DNA from: Candidatus Pacearchaeota archaeon
GTDB lineage: Archaea; Nanobdellota; Nanobdellia; Pacearchaeales; GW2011-AR1
Reading direction: 5' to 3'
NCBI GenBank assembly: GCA_018303885.1
Contig: JAGVXG010000001.1
Span: 11,746 to 75,745 of the forward strand
DNA: 64,000 bases
In this document: positions 1 to 64,000 of the stretch, one piece after another
Numbering within the stretch: position 1 is the stretch's first letter
Layout of the letters: each line of letters opens with the position of its first letter
Position numbers and translations under genes: made by a program
The notes under the pieces: generated by a model
What the model was told of the DNA's origin: nothing
The model's database searches: none
What the model saw: only the letters and a program-made list of their open reading frames with translations

Positions 1-2
1 TC

Positions 3-194
3 GCCAAAGGAATAAGCAAATTCATGACTCCGGAAAAAACAGTGCTGGTTATTACGCATTACAAAAGAATTCTTGAACACCTAGAACCAGAGAAAGTTTC
101 AGTGATGGTTGATGGAAAAATTGCTTTTGAGGGCGATAAAAACCTTGTTCAAGATTTAGAACAGAAAGGATATAGTTGGATTGATAAAAAATAG
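3..194 (+). CDS. sufC: Fe-S cluster assembly ATPase SufC, C-terminal fragment (gene starts upstream of window)
   Basis: Frame 3 translates ...VLVITHYKRILEHLEPEKVSVMVDGKIAFEGDKNLVQDLEQKGYSWIDKK*, typical SufC C-terminus; stop at 192-194. Confidence 0.6.
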   Translation, partial: AKGISKFMTPEKTVLVITHYKRILEHLEPEKVSVMVDGKIAFEGDKNLVQDLEQKGYSWIDKK

Positions 195-359
195 TTACTT
201 TTTCTTAACCTGTTTTAATAGCCAAAGTATTACAAGAACTAAGACTATTACAACTAAAATTTTATAAATTAAACCGAAAATTGCCATTAGCAGATAAAAT
301 GCGAGAATTACCACTAAAATCATCACAATCCACCAAACAATTGACTCGTTTTTCATTTT

Positions 360-584
360 TTACTTCTGAATTTGTCTTGCAAGCCAAACAATGAAGAGAA
401 CTAGAGCAACTAAAATTAAAACTCCATAAAGCCAGCCAAAAAACATCATTCCAGAGCCATAGGTTCCGTACATCATTCCCATCATTCCGCCATATCCACC
501 GAAGCCCATTCCAACCCCGCCAAATATCAAAACTAAAACTGCTACTATGACAATTACCCAAACCATTGTTTCATTGTTTTTCAT
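360..584 (-). CDS. Small Gly/Met/Tyr-rich membrane protein (paralog of 3256..3483)
   Basis: 74 aa; TM helix - GGYGGMMGMMYGTYGSGMM - TM helix, ends ...QIQK; close paralog 2.9 kb away shares MKNN..W.I..VAVL start and QIQK end. Confidence 0.5.
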   Translation of the reverse strand: MKNNETMVWVIVIVAVLVLIFGGVGMGFGGYGGMMGMMYGTYGSGMMFFGWLYGVLILVALVLFIVWLARQIQK

Positions 585-622
585 TATACTCTTAGTCTTT
601 TAGGTTATTTAAATATTCCTGG

Positions 623-826
623 CTATTGATTTTTATTATGTATTCCGAGAACATTGTGGAGCCAGCAATATCCGGTAAAGCTTTCAAGAAGAGCAATTAA
701 GGCAACTACAATGATTACCCAGTTAACCCATACAGTATTTGTTCTCAGAGCCCATGGTCCAAGCCACCAAAAAGCTAATAAAAATCGCAAAACACGATCG
801 GTTTTTCCTAAGTTTTGTTTCACCAT
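623..826 (-). CDS. DUF2892 (YgaP-like) small membrane protein
   Basis: 67 aa; N-terminal N.GKTDRVLRF and C-terminal TGYCWLHNVLGI resemble DUF2892 signature (G.CP.Y..LGI). Confidence 0.45.
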   Translation of the reverse strand: MVKQNLGKTDRVLRFLLAFWWLGPWALRTNTVWVNWVIIVVALIALLESFTGYCWLHNVLGIHNKNQ

Positions 827-881
827 TTACTTCTATGACCTCCTTTCAAATGCGCAAGCGTTTGATTTGAATTTTATTATT

Positions 882-2888
882 TCAAATCTTCTTCCTTCTC
901 AAAAGATTTGCATTTGTCACGACTGTTATTGATGAAAGAGCCATGGCTATCTCTGCAACAATTGGATGAAGCAAACCCGCGACAGCGACAGGAATCGCGA
1001 CTATGTTATATGCGAATGCCCAAAAAAGATTTTGTTTTATTTTTTTGAAAGTTGCCTTGCTTAGATTTATTGCCTGAACAACACCTACAAGAGAGCCACG
1101 CGCCAGAACAATATCTCCTGATTCTATTGCAATATCTGTTCCTGTTCCCATTGCAATTCCAACATTGCTTTGCTTTAGCGCAGGAGCGTCATTAATTCCG
1201 TCGCCGATAAAAGCAACAAATCCTGATTTTTGCAATTCTTCAACTTTTCTTGCTTTGTCTTCTGGAAGAACATTTGCTATGACTTCTGAAATTCCACATT
1301 CTTTTGCTATTGCCTTAGCAGTTTTTTCATTGTCTCCTGTAATCATCATTGTTTTATATCCTTGCTTATTTAATGAGGCAATCGCTAATATAGAATCTTC
1401 TTTAAGAGCATCTGCGACAGCAATAATGCCTATTACTTTTCCTGATTCTGCTACAATCATCGTTGTTTTTCCTTCTGACTCAAAGTCTGAAATTCTAGAC
1501 TCAAAATTCTTAAAAGAAATTTTCTTTTCGTTCATTAGTGTTCTATTACCAATAACAATTTCACTTTTTCCTATTTTTCCTTCGACACCCCTGCCCCTTA
1601 AAATCCTAAAACTTTTGACTTCCTTATATCTTCTTAATTTTGCCTTTTCAACAATTGCTCTTGCAATTAGGTGCTCGCTCAGTTTTTCAAGAGACGCAGC
1701 AATTTCTAGAAGATAATTTTCCTTGACGCTTGATATTATATTTGTGACTTCTGGCTTTCCTTTTGTGATTGTTCCTGTTTTGTCAAAGACAACTATCTTA
1801 ACATGCTTCATTGTCTGCATTGCCTCTCCCTTTCTTATTAGGATTCCATGCTTGGCACCCATTCCAGAGCCGACCATCAAAGCGGTTGGTGTTGCCAAAC
1901 CGAGGGCACAGGGGCATGCAATAACAAGAACAGAAACACTTGCGGCGATTGCTCTACTTAAATCAGAGCTAAAATAAAACCAACCAACGAATGTCAGGAT
2001 TGCAAGAACTAAAATTGATGGAACAAAAATACTAGTGATTTTATCTGCTAAAACCTGGATAGGAACTTTTTCACTCTGCGCTTCTTCAACAAGTTTTATT
2101 ATATGCGCCAGGAATGTGTCTTTTCCGATTTTTGTTGCTTTAATGTAAAGAATTCCGTCTTGGTTTATCGTAGCACCTATCACATTTGAGCCTTTGGTTT
2201 TTTCAACAGGCAGGCTTTCTCCAGTAACCATAGACTCATCAATACTGCTTTCTCCTTTAACAACGATTCCGTCTGTTGGAATTTTTTCACCTGGTTTAAC
2301 AATAAGGACATCGCCAATTTTAATTTCGGAAACGTCAACTTCAAATTCTTTATTGCCCTTTAAAATTCTTGCTTTTTTTGCTCCGAGCTCAAGAAGTTTT
2401 TTAATTTCCTGGCTGGCTCTTCCACGGGCTTTGGCTTCCACATACTTTCCAGTTATGTAAAAAGCCATAATCATTGCAGCAACTCCTGAATAATCCTGGA
2501 TTGAAGAAAACAAACTGAATAAACCAGTTAAATAAGCAACAAGAGTTCCCAGAGCAATAAGAGAATCCATATTAAAATAAAATGTAAACAACCCTCGCAT
2601 TCCTCCCCTAATCGTCGACCATCCAAAGATAAAGAGAACCGGGAAACCTATTGCTAGAATAAGGAAGGTAGTGTACTCCATTGAAAAAAATTGAATTCCA
2701 AAAATCCTTTCTGATAACATAAGAAAGGCAACAGGGACTGCGAAAATCCAAGATCCAGTCATCTTTCTTTTCCATTCATCTATCTCTTCGTCTTCTATTG
2801 GAGCATCGTGGTGATGCTCTAAATCGATCACGCTTGGGCGATTTTCTTTGTCCATTCTCATTTTGTGTTTTTCGTGTTTGTGTTGCAT
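882..2888 (-). CDS. copA: Copper-translocating P1B-type ATPase (CopA), His-rich N-terminus, no fused HMA domain
   Basis: 668 aa; CPC motif [12 protein letters not shown], phosphorylation site FDKTGTIT, hinge [12 protein letters not shown]-like TGESLPV; N-terminal [10 protein letters not shown]...HHH. Confidence 0.9.
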
Positions 2889-3003
2889 TTTTAAATTAGT
2901 TCACTTCGTTCACCTATTAATTTATATTGCTAATATAAAACCCCCTATAATTTACTAAAATATTTTTAGCATTAAAATTTAATCTTAACATCATTAACAT
3001 TTT

Positions 3004-3222
3004 TTATTCAAATTCCACTGTTTTTGCTTCATAACCTGCTCTTTTGACAGCTTTTTTTAATTCATCTTCTGAAACAGAATCTTCACATTCCGCGGTTCCT
3101 TTTTTCAGCAACAAAGACACGTTTGCGTTATTTACACCAGGTGTTTTGCGCAAACTTCTTTCTATGTTTGAAGCGCATGAAGCGCAGTGCATTCCATGAA
3201 TTGTTATTTTTGCTTTTTTCAT
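3004..3222 (-). CDS. copZ: Heavy-metal-associated (HMA) copper chaperone, CopZ-like
   Basis: 72 aa; GMHCASCASNIE (MxCxxC) ferredoxin-like HMA fold. Confidence 0.8.
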   Translation of the reverse strand: MKKAKITIHGMHCASCASNIERSLRKTPGVNNANVSLLLKKGTAECEDSVSEDELKKAVKRAGYEAKTVEFE

Positions 3223-3255
3223 TTTGTTATTTTTTGGTTGGTTAAATTTAGAGGT

Positions 3256-3483
3256 TTATTTTTGAATTTGTTTGACTAGCCAGGCAATGAATAGCACTAA
3301 AGCAATAACAACAAGAGTCATGAAAAGCCAGCCAAAAACCCACATCCCACCCCAATTCATCATATTATTATAGCCCATCATTCCACCATATCCCCCATAT
3401 CCTCCCCAACCCATGGTGAAACCTAAGAAGAGAAGAACGGCAACCGCAATAATAATCCATGTTAAAGCCTGATTATTTTTCAT
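3256..3483 (-). CDS. Small Gly/Met/Tyr-rich membrane protein (paralog of 360..584)
   Basis: 75 aa; TM - GWGGYGGYGGMMGYNNMMNWGGM - TM, ends ...KQIQK; overlaps ArsR stop by 4 nt (operon). Confidence 0.55.
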   Translation of the reverse strand: MKNNQALTWIIIAVAVLLFLGFTMGWGGYGGYGGMMGYNNMMNWGGMWVFGWLFMTLVVIALVLFIAWLVKQIQK

Positions 3484-3860
3484 TTTTCCTTACCCCCTTT
3501 CATATTATGTAATATATGAATACAATAAAGAGACATGTGCTTATCTATCAATTCAATTAATGGCTTTATTGTTTCTTCATTTAGCCAATAATAGCGGAAT
3601 TTGCCATTAACCTCGACATTAACAAATCCACATCTCTTTAACCTAGATAAATCGTGCGAGACAGAAGTTTGGTCCATTTTCAACTCTTTCATAATTTCAG
3701 AAACATTTTTCTTTCCGCTTCTAAGTAAATTAATAATTCTTAACCTTGATTCAGAGACTAACGTTCCAAAAAATATTTTATAGGCGTTATAGACATCAGA
3801 CTCTGCAAGGTGTTCATGATGTTTATGCTCAAAATGCTTTAATATAGATTTGCTTATCAT
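3480..3860 (-). CDS. ArsR/SmtB-family metalloregulatory transcription factor
   Basis: 126 aa; wHTH ...RLRIINLLRSGKKNVSEIMKELKMDQTSVSHDLSRLKRCGFV..., His-rich N-terminus; first gene of cop operon. Confidence 0.8.
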   Translation of the reverse strand: MISKSILKHFEHKHHEHLAESDVYNAYKIFFGTLVSESRLRIINLLRSGKKNVSEIMKELKMDQTSVSHDLSRLKRCGFVNVEVNGKFRYYWLNEETIKPLIELIDKHMSLYCIHILHNMKGGKEK

Positions 3861-3885
3861 ATGAAAATGTGATACATATGACTAT

Positions 3886-4341
3886 TTAAATATTTCGCTT
3901 CTTTAAGAAATATAAACTGGTCAGCAAGATAATAACAACTAAAACCTGTATTTCAATTCCCTGAAAAGGCAGAGAAGCAAAGGAAAAACCTATTCCAAGT
4001 AATCCTAGGGCTAAAGGAACAAGCCCTGTAACACACAAAGGGCAAACACCGACAATCAAGCCACCAACACTTCCTGCTCCGGCCAAGACTTTACCCTCTT
4101 TACATTTTTTTCTTTCTTTGTGTAAGATATAAACGTAGACTGCATTCAGGGCAACCAAAAACCCAATAGCTAAAGTTAAAACCAAAGATATTCCTAATCT
4201 AAACCAGTCAACAGTTGAAGCGTATAAAATAATCAAAGGAATTGTGTTATCAAATCCACTGATGAAAATGTTCAGAACTAAATATAAAATAAAAATTGCA
4301 AAAAACCAATATAAATATGGCTCCTTAAAAATTCTTTTCAT
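3886..4341 (-). CDS. Polytopic membrane protein with intramembrane CPLC motif
   Basis: 151 aa, about 4 TM; GVCPLCVTGLVP in TM helix. Confidence 0.45.
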   Translation of the reverse strand: MKRIFKEPYLYWFFAIFILYLVLNIFISGFDNTIPLIILYASTVDWFRLGISLVLTLAIGFLVALNAVYVYILHKERKKCKEGKVLAGAGSVGGLIVGVCPLCVTGLVPLALGLLGIGFSFASLPFQGIEIQVLVVIILLTSLYFLKKRNI

Positions 4342-4343
4342 TT

Positions 4344-4727
4344 TTATTCCACTATGATGGTTCCATAGCCCATTCCCATAGAACAGGCAAATCTAAATGT
4401 TCCTTTTTTTGTGGGGGTAAAATCAATTGTCTCACTTGGGGTTTTCACATACTTTGAAACACCAAGGTCTTTTATTGTGAAACTTCTTAAGCAGCCTGTG
4501 ACAGATTTATCAAGAGTTATACTTACGGGTTTTCCAGATTGCACCTTTATTGTATTCGGATAATAGTTGTAGTCTTTTGTTCCTAATACAACTTTTTGGA
4601 CTTCTCCTTGAACAACATTTTTCGGAATATCTGTATTTTCTTGAGTTGTTCCCCCCTTCAGAAGAAGAAACCCTGCAATCGCTATTAAAATAAAAATGCT
4701 AATCATATAAAAAATATTTTTTGCCAT
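4344..4727 (-). CDS. Cupredoxin-like (Cupredoxin_1 family) secreted copper protein
   Basis: 127 aa; N-terminal signal anchor; ...KVQSGKPVSITL...TGCLRSFTIKDLGV...GTFRFACSMGMGYGTIIVE matches cupredoxin_1 pattern. Confidence 0.6.
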   Translation of the reverse strand: MAKNIFYMISIFILIAIAGFLLLKGGTTQENTDIPKNVVQGEVQKVVLGTKDYNYYPNTIKVQSGKPVSITLDKSVTGCLRSFTIKDLGVSKYVKTPSETIDFTPTKKGTFRFACSMGMGYGTIIVE

Positions 4728-4730
4728 TTT

Positions 4731-5414
4731 TTATTGGAACAACAAGCTCCTTGGTCCAAAAACCATAAACCATGTTGTTACTGCAGTGAGCATGAAACTC
4801 CATGAAATTGTGAAAAATTCATTATCTTTGTGTTTTCTTTCCATTTCTCTTGTTTCAGTATATATCATATAATTCAATCCAAAGAGAATAAATCCTGAAA
4901 TCATGAAAACAACCGCTCCCGCAACCCTTAGATTGTCATTGAGCATCATTATAGCTGTCATTCCACCCATTATTCCACCCATGAAGCCAGCCATCATTCC
5001 TTCCATTGCCCCCATTATTCCACAGCATTTTCCATTCCATACGCCAAATAAAATTCCAAAGGACATTCCGACAACACTTCCCCAAAACATTCCATTAGTA
5101 GAAGCAATAAAAAACCCAGGCAAAAATCCAGAGATCATTCCTATTGTCATTCCTATCATCATTCCAGACATGCATGAAAATTCCTTATAAGCTCTGATAT
5201 GCTTTACAGAAAGCAGAATAAGGGAGTAGCTTAGTACAGCAAAAAACAAGAAAAACCCGTATTTTGGAATAAAGTTCTCGATGTATCTAAGCCTGACAAA
5301 AAAAAGAATTCCTAATAGGATAAACGAGGTGACTAGTGAAACGAAAATGGTTTTAACTAACTCGCCTTCAACTTTGTCGTTATTCAGTGATTTTATGAAA
5401 TCTTTTACAGGCAT
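4731..5414 (-). CDS. Met/Gly-rich polytopic membrane protein
   Basis: 227 aa; repeated GMxxGM motifs (MSGMMIGMTIGMISG...CCGIMGAMEGMMAGFMGGIMGGMTAIMM). Confidence 0.5.
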   Translation of the reverse strand: MPVKDFIKSLNNDKVEGELVKTIFVSLVTSFILLGILFFVRLRYIENFIPKYGFFLFFAVLSYSLILLSVKHIRAYKEFSCMSGMMIGMTIGMISGFLPGFFIASTNGMFWGSVVGMSFGILFGVWNGKCCGIMGAMEGMMAGFMGGIMGGMTAIMMLNDNLRVAGAVVFMISGFILFGLNYMIYTETREMERKHKDNEFFTISWSFMLTAVTTWFMVFGPRSLLFQ

Positions 5415-5561
5415 GAAAATTTCAGGAAATTTCCATATATAAAGGTTTATATGAAACTAGTTTTGGATTTAATCTTTATGTCCAGACTAGTTTACTTTAG
5501 ATTTACTTCTATCATTTATTTATTAATTAAAAGTTAACAATAATAAACTTGCCCACTTTCT

Positions 5562-5828
5562 TTAGTTCAATTTGTTGTATATTACAGCAAAAAGCCAGCC
5601 TAAGACAAAGCCTATAACAATAACTTCTACAAATCCTAGAATTGCAGAGCCAATTGTTATGTTACTTGCCTCTATTTGGTTTAAATCAATGCCATGAAAT
5701 ATTGCCCCAAAGAAATTTATTGTAAATTCCTTTGCAATAAGAACAAGCAATAAGCATGTAAGAGAAACAATTCCTGCTACGCTTGCTAAAGCATATCCTG
5801 CTGCTTTTGGTTTTATTTTTTCTGCCAT
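5562..5828 (-). CDS. Hypothetical membrane protein
   Basis: 88 aa, 2-3 TM. Confidence 0.4.
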   Translation of the reverse strand: MAEKIKPKAAGYALASVAGIVSLTCLLLVLIAKEFTINFFGAIFHGIDLNQIEASNITIGSAILGFVEVIVIGFVLGWLFAVIYNKLN

Positions 5829-5861
5829 CTTTCACCCCCTTTTATTTTAATTTAAGTTCAT

Positions 5862-6071
5862 TTAAGTCAAACATTCCCTGTATATATTCGGATGATGACT
5901 CATGTGCTCTCTCCAGGATTCTTCAGTGTAGCCCGGTGCTGGCTTGCACTTTTCACTTGCTATTTTTCCAGAATCTTTCCAAGCCTGAATAACTCCTGGA
6001 AAAAAAGTTAACACTAATAGCCCGATGATTAATAACCCTGCTATTATGTATAATATTATTTTTTTGTCCAT
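5862..6071 (-). CDS. Small membrane-anchored protein
   Basis: 69 aa; N-terminal TM, C-terminal Cys/His residues. Confidence 0.35.
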   Translation of the reverse strand: MDKKIILYIIAGLLIIGLLVLTFFPGVIQAWKDSGKIASEKCKPAPGYTEESWREHMSHHPNIYRECLT

Positions 6072-6536
6072 TTAATGATACGAAACCCCCAAATTTTTCA
6101 TCTTTCTTTTATGTTTAATCATAATAGAGATTCCAATTAAATTAGACAACAATCCAACACCCAGAAACCACTTTTGATATGCTGTTAAAAAAACTGCAAT
6201 CCCAGAAAGCCCAACAATAGGAATAATATTCAGCAAAAAATGGCTGCAGCATGCAATCATGCTTCCCGCAGAAACACCTCCTGTTCCAGCAACTGTTCCA
6301 GTAAGTGCGGCAGTGTGCTTAATAGAAGCATAAAGCCCGATTTGTGTTCCAAACCCTGCTGCAAGAGGGAAAATTAAATACCACAAACTTCTTAGGTTAA
6401 GGAAGGCAAAATCAATTCCTTGAAAAATCGAGACAACTGTTAAGTAAAATAATAAAAGTCCAAGCCCTGCAAGAATTCCATACAATACTGAATTGTTTTT
6501 CACCACTTTTTTATTTTTTACCATTTTTTGCAGCAT
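6072..6536 (-). CDS. Hypothetical membrane protein
   Basis: 154 aa; 4 TM; IACCSHF motif. Confidence 0.45.
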   Translation of the reverse strand: MLQKMVKNKKVVKNNSVLYGILAGLGLLLFYLTVVSIFQGIDFAFLNLRSLWYLIFPLAAGFGTQIGLYASIKHTAALTGTVAGTGGVSAGSMIACCSHFLLNIIPIVGLSGIAVFLTAYQKWFLGVGLLSNLIGISIMIKHKRKMKNLGVSYH

Positions 6537-6985
6537 TCTATAAGTTTAGTTGAAAAAGTTTTGAATTTTTTATTAGTTCTAAATAAATAAATCAATAGGA
6601 AAATTAGCCATAATGCTATTATAAAAATCAAGCTGCTAAGACTAAAACTTTCTAGAATAAAATATATGGCAAAAATAAATGTTAACAATAAAGGCAGTCT
6701 AAAAACTTTGAATTTTTCTTTGGTTTTTTTCTCCCATAGATAAAAAATGCCAAGAGAGGTGTGCCCCATCAATATTGCTATTATGGTTTTATCTATGAAA
6801 ATGTTTAGAAAATAAGATATTAAAAGTAAAACCCATACGAGAGTAATTGAAATGCATATTGCACAAAACTTTTTTAGATTAAAGATATTTTTCAGTACTA
6901 ATAGTATAAAAAACAGTATAACAATTCCTATTAATACTGTTGTTATTGTATCCATTAGATTATTTTCCTCCCGGATTCTTCCCAC
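6518..6985 (-). CDS. Hypothetical membrane protein
   Basis: 155 aa; polytopic; overlaps neighbours at both ends (operon). Confidence 0.4.
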   Translation of the reverse strand: MGRIREENNLMDTITTVLIGIVILFFILLVLKNIFNLKKFCAICISITLVWVLLLISYFLNIFIDKTIIAILMGHTSLGIFYLWEKKTKEKFKVFRLPLLLTFIFAIYFILESFSLSSLIFIIALWLIFLLIYLFRTNKKFKTFSTKLIECCKKW

Positions 6986-7863
6986 GCATTCATTCCACCG
7001 TCTAAGTCATAAATCTTTTGATAACCCATTTCCTTAAGATCTTCGGCTACGGCTTCTGACATGCGCCCGCTTCTGCAATAGACAGCTATGGGAATAGAAG
7101 TATCCTTAGGTAATTTGTCCATATACTTTTCAATGTTTTCCCAATCTTCAATTATTTCATCAGTTCCATCAATTTGACCCTGATAAGGAGTATGAACATT
7201 TAGTAAAAAAACACCTTCGTTCTGAATGACTTTCTCAAATTCGCTCGGAGATAAACGCTCAATCGATCCTGTTACAACACCACTTCCCAAATTTGTCAAA
7301 CTAAGTTGTATAATTCCTCCAGCTATTATTAATAATAAGAGTGTTAATATAACTCCTTGAAAAGGAATTAGTTTTCCTTTTCTTAATTTAGTGAGGGTTT
7401 TGCTTAATTTTGGAGACGAAAGTACCAAAATTCCTCCTAAAGCACTTGATACCAAAGAGTAATTAACTGCATATGTTTTTCCGTATTCTCCGATGAAAGA
7501 GAGGTATAGTGGCCCTATAGCTTTGAATAGTGGAATCAAAGGGATTACTGTAGTCAAAAATATTAGTAAAATAATTATAGTTTTCTGAAATGGTATGTAT
7601 CTTTTTTTAGGGATTTTTGAAAACCACATTCCCATTGACATTGCAAAAGCTCCAATAAACAAAGCAACTACTACCTTACTTACGCCAAGCCAGATTGCAC
7701 CAACTCCGGCTGCTCCAGCCCCGATTGTACATAGAGGGCAGTGTGCAGAAACTTGTTTTACTAAGAAAATTGCTAAAACTGTTAAAACAGGAAAGATGAA
7801 AATTTTTTTTTGCATTTTATCTGATGAAACTAAATACCAATAAAATAACGAGGAGAATAACAA
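6955..7863 (-). CDS. Membrane protein with CPLC motif and C-terminal rhodanese (sulfurtransferase) domain
   Basis: 302 aa; SAHCPLCTIGAGAAG in TM1; C-terminal ...VYCRSGRMSEAVAEDLKEMGYQKIYDLDGGMNAWEESG rhodanese active-site loop. Confidence 0.7.
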   Translation of the reverse strand: MLFSSLFYWYLVSSDKMQKKIFIFPVLTVLAIFLVKQVSAHCPLCTIGAGAAGVGAIWLGVSKVVVALFIGAFAMSMGMWFSKIPKKRYIPFQKTIIILLIFLTTVIPLIPLFKAIGPLYLSFIGEYGKTYAVNYSLVSSALGGILVLSSPKLSKTLTKLRKGKLIPFQGVILTLLLLIIAGGIIQLSLTNLGSGVVTGSIERLSPSEFEKVIQNEGVFLLNVHTPYQGQIDGTDEIIEDWENIEKYMDKLPKDTSIPIAVYCRSGRMSEAVAEDLKEMGYQKIYDLDGGMNAWEESGRKII

Positions 7864-7974
7864 TGATCCACATTAACCATGAACTTTTCTTCTCTGAGTT
7901 ATTTTGGTTATGACTCTCGTTACTGTTTTGCTTTCCATGCGAATGACTCGAATGATTTCCGCAGCAGCTCATTT

Positions 7975-8454
7975 TTATATCCTTATAAATTCGCTGTAGC
8001 TTCCGTCATAGTTTACAGCGTAAATTACGAAGGCGCCTTGCTTTTGACCAGGCATTCCCGGGCTTCCCGAAGGCATTCCAGGCATTGCAATTCCTGCTAT
8101 ATCTGGCTGTTCTTTAAGAAGTTTTTCAACAGCTTCTAAAGGAACATGCCCTTCAATGAAATAATCTCCAACAATTGTAGTATGACAGCTTTGGAGTGCA
8201 ATAGGAACGCCATATTGCTTCTTTATTTTGTCAGAGTTCTGAATGTCGATAATGTTTACTTTAGTGGAAACTTTTCCATCGACGTAACTTGAATAAACAT
8301 CACAGCATCCGCAAGTTAAAGATTTGTATATGTCTACTTTCTCGGCGTTGTTAATATTTTCAAAAGAAGCCGCGCCAGAACCCTTTGAAAATAAGAGGAC
8401 TGCTGCTAAGAAAATAAATACTATTACTATTCCGAACAATAAACTTTTTTTCAT
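7975..8454 (-). CDS. DUF411 / CopG-like copper-binding protein
   Basis: 159 aa; signal anchor; CxCC motif (TCGCCD), QSCHTTIVGDYFIEGHVP, Met-rich GIAMPGMPSGSPGMPG. Confidence 0.75.
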   Translation of the reverse strand: MKKSLLFGIVIVFIFLAAVLLFSKGSGAASFENINNAEKVDIYKSLTCGCCDVYSSYVDGKVSTKVNIIDIQNSDKIKKQYGVPIALQSCHTTIVGDYFIEGHVPLEAVEKLLKEQPDIAGIAMPGMPSGSPGMPGQKQGAFVIYAVNYDGSYSEFIRI

Positions 8455-8458
8455 GTTA

Positions 8459-8722
8459 TTAACATCCTCCTACCATTCCGCCAGAAGATCCGGCTGACGT
8501 GCTAGCTTTTCCCACACGAGAAGGAATTGTTCCGTGCATTTCATAATTCATTATTTCGTTCTCTGTCCAACCAGTTGTGTCTATTTTTGCGTTTAATTCT
8601 GAAATTGAAGCTCCTGTACCTGAAGACCCTAATTTAAACGCAAAAAAAACCGCTATTAAAAATAATGCTCCAATAACTGCCCACAATACTATTCTTCTTT
8701 CCATTTTAATCAAAATTAACAA
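8459..8722 (-). CDS. Small membrane-anchored protein ending in -SSGGMVGGC (likely start at internal MERRIVLW)
   Basis: 87 aa; TM anchor; C-terminal tail SAGSSGGMVGGC shared with two adjacent genes. Confidence 0.55.
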   Translation of the reverse strand: MLILIKMERRIVLWAVIGALFLIAVFFAFKLGSSGTGASISELNAKIDTTGWTENEIMNYEMHGTIPSRVGKASTSAGSSGGMVGGC

Positions 8723-8985
8723 CCTCCGACCATTCCACTAGATGAAGCTGCGCTTGCTGCAGCATTTGTTGTAGAACCTATACTTTCAGCTCCAACATTG
8801 CTTCCTGTTTGGAATATAAGATACAAAGCAGCCAAAAACAAAATTCCTATAGCAACCCACAACACCATTCTTCTTTCCATTTTAAAATTCCCTCCTTTCA
8901 TTTGGCTTTCAGACGAATGACCCATTTCTGTTTTCTTTAAGTCTTTACAACATCCATGGTCTTTTTTTGTTTTGCAAGATTCCAT
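8716..8985 (-). CDS. Small membrane-anchored protein ending in -SSGMVGGC; N-terminal Cys/His-rich segment
   Basis: 89 aa; MESCKTKKDHGCCKDL..., TM anchor MERRMVLWVAIG, tail AASSSGMVGGC. Confidence 0.55.
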   Translation of the reverse strand: MESCKTKKDHGCCKDLKKTEMGHSSESQMKGGNFKMERRMVLWVAIGILFLAALYLIFQTGSNVGAESIGSTTNAAASAASSSGMVGGC

Positions 8986-9068
8986 TTTATTTTTTTCTCC
9001 TATGTTTATTTTTAATTTTAAAAGGGGAAAAGGAGGTAAGACTTGTAAAAAATAAAGTAAATTTCATC

Positions 9069-9740
9069 TTAACATCCTCCGACCATACCTCCCCCGCTTG
9101 TTTTACCTTGTTCGATCCCACGATAAAGATTGCTTGCAAGGTTAATGTAATCTGTAGAATCTATTCCATTGGCTTCAAGGGCTTTGGCTTTTTGCTCATG
9201 GACTCCTGGAAAGAAAAGAACTTTCCATTTTCCGAGCTCACTCAAGATTTCTATATCAGTCATGTCAGGATGATTGGTAAGAAGGTATTTTGCCAATCCC
9301 CTCATTGCATAACTGTGCGCGCATCCACAGGCTCTTTGCCCGTTTGTAAATATTATCGATTTAGCGCCACAGCAATACTCGCAACTTATTGAGCCCCCTA
9401 TTCTGATATAACGAGTCATTGTCGCGTTGTCTAACTGCATATCCTCATATGCTGTCAATTTTTGAATTGTCGCATCAGCCAGTCCTGGATTATCTGCAGA
9501 AACATCATCATAACTAACTCCCAATTCTTCACCATAAACAGCCGGCACTCCTTTTGGAATTATGCTAGAGGCAGAAACTTCGCTGATTCCTGTTGCAAGT
9601 CTTGTTTCAGAGTTTCCGTAAGTCTTTCCAAGATTAAATGCTATTACCAAAACCAAAATAGCGATGACGCCTATTTGGAAATAGAGTTCAACATCGGTTT
9701 TTCCCCCTTTCATTTCTTTAGGGTTTTTTTCGTTTTCCAT
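9069..9740 (-). CDS. Membrane-anchored Cys-rich protein ending in -SGGGMVGGC
   Basis: 223 aa; signal anchor; CEYCCGA and ACGCAHS cysteine clusters; same C-terminal tail as the two downstream genes. Confidence 0.55.
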   Translation of the reverse strand: MENEKNPKEMKGGKTDVELYFQIGVIAILVLVIAFNLGKTYGNSETRLATGISEVSASSIIPKGVPAVYGEELGVSYDDVSADNPGLADATIQKLTAYEDMQLDNATMTRYIRIGGSISCEYCCGAKSIIFTNGQRACGCAHSYAMRGLAKYLLTNHPDMTDIEILSELGKWKVLFFPGVHEQKAKALEANGIDSTDYINLASNLYRGIEQGKTSGGGMVGGC

Positions 9741-9802
9741 GATTTATTCAAGAATTAGTTTGTTATAACCGCTTTGGTGAAACTGGTTTCATTGACGAGA
9801 AT

Positions 9803-10285
9803 CTAATCTTTTAGAACAACAATATTATTCATTCCACGCCTTTTTCTTTCAATTAGTTGTTTGGCTTCAAGTTTGTCGAGAAGTCTTGTTGCCTTGACTT
9901 TGCCTATTTCCAGTTTCTCCATAAGAGTTGATTGGAACATTGCATTCCCTTCTTTTAAGATGAGGTCTATGACTTTTCTTTCGTCTTTATCAAGATTCTC
10001 CAAATCTAATTTCCTTTTTCTTTCTTTAACTTTTTTGACAACAATCTTCTCTTTGGGTTTTGTAAATACTAAAACCAATCCAATTATCATTAGAAGACCC
10101 ACTATGCCAAGAGACAGATATGTTTGTTGGTTTATGCCTTCATTCATAGGACAAGAAATTGAATGCTCTTCTGCGGTACAGGTTGAAGCTACTACATCTT
10201 TTAATGCACTCTGAAACAGAAATATTATTCCTATGAGTAAAATAGCAATTCCCATAATCAAAAACCCAACATGCTTATTTTCCAT
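9803..10285 (-). CDS. Membrane-anchored winged-helix transcriptional regulator
   Basis: 160 aa; TM1 - CTAEEHSISCP loop - TM2 - cytoplasmic MarR-like wHTH (ERKVIDLILKEGNAMFQSTLMEKLEIGKVKATRLLDKLEAKQLIER). Confidence 0.55.
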   Translation of the reverse strand: MENKHVGFLIMGIAILLIGIIFLFQSALKDVVASTCTAEEHSISCPMNEGINQQTYLSLGIVGLLMIIGLVLVFTKPKEKIVVKKVKERKRKLDLENLDKDERKVIDLILKEGNAMFQSTLMEKLEIGKVKATRLLDKLEAKQLIERKRRGMNNIVVLKD

Positions 10286-10327
10286 GAATTAGGGTTAAAT
10301 GTTCCGTTTATATACTTTTTTAAAATG

Positions 10328-10963
10328 TCAAGCAGAAGTGAACTCTATGACTATTTCATCGCCATCACGCATTATATGATTTTCAAACTGCTGGCTTTCT
10401 TGCCCATTAACTGACATTTTTAGTGTACTATTGCTTTCAGTGCCGATGCAATTTTCAAATATACAAGTAGAGTTGAAAGTTTTATTCCATATTTGGAAGA
10501 ATTCTCCAATTGTAAAGTCTCTGGCATAAGGCCCTTCAATATGAACTTCTCCTGAAGAATCATGCGTATGCAATGGCCTCATTATTCCTGTTTGAATTCC
10601 TATGTCTGCTGGGATTGGGAAACCCTGATTGTTTATTTTAATTTCTAAGTCTGAATGAATGTGCAATGCTATATTTTTATGGCTTCCAATATTTATCTCA
10701 GAAGCAGGAAGATCATCAAAAGAATTTGAGCTGGTCATTAAAAAATAAACTCCAAAAATAACCAATCCAAGAATTAAAATAAAAATAACCCAGTTCCTGG
10801 TTTTTTTAACCGGAAAGCGTTTCTTATCTTTTGGAACTTTTTCAGGATGTTTTGCTGCGCCATGCATTTCTAAAGCTTCTTTACTGCCGAAAATTCTGTT
10901 GCAAGATTCACATTTGAATGTTTCTTCTTTTGTTTCCATTTGATATGAAATTTTCTGCTTCAC
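10328..10963 (-). CDS. C2H2 zinc-finger, single-pass membrane protein with extracytoplasmic domain
   Basis: 211 aa; N-terminal FKCESCNRIFGSKEALEMHGAAKH (C2H2), then TM, then His-rich beta-type domain. Confidence 0.5.
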   Translation of the reverse strand: MKQKISYQMETKEETFKCESCNRIFGSKEALEMHGAAKHPEKVPKDKKRFPVKKTRNWVIFILILGLVIFGVYFLMTSSNSFDDLPASEINIGSHKNIALHIHSDLEIKINNQGFPIPADIGIQTGIMRPLHTHDSSGEVHIEGPYARDFTIGEFFQIWNKTFNSTCIFENCIGTESNSTLKMSVNGQESQQFENHIMRDGDEIVIEFTSA

Positions 10964-11058
10964 AGGATTTATTTGATTGTGAATAGGAGATACCCTTTAA
11001 TTAATCTGGCTCATTAATTTTACGCTTATTATATTTATTTAAATTTTCTTTGTTTATA

Positions 11059-11418
11059 TTAATTTAGCGGAATCATATCGACAACAAGATATTTACCGTC
11101 AGATGTAGCATAAACAGGAACTTCTTGTCCATCAATATTCAGTGTTATTTTGTAAAGGCTTCCTTCTTTTGATGAAGAGACAAATGTCACATTGCTATCA
11201 GGAGCTTGAGTTACCACAAAATTAAGCACCTTATCTGCAGCTTCTTTTTCACTTACGTCTGAACTCGTTGTTTTTGAAAAGATTCCTGAATTCATTAAGA
11301 TAAAAACTAAAATAAGAACAACCAGTATAACAACGATTGAAACAATCCATTTTACAGGAATTTTAATTGATTCGTTTGAAGTATGCTTCTTTTCTGAATC
11401 CATATTAGTTTTAGTCAA
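11059..11418 (-). CDS. Small membrane-anchored secreted protein
   Basis: 119 aa; N-terminal TM, no recognisable domain. Confidence 0.4.
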   Translation of the reverse strand: MTKTNMDSEKKHTSNESIKIPVKWIVSIVVILVVLILVFILMNSGIFSKTTSSDVSEKEAADKVLNFVVTQAPDSNVTFVSSSKEGSLYKITLNIDGQEVPVYATSDGKYLVVDMIPLN

Positions 11419-11529
11419 AAAACCCTTATTAACCTTTTGTAATTTGATTTGGCTGAATATTCAAAATTAACATTTACTTAGTTTTTATTACCAGAAGAAT
11501 CTACCTTACAATTTTTAATTAAATTAAAA

Positions 11530-12264
11530 TTATTTTATTGAAGCTATTGCTGCTTCAAATTGAGTCCAAGGATAAGCTCCAGAAATCACAGTTGATTTAT
11601 CAGTTTCCGTGTTAACAATCACGAAGAAAGGAGTTCCTTGCCCGCCGGCTGATGTAGCTTGAGCAGTTTCCTTTGATACCTCAGAGGCGAATTTTCCGTT
11701 GTCTAAGCACGCATTAAATTGTGCTGTGTTGAGTCCAAGTTGTGAAGCATAGCCATTTAAATCGGTCACAGTTAATTTTGCTTGATTTTCGAACATCATA
11801 TCATGCATTTCCCAAAACTTTCCTTGCTCACCTGCACACAAAGAAGCTTCTGCGGCTTTCTGTGCATAAGGATGTATTGAATTTAATGGAAACTGTTTGT
11901 AAATAAGATTGACTTCTCCATTTGTGAAGTAACTGCTTGCTTTGAAATCTGCTATAGCACCAGAATATGCTCTCTCGCAAAATGGGCACTGGAAATCAGA
12001 GAATTCCAATATAGTAATTCCCGCGTCTGCGTTTCCCAGGACAGGATCATTATTCTCGATGAGGGCTTTTGCATTTATTGGTGCTTGATCATTTGTTCCG
12101 GTGTCTGTTGTGTCCGTGTTTGTGTTTCCAGAGCTACCATCATTTCTTAAAAGAAAAAATCCTCCTATAATAACTACGGCGAGTAATAAGAAAGTAGCGT
12201 ATTTCCACAAATCGCTTTTCTTTACTGTTATTGTTTTTTCTTCTTCTGACATTTTATAACTCAT
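11530..12264 (-). CDS. DsbA-family thiol:disulfide oxidoreductase, membrane anchored
   Basis: 244 aa; TM anchor; thioredoxin fold with CPFC active site (FSDFQCPFCERAY). Confidence 0.75.
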   Translation of the reverse strand: MSYKMSEEEKTITVKKSDLWKYATFLLLAVVIIGGFFLLRNDGSSGNTNTDTTDTGTNDQAPINAKALIENNDPVLGNADAGITILEFSDFQCPFCERAYSGAIADFKASSYFTNGEVNLIYKQFPLNSIHPYAQKAAEASLCAGEQGKFWEMHDMMFENQAKLTVTDLNGYASQLGLNTAQFNACLDNGKFASEVSKETAQATSAGGQGTPFFVIVNTETDKSTVISGAYPWTQFEAAIASIK

Positions 12265-12464
12265 AGTAAATCTTAAAGGACTTTTATAAATGTTTTGGTG
12301 ACAATTCGCCCGTTCATTTCATTCACTCGTATTAGCTAAATTTGTTAACATAAACTTCCATTAGAAATTATTTTATAACATATACTTATTTTATTATGGT
12401 TTAACTTTTTTATCTTTAGAGCGAGCTTCCTAATTTTAATATCAATAAGAAGCGAGCGACGTAT

Positions 12465-13451
12465 TCAAACAATCCCCTGTTCCAAAACATCGTCCCAAGA
12501 GCGTTCGCCGATTGCAACCATTGCCTCGAGCATTGTTAATATTGGTTTTGGATATTTTGCAAAATCATCCAAGGCAATTCTTGGACATGCTAATTCAACG
12601 AAAGCATCAATGTGGTAAAAATTCATTATTTTATCTGGCGTTAATTCTGACATTGTGATAACGATTGCGTTTTTTCCGGCGTTTCTAAGTTTTTCAAGAA
12701 GCTTTTTAGGATTTCCGAATTTTTGGCCAGGTTTTATCTCAACGATAATCGCGACATTTTTTGCTGCTTTGAATTTTTCAATCGAGAAAAGCCTTTGCTT
12801 TAGAATTTTTTCTTTCAAACCAGCCATGCTTCTGACATCGTCGTTGTAAACATCAATGAGAATTACTGGTTTTGTCAATGCAAGCGTGGCGCCCATTGAA
12901 TGAAATTGATTTCCTATGATGACAAATGCATCTACTTGGTCCTGAATTGCTTTTAATCCACGGTATTCACAGCCAGTTATATGCCCTTCATAGGCATTTG
13001 TTCCTGCTTTTTGTGAAAGCGTGACTTTTTTTCCATTGTCTTCGTAGAATTTTTTTACGTTTTCTATATCATGCCTGTGCTGAATTGAATAAGAAAGTCC
13101 GATTGACTTATACTGCTCGAGATGCGGAAGAGATTTGTTCAAAATAGGGTTTAAATCCAAAATGTCCTGAACTTCCATATAAAGAATTGGGAAATCAACT
13201 TCTATGAATTGCGCATGTCCGAAATGCACCAAAAGGTCGACGCCAAGAGCTTGGGCTTCCTGGACTGCAACAGAACAAGCTCCCCAGCATGTTTCTCCGG
13301 AAAATATGCATTCTATTCCAAGAGATTCTATCCAATTTGAAATTTCAGAAGCATCTCTTTTTATACCTTCTGCTAGCTGAACAAGGACTTTCTTTGGCTT
13401 CCTCTCATTTAGCTCAGAAATAAGTTTTTCCTTTTCAAAATCAAGTGTCAT
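12465..13451 (-). CDS. dph2: Diphthamide biosynthesis enzyme Dph2 (2-(3-amino-3-carboxypropyl)histidine synthase)
   Basis: 328 aa; three-domain radical-SAM-like Dph2 with one conserved Cys per domain (GETCWGAC, HITGCEY, LACPRIALDD). Confidence 0.75.
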   Translation of the reverse strand: MTLDFEKEKLISELNERKPKKVLVQLAEGIKRDASEISNWIESLGIECIFSGETCWGACSVAVQEAQALGVDLLVHFGHAQFIEVDFPILYMEVQDILDLNPILNKSLPHLEQYKSIGLSYSIQHRHDIENVKKFYEDNGKKVTLSQKAGTNAYEGHITGCEYRGLKAIQDQVDAFVIIGNQFHSMGATLALTKPVILIDVYNDDVRSMAGLKEKILKQRLFSIEKFKAAKNVAIIVEIKPGQKFGNPKKLLEKLRNAGKNAIVITMSELTPDKIMNFYHIDAFVELACPRIALDDFAKYPKPILTMLEAMVAIGERSWDDVLEQGIV

Positions 13452-13631
13452 GAAAAAACAGGGGAAGTAAAGGATTAAATATGTTTTGGTTTTATTGGCT
13501 TTGTTTGTTGAACGGTATTTAGTAATTAGATAGCAAACATGTTAATGATCAGTTAAGTGCAAGTTATCTTTGATATAAAATTGGTTTTTATGATAAATAA
13601 GATTTATTAATTAGATTCTAGTTTTTTAACT

Positions 13632-14405
13632 ATGAAAGAAACCGACGAATTTATTCCAAACACTGATCTAGGCCAGCATTTCCTTATTGACAAAAAAGTA
13701 ATAGACAAGGAAATTGCGATTGCTGATTTATCTAAGGAAGATATGGTTATTGAAATTGGTGCTGGCAAAGGTTATTTGACAGAACAGCTGGCTTTGAAAA
13801 GTAAGGAAGTTCTTGCCTTTGAACTGGATCCTAGGATGAATGTTTTTTTAGACGCTCTTGAAAAGAAACATAAAAACTTGAGGGTTGTTTATGGCGATGC
13901 AATGAAGTTTTCCTGGAAAGGATATGATAAAATAGTTTCCAATATTCCTTATTTTTTAGCAGAACCATTGATAAAAAAAGCCATTGAATCAAGTATTGAA
14001 GAAATGATACTCATCGTCGGCGAAAATTTTAAAGGCACAATAACGGAAAACAAAAGCAAAGCAGGAATTACTGTTAACCTTTTCTTTGATTTTACGCCAA
14101 TTGCCATTGTTAAAAAAACTAGTTTTTCCCCAGAGCCGAGAGTTGATTCGTGGCTTATAACTTTAAAACAGAAAACTAAAGTTTCAAAGGAAGAAAGAAT
14201 ACTTCAAAGCATAATATTGAAAAAAGGAAAAATAAAAAATGCAATTATAAATTCTTTAACCTTTGAGAGCGGCTTGACAAAAAAACAAGCAAAAAACCTC
14301 TTAGAGCAAATGCACATTGAAAACTATGTTTTAAACAAACCTGTTGCCAGCATCACTGGAAGATTTTTGGAAAAGGTCAGAGATGGCTTGAAGGAATTGG
14401 CGTAA
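13632..14405 (+). CDS. rsmA: 16S rRNA (adenine1518/1519-N6)-dimethyltransferase KsgA/Dim1
   Basis: 257 aa; LGQHFLID, VIEIGAGKGYLT SAM motif, SNIPY. Confidence 0.8.
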   Translation: MKETDEFIPNTDLGQHFLIDKKVIDKEIAIADLSKEDMVIEIGAGKGYLTEQLALKSKEVLAFELDPRMNVFLDALEKKHKNLRVVYGDAMKFSWKGYDKIVSNIPYFLAEPLIKKAIESSIEEMILIVGENFKGTITENKSKAGITVNLFFDFTPIAIVKKTSFSPEPRVDSWLITLKQKTKVSKEERILQSIILKKGKIKNAIINSLTFESGLTKKQAKNLLEQMHIENYVLNKPVASITGRFLEKVRDGLKELA

Positions 14406-14441
14406 GGTAAGTTTTATAAATCTGGCTTTTATGGGTTTTTT

Positions 14442-15107
14442 ATGGTATTAGATGATAGATTAACATCATTACAACAGCTTCAAACTTTGGAAGTTGGAGA
14501 TGTAGAAAGAGCTATTTCTGATATAGCAAAAACAAAATTAGAAACTGAGCAAGCCATAAGCCTTTTTGAAGGAGAATTACAAAGATATAGGGAATTAATA
14601 GAAGAAAAACTTCCAAGAATAATTGATAACATTGTTACTATGGGAAGTTTTGTTCTTGAGTTGGGTGAATTTTATTTTGAAGATATTATGATACAGAAAA
14701 ATACTACTAAAAGATATAGGGCTGGGTCTAATTTAAGAAGGAGTACAAATCATGGTATAGATTTTTATATAGTATTTGATGAAGATTCTTATGTTCAAGA
14801 TATCGGTCTTCTTGAACAAAGGCTTTATAGAAGACACTGGTATTCTTTTAAAGAAATGGGTTGGGTACCTATTATTAGCGCAAAGACATCTGATGGGTTT
14901 ACAGAAGATTACATAAAATTAGCTATGCCTCCTCTTGAAAGAAGCGGAGGTTTTGTATTAATAAAACTTCCTTTAATTTTAAGCGAAATTCCGGAGATAA
15001 TTAAAAGAGTTTATGAAAGAGTAAAATGGAATGAAGAAAGAAAATTAGGCGAGCTCAAATCAAGAAATGGAGAAGTAGAATCACTGAGCGTTCCAAATTT
15101 TCCTTAA
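14442..15107 (+). CDS. Hypothetical protein
   Basis: 221 aa; no recognisable motif. Confidence 0.45.
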   Translation: MVLDDRLTSLQQLQTLEVGDVERAISDIAKTKLETEQAISLFEGELQRYRELIEEKLPRIIDNIVTMGSFVLELGEFYFEDIMIQKNTTKRYRAGSNLRRSTNHGIDFYIVFDEDSYVQDIGLLEQRLYRRHWYSFKEMGWVPIISAKTSDGFTEDYIKLAMPPLERSGGFVLIKLPLILSEIPEIIKRVYERVKWNEERKLGELKSRNGEVESLSVPNFP

Positions 15108-15115
15108 AATCATTT

Positions 15116-16093
15116 TTAAGTAACCATAACTTTCTCTTTTGTGATATATTCATAGGCGTAATAGGCCGCAGTGCAGCCATCTGCAACGCCTGTTATTAAT
15201 TGCTTGAATGGCTTGTCTGTTACATCACCGGCAGCGTAAACGCCATGAATATTTGTTTCAGAAGTCATGTGGTTGATTTTTATTTCTTTTTTTCCGTTGA
15301 GTTTTACCCCAAGCTGTGCTGATATCTGTGAAAGAGGCTCATGCCCTATGGCAACAAAAACACCATCAAGATTTAACTCGTTTGAACTTTTATATTTTCT
15401 ATCCAATGAAATACCCTTTACAAACTCATCGCCATTTATCTTTGTTAAATTAGTGTTGTTAATTACTTCTATTTTTTTGTTTTTTTCAATTCTTTGTAGA
15501 TTTATTGGCTCTGGATGAATCTCACTGCCGCGATAAATCATATAAACTTTTTTAGCGTATTCTGTTAAAAGCAAAGCATCTTTTGCCGCACTGTCAGAAC
15601 CGCCGATGATAGCGACTGTCTTGCCTTTGTAAAGGGGGGCGTCGCATAAAGCGCAGTAACTTAAACCCATATTTTCAAATTTACTGGAATTTTTGACAGA
15701 ATCAGGAAGTTTGCGCCATCTTGTTCCTGTTGCAAATAAAATCGTTTTTGTCTTGTAGTCTGTTTTTTCTGTTTTAACAATAAAAATGCCTTTTTTCTTT
15801 TTTATTTGCAACGCTTTTCCCCCTTTTACTGAAACTAGATCATAGCTTAATGCATGTTTCTCAATTTCCCTTGCTAATTCTGGGCCAGAAATTTTTGTGA
15901 AGCCAGGATAGTTTTCTACAATATGTGTGGTTGTTATTATACCCCCTATAGGAAGCTCTGTTCCATGAGAATGTCCTAACACAAGAGTTCGCAAACCCAG
16001 CCGGGCAGCGTACATTGCTGCTGCTAAGCCAGTGCCTCCCGCCCCTAAAACAAGAAAATCATAGTTTTTTCCTGTTGATTTTTTCTTTGACAT
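15116..16093 (-). CDS. trxB: Thioredoxin-disulfide reductase (TrxR)
   Basis: 325 aa; FAD site DFLVLGAGGTGLAAA, redox CALC (LSYCALCDA), NADPH site AIIGGSDSA, HGVYAAGDV. Confidence 0.85.
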   Translation of the reverse strand: MSKKKSTGKNYDFLVLGAGGTGLAAAMYAARLGLRTLVLGHSHGTELPIGGIITTTHIVENYPGFTKISGPELAREIEKHALSYDLVSVKGGKALQIKKKKGIFIVKTEKTDYKTKTILFATGTRWRKLPDSVKNSSKFENMGLSYCALCDAPLYKGKTVAIIGGSDSAAKDALLLTEYAKKVYMIYRGSEIHPEPINLQRIEKNKKIEVINNTNLTKINGDEFVKGISLDRKYKSSNELNLDGVFVAIGHEPLSQISAQLGVKLNGKKEIKINHMTSETNIHGVYAAGDVTDKPFKQLITGVADGCTAAYYAYEYITKEKVMVT

Positions 16094-16096
16094 TTT

Positions 16097-16306
16097 TTAT
16101 TTTTTATATTGTATAATTAGCCTATTTAGATATTTAATAAGTGGTAGTCTCCAATTTTTCTTAAGTTGTGTTTTAATTAATTTAACAATTTCCTTATCTT
16201 TTTTATTTAATTTATGATTTTCTAGCTTTTTAACCTTAGATAATATAACTAAGTCACTTTTATCCTTTAAAATATAATTCTTTTTTTCATAATCTGTAAT
16301 TTTCAT
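16097..16306 (-). CDS. Lys-rich hypothetical small protein
   Basis: 69 aa; low complexity; sits between grx and trxB. Confidence 0.25.
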   Translation of the reverse strand: MKITDYEKKNYILKDKSDLVILSKVKKLENHKLNKKDKEIVKLIKTQLKKNWRLPLIKYLNRLIIQYKK

Positions 16307-16539
16307 CTTATTTTCAAAGCTTTTTTCAAAGCCCCCTCATTATAGCCAACAATTATTTTTCCATTGATGTCGATAACAGGAACGCCCATTTGGCCAGACT
16401 TATGGATCATTTCCATTGCTGCTTTTCTATCTGAGCCGACATCTAATTCTGTGAATTTGACTTTGTGAGATGTTAAAAATTCTCTTGCTTTAGCACACCA
16501 AATACATGTTTCTGTTGAATAAATTTTGACATTAACCAT
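16303..16539 (-). CDS. Glutaredoxin-like protein (NrdH/Grx family)
   Basis: 78 aa; CIWC active site, thioredoxin fold (VKIYSTETCIWCAKAREFL...GVPVIDINGK). Confidence 0.7.
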   Translation of the reverse strand: MVNVKIYSTETCIWCAKAREFLTSHKVKFTELDVGSDRKAAMEMIHKSGQMGVPVIDINGKIIVGYNEGALKKALKIR

Positions 16540-16591
16540 TTCTTTAATAACAAGGAATAAGTTATAAATTTAACTTATTAAAAACTTTTAA

Positions 16592-17482
16592 ATGAGTTCT
16601 CCCTTTGTATCAATAGGAGAAAAGAGGAGAATGACTTATTACTTTCCGGTTCTTGGCGCTTTGGCTTTGGCTGCAGGAACAATTTTAGAACGGCTTGTGT
16701 TGAAAAAAAGAAAAGTAGACATCAAACTTTATCAGGTTGCTTCTTTTCTTGCAATAGTCGTTTCTATGCTTCCTCTTATTTATTTTTTCTGGAGAATCGA
16801 CGCTCCTGCACTTGAAATAAAAAACATCATAGTTCTTCTTGCTGTTGTTCTATTTTCAATTTTTGCAAATCTTTTGGTTTTTTATTCCATGAAATGGGAA
16901 AAAGTTACAAATCTTGAGCCGGCAAGGGTTTTAGAGCCTTTATTCGTGATTATTCTTGCAATCGTCTTTAGTTTTTTTGCCGAGGGGCTTTATGAGAGAA
17001 ATATCAGGATAATTGTGCCTGCGTTAATTGCCGGGCTCGTGTTAGTACTGACGCACTTTAAAAAAGACCATTTAGAATTCAATAAGTATTTTATTGCGGC
17101 GATTGCCGGAAGTTTTTTCTTTGCTTTGGAGCTTGTGGTTTCTAGACTGATTCTCGATTACTACTCGCCGCTAAGTTTTTATTTTTTGCGAAGCTCATCG
17201 ATTTTTTTGATTAGCTGGGCTATTTTCAGGCCAAAGTTTGGAAACTTAAGCACTAAAGTTAAATGGGAGATTTTTCTGACAGGTGTCGTATGGGTTGTTT
17301 ACAGAGTTGTGGTTTACTACGGGTATCTGAATATAGGAGTAGTATTCACGACGCTTCTTCTTATGCTTGCTCCAGTGCTAATTTACGTTTTTGCACACTT
17401 TTTCCTCAAGGAGAAAATGAGCTGGAAGAACTTTGTTGCCAGCATTGTTATTGTTGGCTCTGTTGGTTATGTTATATTTTGA
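16592..17482 (+). CDS. EamA/DMT-family membrane transporter
   Basis: 296 aa; about 10 TM in two repeats; start may be internal (MTYYFP). Confidence 0.5.
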   Translation: MSSPFVSIGEKRRMTYYFPVLGALALAAGTILERLVLKKRKVDIKLYQVASFLAIVVSMLPLIYFFWRIDAPALEIKNIIVLLAVVLFSIFANLLVFYSMKWEKVTNLEPARVLEPLFVIILAIVFSFFAEGLYERNIRIIVPALIAGLVLVLTHFKKDHLEFNKYFIAAIAGSFFFALELVVSRLILDYYSPLSFYFLRSSSIFLISWAIFRPKFGNLSTKVKWEIFLTGVVWVVYRVVVYYGYLNIGVVFTTLLLMLAPVLIYVFAHFFLKEKMSWKNFVASIVIVGSVGYVIF

Positions 17483-18405
17483 GAGGTTAGAGGAATAGAA
17501 GACCTTATTTGAGATTCAATGATTTCTCTTGCTTTTGATGAGATTCCCCAACGGTTCCTAGAATCAAATTGAGAACTATCATAATCCAAACGTAACTCAT
17601 TAAGCCCAGTTACATAATAAACTCTTATATTATTTTTTTTAGTTGCTGAATCAATAACACCCCTGTACACAGATTTATCTGGATAAGTTAGATAAGATAA
17701 GGTATTGAACAAAATTCTTCTTATATTAGAATTCCTAGTTAAAATACTACAAGATTTGCTTTCACTAACAGAGAGATAAAGTGCTGTAGCAATAAGCTGT
17801 TCACTTGTGTGGAAATCTTCTACTTTTTTTGGACCTCTATTAGGATGATAAACTTTCTCATAATCCACTTTTGCGCCAGTATTTTCTGTTACGCTTAAAA
17901 CAATTCTTTCCAGAAAATTGTATTTTTCATTATTTCTACGCGCGAGTTCGGACCTTTTAGATTGCTGATAAGACACGTGCAACAAGTTACATAACTCGTT
18001 TAACATAACCTTTTCTACTGATTCATTTTCAGAGTGATCTGTAAATCTTTTTCCGCTCCGTCTTAGAGATCTTTTTTCTTCTCCTAACAAAAAACTTATT
18101 TTATCTGAAAGAATATTTACAATGGTAAGAATTTCAGATGAAACCCCACTTACAACAAATGTTTTTGGGTGTGCCAAGAGATTGAGAGAGGATTTTGTGT
18201 ATTCAATCTGCCTTTGTATTGAATTAAAATCAAGTTCTGAAAATCGGTGTATTGGATAGATAAAATCCCAATACCAATCACTACCTTTTCCTTGACCAAA
18301 AGTAGAATTATCACAGAGAACATAGTCTGCTTGCTGAAGAACACTCTGAAGAGTTAATGTTGTTTTTCCTTGGTTTTGCTGCTGTTGACTAATCTCAGAA
18401 CTCAT
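17467..18405 (-). CDS. Hypothetical protein (downstream of thermosome)
   Basis: 312 aa; starts 11 nt inside thermosome 3' end; no motif recognised. Confidence 0.45.
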   Translation of the reverse strand: MSSEISQQQQNQGKTTLTLQSVLQQADYVLCDNSTFGQGKGSDWYWDFIYPIHRFSELDFNSIQRQIEYTKSSLNLLAHPKTFVVSGVSSEILTIVNILSDKISFLLGEEKRSLRRSGKRFTDHSENESVEKVMLNELCNLLHVSYQQSKRSELARRNNEKYNFLERIVLSVTENTGAKVDYEKVYHPNRGPKKVEDFHTSEQLIATALYLSVSESKSCSILTRNSNIRRILFNTLSYLTYPDKSVYRGVIDSATKKNNIRVYYVTGLNELRLDYDSSQFDSRNRWGISSKAREIIESQIRSSIPLTSQNIT

Positions 18406-20002
18406 CGTACATTTCTTTCTCTTTCTTCATATTAAAATCTTGCCCTTTGCCTGTCGAAGCAATTACATCATCTATTCTTAAAATCATGTTGGCTACTTCG
18501 CTGGCAGAACTTATTGCCTGGCTTTTTATTTTTAATGGCTCAATGATTTGGGCTTCGAGCATGTTTTCTACTTTGTTCTTGAATAGATTTAGCCCTGCGT
18601 TTCTTTCCCCAGAATCATGTCTTGATTTTAACTCTGTGAGAATGTCTATTGGATCTAAACCAGCGTTTTCTGCGAGTGTTATTGGTATGAATTCTAAGGC
18701 AGAGGCAAATTCTTCTACTGCCAGTTGTTCTCTGCCGAAAAGTCCATTTGAAAATTCTCTTAACCTACGAGCCAGTTCTATTTCTACGGCTCCGCCGCCT
18801 GGAACTACAAGCTCTGACTGTAGCACACAAGATACATCGCCTAAACCATCTTTTATTGCCCTTTCAACCTCATCAATAACATGCTCTGTTCCGCCGTGAA
18901 TGAGGATTGTGAGTGCTTTTGGATTTTGACAGCCAGTAATGTAAGTCATCGAATCTGTTCCATGCTTTATTTCTTCAACTGTCTGCGCGTTTCCAGTTTC
19001 AAAAGGAGTAAGTTCATTTATATTGCTGACTATTTTCGCTCCTGTTGCCTTGGAGATTTTTTCCATGTCGCTTCTGGCAACACGCCTGCAAGCATAAGTC
19101 CCTTCTTTGGCAAGAAGGTACTGTGCAAAATCATCAATTCCTTTCTGGCAGAAGATGACATTGGCTCCAGAGATTTTTACTTTTTCCACCATTCCTTTGA
19201 TTTCCCTTTCTTCCTGCATCACAAAACCCTGGAGCTGTTCAGGAGAGGTAATTGAAATTTTTGTGTCAATTTCCGGATTTTTTAGTTCAAGAGGAAAATC
19301 AATAAGCGCAATCTTTGCATTAGAAACCAGAGTAGGCATGTCATGGGAAACCTTTTCTTTGTCAATTACGATACCTGAAATCAATTCTGTGTCTTTTATT
19401 CCGTTGCCTTTTGATTTTTCTATTTTTATGTCATTCAAGTCAATTTTTCCGTTGTTTTCAATTTGTCTAAGAGCCTGAACAATTATTTCTGCAAACCTTT
19501 CTTTTGCGTCTTCGGCACCTTTTCCAGTCATTGCTGTCATTGCAATCTGTTTTAAGATGTCGATATCATTAGGAGTTACTCTTAAGGAGATGTCTTTCAG
19601 GATTTCTTGTGATTTTTCAGATGCTAACCTGTAGCCCTTTGTGATAGTTGTTGGATGAATTTTTTTATCGAGAAGTTTTTCTGCATTTTCTAAAAGCTTT
19701 CCTGCTATCATCACTGCTGTCGTCGTGCCATCACCCACCTCGCTTTCCTGGGTTTTTGCAATCTCAACCATCATCTTTGCGGCAGGATGCTCTATCTGCA
19801 TTTCTTCAAGGATTGTGACCCCGTCATTTGTTATGGTAATGTCTCCTGTCGGAGAGACGAGCATTTTATCCATTCCTCTTGGACCGAGAGTGGTTTTTAC
19901 AATCTCTGCCACCATTCTCGCGACAAAAATATTATTTCTTTGGGCGTCTTTGCCAAGCAACCGATGCACATCTTCAGGCATTATACTTGATTTTTCTGAC
20001 AT
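18395..20002 (-). CDS. ths: Thermosome subunit (group II chaperonin)
   Basis: 535 aa; [33 protein letters not shown] motifs. Confidence 0.95.
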
Positions 20003-20005
20003 TTT

Positions 20006-20308
20006 TTATCTAGTTAAAACGGAAAGTTTATTTACTCTATCTTCTAAAAAATCTGAGTTGTTTAATGAGTTAAGCGGGCATTTTATTTTTTTTATATTTG
20101 CTTCTGATAACCTATCTTTTAGCTCTTGTCCAATCGGAATTCCTGTTTCAAAATCATCTAATGCAATTAAAGTTAAACAATCATAATGAGCATTTTCCTT
20201 ATGTCCTTGAAGTATAATTACATCTTTTCTATCATTTCTAGTATAATCTAACCAATTAAGATAGAAAGGACATCTCGCTGTATTAGGACAATATTCTGAC
20301 ATAATCAT
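20006..20308 (-). CDS. Hypothetical Cys-containing protein (upstream of thermosome)
   Basis: 100 aa; CPNTARCP ... C ... CP; TATA-like gtttaaata about 20 nt upstream of ATG. Confidence 0.4.
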
Positions 20309-20405
20309 AATCTTGAGGAGACTTATTTAAACATTATTGTAATGAAGTAAAAGTAGGAACTGTAGGAATCAGCCTCATAAAATTTATAAGTAACTGCTGC
20401 CTTAA

Positions 20406-20972
20406 TTGTTTATGAAAAACATCCTTGTCGCGGATGTTATGACGCGCGAACCGGTGACAGCGAGGTCTGACGAAACCCTCTTCAATTGTGCCAAAAAAAT
20501 GGTGCGTAGGAAGGTCGGCAGTTTGCTTCTTATTGACGGTAAAAAACTTGCCGGATTTATCAGCCAGAAAGATATTCTATGGGCATTGATAAAAAAATCC
20601 AATATTGACTTATCTAAAATCAAGGCAATTGACATTTCACCAAAGAAAATAGCGGTAATAAAACCCACTGCAACGGTTCAGGAAGCGATAGGAAAAATGC
20701 AAAAATTCCAGTTTGAAAGGCTTCCTGTTGTCGATAATGGCAATCTTGTTGGAATGGTAACTGTAAAAGATGTTCTAAGCTTTCACCCAAATATTTACCC
20801 TGAGCTTGAGGAATTCATCCAAATCAGGGAAGAACAGGAAAAACTGAAAAGAATAAAAAAGAAAGATCTTGCTGTAATTGAAGACGGCATCTGCGAGGAA
20901 TGCGGAAAAAGAGCATCGTTATATCGTGTTCACGGAATGCTAATCTGCGATTCATGCAGGAGTTCTATATAA
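20406..20972 (+). CDS. CBS-domain pair protein with C-terminal zinc ribbon
   Basis: 188 aa; two CBS motifs; C-terminal CEECGKR...CDSCRS. Confidence 0.7.
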   Translation: MFMKNILVADVMTREPVTARSDETLFNCAKKMVRRKVGSLLLIDGKKLAGFISQKDILWALIKKSNIDLSKIKAIDISPKKIAVIKPTATVQEAIGKMQKFQFERLPVVDNGNLVGMVTVKDVLSFHPNIYPELEEFIQIREEQEKLKRIKKKDLAVIEDGICEECGKRASLYRVHGMLICDSCRSSI

Positions 20973-21018
20973 AAGTTAAATATTTAAACAAGATTTCTCT
21001 TTTATAAAAAGAATAAAA

Positions 21019-21525
21019 ATGGTTGAAAAGGAAACGATATTTTCAAGCAAAGTCAGTTATACTGGAATTTTTTCGTTTAAAGATTTCTACAAATTTTGCT
21101 ATGAATGGCTGAAAGATGAAACAGGAATGGACCCATTATCTGAGATTAAGTATGAGGAGAAGATAGTAGGGGAAATGAAGAATATTATTGTGAAATGGAA
21201 GGGTGAAAAAAAAGTTACAGACTATTTCAAGTTCGAGATGGAAGTGAATTTTAAGATAGAAAAACTGACTAATGTAGAAATAACGCAGGGCGGAGCAAAG
21301 GTTAGCACGAATAGCGGTAAGGTCGAGGTTGAAACTAAAGGAAACCTGGTTCGCGATTGGCAGGGAAAGTTTGAATTAACAGCATTTAAAAAATTTCTTA
21401 GAAGCATTTACGAAAAATGGGTTATTCCTGCGAGAGTCGAAGAATACAAGGGCAAACTAGCCGCAGATTGCGATGAGTTTCTAGCTCAGACAAAGGCGTA
21501 TCTTGATTTAGAAGGTAAGAAATAA
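21019..21525 (+). CDS. Hypothetical protein
   Basis: 168 aa; Lys/Glu rich; no motif. Confidence 0.45.
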   Translation: MVEKETIFSSKVSYTGIFSFKDFYKFCYEWLKDETGMDPLSEIKYEEKIVGEMKNIIVKWKGEKKVTDYFKFEMEVNFKIEKLTNVEITQGGAKVSTNSGKVEVETKGNLVRDWQGKFELTAFKKFLRSIYEKWVIPARVEEYKGKLAADCDEFLAQTKAYLDLEGKK

Positions 21526-21571
21526 ACGAACGTCCAGACTTGGCCATCCGAAGGGAAAAAAATAGATTTTG

Positions 21572-21853
21572 TTAAGTGTTACGATTTTTTCTTCCATGAA
21601 AAGGCAAAACTTTTTTATCATAATTTCTCTCGTAAATTGATGTTGAATGCAATGTTTGAGTAGATCCCATAGTATATGGGCTACAATCTAATCTTATGTA
21701 TCTAATCCCTTTATTGTCATAGCTTATTATTATCTTTGTTGAATTATGTGATTCATGTTCTCTTAAGAAAGGCTTAATATTTTTAAGAGTTAAATCTGAT
21801 TCAGGAATTTCCATAGCCTTGGCAATTGCTTTAAGCCTATCAATTAAATCCAT
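21572..21853 (-). CDS. Hypothetical protein
   Basis: 93 aa. Confidence 0.35.
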   Translation of the reverse strand: MDLIDRLKAIAKAMEIPESDLTLKNIKPFLREHESHNSTKIIISYDNKGIRYIRLDCSPYTMGSTQTLHSTSIYERNYDKKVLPFHGRKNRNT

Positions 21854-21951
21854 TTTGCTCTAGAGTGGCATCTGTTTATAATAATTTATATTTAATAACT
21901 GCAGAAAACAGCAACCGAAATCCTTAAATATAAATTCTTTCTGTTGTTTGT

Positions 21952-23349
21952 ATGAAAAAGATGTTTGTTTTGGTTTTTTTGTTTTTTGCTGGTATATTCC
22001 TAACTGTTTCATTGGTTTCTGCTATAAATCTCAAAGTTGAAAAAATAAGCAGTAGTGAGGCATGGGTTTCAGATCTTGACAAGCCTGTTGTTTTCGACTT
22101 AAAAATAACTAATCTCGGCTCCAGCGACAGTTTTAGTTTTTACAATCTTCTTGGTTTCAGAATGTTTCCTGTTGGAACAGTTCCGATATCTAATAGCGAA
22201 GTCAAAGAAGTAAGGGTTGAAGTTTTCCCTTTGTCAAAACTTCCTGACAGCGGATTTTATACATTTCCCTATTATATAAGAGGAAACGATGGCTCTGAAA
22301 TAAGCCAAAATTTAACATTCAAAATAATCGGCTTGGAAAATGCCTTTGAAGTTGGTTCTGCCGATGTCGATATAGAGGCTAATACCCTTGAAATATATCT
22401 CAAAAATAGGGAAAACTTTAATTTTGGAAATGTCGATGCGGTTTTTTCATCCCCCTTTTTTAATCTGGAAAAAAGCTTTACACTTGGCCCTTATGAAACA
22501 AAGAAGTTTGCAGTTCAGCTGAATAACGAGGATTTCAGAAGCCTGCTTGCCGGTTTTTACACGATGACGGCAGAAGTTACTGTTGACGGAGAAAAAGCAA
22601 AAGTTGAAGGCACTATAAAATTCGTCGAGAAAAACCTTGTTACAACGACAAAAAAGAATTTCGGACTTTTTGTGCATACTAGTGTAATTGAAAAGAAAAA
22701 TGAAGGAAACACAGTCGAGCGTTCTGAAACAGTCATAAAGAAGAATATTATCTCAAGACTTTTTACAACTTTCAGTCCTGAACCAGACCTCGTTGAAAGA
22801 GACGGCTGGGCAATATACTATACTTGGACAAGAGATGTTGGGCCTGGTGAAAATTATAACATCACTGTGAAAACCAACTGGCTTTTCCCATTCTTGATTA
22901 TTTTATTCTTAGTCATAGTTGTCGCCATTGTAAGACGTTATTCTGAATCAAGCCTGGTTCTAAAGAAAAAAGTTTCGTTTGTGAGCGCTAAAGGCGGTGA
23001 ATTTGCTCTCAAAGTTTCTATTCTTGTGAAGTCAAAGAGATACTTGGAAAGGGTTAATGTCATAGATAGGCTTCCTCCTTTGGTGAACATTTATGAGAGA
23101 TTTGGAGGAGACAGACCTTCGAGAGTAGATCAAAAAAACAGAAGGCTTGAATGGAATTTTGAAAAACTTTCTCCAGGGGAAACAAGAATTCTTAGTTATA
23201 TAATCTATTCCAAGGTTGGCGTTTTTGGAAAGTTTGCGCTGCCTACTGCAACAGGCATTTTTGAGAAAAACGGCGAGATTCATGAATCAGAATCTAACAG
23301 GGCATTTTTTGTTTCAGAACAAAGAGCGAAGCCGGAAGATGAACGATAA
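21952..23349 (+). CDS. Secreted surface protein with internal TM anchor
   Basis: 465 aa; N-terminal signal peptide, beta-rich ectodomain, TM at NWLFPFLIILFLVIVVAIV, C-terminal cytoplasmic domain. Confidence 0.5.
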   Translation: MKKMFVLVFLFFAGIFLTVSLVSAINLKVEKISSSEAWVSDLDKPVVFDLKITNLGSSDSFSFYNLLGFRMFPVGTVPISNSEVKEVRVEVFPLSKLPDSGFYTFPYYIRGNDGSEISQNLTFKIIGLENAFEVGSADVDIEANTLEIYLKNRENFNFGNVDAVFSSPFFNLEKSFTLGPYETKKFAVQLNNEDFRSLLAGFYTMTAEVTVDGEKAKVEGTIKFVEKNLVTTTKKNFGLFVHTSVIEKKNEGNTVERSETVIKKNIISRLFTTFSPEPDLVERDGWAIYYTWTRDVGPGENYNITVKTNWLFPFLIILFLVIVVAIVRRYSESSLVLKKKVSFVSAKGGEFALKVSILVKSKRYLERVNVIDRLPPLVNIYERFGGDRPSRVDQKNRRLEWNFEKLSPGETRILSYIIYSKVGVFGKFALPTATGIFEKNGEIHESESNRAFFVSEQRAKPEDER

Positions 23350-23380
23350 GAACTTTTAAAAGTAAATAATTCTTTAGCTG

Positions 23381-23638
23381 TTGATGCCAAAGAAAAGAGT
23401 AAAGAAAGGTTCCAAGCGTGGAATAAAATATCATATAACGCATAAATCAAGATTGACTTCTCTTTTGGCAATTAAAATATTATTGGCTTTTTTATGTTTT
23501 GGCTTGGGAATAATTGCTTATTTTTTTATTAATGGTATTTTTAATCAGGTTATTTCGTTGATTTTATCATTTGTAGTTGCCATTGTGCTTTATTTGTTCT
23601 TATTTCTCAGGGTTTTGAATCAGTTTAAGTTCCAGTGA
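23381..23638 (+). CDS. Small basic membrane protein
   Basis: 85 aa; KKRVKKGSKRGIKYH then 2 TM. Confidence 0.3.
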   Translation: MMPKKRVKKGSKRGIKYHITHKSRLTSLLAIKILLAFLCFGLGIIAYFFINGIFNQVISLILSFVVAIVLYLFLFLRVLNQFKFQ

Positions 23639-23646
23639 TTTTAGAA

Positions 23647-23901
23647 TTAGACTAATAGCCTAAGGGGGACATTAACTTTACCTTTAGATTTTTCTTTTAA
23701 GTAGTTTACTATTGAAAGTTTTAGTGCTCTTAAATTAACGTCACTTCTATTTTCATATCTTGCATCAGCAAATTCATACCCATTTATGAAAGAGCCCAGT
23801 GCAGCCCCATAAAAATCTTCTCTAAAAGCTATAGGCAATGATTCCGCTAGTTGATCTAATTTCCTGATTAGGACATGGTCTTTTATTTCCATAGTCATCA
23901 T
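23647..23901 (-). CDS. Hypothetical protein
   Basis: 84 aa. Confidence 0.35.
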   Translation of the reverse strand: MMTMEIKDHVLIRKLDQLAESLPIAFREDFYGAALGSFINGYEFADARYENRSDVNLRALKLSIVNYLKEKSKGKVNVPLRLLV

Positions 23902-23986
23902 TGAAGAACTTCTTTTTTAAACATTATTATACTTGGTTATACACTAATGACAAACCTTAAAAATCCCAATCCTGTTTTTAAATAAA

Positions 23987-24139
23987 CCCTCTGTAGCTTA
24001 GTGGTTAAAGCGCCTGGCTGTAGGTTTTACCTAAGGTGGAGATTCAATTATGATTACGATGAAGCCCCAAAAGCCAGCTCTTGAGTTTAAGAACGAAGCA
24101 GAACCCGGGAGATCCCCAGTTCGACTCTGGGCGGAGGGA
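23987..24139 (+). tRNA. tRNA-Tyr(GTA) with an 80-nt intron at canonical 37/38 position (intron 24024..24103)
   Basis: Acceptor CCCTCTG/CGGAGGG, D arm GCTT-AGTGGTTA-AAGC, anticodon stem CCTGG/CCGGG, loop CTGTAG|...|C, T arm CCCAG-TTCGACT-CTGGG, discriminator A, then T-tract. Confidence 0.6.
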
Positions 24140-24185
24140 TTTTTCTTTTCAGAAGATTTATAAATAAAAAGACTACCCTCTTTTT

Positions 24186-24677
24186 ATGACATTATTTTAT
24201 CATGGAACAGATGTTGACTCTGCAATCGGAATAGCAAGAGATGGGGCAATTTTATCTCCTTGGGACGAAACAATTTTGAGATATAGGGGGCTTAGAATAG
24301 CACAAACAATGTCTTATCGCGAGCTTCAAAAACTTGCTTTAGAAGATGCTAGCCGACTTTATTCTGACCATGAATTAGAACACAGAGTTAAGTCTATTAG
24401 TTTAGATACTAGATTTTATATCGCTAAAGGTTACGCTTTAGGATATAAGGAAGAACATTTTCATGGTGGAGTTGTTTTAGGTTTTGAAATAGACGAAGAT
24501 TTTTTAAAAAGAATTTGCCTTATTTCATATAGTGGTCATATTCTTGGAGCTTACATCCCAAGAAGACTCAAACTTGATACACTGAAAGAAGTTCATCTAA
24601 CTCCCAAAGCGAAAGATTACAAAGAACAAATTGCTAAGGAATTTGAAGTATATGACCCGGATTTTTTTTATTTATAG
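24186..24677 (+). CDS. ADP-ribosyltransferase-fold protein (H-Y-E class; Tpt1/KptA-like YHGT motif)
   Basis: 163 aa; starts MTLFYHGTDVDSAIGIARDGAILSP (HGT..S motif), later Tyr-rich strand and EIDED acidic motif; weak family assignment. Confidence 0.3.
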   Translation: MTLFYHGTDVDSAIGIARDGAILSPWDETILRYRGLRIAQTMSYRELQKLALEDASRLYSDHELEHRVKSISLDTRFYIAKGYALGYKEEHFHGGVVLGFEIDEDFLKRICLISYSGHILGAYIPRRLKLDTLKEVHLTPKAKDYKEQIAKEFEVYDPDFFYL

Positions 24678-24768
24678 CGCCTTTAATTTTTTTCATCACA
24701 GAAATCTTTAAGACTGATTCTAAAACATCTTCCGCAAACCAATAATACTTAAATATTGAGAAGGGCTT

Positions 24769-25521
24769 TTGGTTTGTATGGAAAACCGCGAAAGACTTGT
24801 CATAGAAATTCTTCTTGGATTGATTCTCATAGTTCTTTTAGTATTGCTTGCCTTTCTTGTTGTTGGAATTTCAGGAGTTTCTAGTTATAAGCCAACACAG
24901 ACTCAAACTCCGACAGCAATAACAAACTCTTACAATACTAATTATAATACATATCAACAGCCAAGAACATATACAAGAACACAGCCAATTGTTAGATATA
25001 CAACCTCAAAGCCTTATTTTGTTGATGATAATTATAGATATACTAATCGTTATCGGGACGAAAATGCCCGCGTTTATTATTTAGATTCAGATTTTTATGA
25101 TGATGACAATGGCGATTTTTATGATTCTACATACAGAAAAACAAAAACTTCTACAAGATACATGGACTATGATGACTCTTCAAGACTTAGAAGATCAGAA
25201 GGGATTATTGGAAATGACGTCAATAATTATGAGGTTTATGTGAGAAATGAGGAATTTAAAGGAGGATATTTCGAGGTGACATTTTACTTTGAGGACTATT
25301 ACGGAGAAACTTCAAGAAGCTCTGAAACACGTTATATTCCGGCAAGAGAAGAGAAAAAATTCTTTTACAAAGACATTTCCCCTCAACGTTATAAATATCG
25401 TGATTGGTGGTACGATGTAAGGTCTCTATCAAAAGTCCCTGAAAAAACCTATTATGATGAGGGGGATTACTATGCAAGAGATTATGATGCTATGCCAATG
25501 AGAGTTTATTATTACAGATAA
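24769..25521 (+). CDS. Membrane-anchored Tyr/Asp/Arg-rich low-complexity protein
   Basis: 250 aa; N-terminal TM, T/Q/Y-rich linker, extreme Y/D/R/E content (DxYY, RYR repeats). Confidence 0.45.
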   Translation: MVCMENRERLVIEILLGLILIVLLVLLAFLVVGISGVSSYKPTQTQTPTAITNSYNTNYNTYQQPRTYTRTQPIVRYTTSKPYFVDDNYRYTNRYRDENARVYYLDSDFYDDDNGDFYDSTYRKTKTSTRYMDYDDSSRLRRSEGIIGNDVNNYEVYVRNEEFKGGYFEVTFYFEDYYGETSRSSETRYIPAREEKKFFYKDISPQRYKYRDWWYDVRSLSKVPEKTYYDEGDYYARDYDAMPMRVYYYR

Positions 25522-25581
25522 TATCTAACACTCTTTTTAACATATAAATATTTAAAACTGATTTTTATTTAACCCAATAAC

Positions 25582-26007
25582 ATGCCAAGAAAAATTCTTA
25601 GAAGATTACATAATGCAGCATCTGGAAGACCGCATTTTGAGAGAGAGGATCTGAGCTTTGAGGAAACTCAAAAATTGCTTCAAAATCTTTCGGATAAAAA
25701 TTGCGTGAGAGGAAAAATTACATATTATCATCCAAACCCAACAAAGTTTCTTGAAAAATCTATAACTCCATCTAGAGCATATGACTTTATTTCTAAATAT
25801 TTTGGATCTTCACAAATATTCGTACATAAGGTTAAGTATGACTCTAAAGGAAGTCATGAGATTTATTTTGGAAGTAAAACTGAAATGCATTATATAGAAA
25901 TTTCAGCTGGAGCAATTCAATTAATAGACTACTCAAAAAAGATAAAAAGGCTGATAAGAAGAGGGTCAAAAAGAGCAAATCTCGAATTTTTAATAAAAAA
26001 TCCCTAA
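25582..26007 (+). CDS. Hypothetical protein
   Basis: 141 aa. Confidence 0.4.
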   Translation: MPRKILRRLHNAASGRPHFEREDLSFEETQKLLQNLSDKNCVRGKITYYHPNPTKFLEKSITPSRAYDFISKYFGSSQIFVHKVKYDSKGSHEIYFGSKTEMHYIEISAGAIQLIDYSKKIKRLIRRGSKRANLEFLIKNP

Positions 26008-26095
26008 TAAGTCCCCGTCGGTAAGCATATTCTTATCAATAGAAATGTTTAAAAACAAGATTTATTTAAGAAAAATATCAAAAGGGGTTGATTAA

Positions 26096-26185
26096 ATGGT
26101 GAAAAATTTTATTGTGGATCCTAAGGCTGAGGAAGAGGATACTTTTGAAGATGAGCTCGAAGATTTAGAGCTTGATGATTTTTAA
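26096..26185 (+). CDS. Acidic 29-aa micro-ORF with Shine-Dalgarno
   Basis: MVKNFIVDPKAEEEDTFEDELEDLELDDF*; aaaGGGGTtgatt 7 nt upstream of ATG; not in ORF track (below length cut-off). Confidence 0.25.
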   Translation: MVKNFIVDPKAEEEDTFEDELEDLELDDF

Positions 26186-27096
26186 CTTTTTACTTTAAGA
26201 CTAATTATATTATTTTCTTTTTTTAATTCTTCAGGATTGTAATCTATCGACAGTTTTATTTCGCTGACGCTTGTTTGAAGTACAAAAATATTCGTTAAGG
26301 TTATGAGCTTTCCAGAACCTATTGGCAACGCTTCTATTTCCAATTCTTTTACTGAATCCTCGTCTGCATAGACTATAATTTTTGCATTTTCAGAGTTTTT
26401 TAGGCCGTTGTTTCTTACAACCATTGAGATATCAAGATATCTTCCTTTCATAGAAGCAGAGGCGTTTTCAAAAGTCAAGTCTGGCAAGCTTGGAACTGAA
26501 TAAAGCTCATTTATCACGTTAATGCTATCTTGACCGATTTCCTGTCCGCATCTGCTTACTTCATACATGATGTTTTCTGGGTTTTTGGAATGATCAAATC
26601 CTAAGGCATGCAGTAGTTCATGTATTGCAATGTTTGGCCTTTCACAGCGTGAGTCGCGTAGAAGAATTATGCCCCCATTATGAATGACATTGAAATCTCC
26701 TGCCTGAGTGATGTTTGTCGGACCACCTTCTCCGGCAATGAAGAACTCTCCTTCAAATCTTGTTTTACTTTCGCACGTAATCAAAATTTCTTCATTGTTG
26801 CTTACAGAATAAAAATTTAAAACTGTTTTACTTTCAATTTCTTTGAAAGCGTTTTTCATCTCATCTGCTTTTTCCAAAGTGCAGTCTTCAATCCTGTATG
26901 AGATTCTTGACTCAGAATAACGCAAATTCTCATAGAACTGCATACTTTCTTCTGTAGAGGAATTTAAAGTGAAGTTAGAGTGCCCTGGTCCAAAAATCCT
27001 AAACTCGGTTTCACCTAAAGGAATAAACCAGTAAAAAACCAGCAAGGCAATTACAATTATGAAGAAAATTAAACTAAGAACAGTTTTCCATGTCAT
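26182..27096 (-). CDS. Membrane-anchored zinc metalloprotease, metzincin family
   Basis: 304 aa; HELLHALGFDH (HExxHxxGxxH) plus Met-turn IMY; N-terminal TM. Confidence 0.7.
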   Translation of the reverse strand: MTWKTVLSLIFFIIVIALLVFYWFIPLGETEFRIFGPGHSNFTLNSSTEESMQFYENLRYSESRISYRIEDCTLEKADEMKNAFKEIESKTVLNFYSVSNNEEILITCESKTRFEGEFFIAGEGGPTNITQAGDFNVIHNGGIILLRDSRCERPNIAIHELLHALGFDHSKNPENIMYEVSRCGQEIGQDSINVINELYSVPSLPDLTFENASASMKGRYLDISMVVRNNGLKNSENAKIIVYADEDSVKELEIEALPIGSGKLITLTNIFVLQTSVSEIKLSIDYNPEELKKENNIISLKVKS

Positions 27097-27139
27097 GACT
27101 GAGAAACAGGAAAAGAATATATAAATTTTTTCTGTGCGT

Positions 27140-27433
27140 TTAAGTGGCTTTTGGTGGAGCTGGCCTGTAAACTAAAGCGGAAAGGGTATATGTTGTCGCA
27201 AAAGGAGATTTAATTTTGCTCGGTGAACTAATATCGCATATGTTCGTTGCTCTAAATTCTTGTACATATTTAACTAACCTATCTTCTGCTTCTTGAGCAG
27301 ATGTTCCAGAACCTTTGATCTCACGATATTCATAATTATCGGCAGAAGGTTTATCTAACTTTATCCCTAAATTTTTTAATCTTTCTTCTAATTTTTTGCT
27401 ACCGTGAGTTTTTGATTTCCTAAACCATCCCAT
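27140..27433 (-). CDS. Hypothetical protein
   Basis: 97 aa. Confidence 0.35.
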   Translation of the reverse strand: MGWFRKSKTHGSKKLEERLKNLGIKLDKPSADNYEYREIKGSGTSAQEAEDRLVKYVQEFRATNICDISSPSKIKSPFATTYTLSALVYRPAPPKAT

Positions 27434-27656
27434 CTGTAAAAAATATATTTTCTCTTTTTAAACATTGTTGTTCTTTAAAATTGTGTTTAAACATGCTTTG
27501 AAAATTGGGCATTTTAATTGAACAATTAAATATGCAATCTTTAGATAATTTAGATAAACTATTCCTTATATAGCAAATTTTTTGTATGATGTCTTATATC
27601 TTCTATACTCATCTTTTGATAAAGTTTTTAAACAGAACCAGCCACTCTGTCCTTGT

Positions 27657-27728
27657 GCCTCAATGGTCTAACGGCTATGACACTAGCCTGTCGCGCTGGT
27701 GATCCGGGTTCGACTCCCGGTTGGGGCG
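27657..27728 (+). tRNA. tRNA-Asp(GTC)
   Basis: GCCTCAA acceptor / TTGGGGC, anticodon stem CTAGC/GCTGG loop CTGTCGC, T arm CCGGG-TTCGACT-CCCGG, discriminator G, T-tract follows. Confidence 0.8.
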
Positions 27729-27820
27729 TTTTTAGAAAATATCATCATTGTTATTTCTTGTCAAATCGTCTTTAATCCAATCACAATAATACTTATAAAA
27801 GAAATTCTTTATATCGAGTT

Positions 27821-29083
27821 ATGCCAAAAGTAAGAATTGTCAATGAACTTGTTTCTAGAGAAAGAATTCCGGCAGGAAGAAACTATGCTAAATTTGCAGC
27901 AGAGCAGATAAGACCTGTTAATAGGTATCTTTTGGAATGGCTTGCTAGACAATCTTTTGCTTCTTATTCCCCAGATCCAACCTATGGGGAAATTAAAATA
28001 GAGGGAAGTTCCAATTATCTCGGTTTAGATATGAAACCTTATCAAGATTGTGTTAGTTGGAGTTTACGATTTAATCATAAAGTAAAAGAACCTGAAAGGC
28101 GTAGACATTCTCTCGGACCACATATTTTAAGTGATGCACTATTGCATATTGACAGGTTACCTGATGTTTCTAGATACAATAGCGGTCCTAGATTTTTTTC
28201 AACTTTAGATTATATTGATGTAAGGGTGGAAAATGGAGAGCGGGGATGGGTAAAACAAGGAATATTTCCGGTAGGCCCTCATATAAAGGGAGAAGAAAAT
28301 TCCCAGATTCTAGCATTCACTGACACAAGAAGAAATGCTGAAGTAGGATTCAGGGCAGCAATAGACTGGGCAAAATTCAGGACAATGGCTATCGCATGTA
28401 GCTCTTACGCTCTTGATCTCTTGAAAAGGGAAAAAATAGAAACTTGGGAGGATGGAGAAGCCTTTAGATATAAAATGGAAAAAACAATTCCCCTCATGGT
28501 TCAACTATTCCCTGACACAAGAAAGAGAACAGGACCATCTTCTCTGAAGCCTTACTATGAACCAGGTATCCTTGAAACAACAGTTGCCTTTATGCTTGGT
28601 GAAGATATAGATCCTAATTTTGGACCAAGACGCAAAAGAAGATATCCTATACATTACACTGAAGGTTCACCCGTGGAAATTTTTCCGCGACCCGGGAAAA
28701 AGAATGAATATGATGCAGTACTCCCTTTCAGGATTGCTTTAATGAGCAGTGTTGAAGGTGAAGAGATAGGAGATGTTTTGGAGCGCCACCTTTCGAAACG
28801 TCTTCCTGATGACTTTAAGATTTCATTTAAAGGGAATTATATGTATGTAAGACTTCATGTTCCAGAAGCCCATAAAACAATAGTGGAGTTAAAAGAAAAC
28901 AAAAAAACTGAACTTCAACATAGAATAGGGGATCTTTCGCAAGTTCTTCATGAGATAGATTATCTTAGAAGGGTTTGGGAAGAAGATCAAATGCCTGCCA
29001 TTAGAAAAGGATATCAAGGGATGGTAGATGCAGCAAGACAGGAACATTTTGGAAAAATAAGAGCTCTGAGAATTAATCTATAA
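27821..29083 (+). CDS. Hypothetical protein, apparently higher GC than surroundings
   Basis: 420 aa; Arg-rich, no motif recognised; directly downstream of tRNA-Asp. Confidence 0.5.
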   Translation: MPKVRIVNELVSRERIPAGRNYAKFAAEQIRPVNRYLLEWLARQSFASYSPDPTYGEIKIEGSSNYLGLDMKPYQDCVSWSLRFNHKVKEPERRRHSLGPHILSDALLHIDRLPDVSRYNSGPRFFSTLDYIDVRVENGERGWVKQGIFPVGPHIKGEENSQILAFTDTRRNAEVGFRAAIDWAKFRTMAIACSSYALDLLKREKIETWEDGEAFRYKMEKTIPLMVQLFPDTRKRTGPSSLKPYYEPGILETTVAFMLGEDIDPNFGPRRKRRYPIHYTEGSPVEIFPRPGKKNEYDAVLPFRIALMSSVEGEEIGDVLERHLSKRLPDDFKISFKGNYMYVRLHVPEAHKTIVELKENKKTELQHRIGDLSQVLHEIDYLRRVWEEDQMPAIRKGYQGMVDAARQEHFGKIRALRINL

Positions 29084-29515
29084 ATCATCCTTCTTTGTCA
29101 AATCTTCAGGAACCCTATATTCTTCCCAGCGAACCCTCTTTTTTTCTATGGTTTCTTTCAAGCTTTTTTCTTGCGGCGAAAGCTTTGATTTTCCACTTTT
29201 GGCTTCGACAAATACAACTTCTGTTATGTTTTTTTCATCCATGCCTTTGAATACGATAAAATCAACAGGCTTTCCTAAAAATCTGCATTCTGTTGGAAGA
29301 TAATTGAAATCTGGGAGGTAAGGCGCGAGCTGTTCTGAAAATTGCCCACCTAAAACAGCCCTTGACTTCATTATAGCGTCTTTCCTGTGATCTGGGATAG
29401 TGTCTTGCCAGTATTTATCCCTACGGAAAGCGCCTGATTTGAAGCCAATAGTGTATGCTATTGCAATTCCGATAAGAAAAATAGCGATAAGAATTATTGT
29501 GAAAAAGTCAACCAT
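29078..29515 (-). CDS. Membrane-anchored restriction-endonuclease-fold protein (archaeal Holliday-junction-resolvase-related, Endonuc_Holl-like)
   Basis: 145 aa; N-terminal TM; ...VDFIVFKGMDEKNITEVVFVEAKSGKSKLSPQEKSL... resembles PD-(D/E)xK (D...EAK) nuclease core. Confidence 0.4.
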   Translation of the reverse strand: MVDFFTIILIAIFLIGIAIAYTIGFKSGAFRRDKYWQDTIPDHRKDAIMKSRAVLGGQFSEQLAPYLPDFNYLPTECRFLGKPVDFIVFKGMDEKNITEVVFVEAKSGKSKLSPQEKSLKETIEKKRVRWEEYRVPEDLTKKDDL

Positions 29516-29533
29516 ACAAAAAGAGAAGAAAAA

Positions 29534-29677
29534 TTCTATTTAAAACTTGCTATGAAAAAATTGTGATTTGATATAGAATCATATTTGATTTTATTTTAAT
29601 GGTAAATCTATTTAAAACTTGCTATGAAAAAATTGTGATTTGATATAGAATCATATTTGATTTTATTTTAATGGTAA
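29534..29677. repeat. Perfect tandem direct repeat, 2 x 72 bp
   Basis: Unit tctatttaaaacttgctatgaaaaaattgtgatttgatatagaatcatatttgattttattttaatggtaaa occurs twice back-to-back (29534..29605, 29606..29677); each copy carries TATA-like tttaaaa. Confidence 0.9.
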
Positions 29678-29755
29678 ATTACCTTAGTGCACAACCGCGC
29701 CCCGCACTAAAAAATTAGCAAAAAATTTAGCGGCGAGGTTTGATTAAAATATGTT

Positions 29756-30007
29756 CTACTTACCAAACTTCATAACCTTAACATTCTTTAACATAGCAAT
29801 TTTTGGTGCAACGTTTTTGTATAAAGATTCTAACTCTTTGATATTCATTTCAACTATCCCCGAGCTGCTTTTTCCCCTAAAACATATGGAAACAGACGCC
29901 TCTTTTGGCTTTAAAAAATCCTCATTAATCAAAACTTCCTTTATCTGGCCAGATGTTTCAACACGAACAAGCCCGTCTTCATTATGTTTTTTTGCTTTGA
30001 TTTTCAT
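29756..30007 (-). CDS. Hypothetical small protein
   Basis: 83 aa; overlaps upstream ORF by 4 nt (ATGA). Confidence 0.35.
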   Translation of the reverse strand: MKIKAKKHNEDGLVRVETSGQIKEVLINEDFLKPKEASVSICFRGKSSSGIVEMNIKELESLYKNVAPKIAMLKNVKVMKFGK

Positions 30008-30231
30008 CTGAAATCTCCAGAAACTTTTAATTCGAGACTCTCAACTTCTGGGCGCATTAAAATATCTCTAATTGCTCTTTCCAAATCTCTTAATGCTTCT
30101 GGGACTTCTTCGACTTCAACTCTTTTATCATTATGAGTTAGTTCGATTGAATAGCCCGGCATATTTAAGTAATTTGGTTTATACTCTTCAGAATCTATTC
30201 TTTTTTTTCTAACAAACTTATACACATCCAT
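30004..30231 (-). CDS. Hypothetical small protein
   Basis: 75 aa; follows serS. Confidence 0.4.
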   Translation of the reverse strand: MDVYKFVRKKRIDSEEYKPNYLNMPGYSIELTHNDKRVEVEEVPEALRDLERAIRDILMRPEVESLELKVSGDFR

Positions 30232-30279
30232 CTAAAACTAATATAATAGTTATTTATAAGAATATATGGATTTTAATGG

Positions 30280-31572
30280 TTATTTTGGTTTGTTAGTTCC
30301 AACAATCTTCTTCTTTCCACCCATGTACTTTTGCAAAACAGTAGGAATCTTTACTGAGCCGTCTTTTTGCTGGAAGTTCTCGAGAATTGCAACCATGATT
30401 CTAGATGTTGCCAAAGCAGTGTTGTTTAATGTGTGTAAAACATAACGCTCTCCTTTGGAACCCAAGGCACGAATATTTAAATCGCGAGCTTGGTAATCTG
30501 TGCAGTTGCTCAAGCTTCCAACTTCTCCGTAACTCTGTGTTGTTGGGCGCCAGACTTCAATGTCTTCGCTACGGGCTTTCCAATCGCTGAGATCTGCAGA
30601 ACACATTTCAACAATTCTATACGGCAGTTTTAGTTTTTTCATGATTTCTTCTGCATTTTTCCGCAATTCATCATAATATTTCCAGGAATCTTTCGGCTTG
30701 CAGAAAATGAACTGCTCGACTTTGTTGAACTGATGTGTACGCCAAAGTCCTTTTTCATTTATTCCATGTGCACCGATTTCTTTTCTTAAGCTCATACTAT
30801 AACCAAAGAACTTCAAAGGAAGATTTTCTTCGGGAATTGTTTTATCTGACATCATTCCAAGCATTGCATGTTCTGCTGTTGGAATCATGTACAAATCCTC
30901 GCCCTCAATTTTATAAAGAGCATTTTTGAATGCGTTTAAATCACCGGCAGCAGCAGCTACTTTTTTAGTCATCATTAACGGCGGCTCAATATATGTATAC
31001 TTTTTTTTAGTCATGTGTTCTATAGCAAATTGAATCAGTGCCTGATTTAACAATCCAAGATCGTTTTTCAAATAATAAAATCCATTGCCGGCAACTTTTG
31101 CAGAGGCGTCAAAGTCCCCTAAGCCAGAAGACTCAATAATTTCCACATGTGTCTTTGGCGTGAAGGCAAGTTTTGTTTTTTTGCCAACGACTTTTCTTAC
31201 CTTGTTGTCTTTGTCAGATTTTCCTTTTGGAACACCGGGATGCATTAAGTTTGGGATTTCCTTAAGAAAAAAACTTAACTGTGCAAACACCTCGCCTTCT
31301 TCCTCTTCAAGTTTTTTCAGTTTTTCAGGAATTTCTTGAGCTCTTAAAATTAACTCTCTGGCTTTCTTTTCATCCTTTTTTTTCTTTGCCTGGTTTATTG
31401 CCTCTGAAACCGAGTTTCTTTCTGAACGCAAGTCATCTGCTTGTTTTTTTAAGCCGCGCCATTTTTCATCGACTGCAAGAAGTTTTTTGACAAGTTCTGG
31501 ATTTTTACCCTTTTTCTCAATGTTTTTTTTGTACAATTCAGGACGCTCTCTCAAGTCTTTGAGGTCAATCAT
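30280..31572 (-). CDS. serS: Seryl-tRNA synthetase
   Basis: 430 aa; N-terminal coiled-coil arm, class II motifs (FRxE-like, GSALA-like ...NNTALATSR). Confidence 0.9.
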   Translation of the reverse strand: MIDLKDLRERPELYKKNIEKKGKNPELVKKLLAVDEKWRGLKKQADDLRSERNSVSEAINQAKKKKDEKKARELILRAQEIPEKLKKLEEEEGEVFAQLSFFLKEIPNLMHPGVPKGKSDKDNKVRKVVGKKTKLAFTPKTHVEIIESSGLGDFDASAKVAGNGFYYLKNDLGLLNQALIQFAIEHMTKKKYTYIEPPLMMTKKVAAAAGDLNAFKNALYKIEGEDLYMIPTAEHAMLGMMSDKTIPEENLPLKFFGYSMSLRKEIGAHGINEKGLWRTHQFNKVEQFIFCKPKDSWKYYDELRKNAEEIMKKLKLPYRIVEMCSADLSDWKARSEDIEVWRPTTQSYGEVGSLSNCTDYQARDLNIRALGSKGERYVLHTLNNTALATSRIMVAILENFQQKDGSVKIPTVLQKYMGGKKKIVGTNKPK

Positions 31573-31642
31573 ATATTGAATTAGAAAGAATTCTATTTAA
31601 ATTTATTGAAACATTTAAAAACAAAAAAGCTTAACTTTATTC

Positions 31643-32269
31643 ATGGCTTTTGAAGAGGTGGCTTTAGGTTTAGTTGAAGCGTATAAATCAATTGTTTCTG
31701 CTGCGCCTGTTCAGTTTCAGAGCTTCATCTCATTGTTTTTTATCGTGGTTTTGATGGTGATTTACTCTGTTTTCGCTTGGAAACTTGACAGACTTATTGG
31801 AACAAAAAACATTTTTTCCTTGAACTTAAACCAGTATAATATATCAAAACATAAATTCTTGACAGCTGTCCTTTATTTTCTTGAATATATAATAATTCTG
31901 CCGATAATTATCTTGTTTACATTTGCTGTATTTAGCATTTTTCTTATATTAGTAATACAGTTAGATTTGAGCGTAATTTTGTTTATTTCTGCAGCCGTAG
32001 TTGCAACTGTTCGTGTGGCAACATATATTCCAAAATACGGCGAACATCTTGCTAGAGAGATTGCAAAACTTTTACCATTTACTCTTTTAGCTATTGCCCT
32101 TCTCGCACCCGGATTTTTTGACATTGAAAGAATCTTGGGGAATGTCGCACAAATCGGAGACTTTTTTGGCCTGATAATAAATTATTTCCTGTTCATAGTA
32201 ATTCTTGAAGTGCTCCTCAGATTTTTTGAATTTTTTCTGGATTTGATTGGGTTGAAGAATACGAACTAA
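31643..32269 (+). CDS. Hypothetical membrane protein
   Basis: 208 aa; 5-6 TM. Confidence 0.45.
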   Translation: MAFEEVALGLVEAYKSIVSAAPVQFQSFISLFFIVVLMVIYSVFAWKLDRLIGTKNIFSLNLNQYNISKHKFLTAVLYFLEYIIILPIIILFTFAVFSIFLILVIQLDLSVILFISAAVVATVRVATYIPKYGEHLAREIAKLLPFTLLAIALLAPGFFDIERILGNVAQIGDFFGLIINYFLFIVILEVLLRFFEFFLDLIGLKNTN

Positions 32270-32287
32270 GAAGGCAAAAAGGAAAAA

Positions 32288-33994
32288 TCAATTCTTCTCA
32301 ACAAAAGGATGATCTTGGCCACGAGCAAATCTTTGCTTTAGCATTGTAATGTGTTTTTCACGTTCTTTTTTGTAACCCTCTGGATTTATTTTTATTTCTC
32401 TAATCATTTCTGCTAAGTATTCTCCCCCGAGGAAATGTGGCGTTAAAACATAATCTGCGCCTTCTTTATACAATTGCATCGCGTCTTCTATTGAATGCGC
32501 CCTTAAAGTCACTATTGTGTTTTTGTTTGCTGTCTTTATCTTTTTTAAGATTAATTCATTTGTTTCTAATTCAGGTATTGTGGATACGACAATTTTGAGA
32601 TTTTTCAAAGGCAATTCCTCGAGAAGTGCTTCATCATCAACATCGCCATATACAGAAGGTATGCCTAATTTTTTAAGATTGGAAATCGTGTCTGGATTGA
32701 AATCGACAACAAGATAGTTTTCTTTGATTTTTTTCAACGAAGTCAGGATACCAAAACCAATCCTGTTATATCCGAACAAGACAGCGTCAACATTTTGGTT
32801 TATTTTTCTTTTCTCTTTCAACTTTTTTCTTTCGAATATTGACAGGTATTTTGAAAAGAAAGAATATAGCTTATTTGAGTAAATTATCATGTAAGTACAT
32901 AGCGCTATTGTGATTAAAGCTGTCAGTGTTATTAATGATAATATTTCGCTTGGAATATGGCCATTTTTTGTTCCTAATGCTATCACGATTAATGAAAATT
33001 CGCCTATCTGAGCAACTGTTAAACCTGCGAAGAAGCTTGTTTTTTTAGTGTATCCTTCAAAACCCATTAAAGCCATGACAATTAAAGGATTTCCTATAAT
33101 GATAACCAAAGAGAAAACAATTGCGGGAATTAAAAGCTGACTTGCGTTGCTTATTGCTATTTGTGAGCCCAGGAGCAGGAAGAAAGATATTATGAAAAAA
33201 TCCCTCAGTGGCTTCAGTTTTGAGCTTATCTCTAATTGATAGGGCGAAACAGAAAGCAAAACCCCGGCAATCAAGGCGCCGACTTCAATTGACAATCCGG
33301 CGTAAAAGAATAAAGATGCAAGCCCGAGCCCCCATGTAATAGCAAATAAAAATAGAAGCTCTTGAGACCTCGCAAAAAACCTCTGTAACTTTGGCAGGAT
33401 GTAAATGCTTATTGGCGCGAGAATCAAAACAAGGAAAGTTCCTTTCAGAAGAGTTAAGCCCATTTCACTAATAAATCCTGCTCCTGTCGAATAAGACGAA
33501 ACCATTATTATAACCAGAATAGCAACAAAGTCCTGAACTAGAAGAAATCCTATGGAAATTTTTCCGTAAAGGTTGTCTAAGTCACCTTTGTCAGAAAGCA
33601 GTTTCAGTATTATAATTGTGCTGCTGAATGTCAGTGCAATTGCGATGTATAAAGACGTTAATGGTGTGTATCCAAGAAGAATTCCTATAAAATAACCTAT
33701 AATTGTTGTGAAAATAATCTGTCCAATGCCGGTAATGAGTGAAATTCTACCAACTTCTTTTACTATTTTCGGAGACAAGTGCAATCCGACAATAAAAAGA
33801 AGGAATGCTATGCCGAATTCAGAGAATGTTTGAATTTCTTTTATGCCCGGTAAAACCCCAAAAAAATACGGGCCGACTATAATTCCAGATATTATGTATC
33901 CAATAATTAACGGCTGCCGCAAAATTCTCATAATAAAAGAGGCAGCTAAAACAATCAGAATTACCAGGCTAATTTGAATAAATACGTCGCTCAT
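32288..33994 (-). CDS. Monovalent cation:proton antiporter-2 (CPA2, Kef-type) with C-terminal TrkA-N/RCK domain
   Basis: 568 aa; about 12 TM Na_H_Exchanger core; C-terminal Rossmann VLFGYNRIGFGILTSL...VVDFNPD. Confidence 0.8.
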   Translation of the reverse strand: MSDVFIQISLVILIVLAASFIMRILRQPLIIGYIISGIIVGPYFFGVLPGIKEIQTFSEFGIAFLLFIVGLHLSPKIVKEVGRISLITGIGQIIFTTIIGYFIGILLGYTPLTSLYIAIALTFSSTIIILKLLSDKGDLDNLYGKISIGFLLVQDFVAILVIIMVSSYSTGAGFISEMGLTLLKGTFLVLILAPISIYILPKLQRFFARSQELLFLFAITWGLGLASLFFYAGLSIEVGALIAGVLLSVSPYQLEISSKLKPLRDFFIISFFLLLGSQIAISNASQLLIPAIVFSLVIIIGNPLIVMALMGFEGYTKKTSFFAGLTVAQIGEFSLIVIALGTKNGHIPSEILSLITLTALITIALCTYMIIYSNKLYSFFSKYLSIFERKKLKEKRKINQNVDAVLFGYNRIGFGILTSLKKIKENYLVVDFNPDTISNLKKLGIPSVYGDVDDEALLEELPLKNLKIVVSTIPELETNELILKKIKTANKNTIVTLRAHSIEDAMQLYKEGADYVLTPHFLGGEYLAEMIREIKINPEGYKKEREKHITMLKQRFARGQDHPFVEKN

Positions 33995-34122
33995 TTTCCT
34001 CTTTTATTACAGCAATAATAAAAAGAAATAGTATAAAAAGGTTTTTAAACGAAGATAGAATTTCTATATCATGCCAAGGCTGGGAAATTAAAAGATTTTC
34101 CGCTAATGTCATTTACAAGAAA

Positions 34123-34431
34123 ATGCCAAAAGTAAGAATCAAACTAAACAGCACAGACATAGAAATGATTAATAGTATTTGCAATTCTATCAGAGACATA
34201 GCAAGCAAATCAGGAATTACTATTTCAGGGCCAGTGCCACTTCCAACGAAAAAATTGAGAATAACGACGAGAAAATCCCCATGCGGAAACGGAACCGCAA
34301 CCTTTGACAATTACGAAATGCGAATCCATAAACGTCTTATTGACCTTCCGGCAAATGAAAAAGTCCTCCATCATATAATGAGGATGCAGATTCCAAAGAA
34401 TGTCAATATTAAGATTGAGATGAAGGATTAA
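34123..34431 (+). CDS. rps10: 30S ribosomal protein S10 (uS10)
   Basis: 102 aa; MPKVRIKL..., ISGPVPLPTKKLRITTRKSP...YEMRIHKRLIDL. Confidence 0.85.
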   Translation: MPKVRIKLNSTDIEMINSICNSIRDIASKSGITISGPVPLPTKKLRITTRKSPCGNGTATFDNYEMRIHKRLIDLPANEKVLHHIMRMQIPKNVNIKIEMKD

Positions 34432-34485
34432 GTATTACCTTTTTGCTACCACAATTCTTTTATACTACTTTTTAGATTTTCTTCT

Positions 34486-34929
34486 ATGACTAGATTACTA
34501 AACATCTATTTTTTCGGTTCTATTTTTGGAGCAGAATCGAACAGACCTCTTGTTAAAGAACTGCTTGGACATGTAAAAACAAAAGGCCATGTTTTAAGCG
34601 AACACCTTTTTGATGATGATTACAGAACAAAAGAGACTTTAGATGCAAAAGGGATTCGTATTAGAGACCTAACTTGGATTAGGCAGTCAGATGTTTTAGT
34701 TGGAGATGTTACTGCTCCTAGTTTGGGTGTCGGGTACGAACTAAGGGACGCAGAGATTCTAGCTAAGCCAATTCTTGCCCTTTATAATACGGCTCGAGAA
34801 GGGAAATTATCAGCAATGATTGAAGGAGCTGCGCCAGGAATAACCGTCGTTAGGTACTCTGACTTAATTGGAGCTAAAAATCACATCGATGAATTTTTTG
34901 AATATTTGAAACTAACTGGCTTCAGGTAA
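34486..34929 (+). CDS. 2'-deoxynucleoside 5'-phosphate N-hydrolase (DNPH1/Rcl family)
   Basis: 147 aa; IYFFGSIFGAESNR, ...DVLVGDVTAPSLGVGYELRDAE..., SAMIEGAAPG - close to DNPH1 signature. Confidence 0.65.
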   Translation: MTRLLNIYFFGSIFGAESNRPLVKELLGHVKTKGHVLSEHLFDDDYRTKETLDAKGIRIRDLTWIRQSDVLVGDVTAPSLGVGYELRDAEILAKPILALYNTAREGKLSAMIEGAAPGITVVRYSDLIGAKNHIDEFFEYLKLTGFR

Positions 34930-34988
34930 TTATGAAATATATTTCTTGGAACAGATTTCTTTTTAAAACAACAAATTCTTAAGAGTCC

Positions 34989-36353
34989 ATGGGCTCTGCT
35001 GACCTAGAAAAAAAGGCGACGGAATTGGATTCTTTGAATCATGTCAGAAGAGAAATTCCTGGTGGCGGAGAAGTTTATGTTTTGGACACTGGCGCGGTAA
35101 TAGACAGTGAAGGCGAAGCAATGCTTCAGGCACTTCATTCCAGATCTGTTGGAGGTCTCAAAAGCCATCTAGAGGCTCTTAAACAAAAAGGCGCTGCGAA
35201 TTTCATGAACAGTTTCTATGTCGGCTATGGGCATAAATCTATTGGAGACTGCGGATCCACAACAATATTTATTGAAGGAGTTTCTATGTTCGTAGCAAAG
35301 GCTATTCAAGATAACAGATTATACAACGGTCAAGAAGCGTCTACAAGATATATTGATTTTTCAAGACAACCTTTTGTTAATCCTATTGGAACTGCAGAAG
35401 GGCAGGAATTATTAGAGTCTCAAAGAAGATTTTATCTTTCTATTTTAGACCCGATAAGAAGATTTTTGAAAGAGCAAAACCCACAATCTGGAGGTGAGAA
35501 GGATAGTGTCTATGAGAAGGCTATCAATGCAAGAGCTTTTGATATTGCCAGGGGATTTTTGCCTGCCGGGGCAGCAACAAATTTGGCATGGCACTCAAAT
35601 CTGAGACAGGTTTCAGATAGGTTATTGTTTCTGCGACATCATCCTCTAGAAGAAGTAAGGAATGTTGCCCACACAGTAGAGGGGGCAGTCCTTGAAGCCC
35701 ATCCAAACTCATTTACAAATAAGAGATACTCTGATACAGAGTCTTACCAAGATTTAATTGCAGGAAATTATTTTTATCATAATCCTGATTCGCCAGATAT
35801 TTCTGTGACCTCTAATTTGGATTTATCTGGATTAAGAGGGATGAGAGAGTTAATCGATAAAAGACCTGAAAAAACAGAGCTTCCTAAATTTTTAAGCCAA
35901 GCGGGAACAATTCATGCTGAATTTAAATTAGATTTTGGTTCCTTCAGGGATTTACAGAGACATAGGGCACTAGATCAACGAATGCCCCTGTTAACTACAG
36001 ATATTGGTTTTAATTCGTGGTATTTAGAAAACCTGCCCGAAGAAACTAGGGGAAGTGCAGAGGACTTTTTAGCCAATTTAAGAAAAAGAGTTTGGGGATT
36101 GAACGCTTCTTTAGAGGTGCGCCAATATTACGTTCCTATGGGATTTAATACTTCAAATTCAATAAGTGGTGATCTTCCTGCTATGCTGTACATGGTGGAG
36201 TTAAGGTCAACGAGATTTGTTCATCCAACATTAAGAAGAGTGGCAAGGGGTATTGGAGAATATATTGGCGGCCTGGGAGTTCCAGTACATTTTGATTCAG
36301 AACCTGATAGATTTGATGTAAAGAGGGGGGAGCAAGATATTTTTATTAAATAA
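34989..36353 (+). CDS. ThyX-like (flavin-dependent thymidylate synthase fold) protein, unusually long (454 aa)
   Basis: N-half GHKSIGDCGSTTIFIEGVSMFVAKAIQDNRLYNGQEASTRY aligns with ThyX GHeS..E...tF.i.gvSR......RHR..S..q.SqRY but RHR degenerate (DNR); C-half carries FRDLQRHRALDQR. Confidence 0.5.
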   Translation: MGSADLEKKATELDSLNHVRREIPGGGEVYVLDTGAVIDSEGEAMLQALHSRSVGGLKSHLEALKQKGAANFMNSFYVGYGHKSIGDCGSTTIFIEGVSMFVAKAIQDNRLYNGQEASTRYIDFSRQPFVNPIGTAEGQELLESQRRFYLSILDPIRRFLKEQNPQSGGEKDSVYEKAINARAFDIARGFLPAGAATNLAWHSNLRQVSDRLLFLRHHPLEEVRNVAHTVEGAVLEAHPNSFTNKRYSDTESYQDLIAGNYFYHNPDSPDISVTSNLDLSGLRGMRELIDKRPEKTELPKFLSQAGTIHAEFKLDFGSFRDLQRHRALDQRMPLLTTDIGFNSWYLENLPEETRGSAEDFLANLRKRVWGLNASLEVRQYYVPMGFNTSNSISGDLPAMLYMVELRSTRFVHPTLRRVARGIGEYIGGLGVPVHFDSEPDRFDVKRGEQDIFIK

Positions 36354-36354
36354 A

Positions 36355-37017
36355 ATGCCAAAGACAAAAAGAGGTTTGTTCATTGCCTTTGAAGGAATTG
36401 ACGGAAGCGGAACAAGCACGCATGTTCATAAGTTAGAGGAGAGGATAGAAGATTTAGACAAGTATCAAGATGTTATTAGGACTCATGAGCCATGGAAAAA
36501 TGAAGAAATAAAAAGAAAATTAGAAAATGATAAAGTTGCTTATTCTGATGGGTTGAAGATGGCAGGACTTTATATTGAAGATCGGACCCAACATACGAGA
36601 CAAATAATTAGGCCTGCTTTAGAAGAACAAGGCATAGTTATTTTATGTAAACGATATAAAATGTCAACGTGCGCTTATCAATGGGCACAAGGCGTTCCAT
36701 TGCATGATTTGTTATCAATGCATAATCATCGTGGCCTTCTTGTTCCAGATTTGACGTTTTATTTAGATATTCCTAGAAAAGTTGCGGAAAGAAGAATTGA
36801 AAGAAGAAAGAAAACCGAAAAATTTGAGAAAGATCCAAGGTTCACAGAAAAACTGATTAAGGCTTATAATGCTTTATTGGGCTTATCAGAAGCTGACCCA
36901 AGGATTTTCGGGAAAGTAGTAAGAATAGATGGAAACAGAAGAATTCAACAAGTTTCAGAAGATATTTTTTCAGAATTTTTGCCTTTGTATAACTCTTGGA
37001 TTTCTAGAAATAGGTGA
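36355..37017 (+). CDS. tmk: Thymidylate kinase
   Basis: 220 aa; P-loop FIAFEGIDGSGTSTH, DRY-like ...ILCKRYKMSTCAYQ, lid region. Confidence 0.8.
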   Translation: MPKTKRGLFIAFEGIDGSGTSTHVHKLEERIEDLDKYQDVIRTHEPWKNEEIKRKLENDKVAYSDGLKMAGLYIEDRTQHTRQIIRPALEEQGIVILCKRYKMSTCAYQWAQGVPLHDLLSMHNHRGLLVPDLTFYLDIPRKVAERRIERRKKTEKFEKDPRFTEKLIKAYNALLGLSEADPRIFGKVVRIDGNRRIQQVSEDIFSEFLPLYNSWISRNR

Positions 37018-37018
37018 A

Positions 37019-37062
37019 CGCCCACACCAGGAGTCGAACCTGGGTGCCTGTTAGAGGGTAAT
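37019..37062 (-). other. tRNA 3'-half-like fragment (class II variable arm + T arm + acceptor 3' strand), no 5' half found
   Basis: Minus strand reads CCTCTAACAGGCAC-CCAGG-TTCGACT-CCTGG-TGTGGGC-G, about 85% identical to 3' half of tRNA-Ser at 38539..38619; no complementary 5' acceptor strand within 150 nt. Confidence 0.4.
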
Positions 37063-37191
37063 AGAAAGATTTAAATTGTATATTTGTGTGTGTTTATCAT
37101 AGGGAAACAGGACCTGACGAACCCCACGCTTGACGTGGTTAGTAGGATAGACGGACCTCCTTACCCTATGCTTTTTTGAAGTTTTAAATTC

Positions 37192-37656
37192 TCATATGTT
37201 AAGTCTTTCAATGTTCAGCCAATTATCCAAAACAAGGCTTATTTGGTACTCGATAGTTCCGACTTTTAGCTCACTTTCCTTTACTACCTTTATGTTTTTT
37301 CCGTCAACAATCTTAACAAAGTTTTGAAAATTATTATATTGCTTGTTATCTATTGAAGCAAATATAAGGCAATTAGGATTATTTTTAATAAATTCCCCAA
37401 TATCAAGAAATATCTCTATATTCTGCCGGGTTTCTCTTATTTTATGTTTTAAAAAATAGTCTAATAAATTTTCTCTTTTGAAGGTTTTCTTAACATTCTT
37501 TAGGTAAAGCTTTTTATCTCCCGCTTCTCTATAGTGCCTAAATCGAAATATTTTTGGCAATAAATATTTTATTTTTAATTTTTCAATTATTATATACCCA
37601 ATCAAGTTATCTGAATAGTCTATAAAGATATAGTAGTCAAATTGTTTTGCTCCCAT
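37192..37656 (-). CDS. Hypothetical protein
   Basis: 154 aa; Asn/Lys/Ile rich. Confidence 0.4.
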   Translation of the reverse strand: MGAKQFDYYIFIDYSDNLIGYIIIEKLKIKYLLPKIFRFRHYREAGDKKLYLKNVKKTFKRENLLDYFLKHKIRETRQNIEIFLDIGEFIKNNPNCLIFASIDNKQYNNFQNFVKIVDGKNIKVVKESELKVGTIEYQISLVLDNWLNIERLNI

Positions 37657-37788
37657 TCACAACAATCCCCATACGGATTTATTAATTTTGTCTATTATGC
37701 TCAATACCAAGATTCTTCAAAATCATAATTTTATCGATGATAAAATACGCCCCAACCAAAACCCTATAAAAAGTGTTACAGTTGGGAT

Positions 37789-38451
37789 TTAGATTGCATT
37801 GTCTAATAATCTGTTTAGATAAAAGACACCAAAATTTCGTAAGAGTAGCGTTTTAGCCATGTTCATATGATAATCTGAACTAAAAGCATGCCCTAGTACC
37901 TCAGCAAGTCCTTTTTCCTCATCTATTCTAGCTATTTCACTTTCTTTTCCGTATCTTCTCAGTTTTTCGGGGCTTATTGCAACAATTTCAGGATCTGTTA
38001 TGTTTCTGTAGATTATTTCAATCCAACGACTCTGTCTAAAAGATTCGGGAGTATAAAATTGGCCTGACTCGTCATGTCTATTGCTTAAAACTACTGGCAC
38101 CCGATTAAATCTTATACTGTGGAAATCTCCATTCTCTCTCCAAAATAAAGATAAAAACCCGCTATTATCTGGTTCTGCACCAAGTTTCCAGTCCTCTTTG
38201 AATACTTCATATCCTCTAAGAGAAGGTATATCCGTGCCGTTTTGTTTCAAAATATCGAGATAGTATTCCATGTCTTGATTGTATTCTGACTTTATTACAT
38301 TTTTGGCGTCTTCAATTAAGGAGACATCTATTCTAATACTGATTGGTAAATCCATTACAGATAAATGTATGGGAACTGTTGCAGTCACAGCTTCGTCTCT
38401 TTGATAAATTGATTGAATAGGTAACTCTCCTCTAACTAATTTTTCTATCAT
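37789..38451 (-). CDS. Hypothetical protein
   Basis: 220 aa. Confidence 0.4.
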   Translation of the reverse strand: MIEKLVRGELPIQSIYQRDEAVTATVPIHLSVMDLPISIRIDVSLIEDAKNVIKSEYNQDMEYYLDILKQNGTDIPSLRGYEVFKEDWKLGAEPDNSGFLSLFWRENGDFHSIRFNRVPVVLSNRHDESGQFYTPESFRQSRWIEIIYRNITDPEIVAISPEKLRRYGKESEIARIDEEKGLAEVLGHAFSSDYHMNMAKTLLLRNFGVFYLNRLLDNAI

Positions 38452-38538
38452 AATAAAAAATGAAAATCAATCTTTAAAAGAATTATTACAATTGATAATA
38501 GTCTTTGAGAATTCTCTAACTGTATCACAAATAACATA

Positions 38539-38619
38539 CGCCCCAACCAGGACTCGAACCTGGATGCCTGTTAAGGCCGAGATTTCCAATCTCGCGCAGT
38601 ACCCTTGTGCCATTGGAGC
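38539..38619 (-). tRNA. tRNA-Ser(GGA), class II with long variable arm
   Basis: Minus strand: GCTCCAA-TG-GCA-CAAGGGTAC-TGC-G-CGAGA-TTGGAAA-TCTCG-GCCTTAACAGGCAT-CCAGG-TTCGAGT-CCTGG-TTGGGGC-G. Confidence 0.8.
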
Positions 38620-38731
38620 TTACTACTAAATTAACTTAATGTCTTTTTAAAATTTTAGAATATAAGAATAAGTGCTCTTTCCCTCTTCGATTAAAAGTGG
38701 TCGGTGCGCTATAAAAGATCTTTTTTGTAAA

Positions 38732-39862
38732 TTAAACTCCAGAAGCTATAAATCCTGCAACCTTTGTGCCTGCCTCAACACATTCCCCAACATTATTTGC
38801 ACACCAATTGACTGCATTAGTAGTTAGCTTATCAAATAAATCTTGGGATAATTGATTTCCTCCAATTTGCTTATTATTCTCGGGGGTATATTTCCATCCA
38901 TCATATACTGTGGCAATAATCTTTGTCTCTGCATCAAATCTTGAATATTCATCGAACCTTGTAGTCTCCTTTGAAGTGGATTGACCTACATTAATTTTTC
39001 CAAAATCTAATAACTGATGCCCTATTATTTTAAAGTCGAAGTCTTCATCATTTTCCCTAGAATAAACTGTAACCAAAACAGAAGTATCTGTGCTATCCAA
39101 TGCTCTTTCATAATTACTATTTTTTAGATTTACATTACATACAAGATAACTACTTTGTAAAAAAGGCTTAGTTGCATCACATACCATAGAACCCGTAAAT
39201 CTTGGATTTGGCATATCAACTTCTGCAGTTATTAGATCATTTGAACTGATTGTTACCATATCTGCTGGTTTATTTGGGAATCTTTCAATACTAATTACAT
39301 AGTCTCCTGGCAAGACATCATTAAATTGAGCTTTTCCTTCATCTGTGGTTAAAATAGGATTAAAATTAGCTTTTCCATCTATTGATTTCAAGAAAACATT
39401 TTCATTGTCTATTGGTTTGTTGGTTTCAGAGTCTTTTAGTTCAAGGTTGATCGTTCTTGGCGCTATTATTTGGATAGTAATATTATTGTCCGATTCTGTA
39501 ACTTCTTTGGTTAGAACATCTGACTTCTCATTCTTATATTCTGCTCTTAAGTAATGTTTTCCAAATTCTAAACTTTCTATCATTAATTTTCCGTCACTTG
39601 ATGTTTTCCCAACAAGTTTCCCATCAAGATAAACTTCTGCACTTTCTAAATTCTTACCTGTAAGTTTATCAACAACCTTCACCTCATAATCAATCTCGTT
39701 GATGACTTTGACCTCTTTTGATAGATCCCCCTCTTTTCCTGTGTCTATTATTTTGTCAGAATTAACAACGTTCCCAGTAACAGAAGGTTTGGCAAATTGA
39801 TAAATTCCAATAATAATCAATACAGCAACTAATCCTATTATTACCAAATTTTTCTTATCCAT
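38732..39862 (-). CDS. Secreted CarboxypepD_reg-like (beta-sandwich repeat) surface protein
   Basis: 376 aa; signal anchor; repeated V.V.D..TG.P...A.V.L......T..DG....E.L..G.Y units. Confidence 0.55.
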   Translation of the reverse strand: MDKKNLVIIGLVAVLIIIGIYQFAKPSVTGNVVNSDKIIDTGKEGDLSKEVKVINEIDYEVKVVDKLTGKNLESAEVYLDGKLVGKTSSDGKLMIESLEFGKHYLRAEYKNEKSDVLTKEVTESDNNITIQIIAPRTINLELKDSETNKPIDNENVFLKSIDGKANFNPILTTDEGKAQFNDVLPGDYVISIERFPNKPADMVTISSNDLITAEVDMPNPRFTGSMVCDATKPFLQSSYLVCNVNLKNSNYERALDSTDTSVLVTVYSRENDEDFDFKIIGHQLLDFGKINVGQSTSKETTRFDEYSRFDAETKIIATVYDGWKYTPENNKQIGGNQLSQDLFDKLTTNAVNWCANNVGECVEAGTKVAGFIASGV

Positions 39863-39970
39863 TCTATTTAGTTTGATGAGAAAGCCAAATTTTTAAACTT
39901 TTGTGTCCTGTGCCAATATACGAAAATTTTCTTTAACTCCCACCTATTTATATAATAAAGCCGTTTGGTT

Positions 39971-40303
39971 TTAAACAAAATAAAAAAGAATATAATTGAT
40001 ATCAATACCTAGGATTAATCCAGTAAGTAACCCTGTGAAAAATCTCAGTTGGTTGTTGCTCTTTCTCCATCCGAAAAATTGAGTTGCTGAGTCAAAATAG
40101 AAAGGGAGTGTAAATATGATGGTTAGGATAAATAACAATTTAATATCTAAATTATCAGATAATCTCGTGGTTAATGAAAACAAAAACCCCAATAAAATAA
40201 ATAAGTAAAGACCAAAGCATCTAGAACACAAAGCCATTGGTTTACCTTTAAACTTAAAACATCTCTCAGGATTCTGATGGCAAATCCAAAATGGCAATTT
40301 CAT
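39971..40303 (-). CDS. Hypothetical membrane protein
   Basis: 110 aa; 3 TM. Confidence 0.35.
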   Translation of the reverse strand: MKLPFWICHQNPERCFKFKGKPMALCSRCFGLYLFILLGFLFSLTTRLSDNLDIKLLFILTIIFTLPFYFDSATQFFGWRKSNNQLRFFTGLLTGLILGIDINYILFYFV

Positions 40304-40309
40304 CTTTTA

Positions 40310-40492
40310 TTAATTGTTGGCTAAGATAGCAATTAAGATTATTGTGACTATGACTGCAATTACAATACCTATACAACAACCAGCGCTACTTCCCATCCAA
40401 CTAAATAAACTATTGAAAAAACCGCCTCCCTTATAGACATGGGTTGCATGTTCTGTATGATGCGAATGTTGTACATGACCTTGCTTAGCCAT
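40310..40492 (-). CDS. Small His-rich membrane protein
   Basis: 60 aa; MAKQGHVQHSHHTEHATH... then TM with CC. Confidence 0.3.
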   Translation of the reverse strand: MAKQGHVQHSHHTEHATHVYKGGGFFNSLFSWMGSSAGCCIGIVIAVIVTIILIAILANN

Positions 40493-40618
40493 AATATTAA
40501 CCAGAAAAGTTTCTATATAAAACTTGCTAATTTTAAAAAGGGTGTCCCACCAAGAGCTGAATAAAAGTAATCGGTTATCTAATAAATCTAGCTCAGAGTA
40601 TCTATTTAAGATTTTTCA

Positions 40619-41113
40619 TTAATAAGGGAAGGGTGCTTTAACTAAGTCCACATATAAATTCTCTAGATTTGAGGTCATATATTCTGAGGGTAATTGATCA
40701 AAAAATTCTATGGTGAGATATCTAAAATGATTATATAATACTCCGGCAGGATAAAGGTAATAAGGATGTTTTCCTCTTGCTCCCGTAACCCTTGTATAAG
40801 TTAAGTGAGATAAATATTTGTTTATCTGAACATTCCAATAATCAATATTCTTAAGAGGATTTTTTACTTTCCAAGCAAGGATATAATGATCAGCGTGGGC
40901 AAGATCGTCATTACCTGATTTATAAAAAAACTCATAGAGAATTCTTATATGAACAAGAAAGGCTTCTAAATCTTTTCCTGTAACATCAAGTATTCTTGGA
41001 TCAGAAGGCCGAGGTTTAAAATAAGTTCTCCCCTCTATTAACATTTTTACTTCATGGCTGAAATGCCCATCTAAAAGTTTTTTCTTTGTCTCTTTTGTTA
41101 TTGGTTTTTTCAT
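40619..41113 (-). CDS. Hypothetical protein
   Basis: 164 aa. Confidence 0.4.
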   Translation of the reverse strand: MKKPITKETKKKLLDGHFSHEVKMLIEGRTYFKPRPSDPRILDVTGKDLEAFLVHIRILYEFFYKSGNDDLAHADHYILAWKVKNPLKNIDYWNVQINKYLSHLTYTRVTGARGKHPYYLYPAGVLYNHFRYLTIEFFDQLPSEYMTSNLENLYVDLVKAPFPY

Positions 41114-41745
41114 CTTTCTTTAATCCACTCAATAAGGCTTTTAATTAATAAAATAATTCCTATCCAAAACAAGAAGAAAATAAACATATTCCCAATAGCA
41201 TCAAACCAGGTCATTTTTGAAATAAGAAGATAATTTACTTCTTTTCCCACCGTGATTTCTGTAGATATTGATGATATTATTTGGCCTTCTGGAACACTAA
41301 TATTTCTATAAGCAATATAATCCTTTATATCTGTAGTATTATATGTAAAATTTGAAAGAACAATGTTATAAGATTCATCAAATCTTATGGTTTTTACAAA
41401 TTCTCTATCCCCCCGAATAATACTTCTTGTTTCATTGTCAATTTGATATGTGAGAATATTTGGATAAACCAAATAACAAGCGGGGTTTTCTTTAAGGCTA
41501 AAACTTAAATAGAGATTATAATACTTTAAATCAAATGGTGACGTAACTTTTTTAATTGTATTAAATAATGTTGGCTTATCGAAAATTCCTTCTCTAGAAC
41601 TTATAGTCAAATTACAACAATCATATTCTCCATAATCTAAAATTTTTTGATTTAAGAAAGGAGCATACAGTAAAAAAGAAATAACGGCAATAAACATCAT
41701 TATAAAAACTTTGGTAATCTTTTTCATAAGTTTTACAATCATCAC
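41110..41745 (-). CDS. Hypothetical membrane-anchored protein
   Basis: 211 aa; N- and C-terminal TM. Confidence 0.4.
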   Translation of the reverse strand: MMIVKLMKKITKVFIMMFIAVISFLLYAPFLNQKILDYGEYDCCNLTISSREGIFDKPTLFNTIKKVTSPFDLKYYNLYLSFSLKENPACYLVYPNILTYQIDNETRSIIRGDREFVKTIRFDESYNIVLSNFTYNTTDIKDYIAYRNISVPEGQIISSISTEITVGKEVNYLLISKMTWFDAIGNMFIFFLFWIGIILLIKSLIEWIKER

Positions 41746-41787
41746 GTAATTTTATAGTTTTCCGTGTCTTAGTGCTATAAGAGGAAA

Positions 41788-42633
41788 TTGCATAAAATAC
41801 TTAAAATATGCAACAAGTCTATTGAAATCATGAGCCTCTCAAATTTAAAAGAGAAGATCAATAAAATTCCTATTGAAAAGAGAATTTTGATATCAGAAAT
41901 CCTTTTTGTTTTTTCTATTCTTTTTGTTTATTTAGGAATCTTTGGGCTGATCTTCTCAAACTTTGCCCAATCTCCAACACTATTTTCTTTTTTGTACATT
42001 TTACTTCCATTATTCTTTTTGCTATATGTTTTATTTTATCCTAATCTATTCGAAAAGATTACTTATGACCTTAAAAAACTAGGCGAAAACCTGGGCAAAA
42101 TCGATGAAACAAAAATCTTCTACCGATCTCTGATTAGAGATTTAAATAAAATTGCACGGAAAAGAGGAGAAGGCTACACTAAAAAATTTTATCGTATATT
42201 TAAAGATTATTTTTCGAATGTAATGTTTTACTTAATTTTTTCAAAAAGAGATAATGTTAGAGAATTAATTAAAGAATCTTTATCAAAACTTTCTAATTCG
42301 AGAGACATTCACGACTTACATGACGGCTTTATAGAGATGAATAAGAAGATAGTCCAATTAAAAGAATTCAAGAATTTATTAATTGCATTCCCTCCGATAG
42401 AGAGAAAAAACTTACATAACCCTTTTTTATGGATTTCTAAAATATCGAATGAAAGAAGTCTCAAAGAAAGAGGGGCGCTGAGAAGAGCTTATATTTATCT
42501 TGAAGAGATAGGAGCTATAAAGCTGGCCTTAAAAGCATTGATTATTTTATTGATCACAACTATTTCTGGCTTAGTTTTGAGTCATTTTGGCTTATTGGAC
42601 TGGGCTAAGCTGTTAATAGGGTCAATTCCATAA
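41788..42633 (+). CDS. Hypothetical membrane protein
   Basis: 281 aa. Confidence 0.4.
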   Translation: MHKILKICNKSIEIMSLSNLKEKINKIPIEKRILISEILFVFSILFVYLGIFGLIFSNFAQSPTLFSFLYILLPLFFLLYVLFYPNLFEKITYDLKKLGENLGKIDETKIFYRSLIRDLNKIARKRGEGYTKKFYRIFKDYFSNVMFYLIFSKRDNVRELIKESLSKLSNSRDIHDLHDGFIEMNKKIVQLKEFKNLLIAFPPIERKNLHNPFLWISKISNERSLKERGALRRAYIYLEEIGAIKLALKALIILLITTISGLVLSHFGLLDWAKLLIGSIP

Positions 42634-42880
42634 AGTCTTAAACAAAGGATTATCTCTTAAAACTGAACCATATAGCAAAAATGCCGAGGGCAATTATTCC
42701 AAGCCGTATTAGTCCATGATCATTTACACCAAAAATGTATCCAATAGGCAATGAACCGATAAAGAGAGCAAAGATTAAACATCCAAGTCCAAACATAAAG
42801 GCAGGAAAATTTCTCATATTTTCTACTAATCACTCTAATTTTTAAGCCTTTCTAAAAAGAGTTTTCTCTCGGAGATAGTA

Positions 42881-43012
42881 TGCGCTGTCCGAGAATCGAA
42901 CTCGGGTCACCTCGTCTTTGCGTTTACACCAAATTATTAAAGGAGATGGTGCGGAAGAACCTTTGGTTCTTCTGCGTGGCAACGAGATATTCTACCATTA
43001 AACCAACAGCGC
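42881..43012 (-). tRNA. Intron-containing tRNA, most likely tRNA-Gly(GCC); 61-nt intron at 37/38 (about 42916..42976)
   Basis: Minus strand: GCGCTGT acceptor / ACAGCGC-A, D loop AATGGTAGA, anticodon stem TCTCG/CGAGG with loop TTGCCA|intron, T arm CCGAG-TTCGATT-CTCGG; intron holds an 8-bp hairpin GAAGAACC/GGTTCTTC. Alternative register gives CCA (Trp). Confidence 0.55.
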
Positions 43013-43135
43013 GCAGAATCAGAGGCTCTAAGCTCTGAATCTTATTTTATCAAAGTTTTATAGTGTTTTTAAAATTTTAGAAAGCAGAAAGATAGTTCAA
43101 AACTCCTGCAAAACTAACCCAAAGCAAATAAGGAA

Positions 43136-43480
43136 TCAAGAGATAGGACCAATTTTTATTTTACTTATCTCTTTCTTAAGTTTTTGTAAATCTATTTCTA
43201 TTATATTCCAAATCCTATCCATGCTTACCCCAAAATAAGCATGACTTAGTATATCTCTAAACCCAGCAATTTTTCTCCAAGGGATTTTTGGGTACCTTTT
43301 TCTGAATGAATCCGGGATGTTTTTCGTAGCCTCTCCAATTATTTCCAGACTTCTTATTACGGCATTTTGTTTAAGTTTATCGTTTTCAAATTTTTCTTTA
43401 TTTAATCCTTTAGAAAAGGATTCTATATCCTTTATATTCTCCAGGATATCTTGAATGAATAAATTAATATCTCTTTTCAT
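43136..43480 (-). CDS. hepT: HepT-like HEPN toxin (DUF86)
   Basis: 114 aa; Rx4HxY motif RDILSHAY; overlaps upstream MntA gene by 4 nt. Confidence 0.8.
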   Translation of the reverse strand: MKRDINLFIQDILENIKDIESFSKGLNKEKFENDKLKQNAVIRSLEIIGEATKNIPDSFRKRYPKIPWRKIAGFRDILSHAYFGVSMDRIWNIIEIDLQKLKKEISKIKIGPIS

Positions 43481-43947
43481 ATTATCTTTATTTCCTCATT
43501 TAAAATACGATTTTTTATTAATGGCTTAATCACAGAGTATTCTACTAAGTCTACTTTTTTTCCCAGAACATCTTCTAATTTTAGCTTTAGTTCAATAAAT
43601 CCAAGCAAGCTCATGTTTTTATCATTAATTTCAACAGCTATATCAATATCACTATTCTTTTTCTGTTCTCCTTTTGAATAACTACCAAAAATTCCGGCCC
43701 TGCTGACTTTATTTTTTTTTAAAATCGCTATTATTTTAAATTTAATACTTTCTATTTCTTTGTTTGGTATTATCTTTTCTGACGACATTTTTTTATCGGC
43801 ATCTTTTTCTTTTTTTGTAACCTCTGAGCTTGATAATCCTTTTCCAAGATATATCCTCTTTTTTGAAACTTTATTTCCATTTCTTATGGAGATTACCCTA
43901 TAGTAATACTGTCTACCATTAATGTTTCTAATTTCTGTAAATGCCAT
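43477..43947 (-). CDS. mntA: MntA-like minimal nucleotidyltransferase antitoxin with 53-aa N-terminal extension (alternative start at internal Met, about 43788)
   Basis: 156 aa; GIFGSYSKGEQKKNSDIDIAV (GSx10DxD) NTase motif; typical MntA is about 100 aa. Confidence 0.75.
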   Translation of the reverse strand: MAFTEIRNINGRQYYYRVISIRNGNKVSKKRIYLGKGLSSSEVTKKEKDADKKMSSEKIIPNKEIESIKFKIIAILKKNKVSRAGIFGSYSKGEQKKNSDIDIAVEINDKNMSLLGFIELKLKLEDVLGKKVDLVEYSVIKPLIKNRILNEEIKII

Positions 43948-44109
43948 ATCTTATTTATGTCTACAATATTTATAAATCTTTCTTATGTAGACACAAAAGA
44001 AAAATGAGCCCGCAGCAGAACCGAGCTGGTGAATACTAGGTATAAACAAATAGACCAAAAAGGCTACTTTTCTAACAAGCTATTTATTTATACTAGTTTT
44101 AGTCACATT

Positions 44110-44266
44110 TATCTTTTCTTTTTCTTGAACTTAATCAAATCTTTCTTTGAATTAAAGACTCCAGAATCTAGGAACTCAATGGGCCTTTCTTTTCCGTTCT
44201 TATAAGTTGCTTTTACCTTTCCGCTTCTGAAAATTCCAAGTTTCCTTAATATATCTACAAATTTCA
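44110..44266 (-). CDS. Small basic hypothetical protein (52 aa)
   Basis: MKFVDILRKLGIFRSGKVKATYKNGKERPIEFLDSGVFNSKKDLIKFKKKKR; rc carries GGGGGT 6 nt before ATG; not in ORF track. Confidence 0.25.
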
Positions 44267-44341
44267 TTTTACCCCCTTTCTATATCTTTTCAAATGGCCC
44301 AGACTGAAATAAATTTCGTCAAGTCCATTAATTTTAGTTAA

Positions 44342-44412
44342 TGGCCCGTGAAGGAATCGGACCTTCGCTTCCTCGGTGTAAACGAGGTGTTCTGCCATTA
44401 GACTAACGGGCC
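44342..44412 (-). tRNA. tRNA-Val(TAC)
   Basis: Minus strand: GGCCCGT/ACGGGCC acceptor (7 bp perfect), anticodon stem CCTCG/CGAGG loop TTTACAC, T arm GAAGG-TCCGATT-CCTTC, discriminator A. Confidence 0.75.
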
Positions 44413-44494
44413 TTTATTAAAATTCATACTGGAACAGGGCTTTTAAGTTTTACGACTTCGCAAGTTTTATAAGCACCAGAAATTAATTCTCATT

Positions 44495-46372
44495 ATGAAA
44501 TCAGATAAGAAATCTCGTTCTAGCGATTCAGATTCAAGAAAGGAAGAAGAACACGACGAAGAACCAGAAATTCAGGAAATTCCGGGAATGGAGCTTGACA
44601 GCAAATATACGTCAAAAAAACCGGTAATACCTGAAAACTCCAATGAGGTTCAGAAAGAACTAGAAAAAGCAAAAAAAGAACTTGAGAAATTAAAAGCATT
44701 CATAGTAAAAAAATACCCCTTTACACAAGCCTTAGGAATCCTTTCTCCTCAGGCAAACAGATTTTTTATTGAAGATGAACTTGGGGAAGGCATTGCAAAA
44801 GAGCAGGCAGAAAGTCTGGAAAAAAAGATTCATCTCTACATGATTATTCCCGAGGAAAAATTCAAGGAAATTCCAAAGATAAAAAAAGAAATTGTTGAAG
44901 AAGTTGCCAGGACAAAACAAAATGTCTGGGTTTATATTAAGACTCCGGTTGACATTTGGGAATCTTGCTTAGACAGTAAATTTGACCTAGTGAATTTTAT
45001 TGCGCTTTCATTTCCGTTACACGATACAGGTATTTTGGCTTCGCTGAGAGTTGCGGCAATTCATAAATCTCTTGTTTTACAGAAATTTGACAAGTATATT
45101 GTCTCTTATGTAATTGCTGGGAGTTTGGTACGCGGTGATGTGACCAAAGAGTCTGATGTTGATGCTTTCGTGATTATTAATGATACAGATGTCAAGAGAA
45201 TGCCAAGACTTGAACTAAAAGAAAGGCTTAGGAGCATGATTCTTGAATATATTTCACAAGCAACCGCGCTTGCAGGGGCTAAAAAAAATGTCCTAAATGT
45301 TCAGGTTTATCTTCTTACTGATTTTTGGGAGTCTGTCAAAGATGCTCATCCTGTTATTTTCACATTTATTCGTGACGGTGTTCCTCTTTACGATCGAGGC
45401 ACGTTCCTGCCATGGAAAGCTCTTCTTAAGATGGGGCGTTTGAAGCCAAGCCCTGAGGCAATAGATATGTTCATGTCCATGGGAGACAAGACAGTAAAGA
45501 GAGCTAAAGCCACGCTTCTTGATATTCTTGTACATGATGTTTATTGGGGCGTTATGACGCCTTCACAGGCGCTACTGATGTTATATGGACTCCCACCGCC
45601 GACGCCAAAGCATACAGTAAGTGAAATGAAGAGAATTTTTGTCGACAAGGAAAAAATGCTGGAGAAAAAATATATTGCTATTCTTGAAAAAATTGTCGGT
45701 ATTTACAAGGATTTTGAACACGAGAAAATAAAGGAAATAAAAGGAGCAGAACTCGATGACTTGCTTCAGGGAACAGAAGATTATCTGGAAAGACTAAAGG
45801 AACTGAGAAAACAGATAGAAAAACGCGGGCAAGAAAAAACAATAGAACAGATTCACAAAGACGTATTTACTCTTTTAGAAGCCATACTCGGTAAAAAACC
45901 CCAATCACAATTAATATCTGAATTTGAAAATAACCTTGTTAAAAAAGGAAAGTTCACTCATCAGCATTTAAGGATTTTGAATGAATTGGTTAGCTCGAGG
46001 GCAGACTTCAAGAAAGGCAAGCTAAGCAGTCATAAGGTTGATGACGCAAGGAAAAATGCAACGATTCTTATCAATGACTTAATAGAATATTCCCAGAGAA
46101 GCGATTTGGTTTCGATGGAAAGAGGCAGAATGAGGCTCAGATACAAGAAAGCAGGAAAGGAAATGATTGCAGAGCTTCTGCATTGCAATGGGATTTCTTT
46201 CTTGTTTAGCGAAAACACAGTGAAAAAAATTACAGATAAAATTGAAGACTCTGGAATGAAAGAAGTTTCAGAATGCGTCGAGACCCAGAAGTCAAAAAAA
46301 GGCATCGAGATAAAGCCAAAAGTTTTCGAGCTGATAAAAAAAGAACTCGGCGATTTCGAGATAATTCTTTAA
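44495..46372 (+). CDS. Large polymerase-beta-superfamily nucleotidyltransferase fusion protein (NTase + helical C-terminal region), acidic N-terminus
   Basis: 625 aa; NTase motif GSLVRGDVTKESDVDAFVII; downstream LKMGRLKPSPEAIDMF segment shared with paralog at 50780..51634. Confidence 0.55.
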   Translation: MKSDKKSRSSDSDSRKEEEHDEEPEIQEIPGMELDSKYTSKKPVIPENSNEVQKELEKAKKELEKLKAFIVKKYPFTQALGILSPQANRFFIEDELGEGIAKEQAESLEKKIHLYMIIPEEKFKEIPKIKKEIVEEVARTKQNVWVYIKTPVDIWESCLDSKFDLVNFIALSFPLHDTGILASLRVAAIHKSLVLQKFDKYIVSYVIAGSLVRGDVTKESDVDAFVIINDTDVKRMPRLELKERLRSMILEYISQATALAGAKKNVLNVQVYLLTDFWESVKDAHPVIFTFIRDGVPLYDRGTFLPWKALLKMGRLKPSPEAIDMFMSMGDKTVKRAKATLLDILVHDVYWGVMTPSQALLMLYGLPPPTPKHTVSEMKRIFVDKEKMLEKKYIAILEKIVGIYKDFEHEKIKEIKGAELDDLLQGTEDYLERLKELRKQIEKRGQEKTIEQIHKDVFTLLEAILGKKPQSQLISEFENNLVKKGKFTHQHLRILNELVSSRADFKKGKLSSHKVDDARKNATILINDLIEYSQRSDLVSMERGRMRLRYKKAGKEMIAELLHCNGISFLFSENTVKKITDKIEDSGMKEVSECVETQKSKKGIEIKPKVFELIKKELGDFEIIL

Positions 46373-46519
46373 GCTAAGAAGATGTGTTTTTTACTAATTT
46401 TTTAATAACTTCTTATCATAAAGACTCTTGTTATTTATCCAAAAAGATTAAAAAGTCATATTTTTTAGTATTTTAGAGGTGATGGTAAGAGAATCGCCTT
46501 AGAATTCTAAAATGTAAAA

Positions 46520-47128
46520 ATGGCAAAACAAGGGTTAGACAAAATAATTATAGGTCCTGCAATATGGCCCGGTAAAAAATTACAAGTTCAACCAGGAGAC
46601 TTGTCTAAATTTGCTCCTTATGGAAATGGTGTTTATGGCTATCAAAAAAATTCTCTTGAACCTATTAGGGGCGACCCCCCACAAGAAGAAACTGGTGGCC
46701 TTATTTATTTTGGTAATGAGGCTAGAAAAGAAGATTTTGAAGGATTTTTAAGAATGATGAATGTAAGAGCAGAAGATAAAGATTATGTAGCTTTTGTTCA
46801 AGAGTCTTCTAATCCTATCGAAGATAGATATTTTAAACAAATGAGAATAATGTCTAAATTTGGGCTTAGATTCATGTTTGGAGCTATTGATGATAGAGAA
46901 TATGACACTTTCAAAGAACAAGAATTGTCAATAGGAGAAGCATTATGGGCCTTTATGAATGCTGAAAAAAGAAGGTTTGGAACATCATTTGGAGATTCAA
47001 GAATAGACGGTAAAATGGGTGGAGACGGAGATTATGCAGTAGAAGAACTTAGTTTTGGGTTTATGCTTGAAAATGAATATAATCAAGTTTATCGCATTTG
47101 GAGCAGAGCCTGGTTAGTTACTAAATAA
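46520..47128 (+). CDS. Hypothetical protein
   Basis: 202 aa. Confidence 0.45.
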   Translation: MAKQGLDKIIIGPAIWPGKKLQVQPGDLSKFAPYGNGVYGYQKNSLEPIRGDPPQEETGGLIYFGNEARKEDFEGFLRMMNVRAEDKDYVAFVQESSNPIEDRYFKQMRIMSKFGLRFMFGAIDDREYDTFKEQELSIGEALWAFMNAEKRRFGTSFGDSRIDGKMGGDGDYAVEELSFGFMLENEYNQVYRIWSRAWLVTK

Positions 47129-47176
47129 GCAATATTAAAAAAATTATTAATTTTCTTACCAAGCATATCCGCGTGT

Positions 47177-47617
47177 TTAAACTATAAAGAATATAATAAA
47201 TAAAATTAAGGTTAAAGCAAACTCGGCTTTAGAAAAATACTTTACTGGGCCTTTAATATTTATTTCTTTTATTGGATAAAATGGATAAAAATCTGAATTA
47301 TCTAGTACGTCTAGCAATAAATGGCTTAAATATCCTAAAGAAAACACGATTCCAATTCTTTGGTCAAATAAGAATACTATTAAACTAACCAAGATAAAAC
47401 CAAAAATAGAATGAAGATAGTTTCTTTGACTACCATACGGGTCTTTTGGATTTGTTATAGTCTCCCAAAATTTTTTCAAGTTAAATATAACTTTGTGCTT
47501 TATGTATGGAACCAGATGATCGATATCTACAAATAAAGCGGCTATTAATGCTACAAGATAATTTTGTGTTAATTTTCCTATTATCAAACCCGCGGCTAAA
47601 TGAGCTAATAAGAACAT
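47177..47617 (-). CDS. Membrane-bound metal-dependent hydrolase-like protein (DUF457/YdjM-like)
   Basis: 146 aa; MFLLAHLAAG start, conserved His/Asp (DIDHL, HLLLD) in TM context. Confidence 0.4.
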   Translation of the reverse strand: MFLLAHLAAGLIIGKLTQNYLVALIAALFVDIDHLVPYIKHKVIFNLKKFWETITNPKDPYGSQRNYLHSIFGFILVSLIVFLFDQRIGIVFSLGYLSHLLLDVLDNSDFYPFYPIKEINIKGPVKYFSKAEFALTLILFIIFFIV

Positions 47618-47855
47618 AAATGTCTAATTGATTTTAATTTGATATACTTTTCTGTTATTAATGATAATATCTACCGAACACTAGTGAGTTGTAATAAATG
47701 AATTATTGACTTGCTTAATTGTCCCAATTTAATAAAATGTCCTAATAGCAATCTTTTTAAAAGTATTTTTGCAGTAGATTATATACTAAAAGCAAACCAA
47801 AGAAAATGAAGACAAAAAATAAAGTTTTAGCTCATTCGTCTTTAGGAAAAGCCAA

Positions 47856-48110
47856 ATGAAAGGAAAAGTTGTACAATTTCGTCGCGGTCGTAAAACAGTC
47901 CATGAAAGGCACTTCTTGCTAGATTTCGGAGCAAAAAACAGAATCGAAGCACAGAAGTTCGTCGGCAAAGAAGTTACTTGGACCTCACCAGCAGGAAAAG
48001 CCATAAGAGGAAAAGTTTCTGGAGCACATGGAAATAAAGGTCTTGTCCGCGCTATTTTCGAAATCGGGCTTCCAGGCCAGGCAATAACGACGGAAGTGGA
48101 GATAAAATGA
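47856..48110 (+). CDS. rpl35ae: 50S ribosomal protein L35Ae (eL33)
   Basis: 84 aa; MKGKVVQFRRGRKTVHERHFLLDF...GKVSGAHGNKGLVRAIFE. Confidence 0.85.
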   Translation: MKGKVVQFRRGRKTVHERHFLLDFGAKNRIEAQKFVGKEVTWTSPAGKAIRGKVSGAHGNKGLVRAIFEIGLPGQAITTEVEIK

Positions 48111-48418
48111 ATGCTACATTTACATTAGATGATTTAATTGATTGGAGCAGGGTTGGAAGGGGCTTGAAGATTAATTTAGTCGCTGACACCCGCGATAGAC
48201 AAAATTCTCCCCTATGCTCTTTTGAAGACTTGCCGCATAACTGTAGATATTCTTTACATGTAGAATATGATGACTTCCTTAAAGCAGAACCATATCAAGC
48301 AACTGGATTAACACATAAGGAATTATTAAAAAACATAGCCAAAAGTTCAATCATTTCTGTTCAATCAAGAAGAATCTATGTTGCTAGAGAAAGAGAAAAA
48401 GTAGGAGAAGTAAAATAA
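48107..48418 (+). CDS. Hypothetical protein
   Basis: 103 aa; overlaps L35Ae stop by 4 nt. Confidence 0.45.
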   Translation: MNATFTLDDLIDWSRVGRGLKINLVADTRDRQNSPLCSFEDLPHNCRYSLHVEYDDFLKAEPYQATGLTHKELLKNIAKSSIISVQSRRIYVAREREKVGEVK

Positions 48419-48419
48419 A

Positions 48420-48656
48420 ATGGTTGAAATAAATTTAGAACCGGGAAGATGGTTTGCTCTTGACGCTGAACTAAGAGAAGTTTATGGAAATCCTGAAATC
48501 TCTAATGGAATTTACATGGGAAAGCCCCAAACTGCAAGAGTCTATGGAAATGATGTCATATTAAACTCAAATGAAAAGTCAGATCTTTTGGTGATTTGTG
48601 ACAGTACTCCTACGGAAATAAAATCAAAGCTGGTTAAACTAGCTACTAAGTTATAA
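48420..48656 (+). CDS. Hypothetical protein
   Basis: 78 aa. Confidence 0.4.
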   Translation: MVEINLEPGRWFALDAELREVYGNPEISNGIYMGKPQTARVYGNDVILNSNEKSDLLVICDSTPTEIKSKLVKLATKL

Positions 48657-48659
48657 AAA

Positions 48660-49229
48660 ATGGCATTAAGAAAAGCATCTTCATACTCGAAAAAATCTGT
48701 TGTTCCTTTTACGAGGATAAGCAAACAGAAAGGCAAGGCTTACATAAAGACTGTTCCGCCGCAGAATATTGTGAAGTTTACAATGGGTTCTGAAAAGCTT
48801 TATCGTGAAGGAAAATTTCCCCATGAACTTACCCTAGTTGCCGATGAATCAGCACAAATAAGGCACAACGCCCTCGAAGCATGCAGACAATATATCAATA
48901 AAAGACTCGATACAGACCTTGCAGGGCAATATCTTTTCAGGGTTGTTCCTTTCCCGCACCATATTCAACGAGAGAATAAGATGCTTACTGGTGCAGGAGC
49001 AGACAGAATGCAGTCTGGAATGCAATTATCTTTTGGGAAGCCAATGGGAAAGGCAGCGATTGTTAAGCACGGCACAAGGGTATTCTTCTTCGCTGTTCCA
49101 AATGAGAAAGCTATTGCCGTTATTAGAGACGTTTTATCCAAGGTAAAACCAAAATTACCGTGCAGGACTAAAGTTCTTTATGAAGTTAAGAAACCTACTG
49201 TGTTGAATGTTCCGGTTTCAAACGCTTAA
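48660..49229 (+). CDS. rpl10e: 50S ribosomal protein L10e (uL16)
   Basis: 189 aa; ...RQYINKRLD...FRVVPFPHHIQRENKMLTGAGADRMQSGM... Confidence 0.85.
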   Translation: MALRKASSYSKKSVVPFTRISKQKGKAYIKTVPPQNIVKFTMGSEKLYREGKFPHELTLVADESAQIRHNALEACRQYINKRLDTDLAGQYLFRVVPFPHHIQRENKMLTGAGADRMQSGMQLSFGKPMGKAAIVKHGTRVFFFAVPNEKAIAVIRDVLSKVKPKLPCRTKVLYEVKKPTVLNVPVSNA

Positions 49230-49322
49230 TATTTTAGAGTTATGGCTTTTGTGTTATTAACTATGTAATAGTAACAAATAGAAAGATTTATAAAGTTCAA
49301 GTTCTTGGGAAAAACATAGAAA

Positions 49323-49919
49323 ATGGCAGACGTAACACAAAGACCAAATTTTGAGAAGTACCAATATGGTGCATTAGCTGCGCACTTGGCATCATCTAAA
49401 GAAAGTGGAAGATATGCTCCAGGTGCTCTTGAGGTGCTTGCTGGCTCAAAAGGTCTTAATCTTGGAGAAGATGCTGAAGGTTTTATCAGAGGAACTAAGG
49501 CGTCTAAAGAAGGAATAGAAACTGCAACACAAATTTACGCGGGAAAATTCGAAGAAAAGAGAGGAGAGTACAAGCTAATTGAATTAGCTTCTGGATGGTA
49601 CGCTCCTGTATTAAATAGTATTGATAAAGAAGACAAAGATAAAATCGTCGCAAAATTGGGGAGATATGATGAAACTCTTGTAAGTATCATGAAAAAATAT
49701 AGAAAGGCTTCTAGAATTGTTCAAGATTCAGAAGATAATGACTTTAAAGATCAATATACTCCTGAGCAGGTTTCAGAAGCTAAGGAAACATTCAAGAAAT
49801 ACCATGAAGTAATGGAAATTATAGATGCTCTTGACAGATATACTCTTGAAAGCTTAAGACCAGGAGCAGTAGAATCTACAAGAAAAACTGAATTAAAGGG
49901 CTTGGCTTCTAAGGTTTAA
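49323..49919 (+). CDS. Hypothetical protein
   Basis: 198 aa. Confidence 0.45.
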   Translation: MADVTQRPNFEKYQYGALAAHLASSKESGRYAPGALEVLAGSKGLNLGEDAEGFIRGTKASKEGIETATQIYAGKFEEKRGEYKLIELASGWYAPVLNSIDKEDKDKIVAKLGRYDETLVSIMKKYRKASRIVQDSEDNDFKDQYTPEQVSEAKETFKKYHEVMEIIDALDRYTLESLRPGAVESTRKTELKGLASKV

Positions 49920-49928
49920 TTTTAGAAA

Positions 49929-50207
49929 ATGCAAAGATTAAAAAATTTGATTGGAGACTTTTTGGGATATGGAAGATGCCCTGTAACTAATGAAACATAC
50001 TGGCATGCAAACATTGTTAGTGTTCCCTATTCTGAACGTTCTGGCGTATTAATTTCAGCAAGAGCCTTATCTGAAGTACCAAAAGAAAGAATAGCTCAAG
50101 TTGTTTTCGAACGTAGTAGAAATATGACTAATGCTTTTCCACAAAGATATTCCCTTGAAGAAATAACTGGACAAATCCCAAAAGGGTGTATGAGATTACC
50201 AAGATAA
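49929..50207 (+). CDS. Hypothetical small protein
   Basis: 92 aa. Confidence 0.35.
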   Translation: MQRLKNLIGDFLGYGRCPVTNETYWHANIVSVPYSERSGVLISARALSEVPKERIAQVVFERSRNMTNAFPQRYSLEEITGQIPKGCMRLPR

Positions 50208-50246
50208 ATTAGAAAGAAATAAATACTAGTTTTTCTCGGTTTTTAA

Positions 50247-50537
50247 ATGGCAGAACCAACAACACGGCCAAGATTTGAAGTTGGTAAAAATTATGATGTT
50301 TCTGATTTTAGAGAAGCAGGATATTTTGCTTTTAAAACAATAAGACTTAATCCTTCACTTTCTGAAAAATATAAAAGAGATAGAATGATAAGATGGAAAA
50401 GAGGAAATGATAATTACCTTGTTGTTAGAGAACCGAACCTCGTAAGAGTCATTCACCATTATATGTCTGAGCCAGGGGGGAGGATAAAAAATCTTAAACG
50501 AAGACCAAACAGAAATGGCGAACGGACAAAAACTTGA
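50247..50537 (+). CDS. Hypothetical small protein (paralog of 50546..50773)
   Basis: 96 aa; NYDVSDFREAGYFAFKTI...YLVVREPNLVRV shares pattern with next gene. Confidence 0.4.
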   Translation: MAEPTTRPRFEVGKNYDVSDFREAGYFAFKTIRLNPSLSEKYKRDRMIRWKRGNDNYLVVREPNLVRVIHHYMSEPGGRIKNLKRRPNRNGERTKT

Positions 50538-50545
50538 AATAAAAT

Positions 50546-50773
50546 ATGGCGCTGGAAATAAAAGTAGATAGGCTTTATGAGGTATCGGAATTGCGAATGG
50601 ATGGATATACTGCAGTTAATATTACAGAAATTCAAGCACTTCCATTAATTCAAAGATATGGTGCAAGAAAAGTGGTACATTATAGAAAAGGGGGCGAACA
50701 TCTTTACCTTGTTAAAGATTCTGGATATTTAAGGCTCCATTCTCAATTTAAAACAAAACAAAAATCGCAATAA
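50546..50773 (+). CDS. Hypothetical small protein (paralog of 50247..50537)
   Basis: 75 aa; LYEVSELRMDGYTAVNI...LYLVKDSGYLRL. Confidence 0.4.
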   Translation: MALEIKVDRLYEVSELRMDGYTAVNITEIQALPLIQRYGARKVVHYRKGGEHLYLVKDSGYLRLHSQFKTKQKSQ

Positions 50774-50779
50774 TTTTTG

Positions 50780-51634
50780 TTATTCAATCAAGTCCTTAAC
50801 GAGATTTGCCATGGCTTCTAAGAATTGTTCTGCGCGCTCCTGCCATGCATCAATTTCAACACCCTTGAGGTTTTTTATTTCTCCGTGAGCTATTTTTTTA
50901 TGGAGAACAAGAAGATCACGATACCAAATAACATATTTCATGTCTAATTTTCCTGCGTTCACGAAAACTTCTTTTAAGTCTCCGGAAATGTGCTCTGGAG
51001 ATGCCGGTGAAACATTTGCTGCAATCAATGCAGCGTGTGCAGAATCAACCATGCTCCAAAAAAGCCCATCTATGGAATTTAATTCGGCGATTCTGCTTCT
51101 TGCAATATGCTGCGGCGCTCTCTGAAGCGCGGCATAAATTGCTTCAGGGGTTGATTTGATTTTTCCCTTGAGAAGAAGTGCTTTTAATGGGTTAAAAAAT
51201 CCAGCCATATCAACCATGGGTTCTCCATATCTAAGAATATTGACTACAACAGGGTCTCCACGCATTAAGTCTTCCCACCAAGTGCTTAATTTAACCGTGT
51301 TAATATGTAAAGCATTTTGATAAGGATTTGCTTTGATTAATTTTTCAAGTTCCTCACGATACCACGCAATCAATTCCTGATCCCAATTAATGCTTACATC
51401 ATCGATAATAATTATAATGTCTATATCAGAACCTGTTACAGCGGTTTGCTTCGCCGTGGAGCCGAAAAGAACAATAGATTTTACAATCTTGTCAAATACC
51501 TTGTAAGTCTTTAAGGCAAAATCCATCGCTATGTCTGTTTCTTTTTTCAACTGCAATGTAGGAATGTTTTTTGGGGTTTTGCTGTTTTTCCCAGAAGATT
51601 TTTTATTATTGGATTTTTTTTGTTTCTTTGCCAT
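50780..51634 (-). CDS. Nucleotidyltransferase-domain protein with C-terminal helical domain (paralog of 44495..46372)
   Basis: 284 aa; LFGSTAKQTAVTGSDIDIIIII NTase motif; LLLKGKIKSTPEAIYAA matches paralog. Confidence 0.55.
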   Translation of the reverse strand: MAKKQKKSNNKKSSGKNSKTPKNIPTLQLKKETDIAMDFALKTYKVFDKIVKSIVLFGSTAKQTAVTGSDIDIIIIIDDVSINWDQELIAWYREELEKLIKANPYQNALHINTVKLSTWWEDLMRGDPVVVNILRYGEPMVDMAGFFNPLKALLLKGKIKSTPEAIYAALQRAPQHIARSRIAELNSIDGLFWSMVDSAHAALIAANVSPASPEHISGDLKEVFVNAGKLDMKYVIWYRDLLVLHKKIAHGEIKNLKGVEIDAWQERAEQFLEAMANLVKDLIE

Positions 51635-51845
51635 CTTATATTATATTTTTATGGGACTGATTTTTAATTGCTAGTGCAAAAACTGGTTTTATATTAAAAT
51701 AGTTTAACAAGTTGTCAACACCAACCATCTTTTTATTTAACATATTCTAACTTAAATTTACCAATTCTCTTTTATATCCTACAATATATATTATTGAATA
51801 TAGTTTAAAAACTTTAACTTTAAAGTATTACTTTCTCGGCGAGAA

Positions 51846-52142
51846 TCAATCAACAGATATCCTATGCCCCTGTACAGAATCAACCTTTCTAGCACTATCT
51901 ATTCTCATCCATGGAATACCTTCACGAGGAAGGAAAAAGCATCCACTTTTTATTCTTTCATCAAGAGATTTTTTTATTTTTGGTGTAATATATCTTTTAA
52001 AACTTCTAATAGCTTCTTGAGAATTTCTTGCTACTCTAAAAGCCGTGTCACTACATGGATCGTATTGAATATCATCCTCCATTGCGGGTCTGCTATATTG
52101 TTGAACTGTGTATCTGATTAGGTATATCTTTAAATCTGCCAT
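51846..52142 (-). CDS. Hypothetical protein
   Basis: 98 aa; preferred over antisense ORF 51864..52121 on composition. Confidence 0.3.
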   Translation of the reverse strand: MADLKIYLIRYTVQQYSRPAMEDDIQYDPCSDTAFRVARNSQEAIRSFKRYITPKIKKSLDERIKSGCFFLPREGIPWMRIDSARKVDSVQGHRISVD

Positions 52143-52267
52143 ATCTTTCTCACAATATATTATTATATAAATCTTTCTAATGTAATTACTATTAAATTAA
52201 TATAACCTTTGAATCAAAATGATTATAGAATATAGTTTTTAAATTTACTGAATTCTGGAGAAAAAAT

Positions 52268-52531
52268 TTATTTTAAGGGATGTTCTAAATTCATGCGATA
52301 ATGATGTGATTCAAGGCAATTCACTAATAATCTAACTCCGGAAATTGTTGGTGCAGTTCTATTGTAAGGAGGATAAAACTCCGCATATCTATCATTATCT
52401 CTAATTGAAACAACTTTATGGTCTTCGTCTGAGGCTAATTCTCTTATTTTTCCTTTTTCTCCACTAAGCTTAAATCCTTTCTTTTCCACCAATTGATTTA
52501 TTGCATAATCTAAAGTATCCAAACTTGTCAT
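52268..52531 (-). CDS. Hypothetical protein
   Basis: 87 aa. Confidence 0.35.
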   Translation of the reverse strand: MTSLDTLDYAINQLVEKKGFKLSGEKGKIRELASDEDHKVVSIRDNDRYAEFYPPYNRTAPTISGVRLLVNCLESHHYRMNLEHPLK

Positions 52532-52593
52532 AACTTTTTCTATTTATTTGTATATTTAAAGATTTATATTAATTCTTGATAAAAAAGAAAAAA

Positions 52594-54393
52594 TTATTCC
52601 ATTGGTCTTCCGGACATTCTTGAGCCTTGTGCTCCTTGAGGAGTGCCACCAAGCTCTTTTGGAAGCCTTGCAAAGCTTGTTCCAAAAGTTTCATAATTTA
52701 TCTGGGGAAGCCATTGACCATCTAATCCTCCATGATATCCTTGGTAAAGTCCTGGGGCTTGAGACCAATAAGGAGCCATGTACATTGAATAAAGAGGAGA
52801 GCCCGCAGCCTCTAAAGTTTCCTGAAATGGAGAGGTTTTAATATGCTGCCACCAATCTGCTGCCTCAATAATTTTTCTTGCATTAAAGCCCTTTTCTCCA
52901 AGCTTTTCCATTATTTCTTTGAGGGGAACATTTCCCATTCCCATCGGGAGTTCTGTATGCTCCAAACCAAAATTGTCAGAAAGATGAACATGCTTTACAT
53001 AAGGTGCAACTTGCTCTGCTTCTTTTATGATTTCTTTTTCATCGTATCCAAATTTTCTCAGCATGTTTATGTGCCCTACGTCCCAGGTAGCTCCTATGAA
53101 TTTCTCTGCCTGGCGCTTTGCTTCTGATTCAGACATGCCTTCTTTTACTGCATTATCGACAAATTGCTTTCTTGATGCTACAACAATGTTTTTTATGTCT
53201 TTTCCTGTACTTAACGCAAAACCTGCTGGAGGATTTTCAATAACCAAAATCGGTGACTTATCTTTGAATTTTTTGTAAGCCTCAAAAGCAGCATTACCGT
53301 AAGTCTGCGAGGATTTTTTTATTGCAAAATCTTCTATTGGAACCCACATTTTTGGAGAGTTTTCTTCTAAAGTTCCAATCAATTCTCTCAATGCTTCTGA
53401 ATGGATTTTTGGATTGAGATATTTTTCTGGACTTTTTATCTTACCATCTTCTACACCGATTAGTTCTCCATATTTTTCAGAAAAGTTTTTTAAATCACTC
53501 ATCCGTTTCACATCACCATCCGCTTTCGCAAATTCATATGCTTTGCTAAAAAGAGAATCGGCAGACATTTTGGCTTGTTCAACAAATTCATATGCGGAAA
53601 AAATTTTGTGAATTTGCTCTTTTTCGTCTCCAGAAATTTCCGCAGGGTTTAATTTTCCGGATCTAAGTGCTGCGGCCCTTGCTATGACAATTGGGTGAAC
53701 ATCTTTCATAATTCTTTCGGCATTTTCTCTATTGACTTCTATTTGAAATAATGAGTTTCTCCATTCTGTGGAATTTAAATTATCCAAACGTCTTTCTGGA
53801 GTTTTTATTTCTCCCTTGACATTACCTCCGGGATGATATTCTAAATCAGGCTCCAACGGCGCCATTCTTCCTGTTTCTCTGTTAACGGCAATCATTTTTC
53901 TATAATCTCCTGTTTCTTCTGTTCTTTTTCTTGGGGGAAGAAATTGTGAACCTGGAATTCCTTCTGCAGAATGAAAGTTAACAGGAATATTTCCGCTTGG
54001 GTTTAGTTCATGGCTTCGCAAAAGAACTTGAGTAACTTTTTCCTCTGCAAGCTCTCTATCATTTTCGCTGAAACCACTTTGAGTAAATCCCGCCACATCT
54101 ATTACAGGACCGTGAAGAGAAACGTCAATACCGGTAAGTTTTGAAAGCCTGTGAACTTCTTTTAGATGCTGTTTTGGTATGGAGTCAAAAATTTTATCGG
54201 AAACGCCTTCAATTTCGATTTGTTTTGCTCCTGAAGAAAGTTTAGAGGAAACTTCCTGCAAGAGATTTGCTGAACGCGGGTCAGTAGTCATTCCTAGGCT
54301 TCCTGCGGCAAGATAAGTGTTAGAAGGGGGCGTTAAACCAGAATAACCTCCCTGATAAATGTCTGAGATTTTGTAGCCTGCTTTTTCCACCAT
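52594..54393 (-). CDS. Large xylose-isomerase-like TIM-barrel (sugar phosphate isomerase/epimerase / AP-endonuclease-2 fold) protein with long central insertion
   Basis: 599 aa; N-terminal ...KQIEIEG...GIDVSLHGPV and C-terminal ...KHVHLSDNFGLEHTELPMGMGNVPLKEIMEKL motifs typical of PF01261. Confidence 0.45.
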   Translation of the reverse strand: MVEKAGYKISDIYQGGYSGLTPPSNTYLAAGSLGMTTDPRSANLLQEVSSKLSSGAKQIEIEGVSDKIFDSIPKQHLKEVHRLSKLTGIDVSLHGPVIDVAGFTQSGFSENDRELAEEKVTQVLLRSHELNPSGNIPVNFHSAEGIPGSQFLPPRKRTEETGDYRKMIAVNRETGRMAPLEPDLEYHPGGNVKGEIKTPERRLDNLNSTEWRNSLFQIEVNRENAERIMKDVHPIVIARAAALRSGKLNPAEISGDEKEQIHKIFSAYEFVEQAKMSADSLFSKAYEFAKADGDVKRMSDLKNFSEKYGELIGVEDGKIKSPEKYLNPKIHSEALRELIGTLEENSPKMWVPIEDFAIKKSSQTYGNAAFEAYKKFKDKSPILVIENPPAGFALSTGKDIKNIVVASRKQFVDNAVKEGMSESEAKRQAEKFIGATWDVGHINMLRKFGYDEKEIIKEAEQVAPYVKHVHLSDNFGLEHTELPMGMGNVPLKEIMEKLGEKGFNARKIIEAADWWQHIKTSPFQETLEAAGSPLYSMYMAPYWSQAPGLYQGYHGGLDGQWLPQINYETFGTSFARLPKELGGTPQGAQGSRMSGRPME

Positions 54394-54573
54394 GATTGTT
54401 ATAGTTATGATTAATTTATATAGTTTACGACGAAGGTTTTTGTTAAATTTGTTAGTCTAAAGGTTAATATGTTTAAGTTGAATAAACTAAAGTAATTTGA
54501 TAATGATCTTTAATTACGACGGTTTTTACATTAACATATTAGTTTTTGATGTAATTTAAAATTAATAACTAAA

Positions 54574-55188
54574 TCATTTAGAAGTCCTCGGCTTGTATTT
54601 CTCATATTTTTGCTCCTCTCTTTCAAGGGGGTTTCTTCTTCCGACGTTTTCAAAATCAAACCTATCAACTCTTTGTATTCTTTCTTGAGTCGGAGATTCT
54701 ACTCTTGCTTCAGCAGATTGTGTGAAAAGCGCTTCTCGGCCTGTTTCTGACCAGGGACCTGTTCTCTTTCTTCCAGCTTCTTCAAATCTTAATCTTTCTG
54801 GTTCTTTATAAATTTGCGTCGAAGATTCAACGTATTTTGGCTCATTTGTTTCTGAACCTGAAGAAACATACTTGAATTCATCGCTGCTTTCTTCTTTTGA
54901 ATTTGCTTGGGTTCCTTGAGGTATTCCGCCGACGAAGATTGGCCTTGGCGCAGAGCCGGCGATTCTCTCTAAAACAGGGGCTCTTTCTTCCTGTGGCGCG
55001 GATTGTCGCATAAACTGATGAAATTCAAGGTCATTCGAGTTTGATTCCGATTCTTCTTCAAGCATTGATTCTTTTAGTTTTTCAGAGCCTAATTTTTCTT
55101 GAGGTTTAACCAAGGATTTTTTTAATTGTGTAGCTATTTCTTTGTCTATATTTTTTTCGTCCTTTGTTTTGTTTTTAGTCTTTTTCAT
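54574..55188 (-). CDS. Hypothetical low-complexity (disordered) protein
   Basis: 204 aa; Glu/Ser/Lys/Arg rich. Confidence 0.35.
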   Translation of the reverse strand: MKKTKNKTKDEKNIDKEIATQLKKSLVKPQEKLGSEKLKESMLEEESESNSNDLEFHQFMRQSAPQEERAPVLERIAGSAPRPIFVGGIPQGTQANSKEESSDEFKYVSSGSETNEPKYVESSTQIYKEPERLRFEEAGRKRTGPWSETGREALFTQSAEARVESPTQERIQRVDRFDFENVGRRNPLEREEQKYEKYKPRTSK

Positions 55189-55248
55189 GATTATACTAAG
55201 AAATGGAAATATATAAAAATTAGCATTACCTAAAATAATGACTGAAAC

Positions 55249-55470
55249 ATGAGGAAAATTATAATCGGGACGCTTTCTGTAATGCTTGGAACATTGCTCT
55301 TAATGGATTCTCTCCCAGGGATTACCGGATATGTGATTTCTAACGGCGATGGTTCTAGTTTACTTTCTGTTTTTGGTTTTATTTTTTTAATTTGCGGGTT
55401 TGCGCTTTTTATTTTGGAAATCCGTAAAAATAGAAAAGTAATTAAAGCAAAAAAACTTAGTAAACACTAA
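55249..55470 (+). CDS. Small membrane protein
   Basis: 73 aa; 2 TM. Confidence 0.3.
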   Translation: MRKIIIGTLSVMLGTLLLMDSLPGITGYVISNGDGSSLLSVFGFIFLICGFALFILEIRKNRKVIKAKKLSKH

Positions 55471-55651
55471 TGAACGCAAGAGTTAGAAGCTTTAGTTCTC
55501 ATAAAAAACCAAAAAAGAGGGGGAAATAAAAATGGCTAAGAAAAAAAAGAAAAGAAGATAAGTTTTTTAAAACCCTTCATCATATTTATTTCAATAATTT
55601 TTTATTTATTTTTATTTTTTACAAAGATTTCTTTTTTACCTTTTTGAGTAA

Positions 55652-57436
55652 TTATTTCGTTCCATATTTTTCCCAAACTTTCTTAAATTTTGGGGTTTTC
55701 TTCATTTCATCGAAAGTTCCTTCTGCAATAATTTTTCCCTTATCAAACATATAAATATAATCAAAGTTTTTTAGCAAATGCAATCTGTGAATTGAGGATA
55801 TGATTGTTTTTTTACGAAAAACTCTGAACAAAGCCTCATGAATTCTCATCTCATTTAAGCTGTCAACGCTGCTTGTTGGTTCATCCAGCAGCAGGATTTC
55901 ACTTTTCCTTGCCGCTAAAATTCCTCGAGCAAGAGCCAGTCTTTGCTTTTCTCCCCCGCTTAATGAAACACCTTTTTCCAGAACATTTGTATTTAATCCT
56001 TTTTCAAGTCTATCAACCACTTTTCCAAACTGAGCCATGTCAATTACCTTTTCCAAATGCTCTTTCTTAACTTTTAGATCCATTGTAATATTATATTTTA
56101 TAGTATTGTTGAATATTTCAGGGTCTTGGGGAATTAGTGTTATGTGCTGTTTTAATCTTGAAGGCCCATGATTAAGTTTTTTCCCATCGCAGTAAACATC
56201 TCCTTTGTCTGGGGGGTATAACCCCCTCATCAATGATAAGATAGTGCTTTTACCAGAACCACTTTCCCCGATCAAAGCTATTCTCTGCCCTCGCTTAAAA
56301 GAAATATTTACTTTACTTAGGTGTTTCTTCTCACCTTCTTGGTCATACTTAAAATCAAAATTTTTTAATTCTATTTTTTCCCAGTTGGGAGGAAGTTTTT
56401 CTCCAACCTCATTCTTCACTTTTTCAAAAGCCTCTTCAATAGGACGTGCTCCTACAAGCCTTGCATCATAACGAACTATCTCCCCATAAATTTGTGCAAA
56501 TCTTTGGAAGGTTCCACCTGCTCTTTCTAGATATCCATACAAAATGTATAGTGTTCCTATCATTATTACTCCCTCACTGGCATAGTCAGTATATGCTTTA
56601 AAAATCAAGACAACCACAGTCATAAGAGAGATTGCAAGATCTCCAAATCCCCATTTTATTTCGTTTAATACTACAGCTTTCTTGTTTGTATCATGACTTG
56701 CCATTAGCCTATCATTAATTTCTTGGGCAACCGTTTTCTTCAGCCTTAAGGTTATTACGGTGAATATATTGCTTACATAGTCAAAGACTGCTGCCGAAAC
56801 TTTGTTGCTATAAACATTTAATTCTTTGTAATATCCTCTAAGTTTTTTATCAAACTTCATTATTATATATAACACTGCAGAAGAAAAAACAAATGCGAAT
56901 AAAGCAATTTTAAAATCCACGAAAAACAGAATAATCAGAGAACCAAAAATGTTTATTACTGCATAAACTATTTGGAACATAGTGAAACTTGAAAAAGATT
57001 CAATTGATCCGCTTGCCCGATTTATTTTGTCTATAGTATCTCCTGAATGGTGGTCTTTGTGCCATTTTATTGGAAGCTCTAAAATCTGGTTTATTTTTCT
57101 ATTTGTGTAATTATTTCGTACAAAAAACCCTGTTCTTCCTTCGAGAACACGTGCTATTCCATGAAATGCCCAAGATCCAAGCTGTATGAAAAAAATCATT
57201 GAAATCAATATTACTAGTTTTTTGAATTCTGCTTCGGAAGTTATACTATTTTGTATAGAATTAAAAATCAATCCGATAACGAGAGGAGTCATTAGTGCTA
57301 TGATGCCAGATATCGTGAATAGAATGAGAAAAGTTATGAATACATTTCTTCTACTTCCGAGATATTCCCATTCCGTCTTGATAGTATTCCAAATTGGATT
57401 TCCCTTGTCCTGCTTTGACCCCTTTTCCTTCATCAT
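55652..57436 (-). CDS. ABC transporter, fused permease/ATPase exporter (MsbA/MDR-like)
   Basis: 594 aa; 6 TM then Walker A GESGSGKST, signature LSGGEKQRLALARG, Walker B ILLLDEPTS. Confidence 0.85.
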   Translation of the reverse strand: MMKEKGSKQDKGNPIWNTIKTEWEYLGSRRNVFITFLILFTISGIIALMTPLVIGLIFNSIQNSITSEAEFKKLVILISMIFFIQLGSWAFHGIARVLEGRTGFFVRNNYTNRKINQILELPIKWHKDHHSGDTIDKINRASGSIESFSSFTMFQIVYAVINIFGSLIILFFVDFKIALFAFVFSSAVLYIIMKFDKKLRGYYKELNVYSNKVSAAVFDYVSNIFTVITLRLKKTVAQEINDRLMASHDTNKKAVVLNEIKWGFGDLAISLMTVVVLIFKAYTDYASEGVIMIGTLYILYGYLERAGGTFQRFAQIYGEIVRYDARLVGARPIEEAFEKVKNEVGEKLPPNWEKIELKNFDFKYDQEGEKKHLSKVNISFKRGQRIALIGESGSGKSTILSLMRGLYPPDKGDVYCDGKKLNHGPSRLKQHITLIPQDPEIFNNTIKYNITMDLKVKKEHLEKVIDMAQFGKVVDRLEKGLNTNVLEKGVSLSGGEKQRLALARGILAARKSEILLLDEPTSSVDSLNEMRIHEALFRVFRKKTIISSIHRLHLLKNFDYIYMFDKGKIIAEGTFDEMKKTPKFKKVWEKYGTK

Positions 57437-57509
57437 TTTTTAATAAGGGAAATATCACTTATAAAAGTAATTTTTATGCTAAACTATGCGCAGTCCTACG
57501 CCAAAACCA

Positions 57510-58997
57510 CTAAGTATAACTCGGCATTCCATGCGCTTTTTTGTATGTATCAAAAACCCTGAATGTGATATCTTCTGCATTTTTTGATGCAAGCTTTCTT
57601 ATAATTTCTTTTTCTGCATAATTTTCTGGTTTGATTTTCACTTTTTCTTTTTTCGCTTCGGCTTTTTTTTCAGCGGTTTCTGGGCTTGCTGGTTTTGATT
57701 CATAGCCCCCTATTAAAGCAGTGAATGGGTTTGAATCATCTTCTGATTTCTTGCGCTCTTGTTCGTCTTCTTTTTCTTCTAGGAAAAAATTTATTTCTTC
57801 CTGAAGCTGAGCCATGCTTTCTCCTGTTGAGCCTTCTATCAGCCTTAGAACATCACCGACATCAGAAGCATCGATTTCTTCATTAAGTTTTTTGAGCTCG
57901 TCTTCATTAAGAACATAAGACTTAAAAGACACGTCTGCTCTTCCGCCGAAGACATAATGAGACTGCTGACTCACTCTTTGCGGAATTCCGCGAAATCTGA
58001 AATCCACTAGAACACAGCTGTAATAATTTTTTGTCTTTAGTCTTTCAATTTCTTTTGGAAAATTTCCAGAAAGAACTTCTTCATGCACATCAATTTTTTT
58101 CTTGCCGAGAAGCGTTAATTCCAAGACAATAGTGTTGAATGCCTTGACAAGTGCAGGTTCGCGCCCTCCAGTATCCTTCATTTCAAGCTCTTGGGCAGCT
58201 TTTAAGTAGGGCTTAGCCCAGCGTGCGTATAGCTTCAAAGAATTAACCTGGCTGCTCAAATATGTTTTTTCAAGATTATATCTTTTTCTAAGTTCTCCTT
58301 CAGAATGCGCAAGCCAATCATTAAATTCTAAGACTCTCGCGCGAAGAATACGTTTTACACGGTCATTCAAGTCAACAGAATCCACTTCTTTGAGGTCTTT
58401 AACAAAAAGAAATGCGTCTATTAATGTTTGGAATCCCGCTTGTCCGAGAGCCATGGCTTTTATGCTAGAATTCCCTTTATTTATGTCAACCTTGTCCATC
58501 CACAATTGTTTTAATGCAAGAATTGCAGCTTCTTTTTTTTCTGATTTAAGGGCGTCGTAACTGCTTAAACGAATCCTGAATTCCTTAAGATCATAAATAA
58601 TATTCAATACGCTTCTAAGAACAGCATTGATGTCTGCGAGAATTTTTGACCCCTGCTGCTGCATGGCTGTTGCCCTCTGGCCTAATTCAGCAAAATGTCC
58701 TGAGCCAGGAGAAGAGGAAAAATTGTCCATGAATTTTTCTGTTTGTAAGCCAAGGTCGTTCATTAAATCAAGGATAAAGAAATAAACCGGCTCAAGGGTT
58801 TCCGAAGAGGAATCATAAACAAGCTCGTGCTTTGAAATTGGTTTTTCTTTTATTTCTTCTGAGTTAACTGCGCCTAGAGAACCATATTTCTTCAGCAAAT
58901 CCTTGCTGTTTTCTGCATAAAGCTTAGGATTTACCTTTCCGATTATCTGTGAAATTGTGGCGACCAATGTAAGGAACAAAGGTTCCTTGACAGTCAA
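57510..58997 (-). CDS. Hypothetical protein
   Basis: 495 aa; helical, C-terminal acidic/Lys-rich tail. Confidence 0.5.
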   Translation of the reverse strand: MTVKEPLFLTLVATISQIIGKVNPKLYAENSKDLLKKYGSLGAVNSEEIKEKPISKHELVYDSSSETLEPVYFFILDLMNDLGLQTEKFMDNFSSSPGSGHFAELGQRATAMQQQGSKILADINAVLRSVLNIIYDLKEFRIRLSSYDALKSEKKEAAILALKQLWMDKVDINKGNSSIKAMALGQAGFQTLIDAFLFVKDLKEVDSVDLNDRVKRILRARVLEFNDWLAHSEGELRKRYNLEKTYLSSQVNSLKLYARWAKPYLKAAQELEMKDTGGREPALVKAFNTIVLELTLLGKKKIDVHEEVLSGNFPKEIERLKTKNYYSCVLVDFRFRGIPQRVSQQSHYVFGGRADVSFKSYVLNEDELKKLNEEIDASDVGDVLRLIEGSTGESMAQLQEEINFFLEEKEDEQERKKSEDDSNPFTALIGGYESKPASPETAEKKAEAKKEKVKIKPENYAEKEIIRKLASKNAEDITFRVFDTYKKAHGMPSYT

Positions 58998-59133
58998 CCT
59001 CCTTTAAGAAGGCAGAGTCAAGTTCCTAATAGACCTCCTTTATTTTCATACCAATTAAATGTATAATGTCTTTAAAAAATGTTTCTTCCCCCAATACAAC
59101 TAAATTTAAAAATAAAGCCACCTTCTAGCTTTT

Positions 59134-59445
59134 ATGGGATTATTTGGTTTCGGAAGCAAGAGGCAGGAAATTGTCGATCTTGCAGAAAGATACCGACAGA
59201 AAAAAGACAGAGAAGCGTCTGAAGGGGAAGCAGAAAAAAACATAAATGAGGCATTTGAAAAACTCGGGCCTGAAGACGAGGCTTCTGACTCGCTTGTTAG
59301 CCCAGAGGAAAAGAAAAAAAGACTGGCAAAAAGAATTCTTGACATAGTAAACAGGCTCGATGATTTATCGAATAAGATATATCACTTGCAGCAAAGGGTT
59401 GAGCTTCTTGAAAGAAAAGCTGATATTGGACGAGCTGAAAGTTAA
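59134..59445 (+). CDS. Hypothetical coiled-coil protein
   Basis: 103 aa; preferred over antisense 59106..59345. Confidence 0.35.
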   Translation: MGLFGFGSKRQEIVDLAERYRQKKDREASEGEAEKNINEAFEKLGPEDEASDSLVSPEEKKKRLAKRILDIVNRLDDLSNKIYHLQQRVELLERKADIGRAES

Positions 59446-59486
59446 CATTGAATAAGATTTATTAATGCTTTCTGCTTTTTTTAGAG

Positions 59487-60707
59487 ATGATTAAAAACCT
59501 GGAAAAAAAGGCGATGGCATACGCGTTGAAAAACGCGATTGCATATGATGGAGTTGCAAGAATGGGCTCTGTGATTTCTGCGCTATTTAATGAAGGGTTA
59601 AAACCAGAAGAAGTAAAAAAGAATTCTAAAAAAATAAGTGATATTATCGCTGAAGTCAACAATCTTTCAAAAGAACAGCAAGAGAAGGAATTTAAGAAAC
59701 TTGAAGAAGTTGTGCATGTCAGAGAAGGCCGGGAAGGCTTACCGGAATTACCGGGAGCGAAGAAAGGAAAAGTTGTCATGAGGCTCGCTCCGTCTGCCTC
59801 GGGGCCAATGCATGCAGGGCATGCATTAACTTTTTCTTTGTCTTTTCTCTTTGTGAAAGAGTACGGCGGAAAATTATACATGAGAATAGAAGACACAAAT
59901 CCTGAGAATATTTATCCAAAAGCATATGAAATGATTAAAGCAGAGAGTGATTGGCTTTTTGATGGAAGTGCTAAGATTCTCATTCAGTCTGACAGGATGA
60001 AGCTTTATTATGGATATGCAGAAAAACTTATCAAAAAAGATGCTGCCTATGTGTGCACTTGCGATTCTGACAAATTTAAGGAATATATAGGCAAAAAAAC
60101 CAATTGCCCATGCAGAAGGTTTGACATTAAAGAAAATCTTGAGCACTGGAAAAAGATGCTTGACAAAGGCAAGGGTTCTTTTGGAGAGGGGGAAGCTGTT
60201 TTGCGGTTTAAGTCAAAGAATAGCATGCAAGACAAAAACCCTGCAATGAGAGATTTCCCTTTGGCTAGAATTAATTTAACAAAGCATGTAAGGCAGGGAA
60301 ATAAATACAGGGTTTGGCCTTTGATGAATCTCGCTGTTACAGTGGATGACATAGATCTTGAAATGACTCATGTAATTCGTGCTAAAGACCATAGAGATAA
60401 TGCAGAAAGACAGAAAAAAATGTACGAAGCTTTAGGAATTGGGAAAAAATTTCCGTGGACTTCTTTTCTTGGAAGAATAAAATTCAAGGATTTTGAGTTA
60501 TCGACGTCAAAAATGAGAAAAGAAATCGAAGAAGGAAAGTACTCTGGTTGGGACGATCCAAGGCTTCCAACACTTGCTTCTTTGAAAAAACAAGGCTACA
60601 AGCCAAGCGCGTTTTGGAAATTTGCAGAGCGCATTGGCTTGTCGGAAAATGATAAAGTACTCGACAGAAAGGAATTTTTTACATTATTAGATGATTTTAA
60701 TAAATGA
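59487..60707 (+). CDS. gltX: Glutamyl-tRNA synthetase, archaeal/eukaryal-type catalytic core, lacking C-terminal anticodon-binding domain
   Basis: 406 aa; HIGH = PMHAGHA, KMSKS = LSTSKMRK about 65 aa from C-terminus; archaeal GluRS normally about 550-570 aa. Confidence 0.7.
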   Translation: MIKNLEKKAMAYALKNAIAYDGVARMGSVISALFNEGLKPEEVKKNSKKISDIIAEVNNLSKEQQEKEFKKLEEVVHVREGREGLPELPGAKKGKVVMRLAPSASGPMHAGHALTFSLSFLFVKEYGGKLYMRIEDTNPENIYPKAYEMIKAESDWLFDGSAKILIQSDRMKLYYGYAEKLIKKDAAYVCTCDSDKFKEYIGKKTNCPCRRFDIKENLEHWKKMLDKGKGSFGEGEAVLRFKSKNSMQDKNPAMRDFPLARINLTKHVRQGNKYRVWPLMNLAVTVDDIDLEMTHVIRAKDHRDNAERQKKMYEALGIGKKFPWTSFLGRIKFKDFELSTSKMRKEIEEGKYSGWDDPRLPTLASLKKQGYKPSAFWKFAERIGLSENDKVLDRKEFFTLLDDFNK

Positions 60708-60868
60708 TCCACTAGCTTCACTTGTTTAATAGCTTAGCTGTGCTTAGAGTTTTATAAAAACATTGTTAATATAAAAATAGTATATATAGATGATTTAAGT
60801 TAATAATTAGATACAACCGGGCCGAAAGGCGAGCAATTTCGCGAGACTAAATTGCTAACTCTCAACGA

Positions 60869-61393
60869 GTGGGGTTGCGAGTAGAGCAAATACTCGAACA
60901 TAATAACATTTTTAAAGAGGATTTTATTATATATAATATGGAAAGAGGTAAAATGAACAAAAGAGGACTTGATGCGATTGTGACTACTCTTATAATAATC
61001 CTTTTAGCTATAGTAGCCATAGGAATTATTTGGGTAGTTGTAAGGAATGTTGTTCAGCAAGGATCTGAGCAAATTGACATAAGTTCAAAATGCATTGCTG
61101 TTGACTTAAGAGCAGTTAGCGTTTCTCCTGTTTCAGGACAGGTCGGAAACTACTCTGTTACTCTGAATAGAAGAGCTGGAGGAGATGCAATTGGCGGAGT
61201 TAAAGTATCCTTGTTCAATGATACTGCCAATGGTGGAGTTCGTGATTTTGGTGTTACACTGAATGAGCTTGATACAAAAACACAGACAGTAGTTGGAGTT
61301 ACTGAGGCAAATAAGCTTGAATACACTGCTTACTTTGTAGATGCTTCAGGAAATGAACAGCTTTGCTCACAGACTGGAACATTCACTTTCTAA
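60869..61393 (+). CDS. Archaeal type IV pilin-like protein (class III signal peptide); likely start at internal Met about 60944/60959
   Basis: 174 aa; MNKRGLDAIVTTLIIILLAIVAIGIIWVV (KRG then hydrophobic helix), followed by beta-rich domain. Confidence 0.5.
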   Translation: MGLRVEQILEHNNIFKEDFIIYNMERGKMNKRGLDAIVTTLIIILLAIVAIGIIWVVVRNVVQQGSEQIDISSKCIAVDLRAVSVSPVSGQVGNYSVTLNRRAGGDAIGGVKVSLFNDTANGGVRDFGVTLNELDTKTQTVVGVTEANKLEYTAYFVDASGNEQLCSQTGTFTF

Positions 61394-61498
61394 ATTTTTG
61401 TTTTTAATTTTGGGTTTTAATTGGTAGTTGGAGCTTTAGGAATAAATGATTTTAATAGAGAAAGAAACCTTTAAATTACCTTCATTCTTTTAAAGGAG

Positions 61499-61972
61499 AT
61501 GGTTAATTCTCCAGTCTTCAATCCTTACGGAACTCAGACTAAAAAGAGAACATTAGGGCAGAGAGATAAACAGATTCTTTGGAGTCAAGCAAATCATAAG
61601 TGCCAAAATCCTTATTGTCCAAGAAAAGGCAAACATATAGAATTTAACGAAATGCAGATAGGACACAAGACAGCTTTTTCTAGAGGGGGTAATACAACCT
61701 TAAAGAATAGTGTTTGTCTTTGTTACTCTTGTAATAAGCTTCAGGGAACTGATTCTTGGGAGAAGTTTTTAAAGAAACAGGCACAGGCAAAGATACAAGG
61801 AGAACTTAGAAAACCGAGAACTAAAACTCCAAAATCAATATCTAAAACACCAAGAAGTAGACAACCAAGAGTAAAAGAATTCAATCCGTTTGCTGAACCA
61901 AAGTTCAAAGAGCCAAAATGGGATAATGTTAATCTCTTTGGAAAATCAAAGAACCCCTTTGGTAATTTGTAA
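61499..61972 (+). CDS. HNH endonuclease domain protein with basic C-terminal tail
   Basis: 157 aa; CQNPYCPRKG ... IGHKTAFSRGGNTTLKNSVCLCYSCN (HNH with Cys4 zinc site). Confidence 0.6.
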   Translation: MVNSPVFNPYGTQTKKRTLGQRDKQILWSQANHKCQNPYCPRKGKHIEFNEMQIGHKTAFSRGGNTTLKNSVCLCYSCNKLQGTDSWEKFLKKQAQAKIQGELRKPRTKTPKSISKTPRSRQPRVKEFNPFAEPKFKEPKWDNVNLFGKSKNPFGNL

Positions 61973-62140
61973 ATAAGAGAAATAATTAAAAACCCATTTT
62001 CTTTATTAAAATCATGACAGCTAATAGCCGAGGTTATCGGCATAATAGATACTGAATATTTTTCTAGTCGTAGCTGTCTTAATTTTTTTGATATTTCTGG
62101 TAAGGTTTTTATACAACGTTCCCCAAGTATTTTAAATTAT

Positions 62141-62212
62141 GGCGGTTGTAGTTCAATGGTAGAACGCATGACTGTGGCTCGTGAGACGAGAGTTCGATTC
62201 TCTCCTTCCGCC
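62141..62212 (+). tRNA. tRNA-His(GTG) with encoded G-1
   Basis: G-1 + GCGGTTG acceptor / CTTCCGC-C (two U-U mismatches at 5:68, 6:67), D arm GTTC-AATGGTA-GAAC, anticodon stem CATGA/TCGTG loop CTGTGGC, T arm GAGAG-TTCGATT-CTCTC. Confidence 0.6.
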
Positions 62213-62253
62213 CTTACGACGACCACGCTTGGGCGAAGTCAAGAGAGGTTAAC

Positions 62254-62697
62254 ATGAAAAAAACAAGGATACTATTTGTCTGTAAGCATAACAAATTTAG
62301 AAGCAAGATTGCTGAAATTTATTTTAATATGATAAATAAGAATAAGAATGTCATTGCAGGTAGTGCGGGAATTATTAGAGGGGATTCTCTTATAGAGAAA
62401 CAGGTTTTGTTTGTCGCAAAAGAATTTAACATAAACTTAAAAGGAAAACCAAAGGGATTGAGCATAGGCTTAATAAGAAAACAAAACTTAATTATTATTG
62501 TGGCTGATGATGTTCCAAAAAACATATTTGACAGAAAAGAATACATAAATTTCAAAACAACAAAAATAATCGTGTGGAAAATTCCAGACAATCCAGGAGC
62601 TACTAGCATTATCAAATTGAGACAGATTGTAAAGGCAATAATGAAAAAAGTCGAGCAATTAAATAGAGATTTGGAGGAAAGAAAAAATAGAAAATGA
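62254..62697 (+). CDS. Low-molecular-weight protein tyrosine phosphatase / ArsC-like (LMW-PTP fold)
   Basis: 147 aa; CX5R P-loop ILFVCKHNKFRS. Confidence 0.65.
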   Translation: MKKTRILFVCKHNKFRSKIAEIYFNMINKNKNVIAGSAGIIRGDSLIEKQVLFVAKEFNINLKGKPKGLSIGLIRKQNLIIIVADDVPKNIFDRKEYINFKTTKIIVWKIPDNPGATSIIKLRQIVKAIMKKVEQLNRDLEERKNRK

Positions 62698-63845
62698 CAG
62701 AACCAGTTAAGGGCTTTAAAGATTATTCTGGGAAAGAAGCCATTAAGAGAGAAGAAATCAGAAAAATCTTAGTTGAAACTTTTGAAAGATATGGCTTTGA
62801 ACCTGTAGAAACGCCAATAGTTGAACAAGAAGAGTTTGTTCGCGGTGAGAATGTTAGTGATGAAGCTGTCTCTGATATTTTTAAGCTACAAGATAAAGGA
62901 AAAAGAAATCTTGCTTTAAGATACGAATTCACATTTCAACTGAAAAGGCTAATGAAAAACAAAAAACTTCCTTACAAAAGATATCAAATAGGCGAAGTTT
63001 TTCGCGATGAGCCAATTTCTGCAAATAGATTCAGACAATTTACTCAATGTGATGTAGATGTTGTTGGCTCTGGCATAAGGAATGAGGCAGAAGTTCTTGC
63101 TCTTACAAATGAAATAATGATAACTTTGGGAATAAAACCGCTAATTTTGATAAATAATCGCGGGTTGTTAAATGAAATTCTTCAAGATTGCAGAGTAAAA
63201 GAAAAAGACAGGCTTCAAGTTTTAAGAGAAATCGATAAGTATGGAAAAATTTCTGATAAGGAAATTAAACAAAACCTTAAAAAATACAAGGCGGAGAAAG
63301 TCCTTGACACTTTAAAACAAGGCGAAGAATATTTCAATAAATTTCAAGGATATAAACAAATTATAGCATTGATTGAATACTGCAAACTTTATGGTGTTAA
63401 AGTAAAATTTTCTCCAACAGTAATACGCGGGCTTTCATATTACAATGAAAATGTGTTTGAAGTAAAGGCAAAAAACAGTGTTGGAATAAGTAAAGATTCA
63501 ATTGTCGCTGGCGGAAGCTATATGTTTAATGGCATTCAATGCACCGGAATCTCTTTTGGCTTAGAGAGAATTTCTACACTTGCAAAACTTGATAATGTTA
63601 ATGAGAAAGAGAAAATTTTAGTTGTTTCCTTAGGACAAGACAAAGAAACGATAGGTTTAGCACAAAAACTAAGAAAAAACAGAAAGGTTGTTTCTTTATT
63701 TTACGGAAAACCGACCAAGGCACTTGAATATGCTAATTCATATGGCTTTCAAAAAGTTATTTTTGTCGGAGAGAAAGAAATCAAGGCAAAAAAGTTTAAG
63801 GTTAAAAACATGAAGACGGGAAAGGAATCGGAACTGAAGATTTGA
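62694..63845 (+). CDS. hisS: Histidyl-tRNA synthetase
   Basis: 383 aa; N-terminal GFKDYSGKEAIKREEIRKILVETFERYGFEPVETPIVE (HisRS motif 1), AGGSYMF (motif 3-like), C-terminal HGTP anticodon-binding domain; overlaps previous gene by 4 nt. Confidence 0.7.
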   Translation: MTEPVKGFKDYSGKEAIKREEIRKILVETFERYGFEPVETPIVEQEEFVRGENVSDEAVSDIFKLQDKGKRNLALRYEFTFQLKRLMKNKKLPYKRYQIGEVFRDEPISANRFRQFTQCDVDVVGSGIRNEAEVLALTNEIMITLGIKPLILINNRGLLNEILQDCRVKEKDRLQVLREIDKYGKISDKEIKQNLKKYKAEKVLDTLKQGEEYFNKFQGYKQIIALIEYCKLYGVKVKFSPTVIRGLSYYNENVFEVKAKNSVGISKDSIVAGGSYMFNGIQCTGISFGLERISTLAKLDNVNEKEKILVVSLGQDKETIGLAQKLRKNRKVVSLFYGKPTKALEYANSYGFQKVIFVGEKEIKAKKFKVKNMKTGKESELKI

Positions 63846-63891
63846 AGGATAAGTGCATAAATCTTTTAAAGAGAATAAAATATGTTCAGTA

Positions 63892-64000
63892 ATGGCCTTT
63901 GATTTAGCTCAAACATTGGGATGGGTAGCAACAATTCTATTTTCAATTATGATTATTCCACAAATGATTAAAACTTTTAGGACAAAAAATACAGAAGGCG
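63892..64000 (+). CDS. PQ-loop (SemiSWEET/MtN3-like) membrane protein, N-terminal fragment (continues past window)
   Basis: MAFDLAQTLGWVATILFSIMIIPQMIKTFRTK - PQ motif in first TM. Confidence 0.4.
   Translation, partial: MAFDLAQTLGWVATILFSIMIIPQMIKTFRTKNTEG

Follow-up and report, generated by a model that had tools for sequence, protein, structure and literature searches.

Elements of the SSV and pNOB8 types provide archaeal examples of integration at tRNA genes, in Sulfolobus, while in Nanoarchaeum equitans, tRNA genes were reportedly found by Randau and colleagues in 2005 to be split. Partial tRNA copies that end inserted DNA, including a 44-bp repeat, as well as later inversions, have been documented in archaea (PMC9897764). 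The window considered here, the whole 64,000-nucleotide stretch of Candidatus Pacearchaeota DNA that was analysed, contains a 3' half of a tRNA-Ser gene in addition to an intact tRNA-Ser(GGA) (Table 1). This fragment is most probably a non-functional duplicate of a tRNA-Ser 3' half, left behind at the far end of the insert when recombination brought approximately 1.5 kb of foreign DNA into the 3' part of tRNA-Ser(GGA). It is a known kind of scar, and its host is a tiny groundwater archaeon. The value of the fragment itself lies mainly in its annotation, which would properly be that of a tRNA gene relic, rather than a tRNA, a functional pseudo-tRNA or a split half.

Table 1. Features of the tRNA-Ser(GGA) locus, with positions in the window
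Feature	Position	Strand	Basis or remarks
tmk, thymidylate kinase	36355..37017	+	Pfam PF02223, E 3e-28
tRNA-Ser gene relic, 3' half	37019..37062	-	Sequence itself; repeat search; not a gene
Small-RNA promoter, BRE/TATA (AGAAAG-ATTTAAAT)	37063..37076	+	Abuts the relic directly
Structured small RNA gene, 74 nt	37098..37171	+	GC-rich, conserved, covariation; convergent with ORF154
ORF154, 154 aa	37192..37656	-	Conserved DPANN protein, predicted RNase H-like fold
Second relic, shorter and more decayed	37726..37758	-	33-nt repeat with exact 14-mer; between ORF220 and ORF154
ORF220, 220 aa	37789..38451	-	Lineage-restricted protein; not a recombinase
tRNA-Ser(GGA), intact	38539..38619	-	ARAGORN; Rfam 49.7 bits

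The original prediction of a tRNA 3' portion with a class II variable arm, a T arm and an acceptor strand is borne out by inspection of the minus-strand sequence. The variable arm forms a hairpin of 3 bp (CCCUCUAACAGG), the T arm is perfect (5 bp; CCAGG-UUCGACU-CCUGG), and the acceptor 3' strand is followed by the discriminator base G73 (UGUGGGC-G). A repeat search aligned positions 37018-37053 with 38538-38573 (36 nt, 89 % identity) in direct orientation and 1520 nt apart, while by hand count the relic and tRNA-Ser(GGA) differ at six of 38 aligned nucleotides (84 %); the predicted identity of about 85 % falls within this range. The exact blocks shared by the 44-nt relic and the tRNA are 10, 9 and 7 nt only, and the similarity ends in the 5' strand of the variable arm, with no anticodon-stem 3' strand. 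The relic has no anticodon, and the sole tRNA-Ser visible in the window is the intact tRNA-Ser(GGA), on whose predicted presence ARAGORN and Rfam agree. Neither program made a call on the fragment itself. Approximately 47 related MAGs carry intact tRNA-Ser genes whose 3' end is matched exactly by the last 25 nt of the fragment. The probability that all six copy differences miss the T stem by chance was calculated as approximately 0.14, and nothing therefore points to selection on the relic. Among twelve contigs of the same population, the region is identical in the 11/11 that cover it, with L011 stopping short, so that strain variation is uninformative here.

The perfect T arm and a GC content that has stayed high would also suit a stand-alone tRNA-Ser 3' half that is transcribed and joined to a separate 5' half, which the original prediction had offered as one of two explanations. 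The locus resembles the N. equitans split tRNAs in that a DPANN archaeon carries a free-standing 3' piece ending at the discriminator base. The UGUGGGC strand is exactly that typical of tRNA-Ser in this lineage, where its partner would be GCCCACA, and long introns in other tRNA genes (61 and 80 nt) show that the genome has the splicing machinery. However, the known halves are split at or near positions 37/38 or 29/30, whereas the fragment begins at the variable arm; because the 3' strand of the anticodon stem is missing, the split would lie at approximately 44/45, for which we know of no precedent. The predicted lack of a nearby 5' acceptor strand and D arm was confirmed and extends across the whole 64 kb, with no G-Y-Y-Y-R-Y-R strand accompanied by a D or an anticodon arm, and every candidate 5' piece that was joined to the fragment gave chimeric false calls only. 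Each half of the N. equitans type comes with a promoter of its own and with a GC-rich leader that complements the trailer of the 5' half, neither of which was found here. The sole upstream TATA lies 8-15 nt from the start of the fragment, as opposed to -38..-26 for real tRNA genes in this genome (AAAATTTTAAAAAG at -39..-26 for tRNA-Ser(GGA)), and its BRE assigns it to the small RNA on the opposite strand, while the 35 nt upstream of the fragment are AT-rich promoter sequence with no pairing leader. As G73 is 1 nt from the stop codon of tmk, there is neither a trailer nor a terminator. Genomes with such halves also lack a second, intact gene for the isoacceptor concerned. Furthermore, the half is not conserved, its counterpart in the related locus L173 having decayed to AT-rich sequence, and all four tRNA-Ser isoacceptors are contiguous genes in approximately 47 relatives (Pacearchaeota and Woesearchaeota). 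A tRNA-Ser was detected in 208/208 complete Nanobdellota genomes (bioRxiv 10.64898/2026.05.13.725050). From the 64 kb and the relatives covered, a split half is thus highly improbable.

Even less probable is that the fragment forms part of a complete class II tRNA of unconventional structure, which would be permuted or carry a long or non-canonical intron and whose 5' exon would lie nearby. A GC-rich island is situated 35 nt upstream of the fragment, and the window tRNAs with introns of 61 and 80 nt were missed by ARAGORN under default settings, one of them also by Rfam. Yet 71,253 single-intron deletion constructs within 400 nt upstream yielded 0 ARAGORN tRNAs, with a procedure that recovered the intron-containing tRNA-Gly as positive control, so that the complete cloverleaf with a long intron to which the original prediction allowed the fragment might be reduced did not emerge from single-intron removal. 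The end of the tmk coding region lies directly downstream, and the island is an RNA gene in its own right, located on the opposite strand and conserved with no adjacent tRNA piece in five other copies (four loci) and with only a decayed remnant in L173. A role of the island as 5' exon, intron or leader of the fragment was rejected on its conservation with no tRNA piece in L018, L020, L022 and L175, as well as on the BRE/TATA, which sets the opposite strand.

The insertion scar, which we prefer, is supported in outline by the direct repeats, a second relic, a pair of related loci and recurrence in two others. The insert lies between the intact tRNA and a direct repeat of the tRNA 3' part. Within the insert, the repeat search matched the second relic to 38517-38549 (79 % identity, exact 14-mer ATACGCCCCAACCA), which comprises the final 11 nt of tRNA-Ser(GGA) and its 3' flank, and this relic aligns as a decayed copy from the variable arm through the 3' end. 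The similarity of the flank alone, after the tRNA and after the short relic, was not significant, and the presence of similar element arms at the two positions was rejected on this ground. Relatives carry a co-oriented tRNA-Ser(GGA) after tmk, the two genes sharing their orientation in 19/19 related loci that hold both (0 opposed). The tRNA-Ser(GGA) of the window, whose D arm, anticodon arm, T arm and 3' end are all the same as those of the L094 tRNA, is on sequence comparison the vertical orthologue of this tmk-adjacent gene, although the whole block from tRNA to relic stands in inverted orientation with respect to tmk.

An empty and an occupied site could be distinguished among the relatives. 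L094, with a tmk of 65 % identity, carries the orthologous tRNA-Ser(GGA) with a flank and the next gene's promoter directly behind it (empty site), while in L173, with an ORF154 of 90 % identity, the same flank follows a decayed tRNA 3' remnant (TCCTAGTCCGGGAG) at the end of the ORF154/small-RNA module (occupied site). The match between the two flanks scored 49, a value reached by 0/2000 shuffles, and the junction CTTTCTAT(T/C)A is the same in L173 and the window. A promoter-like 17-mer in L094 was considered as a sign of the module after an intact tRNA and rejected, since this sequence serves the following gene as its promoter and is homologous to L173 1380-1400. In both L102 and L115, an intact tRNA-Ser(GGA) is followed by an orphan half consisting of variable arm, T arm and acceptor strand. 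The tmk-adjacent tRNA-Ser(GGA) can thus be regarded as a recurrent recombination site in Pacearchaeota, with orphan 3' halves at three independent loci, a finding that helps to delimit accessory DNA in genomes as small as these. The comparison with relatives envisaged in the original prediction therefore succeeded for the L094/L173 pair but not for the window locus itself, where no empty site can be demonstrated because the sequence after the relic is inverted tmk. Genes X and Y of L094 and L173, sought in reconstructing the inversion, were absent from the rest of the window.

Tandem tRNA-Ser genes are common in the relatives (for example, CGA beside UGA, 100-200 nt apart), and the relic may alternatively be a truncated second, tandem tRNA-Ser that lost its 5' part when the ORF154/small-RNA module was inserted or duplicated, with no tRNA being regenerated. 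The acceptor of the relic is unlike that of the neighbouring tRNA-Ser(GGA) (GCUCCAA/UUGGGGC), and UGUGGGC would leave two mismatches if paired with GCUCCAA. ORF154 modules elsewhere also carry partial copies of neighbouring sequence from beyond the small-RNA promoter, such as a GT4 gene's 5' end in L022. However, the variable-arm sequence UAACAGGCA is common to the relic and the adjacent tRNA-Ser(GGA) only and is absent from 47 other tRNA-Ser genes, and the second relic copies the end of the GGA gene itself together with its flank. The L173 remnant is placed relative to the common flank like the 3' end of the L094 tRNA-Ser(GGA), and because of this position it would represent the 3' end of the same GGA gene rather than of a second gene. 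A tandem pseudogene is therefore considered unlikely.

Under the insertion reading, a Campbell-type or site-specific event would have regenerated the gene at one end and left part of it duplicated at the other. The block then records two or more steps of insertion, one of which would have placed ORF220 between the tRNA and the short relic, and the other ORF154 and the small RNA between the short relic and the 44-nt relic. The block, or the tRNA before the insertion, would in addition have been inverted relative to tmk. Which copy was the host's and which the insert's is a matter of inference. The uninterrupted L094 orthologue is matched by the 3' part of the intact tRNA and not by that of the relic, and this match, together with the acceptor mismatches, argues against the relic being simply the displaced 3' end of the host gene; such a picture would hold only if the crossover fell at the very 3' terminus or if conversion followed later. 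Searches of Pfam, NCBIfam, PHROGs and PADLOC, of the ORF folds and of neighbouring domains revealed no integrase or recombinase in the insert or within approximately 10 kb, and the recombinase may have acted in trans or been lost since. At other loci, no tRNA pieces accompany the homologues of ORF154 and ORF220, which counts against the insertion reading, as does the imperfect match of the two copies, with 10 nt as the longest exact block. Thus, of the element that the original prediction had integrated at the 3' end of tRNA-Ser, the outline of the scar stands, while it does not follow that the two genes form a decayed integrative element, given the lack of an integrase and the many non-tRNA contexts of the homologues, the latter being the kind of observation that the original prediction had named as refuting.

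The two open reading frames between the fragment and the tRNA are present as originally described, both on the minus strand, but are not the orphans they had been taken for, as more than 488 homologues exist for ORF154 (58-97 % identity) and 30 for ORF220 (44-71 % identity). The homologues of ORF220 sit in four different non-tRNA contexts, and no repeats were found flanking them at other loci. The protein has no match in Pfam, PHROGs, PADLOC or NCBIfam, and its AF2 model (pLDDT 94.5) has no PDB fold match. ORF154, by contrast, is predicted to have an RNase H-like fold; its AF2 model (pLDDT 91) gave archaeal RNase HII as top Foldseek matches (E 3e-5, TM ~0.5), followed by generic RNase H-fold proteins. 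The ORF154 family is narrow, without fusions or a second domain, and D13, S15, H41, D103, E127, D144, N148 and R151 are invariant. Both genes occur in varied contexts, sometimes in two copies, and behave as accessory or mobile cargo.

Two features had gone unmentioned in the original prediction, namely the GC-rich island 37095..37171 and the second repeat of the tRNA 3' end. The island adjoins the fragment, has a GC content of 0.55 and harbours a small RNA that was found beside every ORF154 homologue examined. Compensatory changes occur in 6/20 of its predicted pairs, and its covariance model, R1, matched only beside ORF154 homologues across 0.70 Mb. Its promoter, of archaeal type, resembles those of the tRNA genes in this genome, both in sequence and in distance. 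Five copies share its motif and its spacing of 28-31 nt from the start of the RNA, and a T6 run (37172-37177) directly follows the RNA. The small RNA has no Rfam family match, and a tRNA-like cloverleaf, H/ACA, C/D, hammerhead, SRP or RNase P fragment was rejected, as no motif fitted by eye. A guide role of its CAGGAC..CGAACC bases against the tRNA T arm was likewise rejected, since these bases lie in a co-varying helix and the complementarity is lost in L022b. No conserved terminal inverted repeats, guide-like variable segment or element ends were found in the ORF154/RNA module. Neither an ORF154 homologue nor the RNA motif was found among the IMG/VR viral contigs, and a viral origin of the module was rejected.

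The ORF154 family is a widespread, unannotated DPANN family with a predicted RNase H-like fold, always accompanied by a conserved structured small RNA absent from Rfam. Protein and RNA together make a concrete candidate for a ribonucleoprotein or mobile module of a new kind and may matter more than the fragment, the RNA being the most novel thing found here. It is conceivable, though improbable, that the pair is a self-mobilising or RNA-dependent nuclease module that made the tRNA-Ser relics instead of a classical integrase; each move would then copy a piece of the adjacent target, namely the tRNA-Ser 3' half in the window and L173, and the GT4 5' end in L022.

With the IS110 recombinase and its bridge RNA, and TnpB/IscB and their omega RNA, all encoded on mobile DNA, the ORF154/small-RNA module shares an RNase H-like (RuvC-like) protein strictly linked to an adjacent conserved structured RNA and an occurrence in several copies and contexts, although membership of these groups is not claimed. 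In contrast to those proteins, ORF154 comprises only 154 aa with no second domain, and its best structural matches are to RNase HII rather than RuvC, with IS621 and Cas12f matched weakly (E > 0.04). Its RNA, 74 nt in length, lies convergent to the gene under a promoter of its own, and neither a guide-like variable segment nor element ends were found. The scar itself differs from that of PYG1 of Pyrococcus yayanosii and similar archaeal integrations (PMC9897764) in the size of the insert (1.5 kb versus 9-23 kb), the lack of an integrase and the identity of the repeats (84-89 % here, while those are identical or nearly so). Its cargo consists of an RNase H-like protein with a small RNA and a protein without a known fold, and its host is a Pacearchaeota (DPANN) archaeon. 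As in PYG1 with its 44-bp repeats, however, an intact tRNA and a direct repeat of its 3' portion, approximately 44 nt long, enclose foreign genes, and the locus shares with such integrations the stacking of several events at one tRNA and a later inversion that separates or re-orients the parts.

The 44-nt fragment beside tmk, the thymidylate kinase gene, comprises a variable arm folded as a short hairpin, then a perfect T arm, and ends in an acceptor 3' strand with a G discriminator. A repeat search placed 36 nt of it in direct repeat with the intact tRNA-Ser(GGA) (89 % identity), and manual counting gave six differences across 38 nt. Neither ARAGORN nor Rfam called the fragment as a tRNA, and no 5' strand complementary to UGUGGGC with a D arm after it could be found in the window. 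On these grounds, the original prediction of a tRNA 3' portion resembling tRNA-Ser(GGA), with no matching 5' acceptor strand and D arm, is correct and far beyond chance. Scanning for CCAGGTTCGANTCCTGGTGTGGGCG, with one genome per species, yielded 69 loci, and ~47 genomes of Pacearchaeota, Woesearchaeota and Nanoarchaeota have the match at the 3' end of a contiguous, intact tRNA-Ser (5' strand GCCCACA; isoacceptors GGA, UGA, CGA and GCU all represented), which indicates that the T arm and acceptor strand of the fragment are those of a lineage-typical tRNA-Ser. Its variable-arm sequence UAACAGGCA is common only to the window's own tRNA-Ser(GGA).

Features of the tRNA-Ser(GGA) region and intron-containing tRNA genes in the window
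Feature	Position	Strand	Basis or description
tRNA-Tyr(GUA), 80-nt intron	23987-24139	+	ARAGORN intron mode only; missed by Rfam
tmk	36355..37017	+	thymidylate kinase gene
tRNA-Ser 3' fragment (44-nt relic)	37019..37062	-	reads CCCUCUAACAGG-CAC-CCAGG-UUCGACU-CCUGG-UGUGGGC-G
Small RNA gene	37098..37171	+	conserved block; BRE/TATA promoter 37063-37076; convergent with ORF154
ORF154	37192..37656	-	154-aa gene
Short relic	37726..37758		repeats last 11 nt of tRNA + flank, exact 14-mer
ORF220	37789..38451	-	220-aa gene
tRNA-Ser(GGA), intact	38539..38619	-	ARAGORN + Rfam
tRNA-Gly(GCC), 61-nt intron	42881-43012	-	Rfam + ARAGORN intron mode; missed by default ARAGORN

A complete cloverleaf with a long intron had also been considered. 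In intron mode, ARAGORN recovered a tRNA-Tyr and a tRNA-Gly in the window, and no tRNA at the fragment. Constructs with any one intron removed from the 400 nt upstream of the fragment, 71,253 in all, gave no tRNA call, while the same procedure recovered the tRNA-Gly; a gene with a single intron in this stretch is thereby ruled out. By archaeal standards, the introns of the tRNA-Tyr and tRNA-Gly are long.

A second GC-rich block (37095..37171; GC 0.55 against ~0.3 in the surroundings) lies 35 nt from the fragment. The same ~74-nt block follows the ORF154 homologue in every locus fetched (L018, L020, L022 with two copies, L173 and L175), and a canonical archaeal promoter, CGAAAG-(A/G)TTTA(A/T)AT, which matches the window genome's own tRNA promoters in sequence and distance, precedes it by 28-31 nt on the strand opposite ORF154. 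Together with a T6 run after the block in the window, this identifies it as a plus-strand small RNA gene, convergent with ORF154. RNAalifold of seven copies predicted 20 pairs, six with compensatory changes, and an internal loop that is conserved (GAA / AGUA) could be a loop E (sarcin-ricin) motif. Rfam holds no family for this RNA, and a covariance model built from these copies matched only beside ORF154 homologues (98 sources, 0.70 Mb). The small RNA is not part of a tRNA, since four of the other loci carry it with no adjoining tRNA piece; the window and L173 are alike in having a tRNA-Ser remnant after it. In L175 (4461-4802; also in L176-L178), an ORF called at '113 aa' overlaps the small RNA (4508-4590) on the opposite strand and is probably a false gene call. 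The L175 gene row is tight (351 aa, the 156-aa ORF154 homologue, the RNA, 80 aa, an NYN-domain protein of 202 aa and ~400 aa).

The alternative offered in the original prediction, that the fragment is a stand-alone 3' half of a split tRNA, does not agree with these data. Each of 3,489 candidate 5' strands in the window was fused to the fragment, and no partner emerged: the calls obtained were chimeras built from 5' halves of real tRNAs or from AT-rich coding sequence. The fragment has no anticodon-stem 3' strand and no room for a trailer after it, the sole TATA box upstream lies 8-15 nt away with its BRE oriented toward the small RNA, and the counterpart in L173 is decayed. Among 208 complete Nanobdellota genomes, tRNA-Trp and tRNA-Val are the only ones that sometimes go undetected (bioRxiv 10.64898/2026.05.13.725050). 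The fragment is thus very probably not a split tRNA.

The tRNA-Ser(GGA) gene shares the orientation of tmk and sits downstream of it in 19/19 related loci with both genes. In the closest of these (L094; tmk 65 % identical), it shares with the window's gene the D arm, anticodon arm, T arm and 3' end UUGGGGCG, so that the intact gene of the window is the vertically inherited one. The L094 gene (1297-1416) has a 39-nt intron at 37/38 and that of the window none, which shows intron gain or loss between close Pacearchaeota. Across 36355-38619 of the window, tRNA-Ser(GGA) is inverted relative to tmk. Only 1 nt separates G73 of the fragment from the stop codon of tmk, so that the final few codons of tmk (WISRNR) may derive from the rearrangement junction.

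On the tRNA strand, tRNA-Ser(GGA) is followed by ORF220, the short relic, ORF154, the small RNA (opposite strand) and the 44-nt relic. From variable arm to 3' end, the short relic can be aligned as a copy that has decayed further. L173, whose ORF154 homologue is 90 % identical, contains two tandem copies of small RNA, promoter and decayed tRNA 3' remnant (TCCTGGTCCGGGCG, TCCTAGTCCGGGAG), and the junction CTTTCTAT(T/C)A is common to L173 and the window. The flank directly after the intact tRNA-Ser(GGA) in L094 recurs after the second remnant in L173 (local alignment score 49, reached by 0/2000 shuffles); L094 represents an empty site, L173 an occupied one. Genes X and Y of these loci are absent from the window. 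A search for T-arm-plus-tail motifs that belong to no called tRNA, across 1.15 Mb of related loci, yielded two further clean cases (L102, 1853-1895; L115, 7681-7721). In both, tmk has an intact tRNA-Ser(GGA) downstream, and ≤17 nt past that gene lies an orphan 3' half (variable arm, T arm, acceptor strand) from a different tRNA-Ser version. Such cases point to replacement or insertion recurring at tRNA-Ser(GGA) in Pacearchaeota.

The window's proteins have exact copies on Rifle-type contigs, and the genome is that of a Pacearchaeota (DPANN) from aquifer metagenomes. Both genes between fragment and tRNA, initially described as having no recognisable homology, proved to have relatives. ORF154 has >488 homologues (58-97 % identity) in Pacearchaeota, Woesearchaeota and 'Nanoarchaeota' MAGs, forming a narrow family of ~150-aa proteins with no fusions and no Pfam or NCBIfam entry. 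Its confident predicted model (pLDDT 91) best matches archaeal RNase HII (E 3e-5, TM ~0.5), followed by generic RNase H-fold proteins. ORF154 and the small RNA were strictly linked in 8/8 distinct loci examined, and neither was found in viral contigs. Some genomes hold two copies of this module (L022, 251-880 and 4001-4640; L173, 1-140 and 707-1350), each with a partial or complete copy of adjoining sequence beyond the small-RNA promoter, namely the 5' end of a GT4 glycosyltransferase gene (L022) or tRNA-Ser remnants (L173), which suggests that the module is duplicated or mobilised along with adjoining sequence. Widespread in DPANN, unannotated and strictly linked, it constitutes a noteworthy by-product of this analysis. 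ORF220, named in one source 'hypothetical protein J4422_00380 [Candidatus Pacearchaeota archaeon]', has ~30 homologues in close relatives only. Its very confident AlphaFold model (pLDDT 94.5, pTM 0.92) matches no PDB structure (best E 0.08, TM < 0.2), and may represent a new fold. Within the ORF220 coding region (37899-37958, minus strand), a weak hit to sR52, a C/D-box RNA family (25.7 bits, gathering score 50; E 0.014 in a 2.7-kb search, 0.34 across the whole window), is probably due to chance.

Of the integrative element originally proposed, an insertion scar at tRNA-Ser is supported, by the direct repeat, the short relic, the L094/L173 comparison and the orphan halves in L102 and L115. By the refutation criterion of the original prediction, the two genes are not established as a tRNA-integrating element, because their homologues are spread over varied contexts and lack adjoining tRNA pieces; the insert contains no recombinase. 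As the relic acceptor strand mismatches the present 5' strand at two positions, and the intact tRNA rather than the relic matches that of L094, either a crossover at the extreme 3' end with the relic brought by the insert, or later conversion, would be required. The inversion relative to tmk calls for an additional event, which may have preceded or followed the insertion. The fragment is real and of a type already known, most likely the relic of a tRNA gene where DNA was inserted; for archaea, inserted DNA bounded by partial copies of tRNA genes has been described, with 44-bp repeats and subsequent inversions among the cases (PMC9897764).

What the first reader, a model, noticed from the sequence alone, without database searches (positions are those of the whole stretch)
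59487..60707. Glutamyl-tRNA synthetase catalytic core without an anticodon-binding domain
The ORF has the archaeal-type N-terminal extension, the HIGH motif (PMHAGHA) and the KMSKS motif (LSTSKMRK). It terminates about 65 residues after KMSKS, at 406 aa, whereas archaeal GluRS is typically 550-570 aa. A 160-nt non-coding spacer and an unrelated pilin gene follow, so the missing beta-barrel anticodon-binding domain is not encoded downstream in any frame. The first possibility is that the anticodon-binding module is supplied in trans by a separate gene. The second is that this is a paralog acting on something other than tRNA(Glu), by analogy with truncated Glu-Q-RS/YadB. The third is that the gene is a pseudogene in a reduced genome. 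Each has consequences for how Glu-tRNA and Gln-tRNA are made.
Basis: partly seen in the sequence, partly recalled or inferred. Interest (0 to 1): 0.6.

Follow-up and report, generated by a model that had tools for sequence, protein, structure and literature searches.

The report
Archaeal GluRS that lost its anticodon-binding domain
This small-genome (DPANN, Pacearchaeota-type) archaeon and hundreds of its relatives carry a well-conserved glutamyl-tRNA synthetase that stops exactly where the anticodon-reading domain should begin, so they probably charge tRNA-Glu (and tRNA-Gln) without reading the anticodon, although I could not check whole genomes for a second copy.

Summary
ORF 59487-60707 encodes a 406-aa archaeal-type GluRS. 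It keeps the N-terminal helical domain, the Rossmann fold with HIGH, the Zn-binding CP insertion, the KMSKS-equivalent loop and the stem-contact fold. It lacks both C-terminal beta-barrels.

It is not a pseudogene or an assembly error. More than 120 protein clusters and 79 of 79 complete metagenome genes stop within -1 to +10 residues of the same position. dN/dS is about 0.06-0.08. The AlphaFold model (pLDDT 93.7) superposes on M. thermautotrophicus ND-GluRS, and the GluRS-type Arg and other catalytic residues are invariant.

The short clade nests inside full-length Nanoarchaeota/Woesearchaeota GluRS. Its sister is a 468-aa intermediate in the same synteny block that has lost only the distal barrel. 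At least one other lineage (398-400 aa) lost the module independently at the same boundary.

I found no anticodon-binding module and no second GluRS in any frame of the window or about 0.95 Mb of related loci. "Stand-alone" modules in the database are frameshifted full-length genes. The adjacent pilin-like ORF is unrelated.

Best reading: stepwise domain loss in the housekeeping ND-GluRS. A full-length copy or trans module elsewhere in the genome is not excluded, because whole genomes could not be searched.

The parts
59487..60707 (+). Short GluRS gene (406 codons plus TGA)
   Evidence: ORF list and sequence. PF00749 only. An identical protein is in NCBI as 'hypothetical protein J4422_00540 [Candidatus Pacearchaeota archaeon]'.
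59487..59741 (+). N-terminal four-helix domain (residues 1-85). It is homologous to the domain the authors of 3AII call the YqeY domain.
   Evidence: A profile of this domain matches residues 5-94 of M. thermautotrophicus GluRS with E = 1.7e-11. The domain name and limits come from PMC2978374. AlphaFold predicts helices 5-19, 26-35, 40-58 and 62-75. Pfam and Foldseek do not independently link it to YqeY/GatB.
59769..60506 (+). Catalytic core: the two Rossmann-fold halves (residues ~95-179 and ~297-340) with the CP insertion (residues ~180-296) between them
   Evidence: Alignment to 3AII and GlnRS. Foldseek best hit is 3AII, rmsd 1.9 A over 319 columns.
59805..59825 (+). HIGH motif, P-M-H-A-G-H-A (residues 107-113)
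   Evidence: Read from the sequence. H109, G111 and H112 are invariant in 117 short-clade sequences.
60054..60113 (+). Zn-binding cysteines C190, C192, C207, C209 (CTC...CPC) in the CP insertion
   Evidence: C190, C192 and C207 are invariant and C209 is at least 90% conserved. They align to CTC...CHC of 3AII, whose structure holds one zinc ion.
60378..60380 (+). R298, the GluRS-type arginine at the position of E. coli GlnRS C229
   Evidence: Located by comparing the C229R mutant chain 2RD2 with wild-type GlnRS in the alignments. Invariant in the short clade and at least 80% conserved in full-length relatives.
60498..60512 (+). KMSKS-equivalent loop, L-S-T-S-K (residues 338-342)
   Evidence: Aligns to LSTSG of 3AII and VMSKR of GlnRS.
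60570..60704 (+). Stem-contact fold. Its last helix ends '...FFTLLDDFNK', exactly at the boundary with the missing proximal beta-barrel.
   Evidence: The domain limits of 3AII (SC fold 354-399, proximal barrel from 400) come from PMC2978374. Full-length relatives continue '...YNKEVVEKSNRYFF...'. Independent short lineages end at the same point.
60708..60937 (.). Non-coding spacer with no remnant of the anticodon-binding module
   Evidence: Six-frame profile search of the window is negative.
60938..61393 (+). Context only: a 151-aa pilin-like ORF, usually adjacent to the short gene. It was tested as a candidate for the missing module and rejected.
   Evidence: Present next to or near the short gene in most sampled loci. 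N-terminal hydrophobic segment KRGLDAIVTTLIIILLAIVAIGIIW. hhalign against the C-terminal module gives probability 0.1%, versus 95% for the positive control. It is absent downstream of the 468-aa intermediate.

Best explanation
This is the housekeeping, archaeal-type (presumably non-discriminating) glutamyl-tRNA synthetase of a Pacearchaeota/Nanoarchaeota-type DPANN archaeon. It has lost its whole anticodon-binding module by stepwise deletion.

Shown: the enzyme keeps an intact, strongly constrained active site of GluRS type. It also keeps all tRNA-acceptor-side domains (CP insertion, stem-contact fold) and the N-terminal helical domain. The loss is precise to the domain boundary and fixed in a large clade. 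It was preceded by an intermediate lacking only the distal barrel, and it recurred independently in another lineage.

Inferred: the enzyme still activates glutamate and transfers it to tRNA-Glu and tRNA-Gln. It would select these tRNAs through the acceptor stem, D-arm and elbow rather than the anticodon. tRNA affinity would be supplied by the retained N-terminal (YqeY-type) domain. For tRNA-Gln there may be added help from the GatDE amidotransferase, which in other archaea binds ND-GluRS and raises its affinity for tRNA-Gln.
For: (1) Conservation. All 120 best database hits (68-100% identity, many assemblies) are 398-421 aa and carry PF00749 only. In 79 of 79 complete genes from 80 metagenome loci the stop lies -1 to +10 residues from ours.

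(2) Selection. dN/dS is 0.062-0.078 against the closest relatives. The first 90 and last 70 codons are as constrained as the rest.

(3) Intact enzyme. HIGH, the Zn cysteines, R255/D256, R298 (GluRS-type Arg at GlnRS C229) and others are invariant. The AlphaFold model has pLDDT 93.7, and its best structural match is ND-GluRS 3AII at rmsd 1.9 A.

(4) Orthology and stepwise loss. Short clade + L020 + the 468-aa form P0121 is supported 200/200, and the short clade 199/200. The P0121 tail aligns to the last ~55 columns of the module, the proximal-barrel strands (hhalign 95%), so only the distal barrel was deleted there. P0121-type and short genes share the upstream synteny block NTP-transferase / AP_endonuc_2 / ~200 aa / ~480-524 aa / ~110-135 aa.

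(5) Recurrence. The P0137 lineage has 17 clusters, all 398-400 aa, with nearest relatives full-length at 48% identity or less. It joins our clade in 0/200 bootstraps, lies between a class I aaRS gene and L7Ae/S28e, and ends at the same boundary.

(6) No replacement found. There is no C-terminal module and no second GluRS/GlnRS-like gene in any frame of the window or of about 0.95 Mb of loci from short-gene organisms.

(7) Specific to GluRS. HisRS and SerRS in the same window keep their tRNA-binding domains.

(8) Plausibility from the literature. ND-GluRS forms a complex with GatDE, which raises its affinity for tRNA-Gln, and deltaN-PylRS enzymes are natural synthetases that lack a tRNA-binding domain with no trans copy in the genome (PMC9499178). 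A C-truncated E. coli GluRS is described in its paper's title as still specific for tRNA-Glu (Dubois et al. 2009, listed in PMC3927822).
Against: No whole genome carrying the short gene could be searched, so a second, full-length GluRS or a relocated module elsewhere is not excluded. The sampled ~0.95 Mb is mostly the same syntenic neighbourhood. No activity data exist. No tRNA-Glu, tRNA-Gln or gatDE genes were captured, so the proposed recognition mode is untested. In well-studied GlnRS and GluRS the anticodon is a major identity element, which makes anticodon-blind charging biochemically surprising. The clade sits on a long branch with fixed substitutions near the amino-acid pocket strand (W324, F327, L328, R303), which would also fit a change of function. 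The YqeY nature of the N-terminal domain rests on the 3AII paper only, because Pfam and Foldseek gave no independent support. The strong positive charge of the short enzymes is not GluRS-specific.
Confidence: 0.6

Rival explanations
1. Specialised paralog. The short protein has a different job, for example modifying another RNA or substrate as bacterial Glu-Q-RS/YadB does, and a canonical full-length GluRS elsewhere in the genome serves translation.
For: The architecture (catalytic core without an anticodon-binding domain) resembles YadB. The clade has a long stem branch and clade-specific fixed changes close to the amino-acid pocket (R303, W324, F327, L328). Whole genomes were not searched.
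Against: Glu-Q-RS models score 55-94 bits against cut-offs of 250-453. The protein is of archaeal GluRS type and keeps the N-terminal domain that YadB lacks. R298 and the other GluRS residues are invariant. It is the positional ortholog of the 468-aa intermediate, and both short lineages sit among translation genes such as HisRS, tRNA-His, another class I aaRS, and L7Ae/S28e. No second copy was seen in about 0.95 Mb. Two or more independent lineages would each need to retain a paralog in very small genomes. Archaea are not known to carry queuosine at position 34 (my own knowledge).
Confidence: 0.17
2. Split enzyme. The anticodon-binding beta-barrels are encoded as a separate gene elsewhere in the genome and join the core non-covalently.
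For: Split aaRS genes are reported for some DPANN archaea (PMC6349945). The title of Dubois et al. 2009 (reference list of PMC3927822) states that a free distal domain stimulates a C-truncated E. coli GluRS. Whole genomes were not searched.
Against: No module was found in the window or in related loci. A profile search of 5.8 billion proteins returned short C-terminal-domain proteins. Those checked on longer contigs (L014, L015, L016, and P0126/P0297) are frameshifted parts of contiguous full-length genes in other lineages, and none is a free-standing gene. The sister form P0121 shows an internal deletion of the distal barrel with the proximal strands retained, which is erosion rather than fission. 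The always-adjacent 151-aa ORF is unrelated to the module.
Confidence: 0.1
3. Pseudogene, or a truncation created by a sequencing or assembly error.
For: Such artefacts do exist in this family: P0126 (395 aa) with P0297 (149 aa) on one contig, and the frameshifted genes in L014-L016.
Against: The same stop position recurs in hundreds of independent assemblies. dN/dS is about 0.06-0.08. No downstream coding remnant exists. The fold prediction is confident.
Confidence: 0.01

Closest known systems
Archaeal non-discriminating GluRS (M. thermautotrophicus, PDB 3AII; NCBIfam PRK04156 / TIGR00463)
   Same: Same family. Identity is 41% over the structural alignment, with the same N-terminal domain, Rossmann fold, Zn-binding CP insertion, KMSKS-equivalent LSTS loop, stem-contact fold and GluRS-type Arg.
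   Different: It lacks the proximal and distal beta-barrels (3AII residues 400-552) that form the anticodon-binding module. It scores below both equivalog cut-offs.
Glu-Q-RS / YadB (bacterial tRNA glutamyl-Q34 synthetase)
   Same: A GluRS-like catalytic core that naturally lacks an anticodon-binding domain.
   Different: YadB is of the bacterial GluRS type, is about 300 aa, has no N-terminal domain, and is a paralog that coexists with a full GluRS and modifies queuosine in tRNA-Asp. The present protein is of archaeal type, fails the Glu-Q-RS models, and looks like the ortholog of the housekeeping enzyme.
Engineered C-truncated E. coli GluRS (Dubois et al. 2009; Dasgupta et al. 2009; both cited in PMC3927822)
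   Same: A GluRS core without its anticodon-binding part. The paper's title says it remains specific for tRNA-Glu.
   Different: It is a laboratory construct of the bacterial type, whose helical anticodon domain is unrelated to the beta-barrels. The present case is natural, fixed and recurrent.
deltaN-PylRS of Methanomassiliicoccus and Sifarchaeia (PMC9499178)
   Same: A natural synthetase that has lost a tRNA-binding domain, with no trans copy in the genome, and is still active.
   Different: It belongs to a different class and family. The lost domain there is N-terminal and does not read the anticodon.

Membership tests
Archaeal/eukaryotic-type GluRS (GlxRS, class Ib) | Class I catalytic domain PF00749 with HIGH and the KMSKS-equivalent loop | tested here: met
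   PF00749 E = 4e-60, residues 95-391. PMHAGHA and LSTSK read from the sequence and aligned to 3AII and GlnRS.
Archaeal/eukaryotic-type GluRS (GlxRS, class Ib) | Glutamate-type pocket: Arg at the position of GlnRS C229 | tested here: met
   R298 aligns to C229 (R in the C229R mutant 2RD2). It is invariant in the clade.
Archaeal/eukaryotic-type GluRS (GlxRS, class Ib) | Zn-binding Cys cluster in the CP insertion, and the N-terminal domain of archaeal GluRS | tested here: met
   C190/C192/C207/C209 are conserved. The N-terminal profile hits 3AII residues 5-94 with E = 1.7e-11.
Archaeal/eukaryotic-type GluRS (GlxRS, class Ib) | C-terminal proximal and distal beta-barrel anticodon-binding module (PF03950 + PF20974) | tested here: not met
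   No Pfam hit at E up to 1. The protein ends at the SC-fold/barrel boundary. No module in any frame of the window.
Archaeal/eukaryotic-type GluRS (GlxRS, class Ib) | Score above the NCBIfam equivalog cut-off (PRK04156 516 bits; TIGR00463 401.75 bits) | tested here: not met
   419.4 and 362.5 bits. The match covers only model positions 3-397 of 567 and 2-391 of 560.
Archaeal/eukaryotic-type GluRS (GlxRS, class Ib) | Glutamylates tRNA-Glu (and tRNA-Gln in archaea) | not testable with these tools
   Needs an aminoacylation assay.
Glu-Q-RS (YadB) | Match to the Glu-Q-RS equivalog models | tested here: not met
   55-94 bits against cut-offs of 250-453.
Glu-Q-RS (YadB) | Paralog that coexists with a complete GluRS | tested here: inconclusive
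   No second copy in the window or in about 0.95 Mb of related loci. Whole genomes were not searchable.
Split (trans-complemented) aminoacyl-tRNA synthetase | A separate gene encoding the missing module in the same genome | tested here: inconclusive
   Not found in the sampled DNA. Database 'stand-alone' modules are frameshifted full-length genes. Not tested genome-wide.
YqeY/GatB-tail type tRNA-binding domain (for the N-terminal domain) | Sequence or fold similarity to YqeY/GatB C-terminal domains | tested here: inconclusive

The most novel reading that the evidence does not exclude
A large clade of Pacearchaeota-type DPANN archaea, and at least one other lineage independently, run translation with a GluRS that has no anticodon-binding domain at all and is their only GluRS. 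Glu and Gln identity would be set entirely by acceptor, D-arm and elbow features, with GatDE discriminating tRNA-Gln. This would be a natural return to the 'catalytic-domain-only' GluRS long postulated as the primordial state.
Probability: 0.45. Interest if true: 0.75.

Novelty: new variant of a known kind. Interest (0 to 1): 0.6.

Why it matters
Anticodon recognition is regarded as central to tRNA selection by GluRS and GlnRS. The C-terminal module is thought to be a later addition to a primordial catalytic-domain-only enzyme (PMC3927822). A natural, abundant, strongly constrained GluRS lacking that module, with a preserved evolutionary intermediate and an independent repeat of the loss, would provide a living test case. 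It could show how much tRNA identity the catalytic half can carry, and how genome-reduced symbionts simplify the translation apparatus.

There is also a practical consequence. Annotation pipelines call these proteins 'hypothetical' or 'family protein' because they fail the equivalog cut-offs. GluRS may therefore be scored as missing in these genomes.

Tried and rejected
(1) Pseudogene or assembly error: rejected on length conservation, dN/dS and an intact active site.

(2) Remnant or frameshifted module downstream: rejected, because the six-frame profile search of the window and of all related loci is negative.

(3) The conserved 151-aa ORF immediately downstream as a disguised module: rejected. 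hhalign gives 0.1% against 95% for the control, it has a hydrophobic pilin-like N-terminus, and it is absent next to the 468-aa intermediate.

(4) Stand-alone C-terminal-domain proteins from the 5.8-billion-protein search: the ones on long contigs are frameshifted full-length genes, and most others are contig-end fragments.

(5) Scattered ~390-410-aa representatives among full-length ones: P0126 is a frameshift artefact. Others were not individually checked and are not counted as evidence.

(6) Electrostatic compensation. The short enzymes are very basic (core net charge about +30, against about +7 in the nearest full-length relatives). However, HisRS and SerRS of the same window are equally basic per residue. 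Full-length relatives of the P0137 lineage are also basic, and the short P0127 is not. The signal therefore follows lineage composition and is not evidence for compensation.

(8) The genome-collection scan with the single protein gave only 5 loci, so it could not be used to look for second copies.

(9) No tRNA-Glu, tRNA-Gln or gatDE genes were captured in the window or loci.

(10) Literature searches found no description of a naturally short archaeal GluRS.

Full report
OBSERVATION. The ORF is exactly as described: 59487..60707 on the + strand, ATG start, 406 codons, TGA stop. PMHAGHA occupies residues 107-113 and LSTSKMRK begins at residue 338. Pfam sees only the class I Glu/Gln catalytic domain PF00749 (residues 95-391) and neither of the two anticodon-binding families PF03950 and PF20974. 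The two archaeal GluRS equivalog models of NCBIfam match only their first ~395 of 560-567 positions, and both scores fall below the curated cut-offs. The best solved relative is the non-discriminating GluRS of Methanothermobacter thermautotrophicus (3AII, 553 aa), aligned query 9-399 to chain 8-391. I built a 172-position profile of the C-terminal module from 108 full-length relatives. It finds nothing in any of the six frames of the 64-kb window (best E = 0.35). The window has no second GluRS/GlnRS-like gene.

WHERE THE PROTEIN STOPS. The authors of 3AII give this domain map (PMC2978374):
- N-terminal YqeY domain: 1-85
- Rossmann fold: 86-170 and 288-331
- CP insertion: 171-287
- Stem-contact fold: 354-399
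- Proximal beta-barrel: 400-408 and 500-552
- Distal beta-barrel: 409-499

Our protein ends '...FFTLLDDFNK'. In the nearest full-length relatives the same helix continues '...YNKEVVEKSNRYFF...' into the first barrel strand. The protein therefore keeps everything through the stem-contact fold and lacks both barrels, cut exactly at the domain boundary. An AlphaFold model built on 117 relatives is confident (mean pLDDT 93.7). Its best structural match is 3AII (rmsd 1.9 A over 319 columns, 41% identity).

NOT AN ERROR, NOT A PSEUDOGENE. The 120 best hits among 5.8 billion proteins (68-100% identity; NCBI, JGI, ENA and Logan assemblies) are all 398-421 aa, apart from one 360-aa fragment, and carry PF00749 only. 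One is identical and labelled 'hypothetical protein J4422_00540 [Candidatus Pacearchaeota archaeon]'. A metagenome scan found more than 500 encoding loci. In the best 80, the stop lies -1 to +10 residues from ours in 79 of 79 complete genes. dN/dS against the closest relatives is 0.062-0.078, and the first 90 and last 70 codons are as constrained as the rest. The HIGH residues, the CP-domain cysteines (C190, C192, C207, C209), R255/D256 and many other residues are invariant. By comparing the GlnRS C229R mutant chain with wild type in the alignments, I placed GlnRS C229 opposite our R298. This residue is invariant here and near-invariant in full-length archaeal GluRS, so the pocket is of the glutamate type.

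EVOLUTIONARY HISTORY. In an exhaustive search of 1.84 billion representatives, the nearest full-length enzymes (553-570 aa, named Nanoarchaeota GluRS) are 47-51% identical. The closest relative of all is P0121, 468 aa and 58% identical. P0121 has seven same-length cluster members from several samples. Its 67-residue tail is a true remnant of the module: it aligns to the last ~55 profile columns, the C-terminal strands of the proximal barrel (HMM E = 2e-5, hhalign 95%). So this form lost only the distal barrel, by internal deletion.

In neighbour-joining trees of the core, the group (short clade + L020 + P0121) has 200/200 bootstrap support, the short clade 199/200, and short clade + L020 157/200. 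The P0121-type gene and the short genes share the upstream gene order NTP-transferase, AP_endonuc_2 (~600 aa), ~200 aa, ~480-524 aa, ~110-135 aa, then GluRS. They are therefore positional orthologs. The series full-length, then distal barrel lost, then both barrels lost is the simplest history.

A second lineage around P0137 consists of 17 clusters, all 398-400 aa. Identity then drops abruptly to full-length enzymes at 48% or less. It never joins our clade in bootstraps (0/200). It lies between a class I aaRS gene and the L7Ae/S28e genes on a 271-kb contig, and it ends at the same boundary. P0127 (412 aa) may be a third case. These trees are simple distance trees, so the number of independent losses should be confirmed with better methods.

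IS THE MODULE OR A SECOND GluRS ENCODED ELSEWHERE? I sampled the window plus about 0.95 Mb of loci from organisms carrying the short gene. No C-terminal module and no second GluRS-like gene appear in any frame. This DNA is largely the same syntenic neighbourhood, so it tests linked genes only.

A profile search of the protein database with the C-terminal module returned many short proteins. Those that I could place on longer contigs are pieces of contiguous full-length genes interrupted by a frameshift: L014 (414+149 aa), L015 (372+187 aa), L016, and P0126+P0297. ORF1 either runs into the first barrel strand or ends in out-of-frame sequence. They belong to other (Woesearchaeota-type) lineages.

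The 151-aa ORF that almost always follows the short gene has a pilin-like hydrophobic N-terminus and is unrelated to the module (hhalign 0.1%). It is absent next to the 468-aa intermediate.

Whole genomes could not be read with the tools available. This is the main gap in the argument.

MECHANISM.
- Shown: the gene is a functional, strongly constrained enzyme of archaeal GluRS type. It retains the amino-acid and ATP site, the acceptor-side domains, and the N-terminal domain.
- Inferred: it is the cell's GluRS and charges tRNA-Glu and tRNA-Gln without anticodon contacts.

Three points make this plausible. First, archaeal ND-GluRS already tolerates both YUC and YUG anticodons and lacks the G36-recognition loop of GlnRS (PMC2978374). 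[quoted passage not shown] Third, a C-truncated E. coli GluRS is reported to remain specific for tRNA-Glu (title of Dubois et al. 2009, listed in PMC3927822).

The retained N-terminal domain is homologous to the domain the 3AII authors call YqeY, and YqeY/GatB-tail domains bind tRNA (my own knowledge). However, I could not confirm the YqeY relationship independently.

I also tested whether extra positive charge compensates for the lost domain. The short enzymes are very basic, but so are HisRS and SerRS of the same window and some full-length relatives, so this is not specific evidence. HisRS and SerRS in the window keep their own tRNA-binding domains. The loss is therefore particular to GluRS.

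RIVALS. A YadB-like specialised paralog (my estimate 0.17) fits the long branch and some fixed substitutions near the pocket (R303, W324, F327, L328). It conflicts with the failed Glu-Q-RS models, the orthology and gene context, and the repeated occurrence in tiny genomes. A trans-encoded module (0.10) has no positive evidence, and the internal-deletion intermediate argues against it. A pseudogene or error (0.01) is excluded.

COMPARISON WITH WHAT IS KNOWN, AND NOVELTY. By sequence and fold this is a member of the archaeal GluRS lineage. It fails one defining architectural feature, the beta-barrel anticodon module, and it fails the curated equivalog cut-offs. I therefore file it as a new variant of a known kind, not as an ordinary member. 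Six literature searches found no description of a naturally anticodon-domain-less archaeal GluRS. DPANN reviews mention split synthetase genes in other lineages only. The library is incomplete, so prior description cannot be ruled out.

VERDICT. The most likely explanation is stepwise, recurrent loss of the anticodon-binding module from the housekeeping GluRS (confidence 0.6). Interest is 0.6: surprising to a synthetase specialist and directly testable. It depends on a whole-genome check for a second copy, which I could not run.

Noticed in passing
window 23987-24139 (+) and 42881-43012 (-): tRNA-Tyr(GTA) with an 80-nt intron and tRNA-Gly(GCC) with a 61-nt intron. Default ARAGORN missed both, and Rfam found only the Gly gene.
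   Followed up: partly
window 62142-62213, 62254-62697, 62694-63845 (+): A tRNA-His(GTG) gene sits just upstream of a low-molecular-weight phosphatase-like gene and HisRS, whose start overlaps the preceding stop. tRNA-His accompanies HisRS in 50 of the sampled related loci, and in L008 it carries a 93-nt intron. This is a conserved linkage between a tRNA and its own synthetase.
   Followed up: partly
window 61499-61972 (+): An HNH endonuclease ORF (PF01844) lies between the pilin-like gene and tRNA-His. It is absent at this position in close relatives (L004, L006), so it is probably a mobile insertion.
   Followed up: partly
window 60938-61393 (+): A 151-aa pilin-like ORF with a class-III-signal-like N-terminus. 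In the family consensus, a Cys near position 50 is at least 70% conserved and one near the C-terminus at least 40%. It lies next to or near the short GluRS gene in most sampled loci. It has no Pfam family, and the reason for the tight linkage is unknown.
   Followed up: partly
L014 8770-10450; L015 8934-10564; L016 1-1481: Full-length Woesearchaeota-type GluRS genes interrupted by single frameshifts on long contigs (442 kb and 94 kb). One C-terminal piece (P0330) has 14 member sequences. They are probably sequencing errors, but recurrent real frameshifts or decay were not excluded.
   Followed up: partly
L017 10001-11200 (GCA_014239585.1, contig JAAZYP010000001.1): A second, independent lineage of short GluRS (398-400 aa, 17 clusters), flanked by a class I aaRS gene (PF00579) and L7Ae/S28e. 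P0127 (412 aa) and the intermediate P0134 (474 aa) suggest further independent reductions.
   Followed up: partly
window 59487-60707, residues R303, W324, F327, L328, W377, E381, K390: These substitutions are fixed in the short clade but rare in full-length relatives. Four lie in or near the strand that lines the amino-acid pocket before the KMSKS loop. Three lie in the stem-contact-fold region next to where the barrels attach in the full-length enzyme.
   Followed up: no
window 57510-58997 (-) and 59134-59445 (+): Two ORFs without any Pfam family: a 495-aa ORF with a TTG start, and a 103-aa Lys/Glu-rich ORF. Both are conserved in position upstream of GluRS in all short-clade loci and next to the 468-aa intermediate.
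   Followed up: no
window 34989-36353 (+): A 454-aa ORF whose ThyX (PF02511) match covers only residues 60-239, which leaves about half of the protein unassigned.
   Followed up: no
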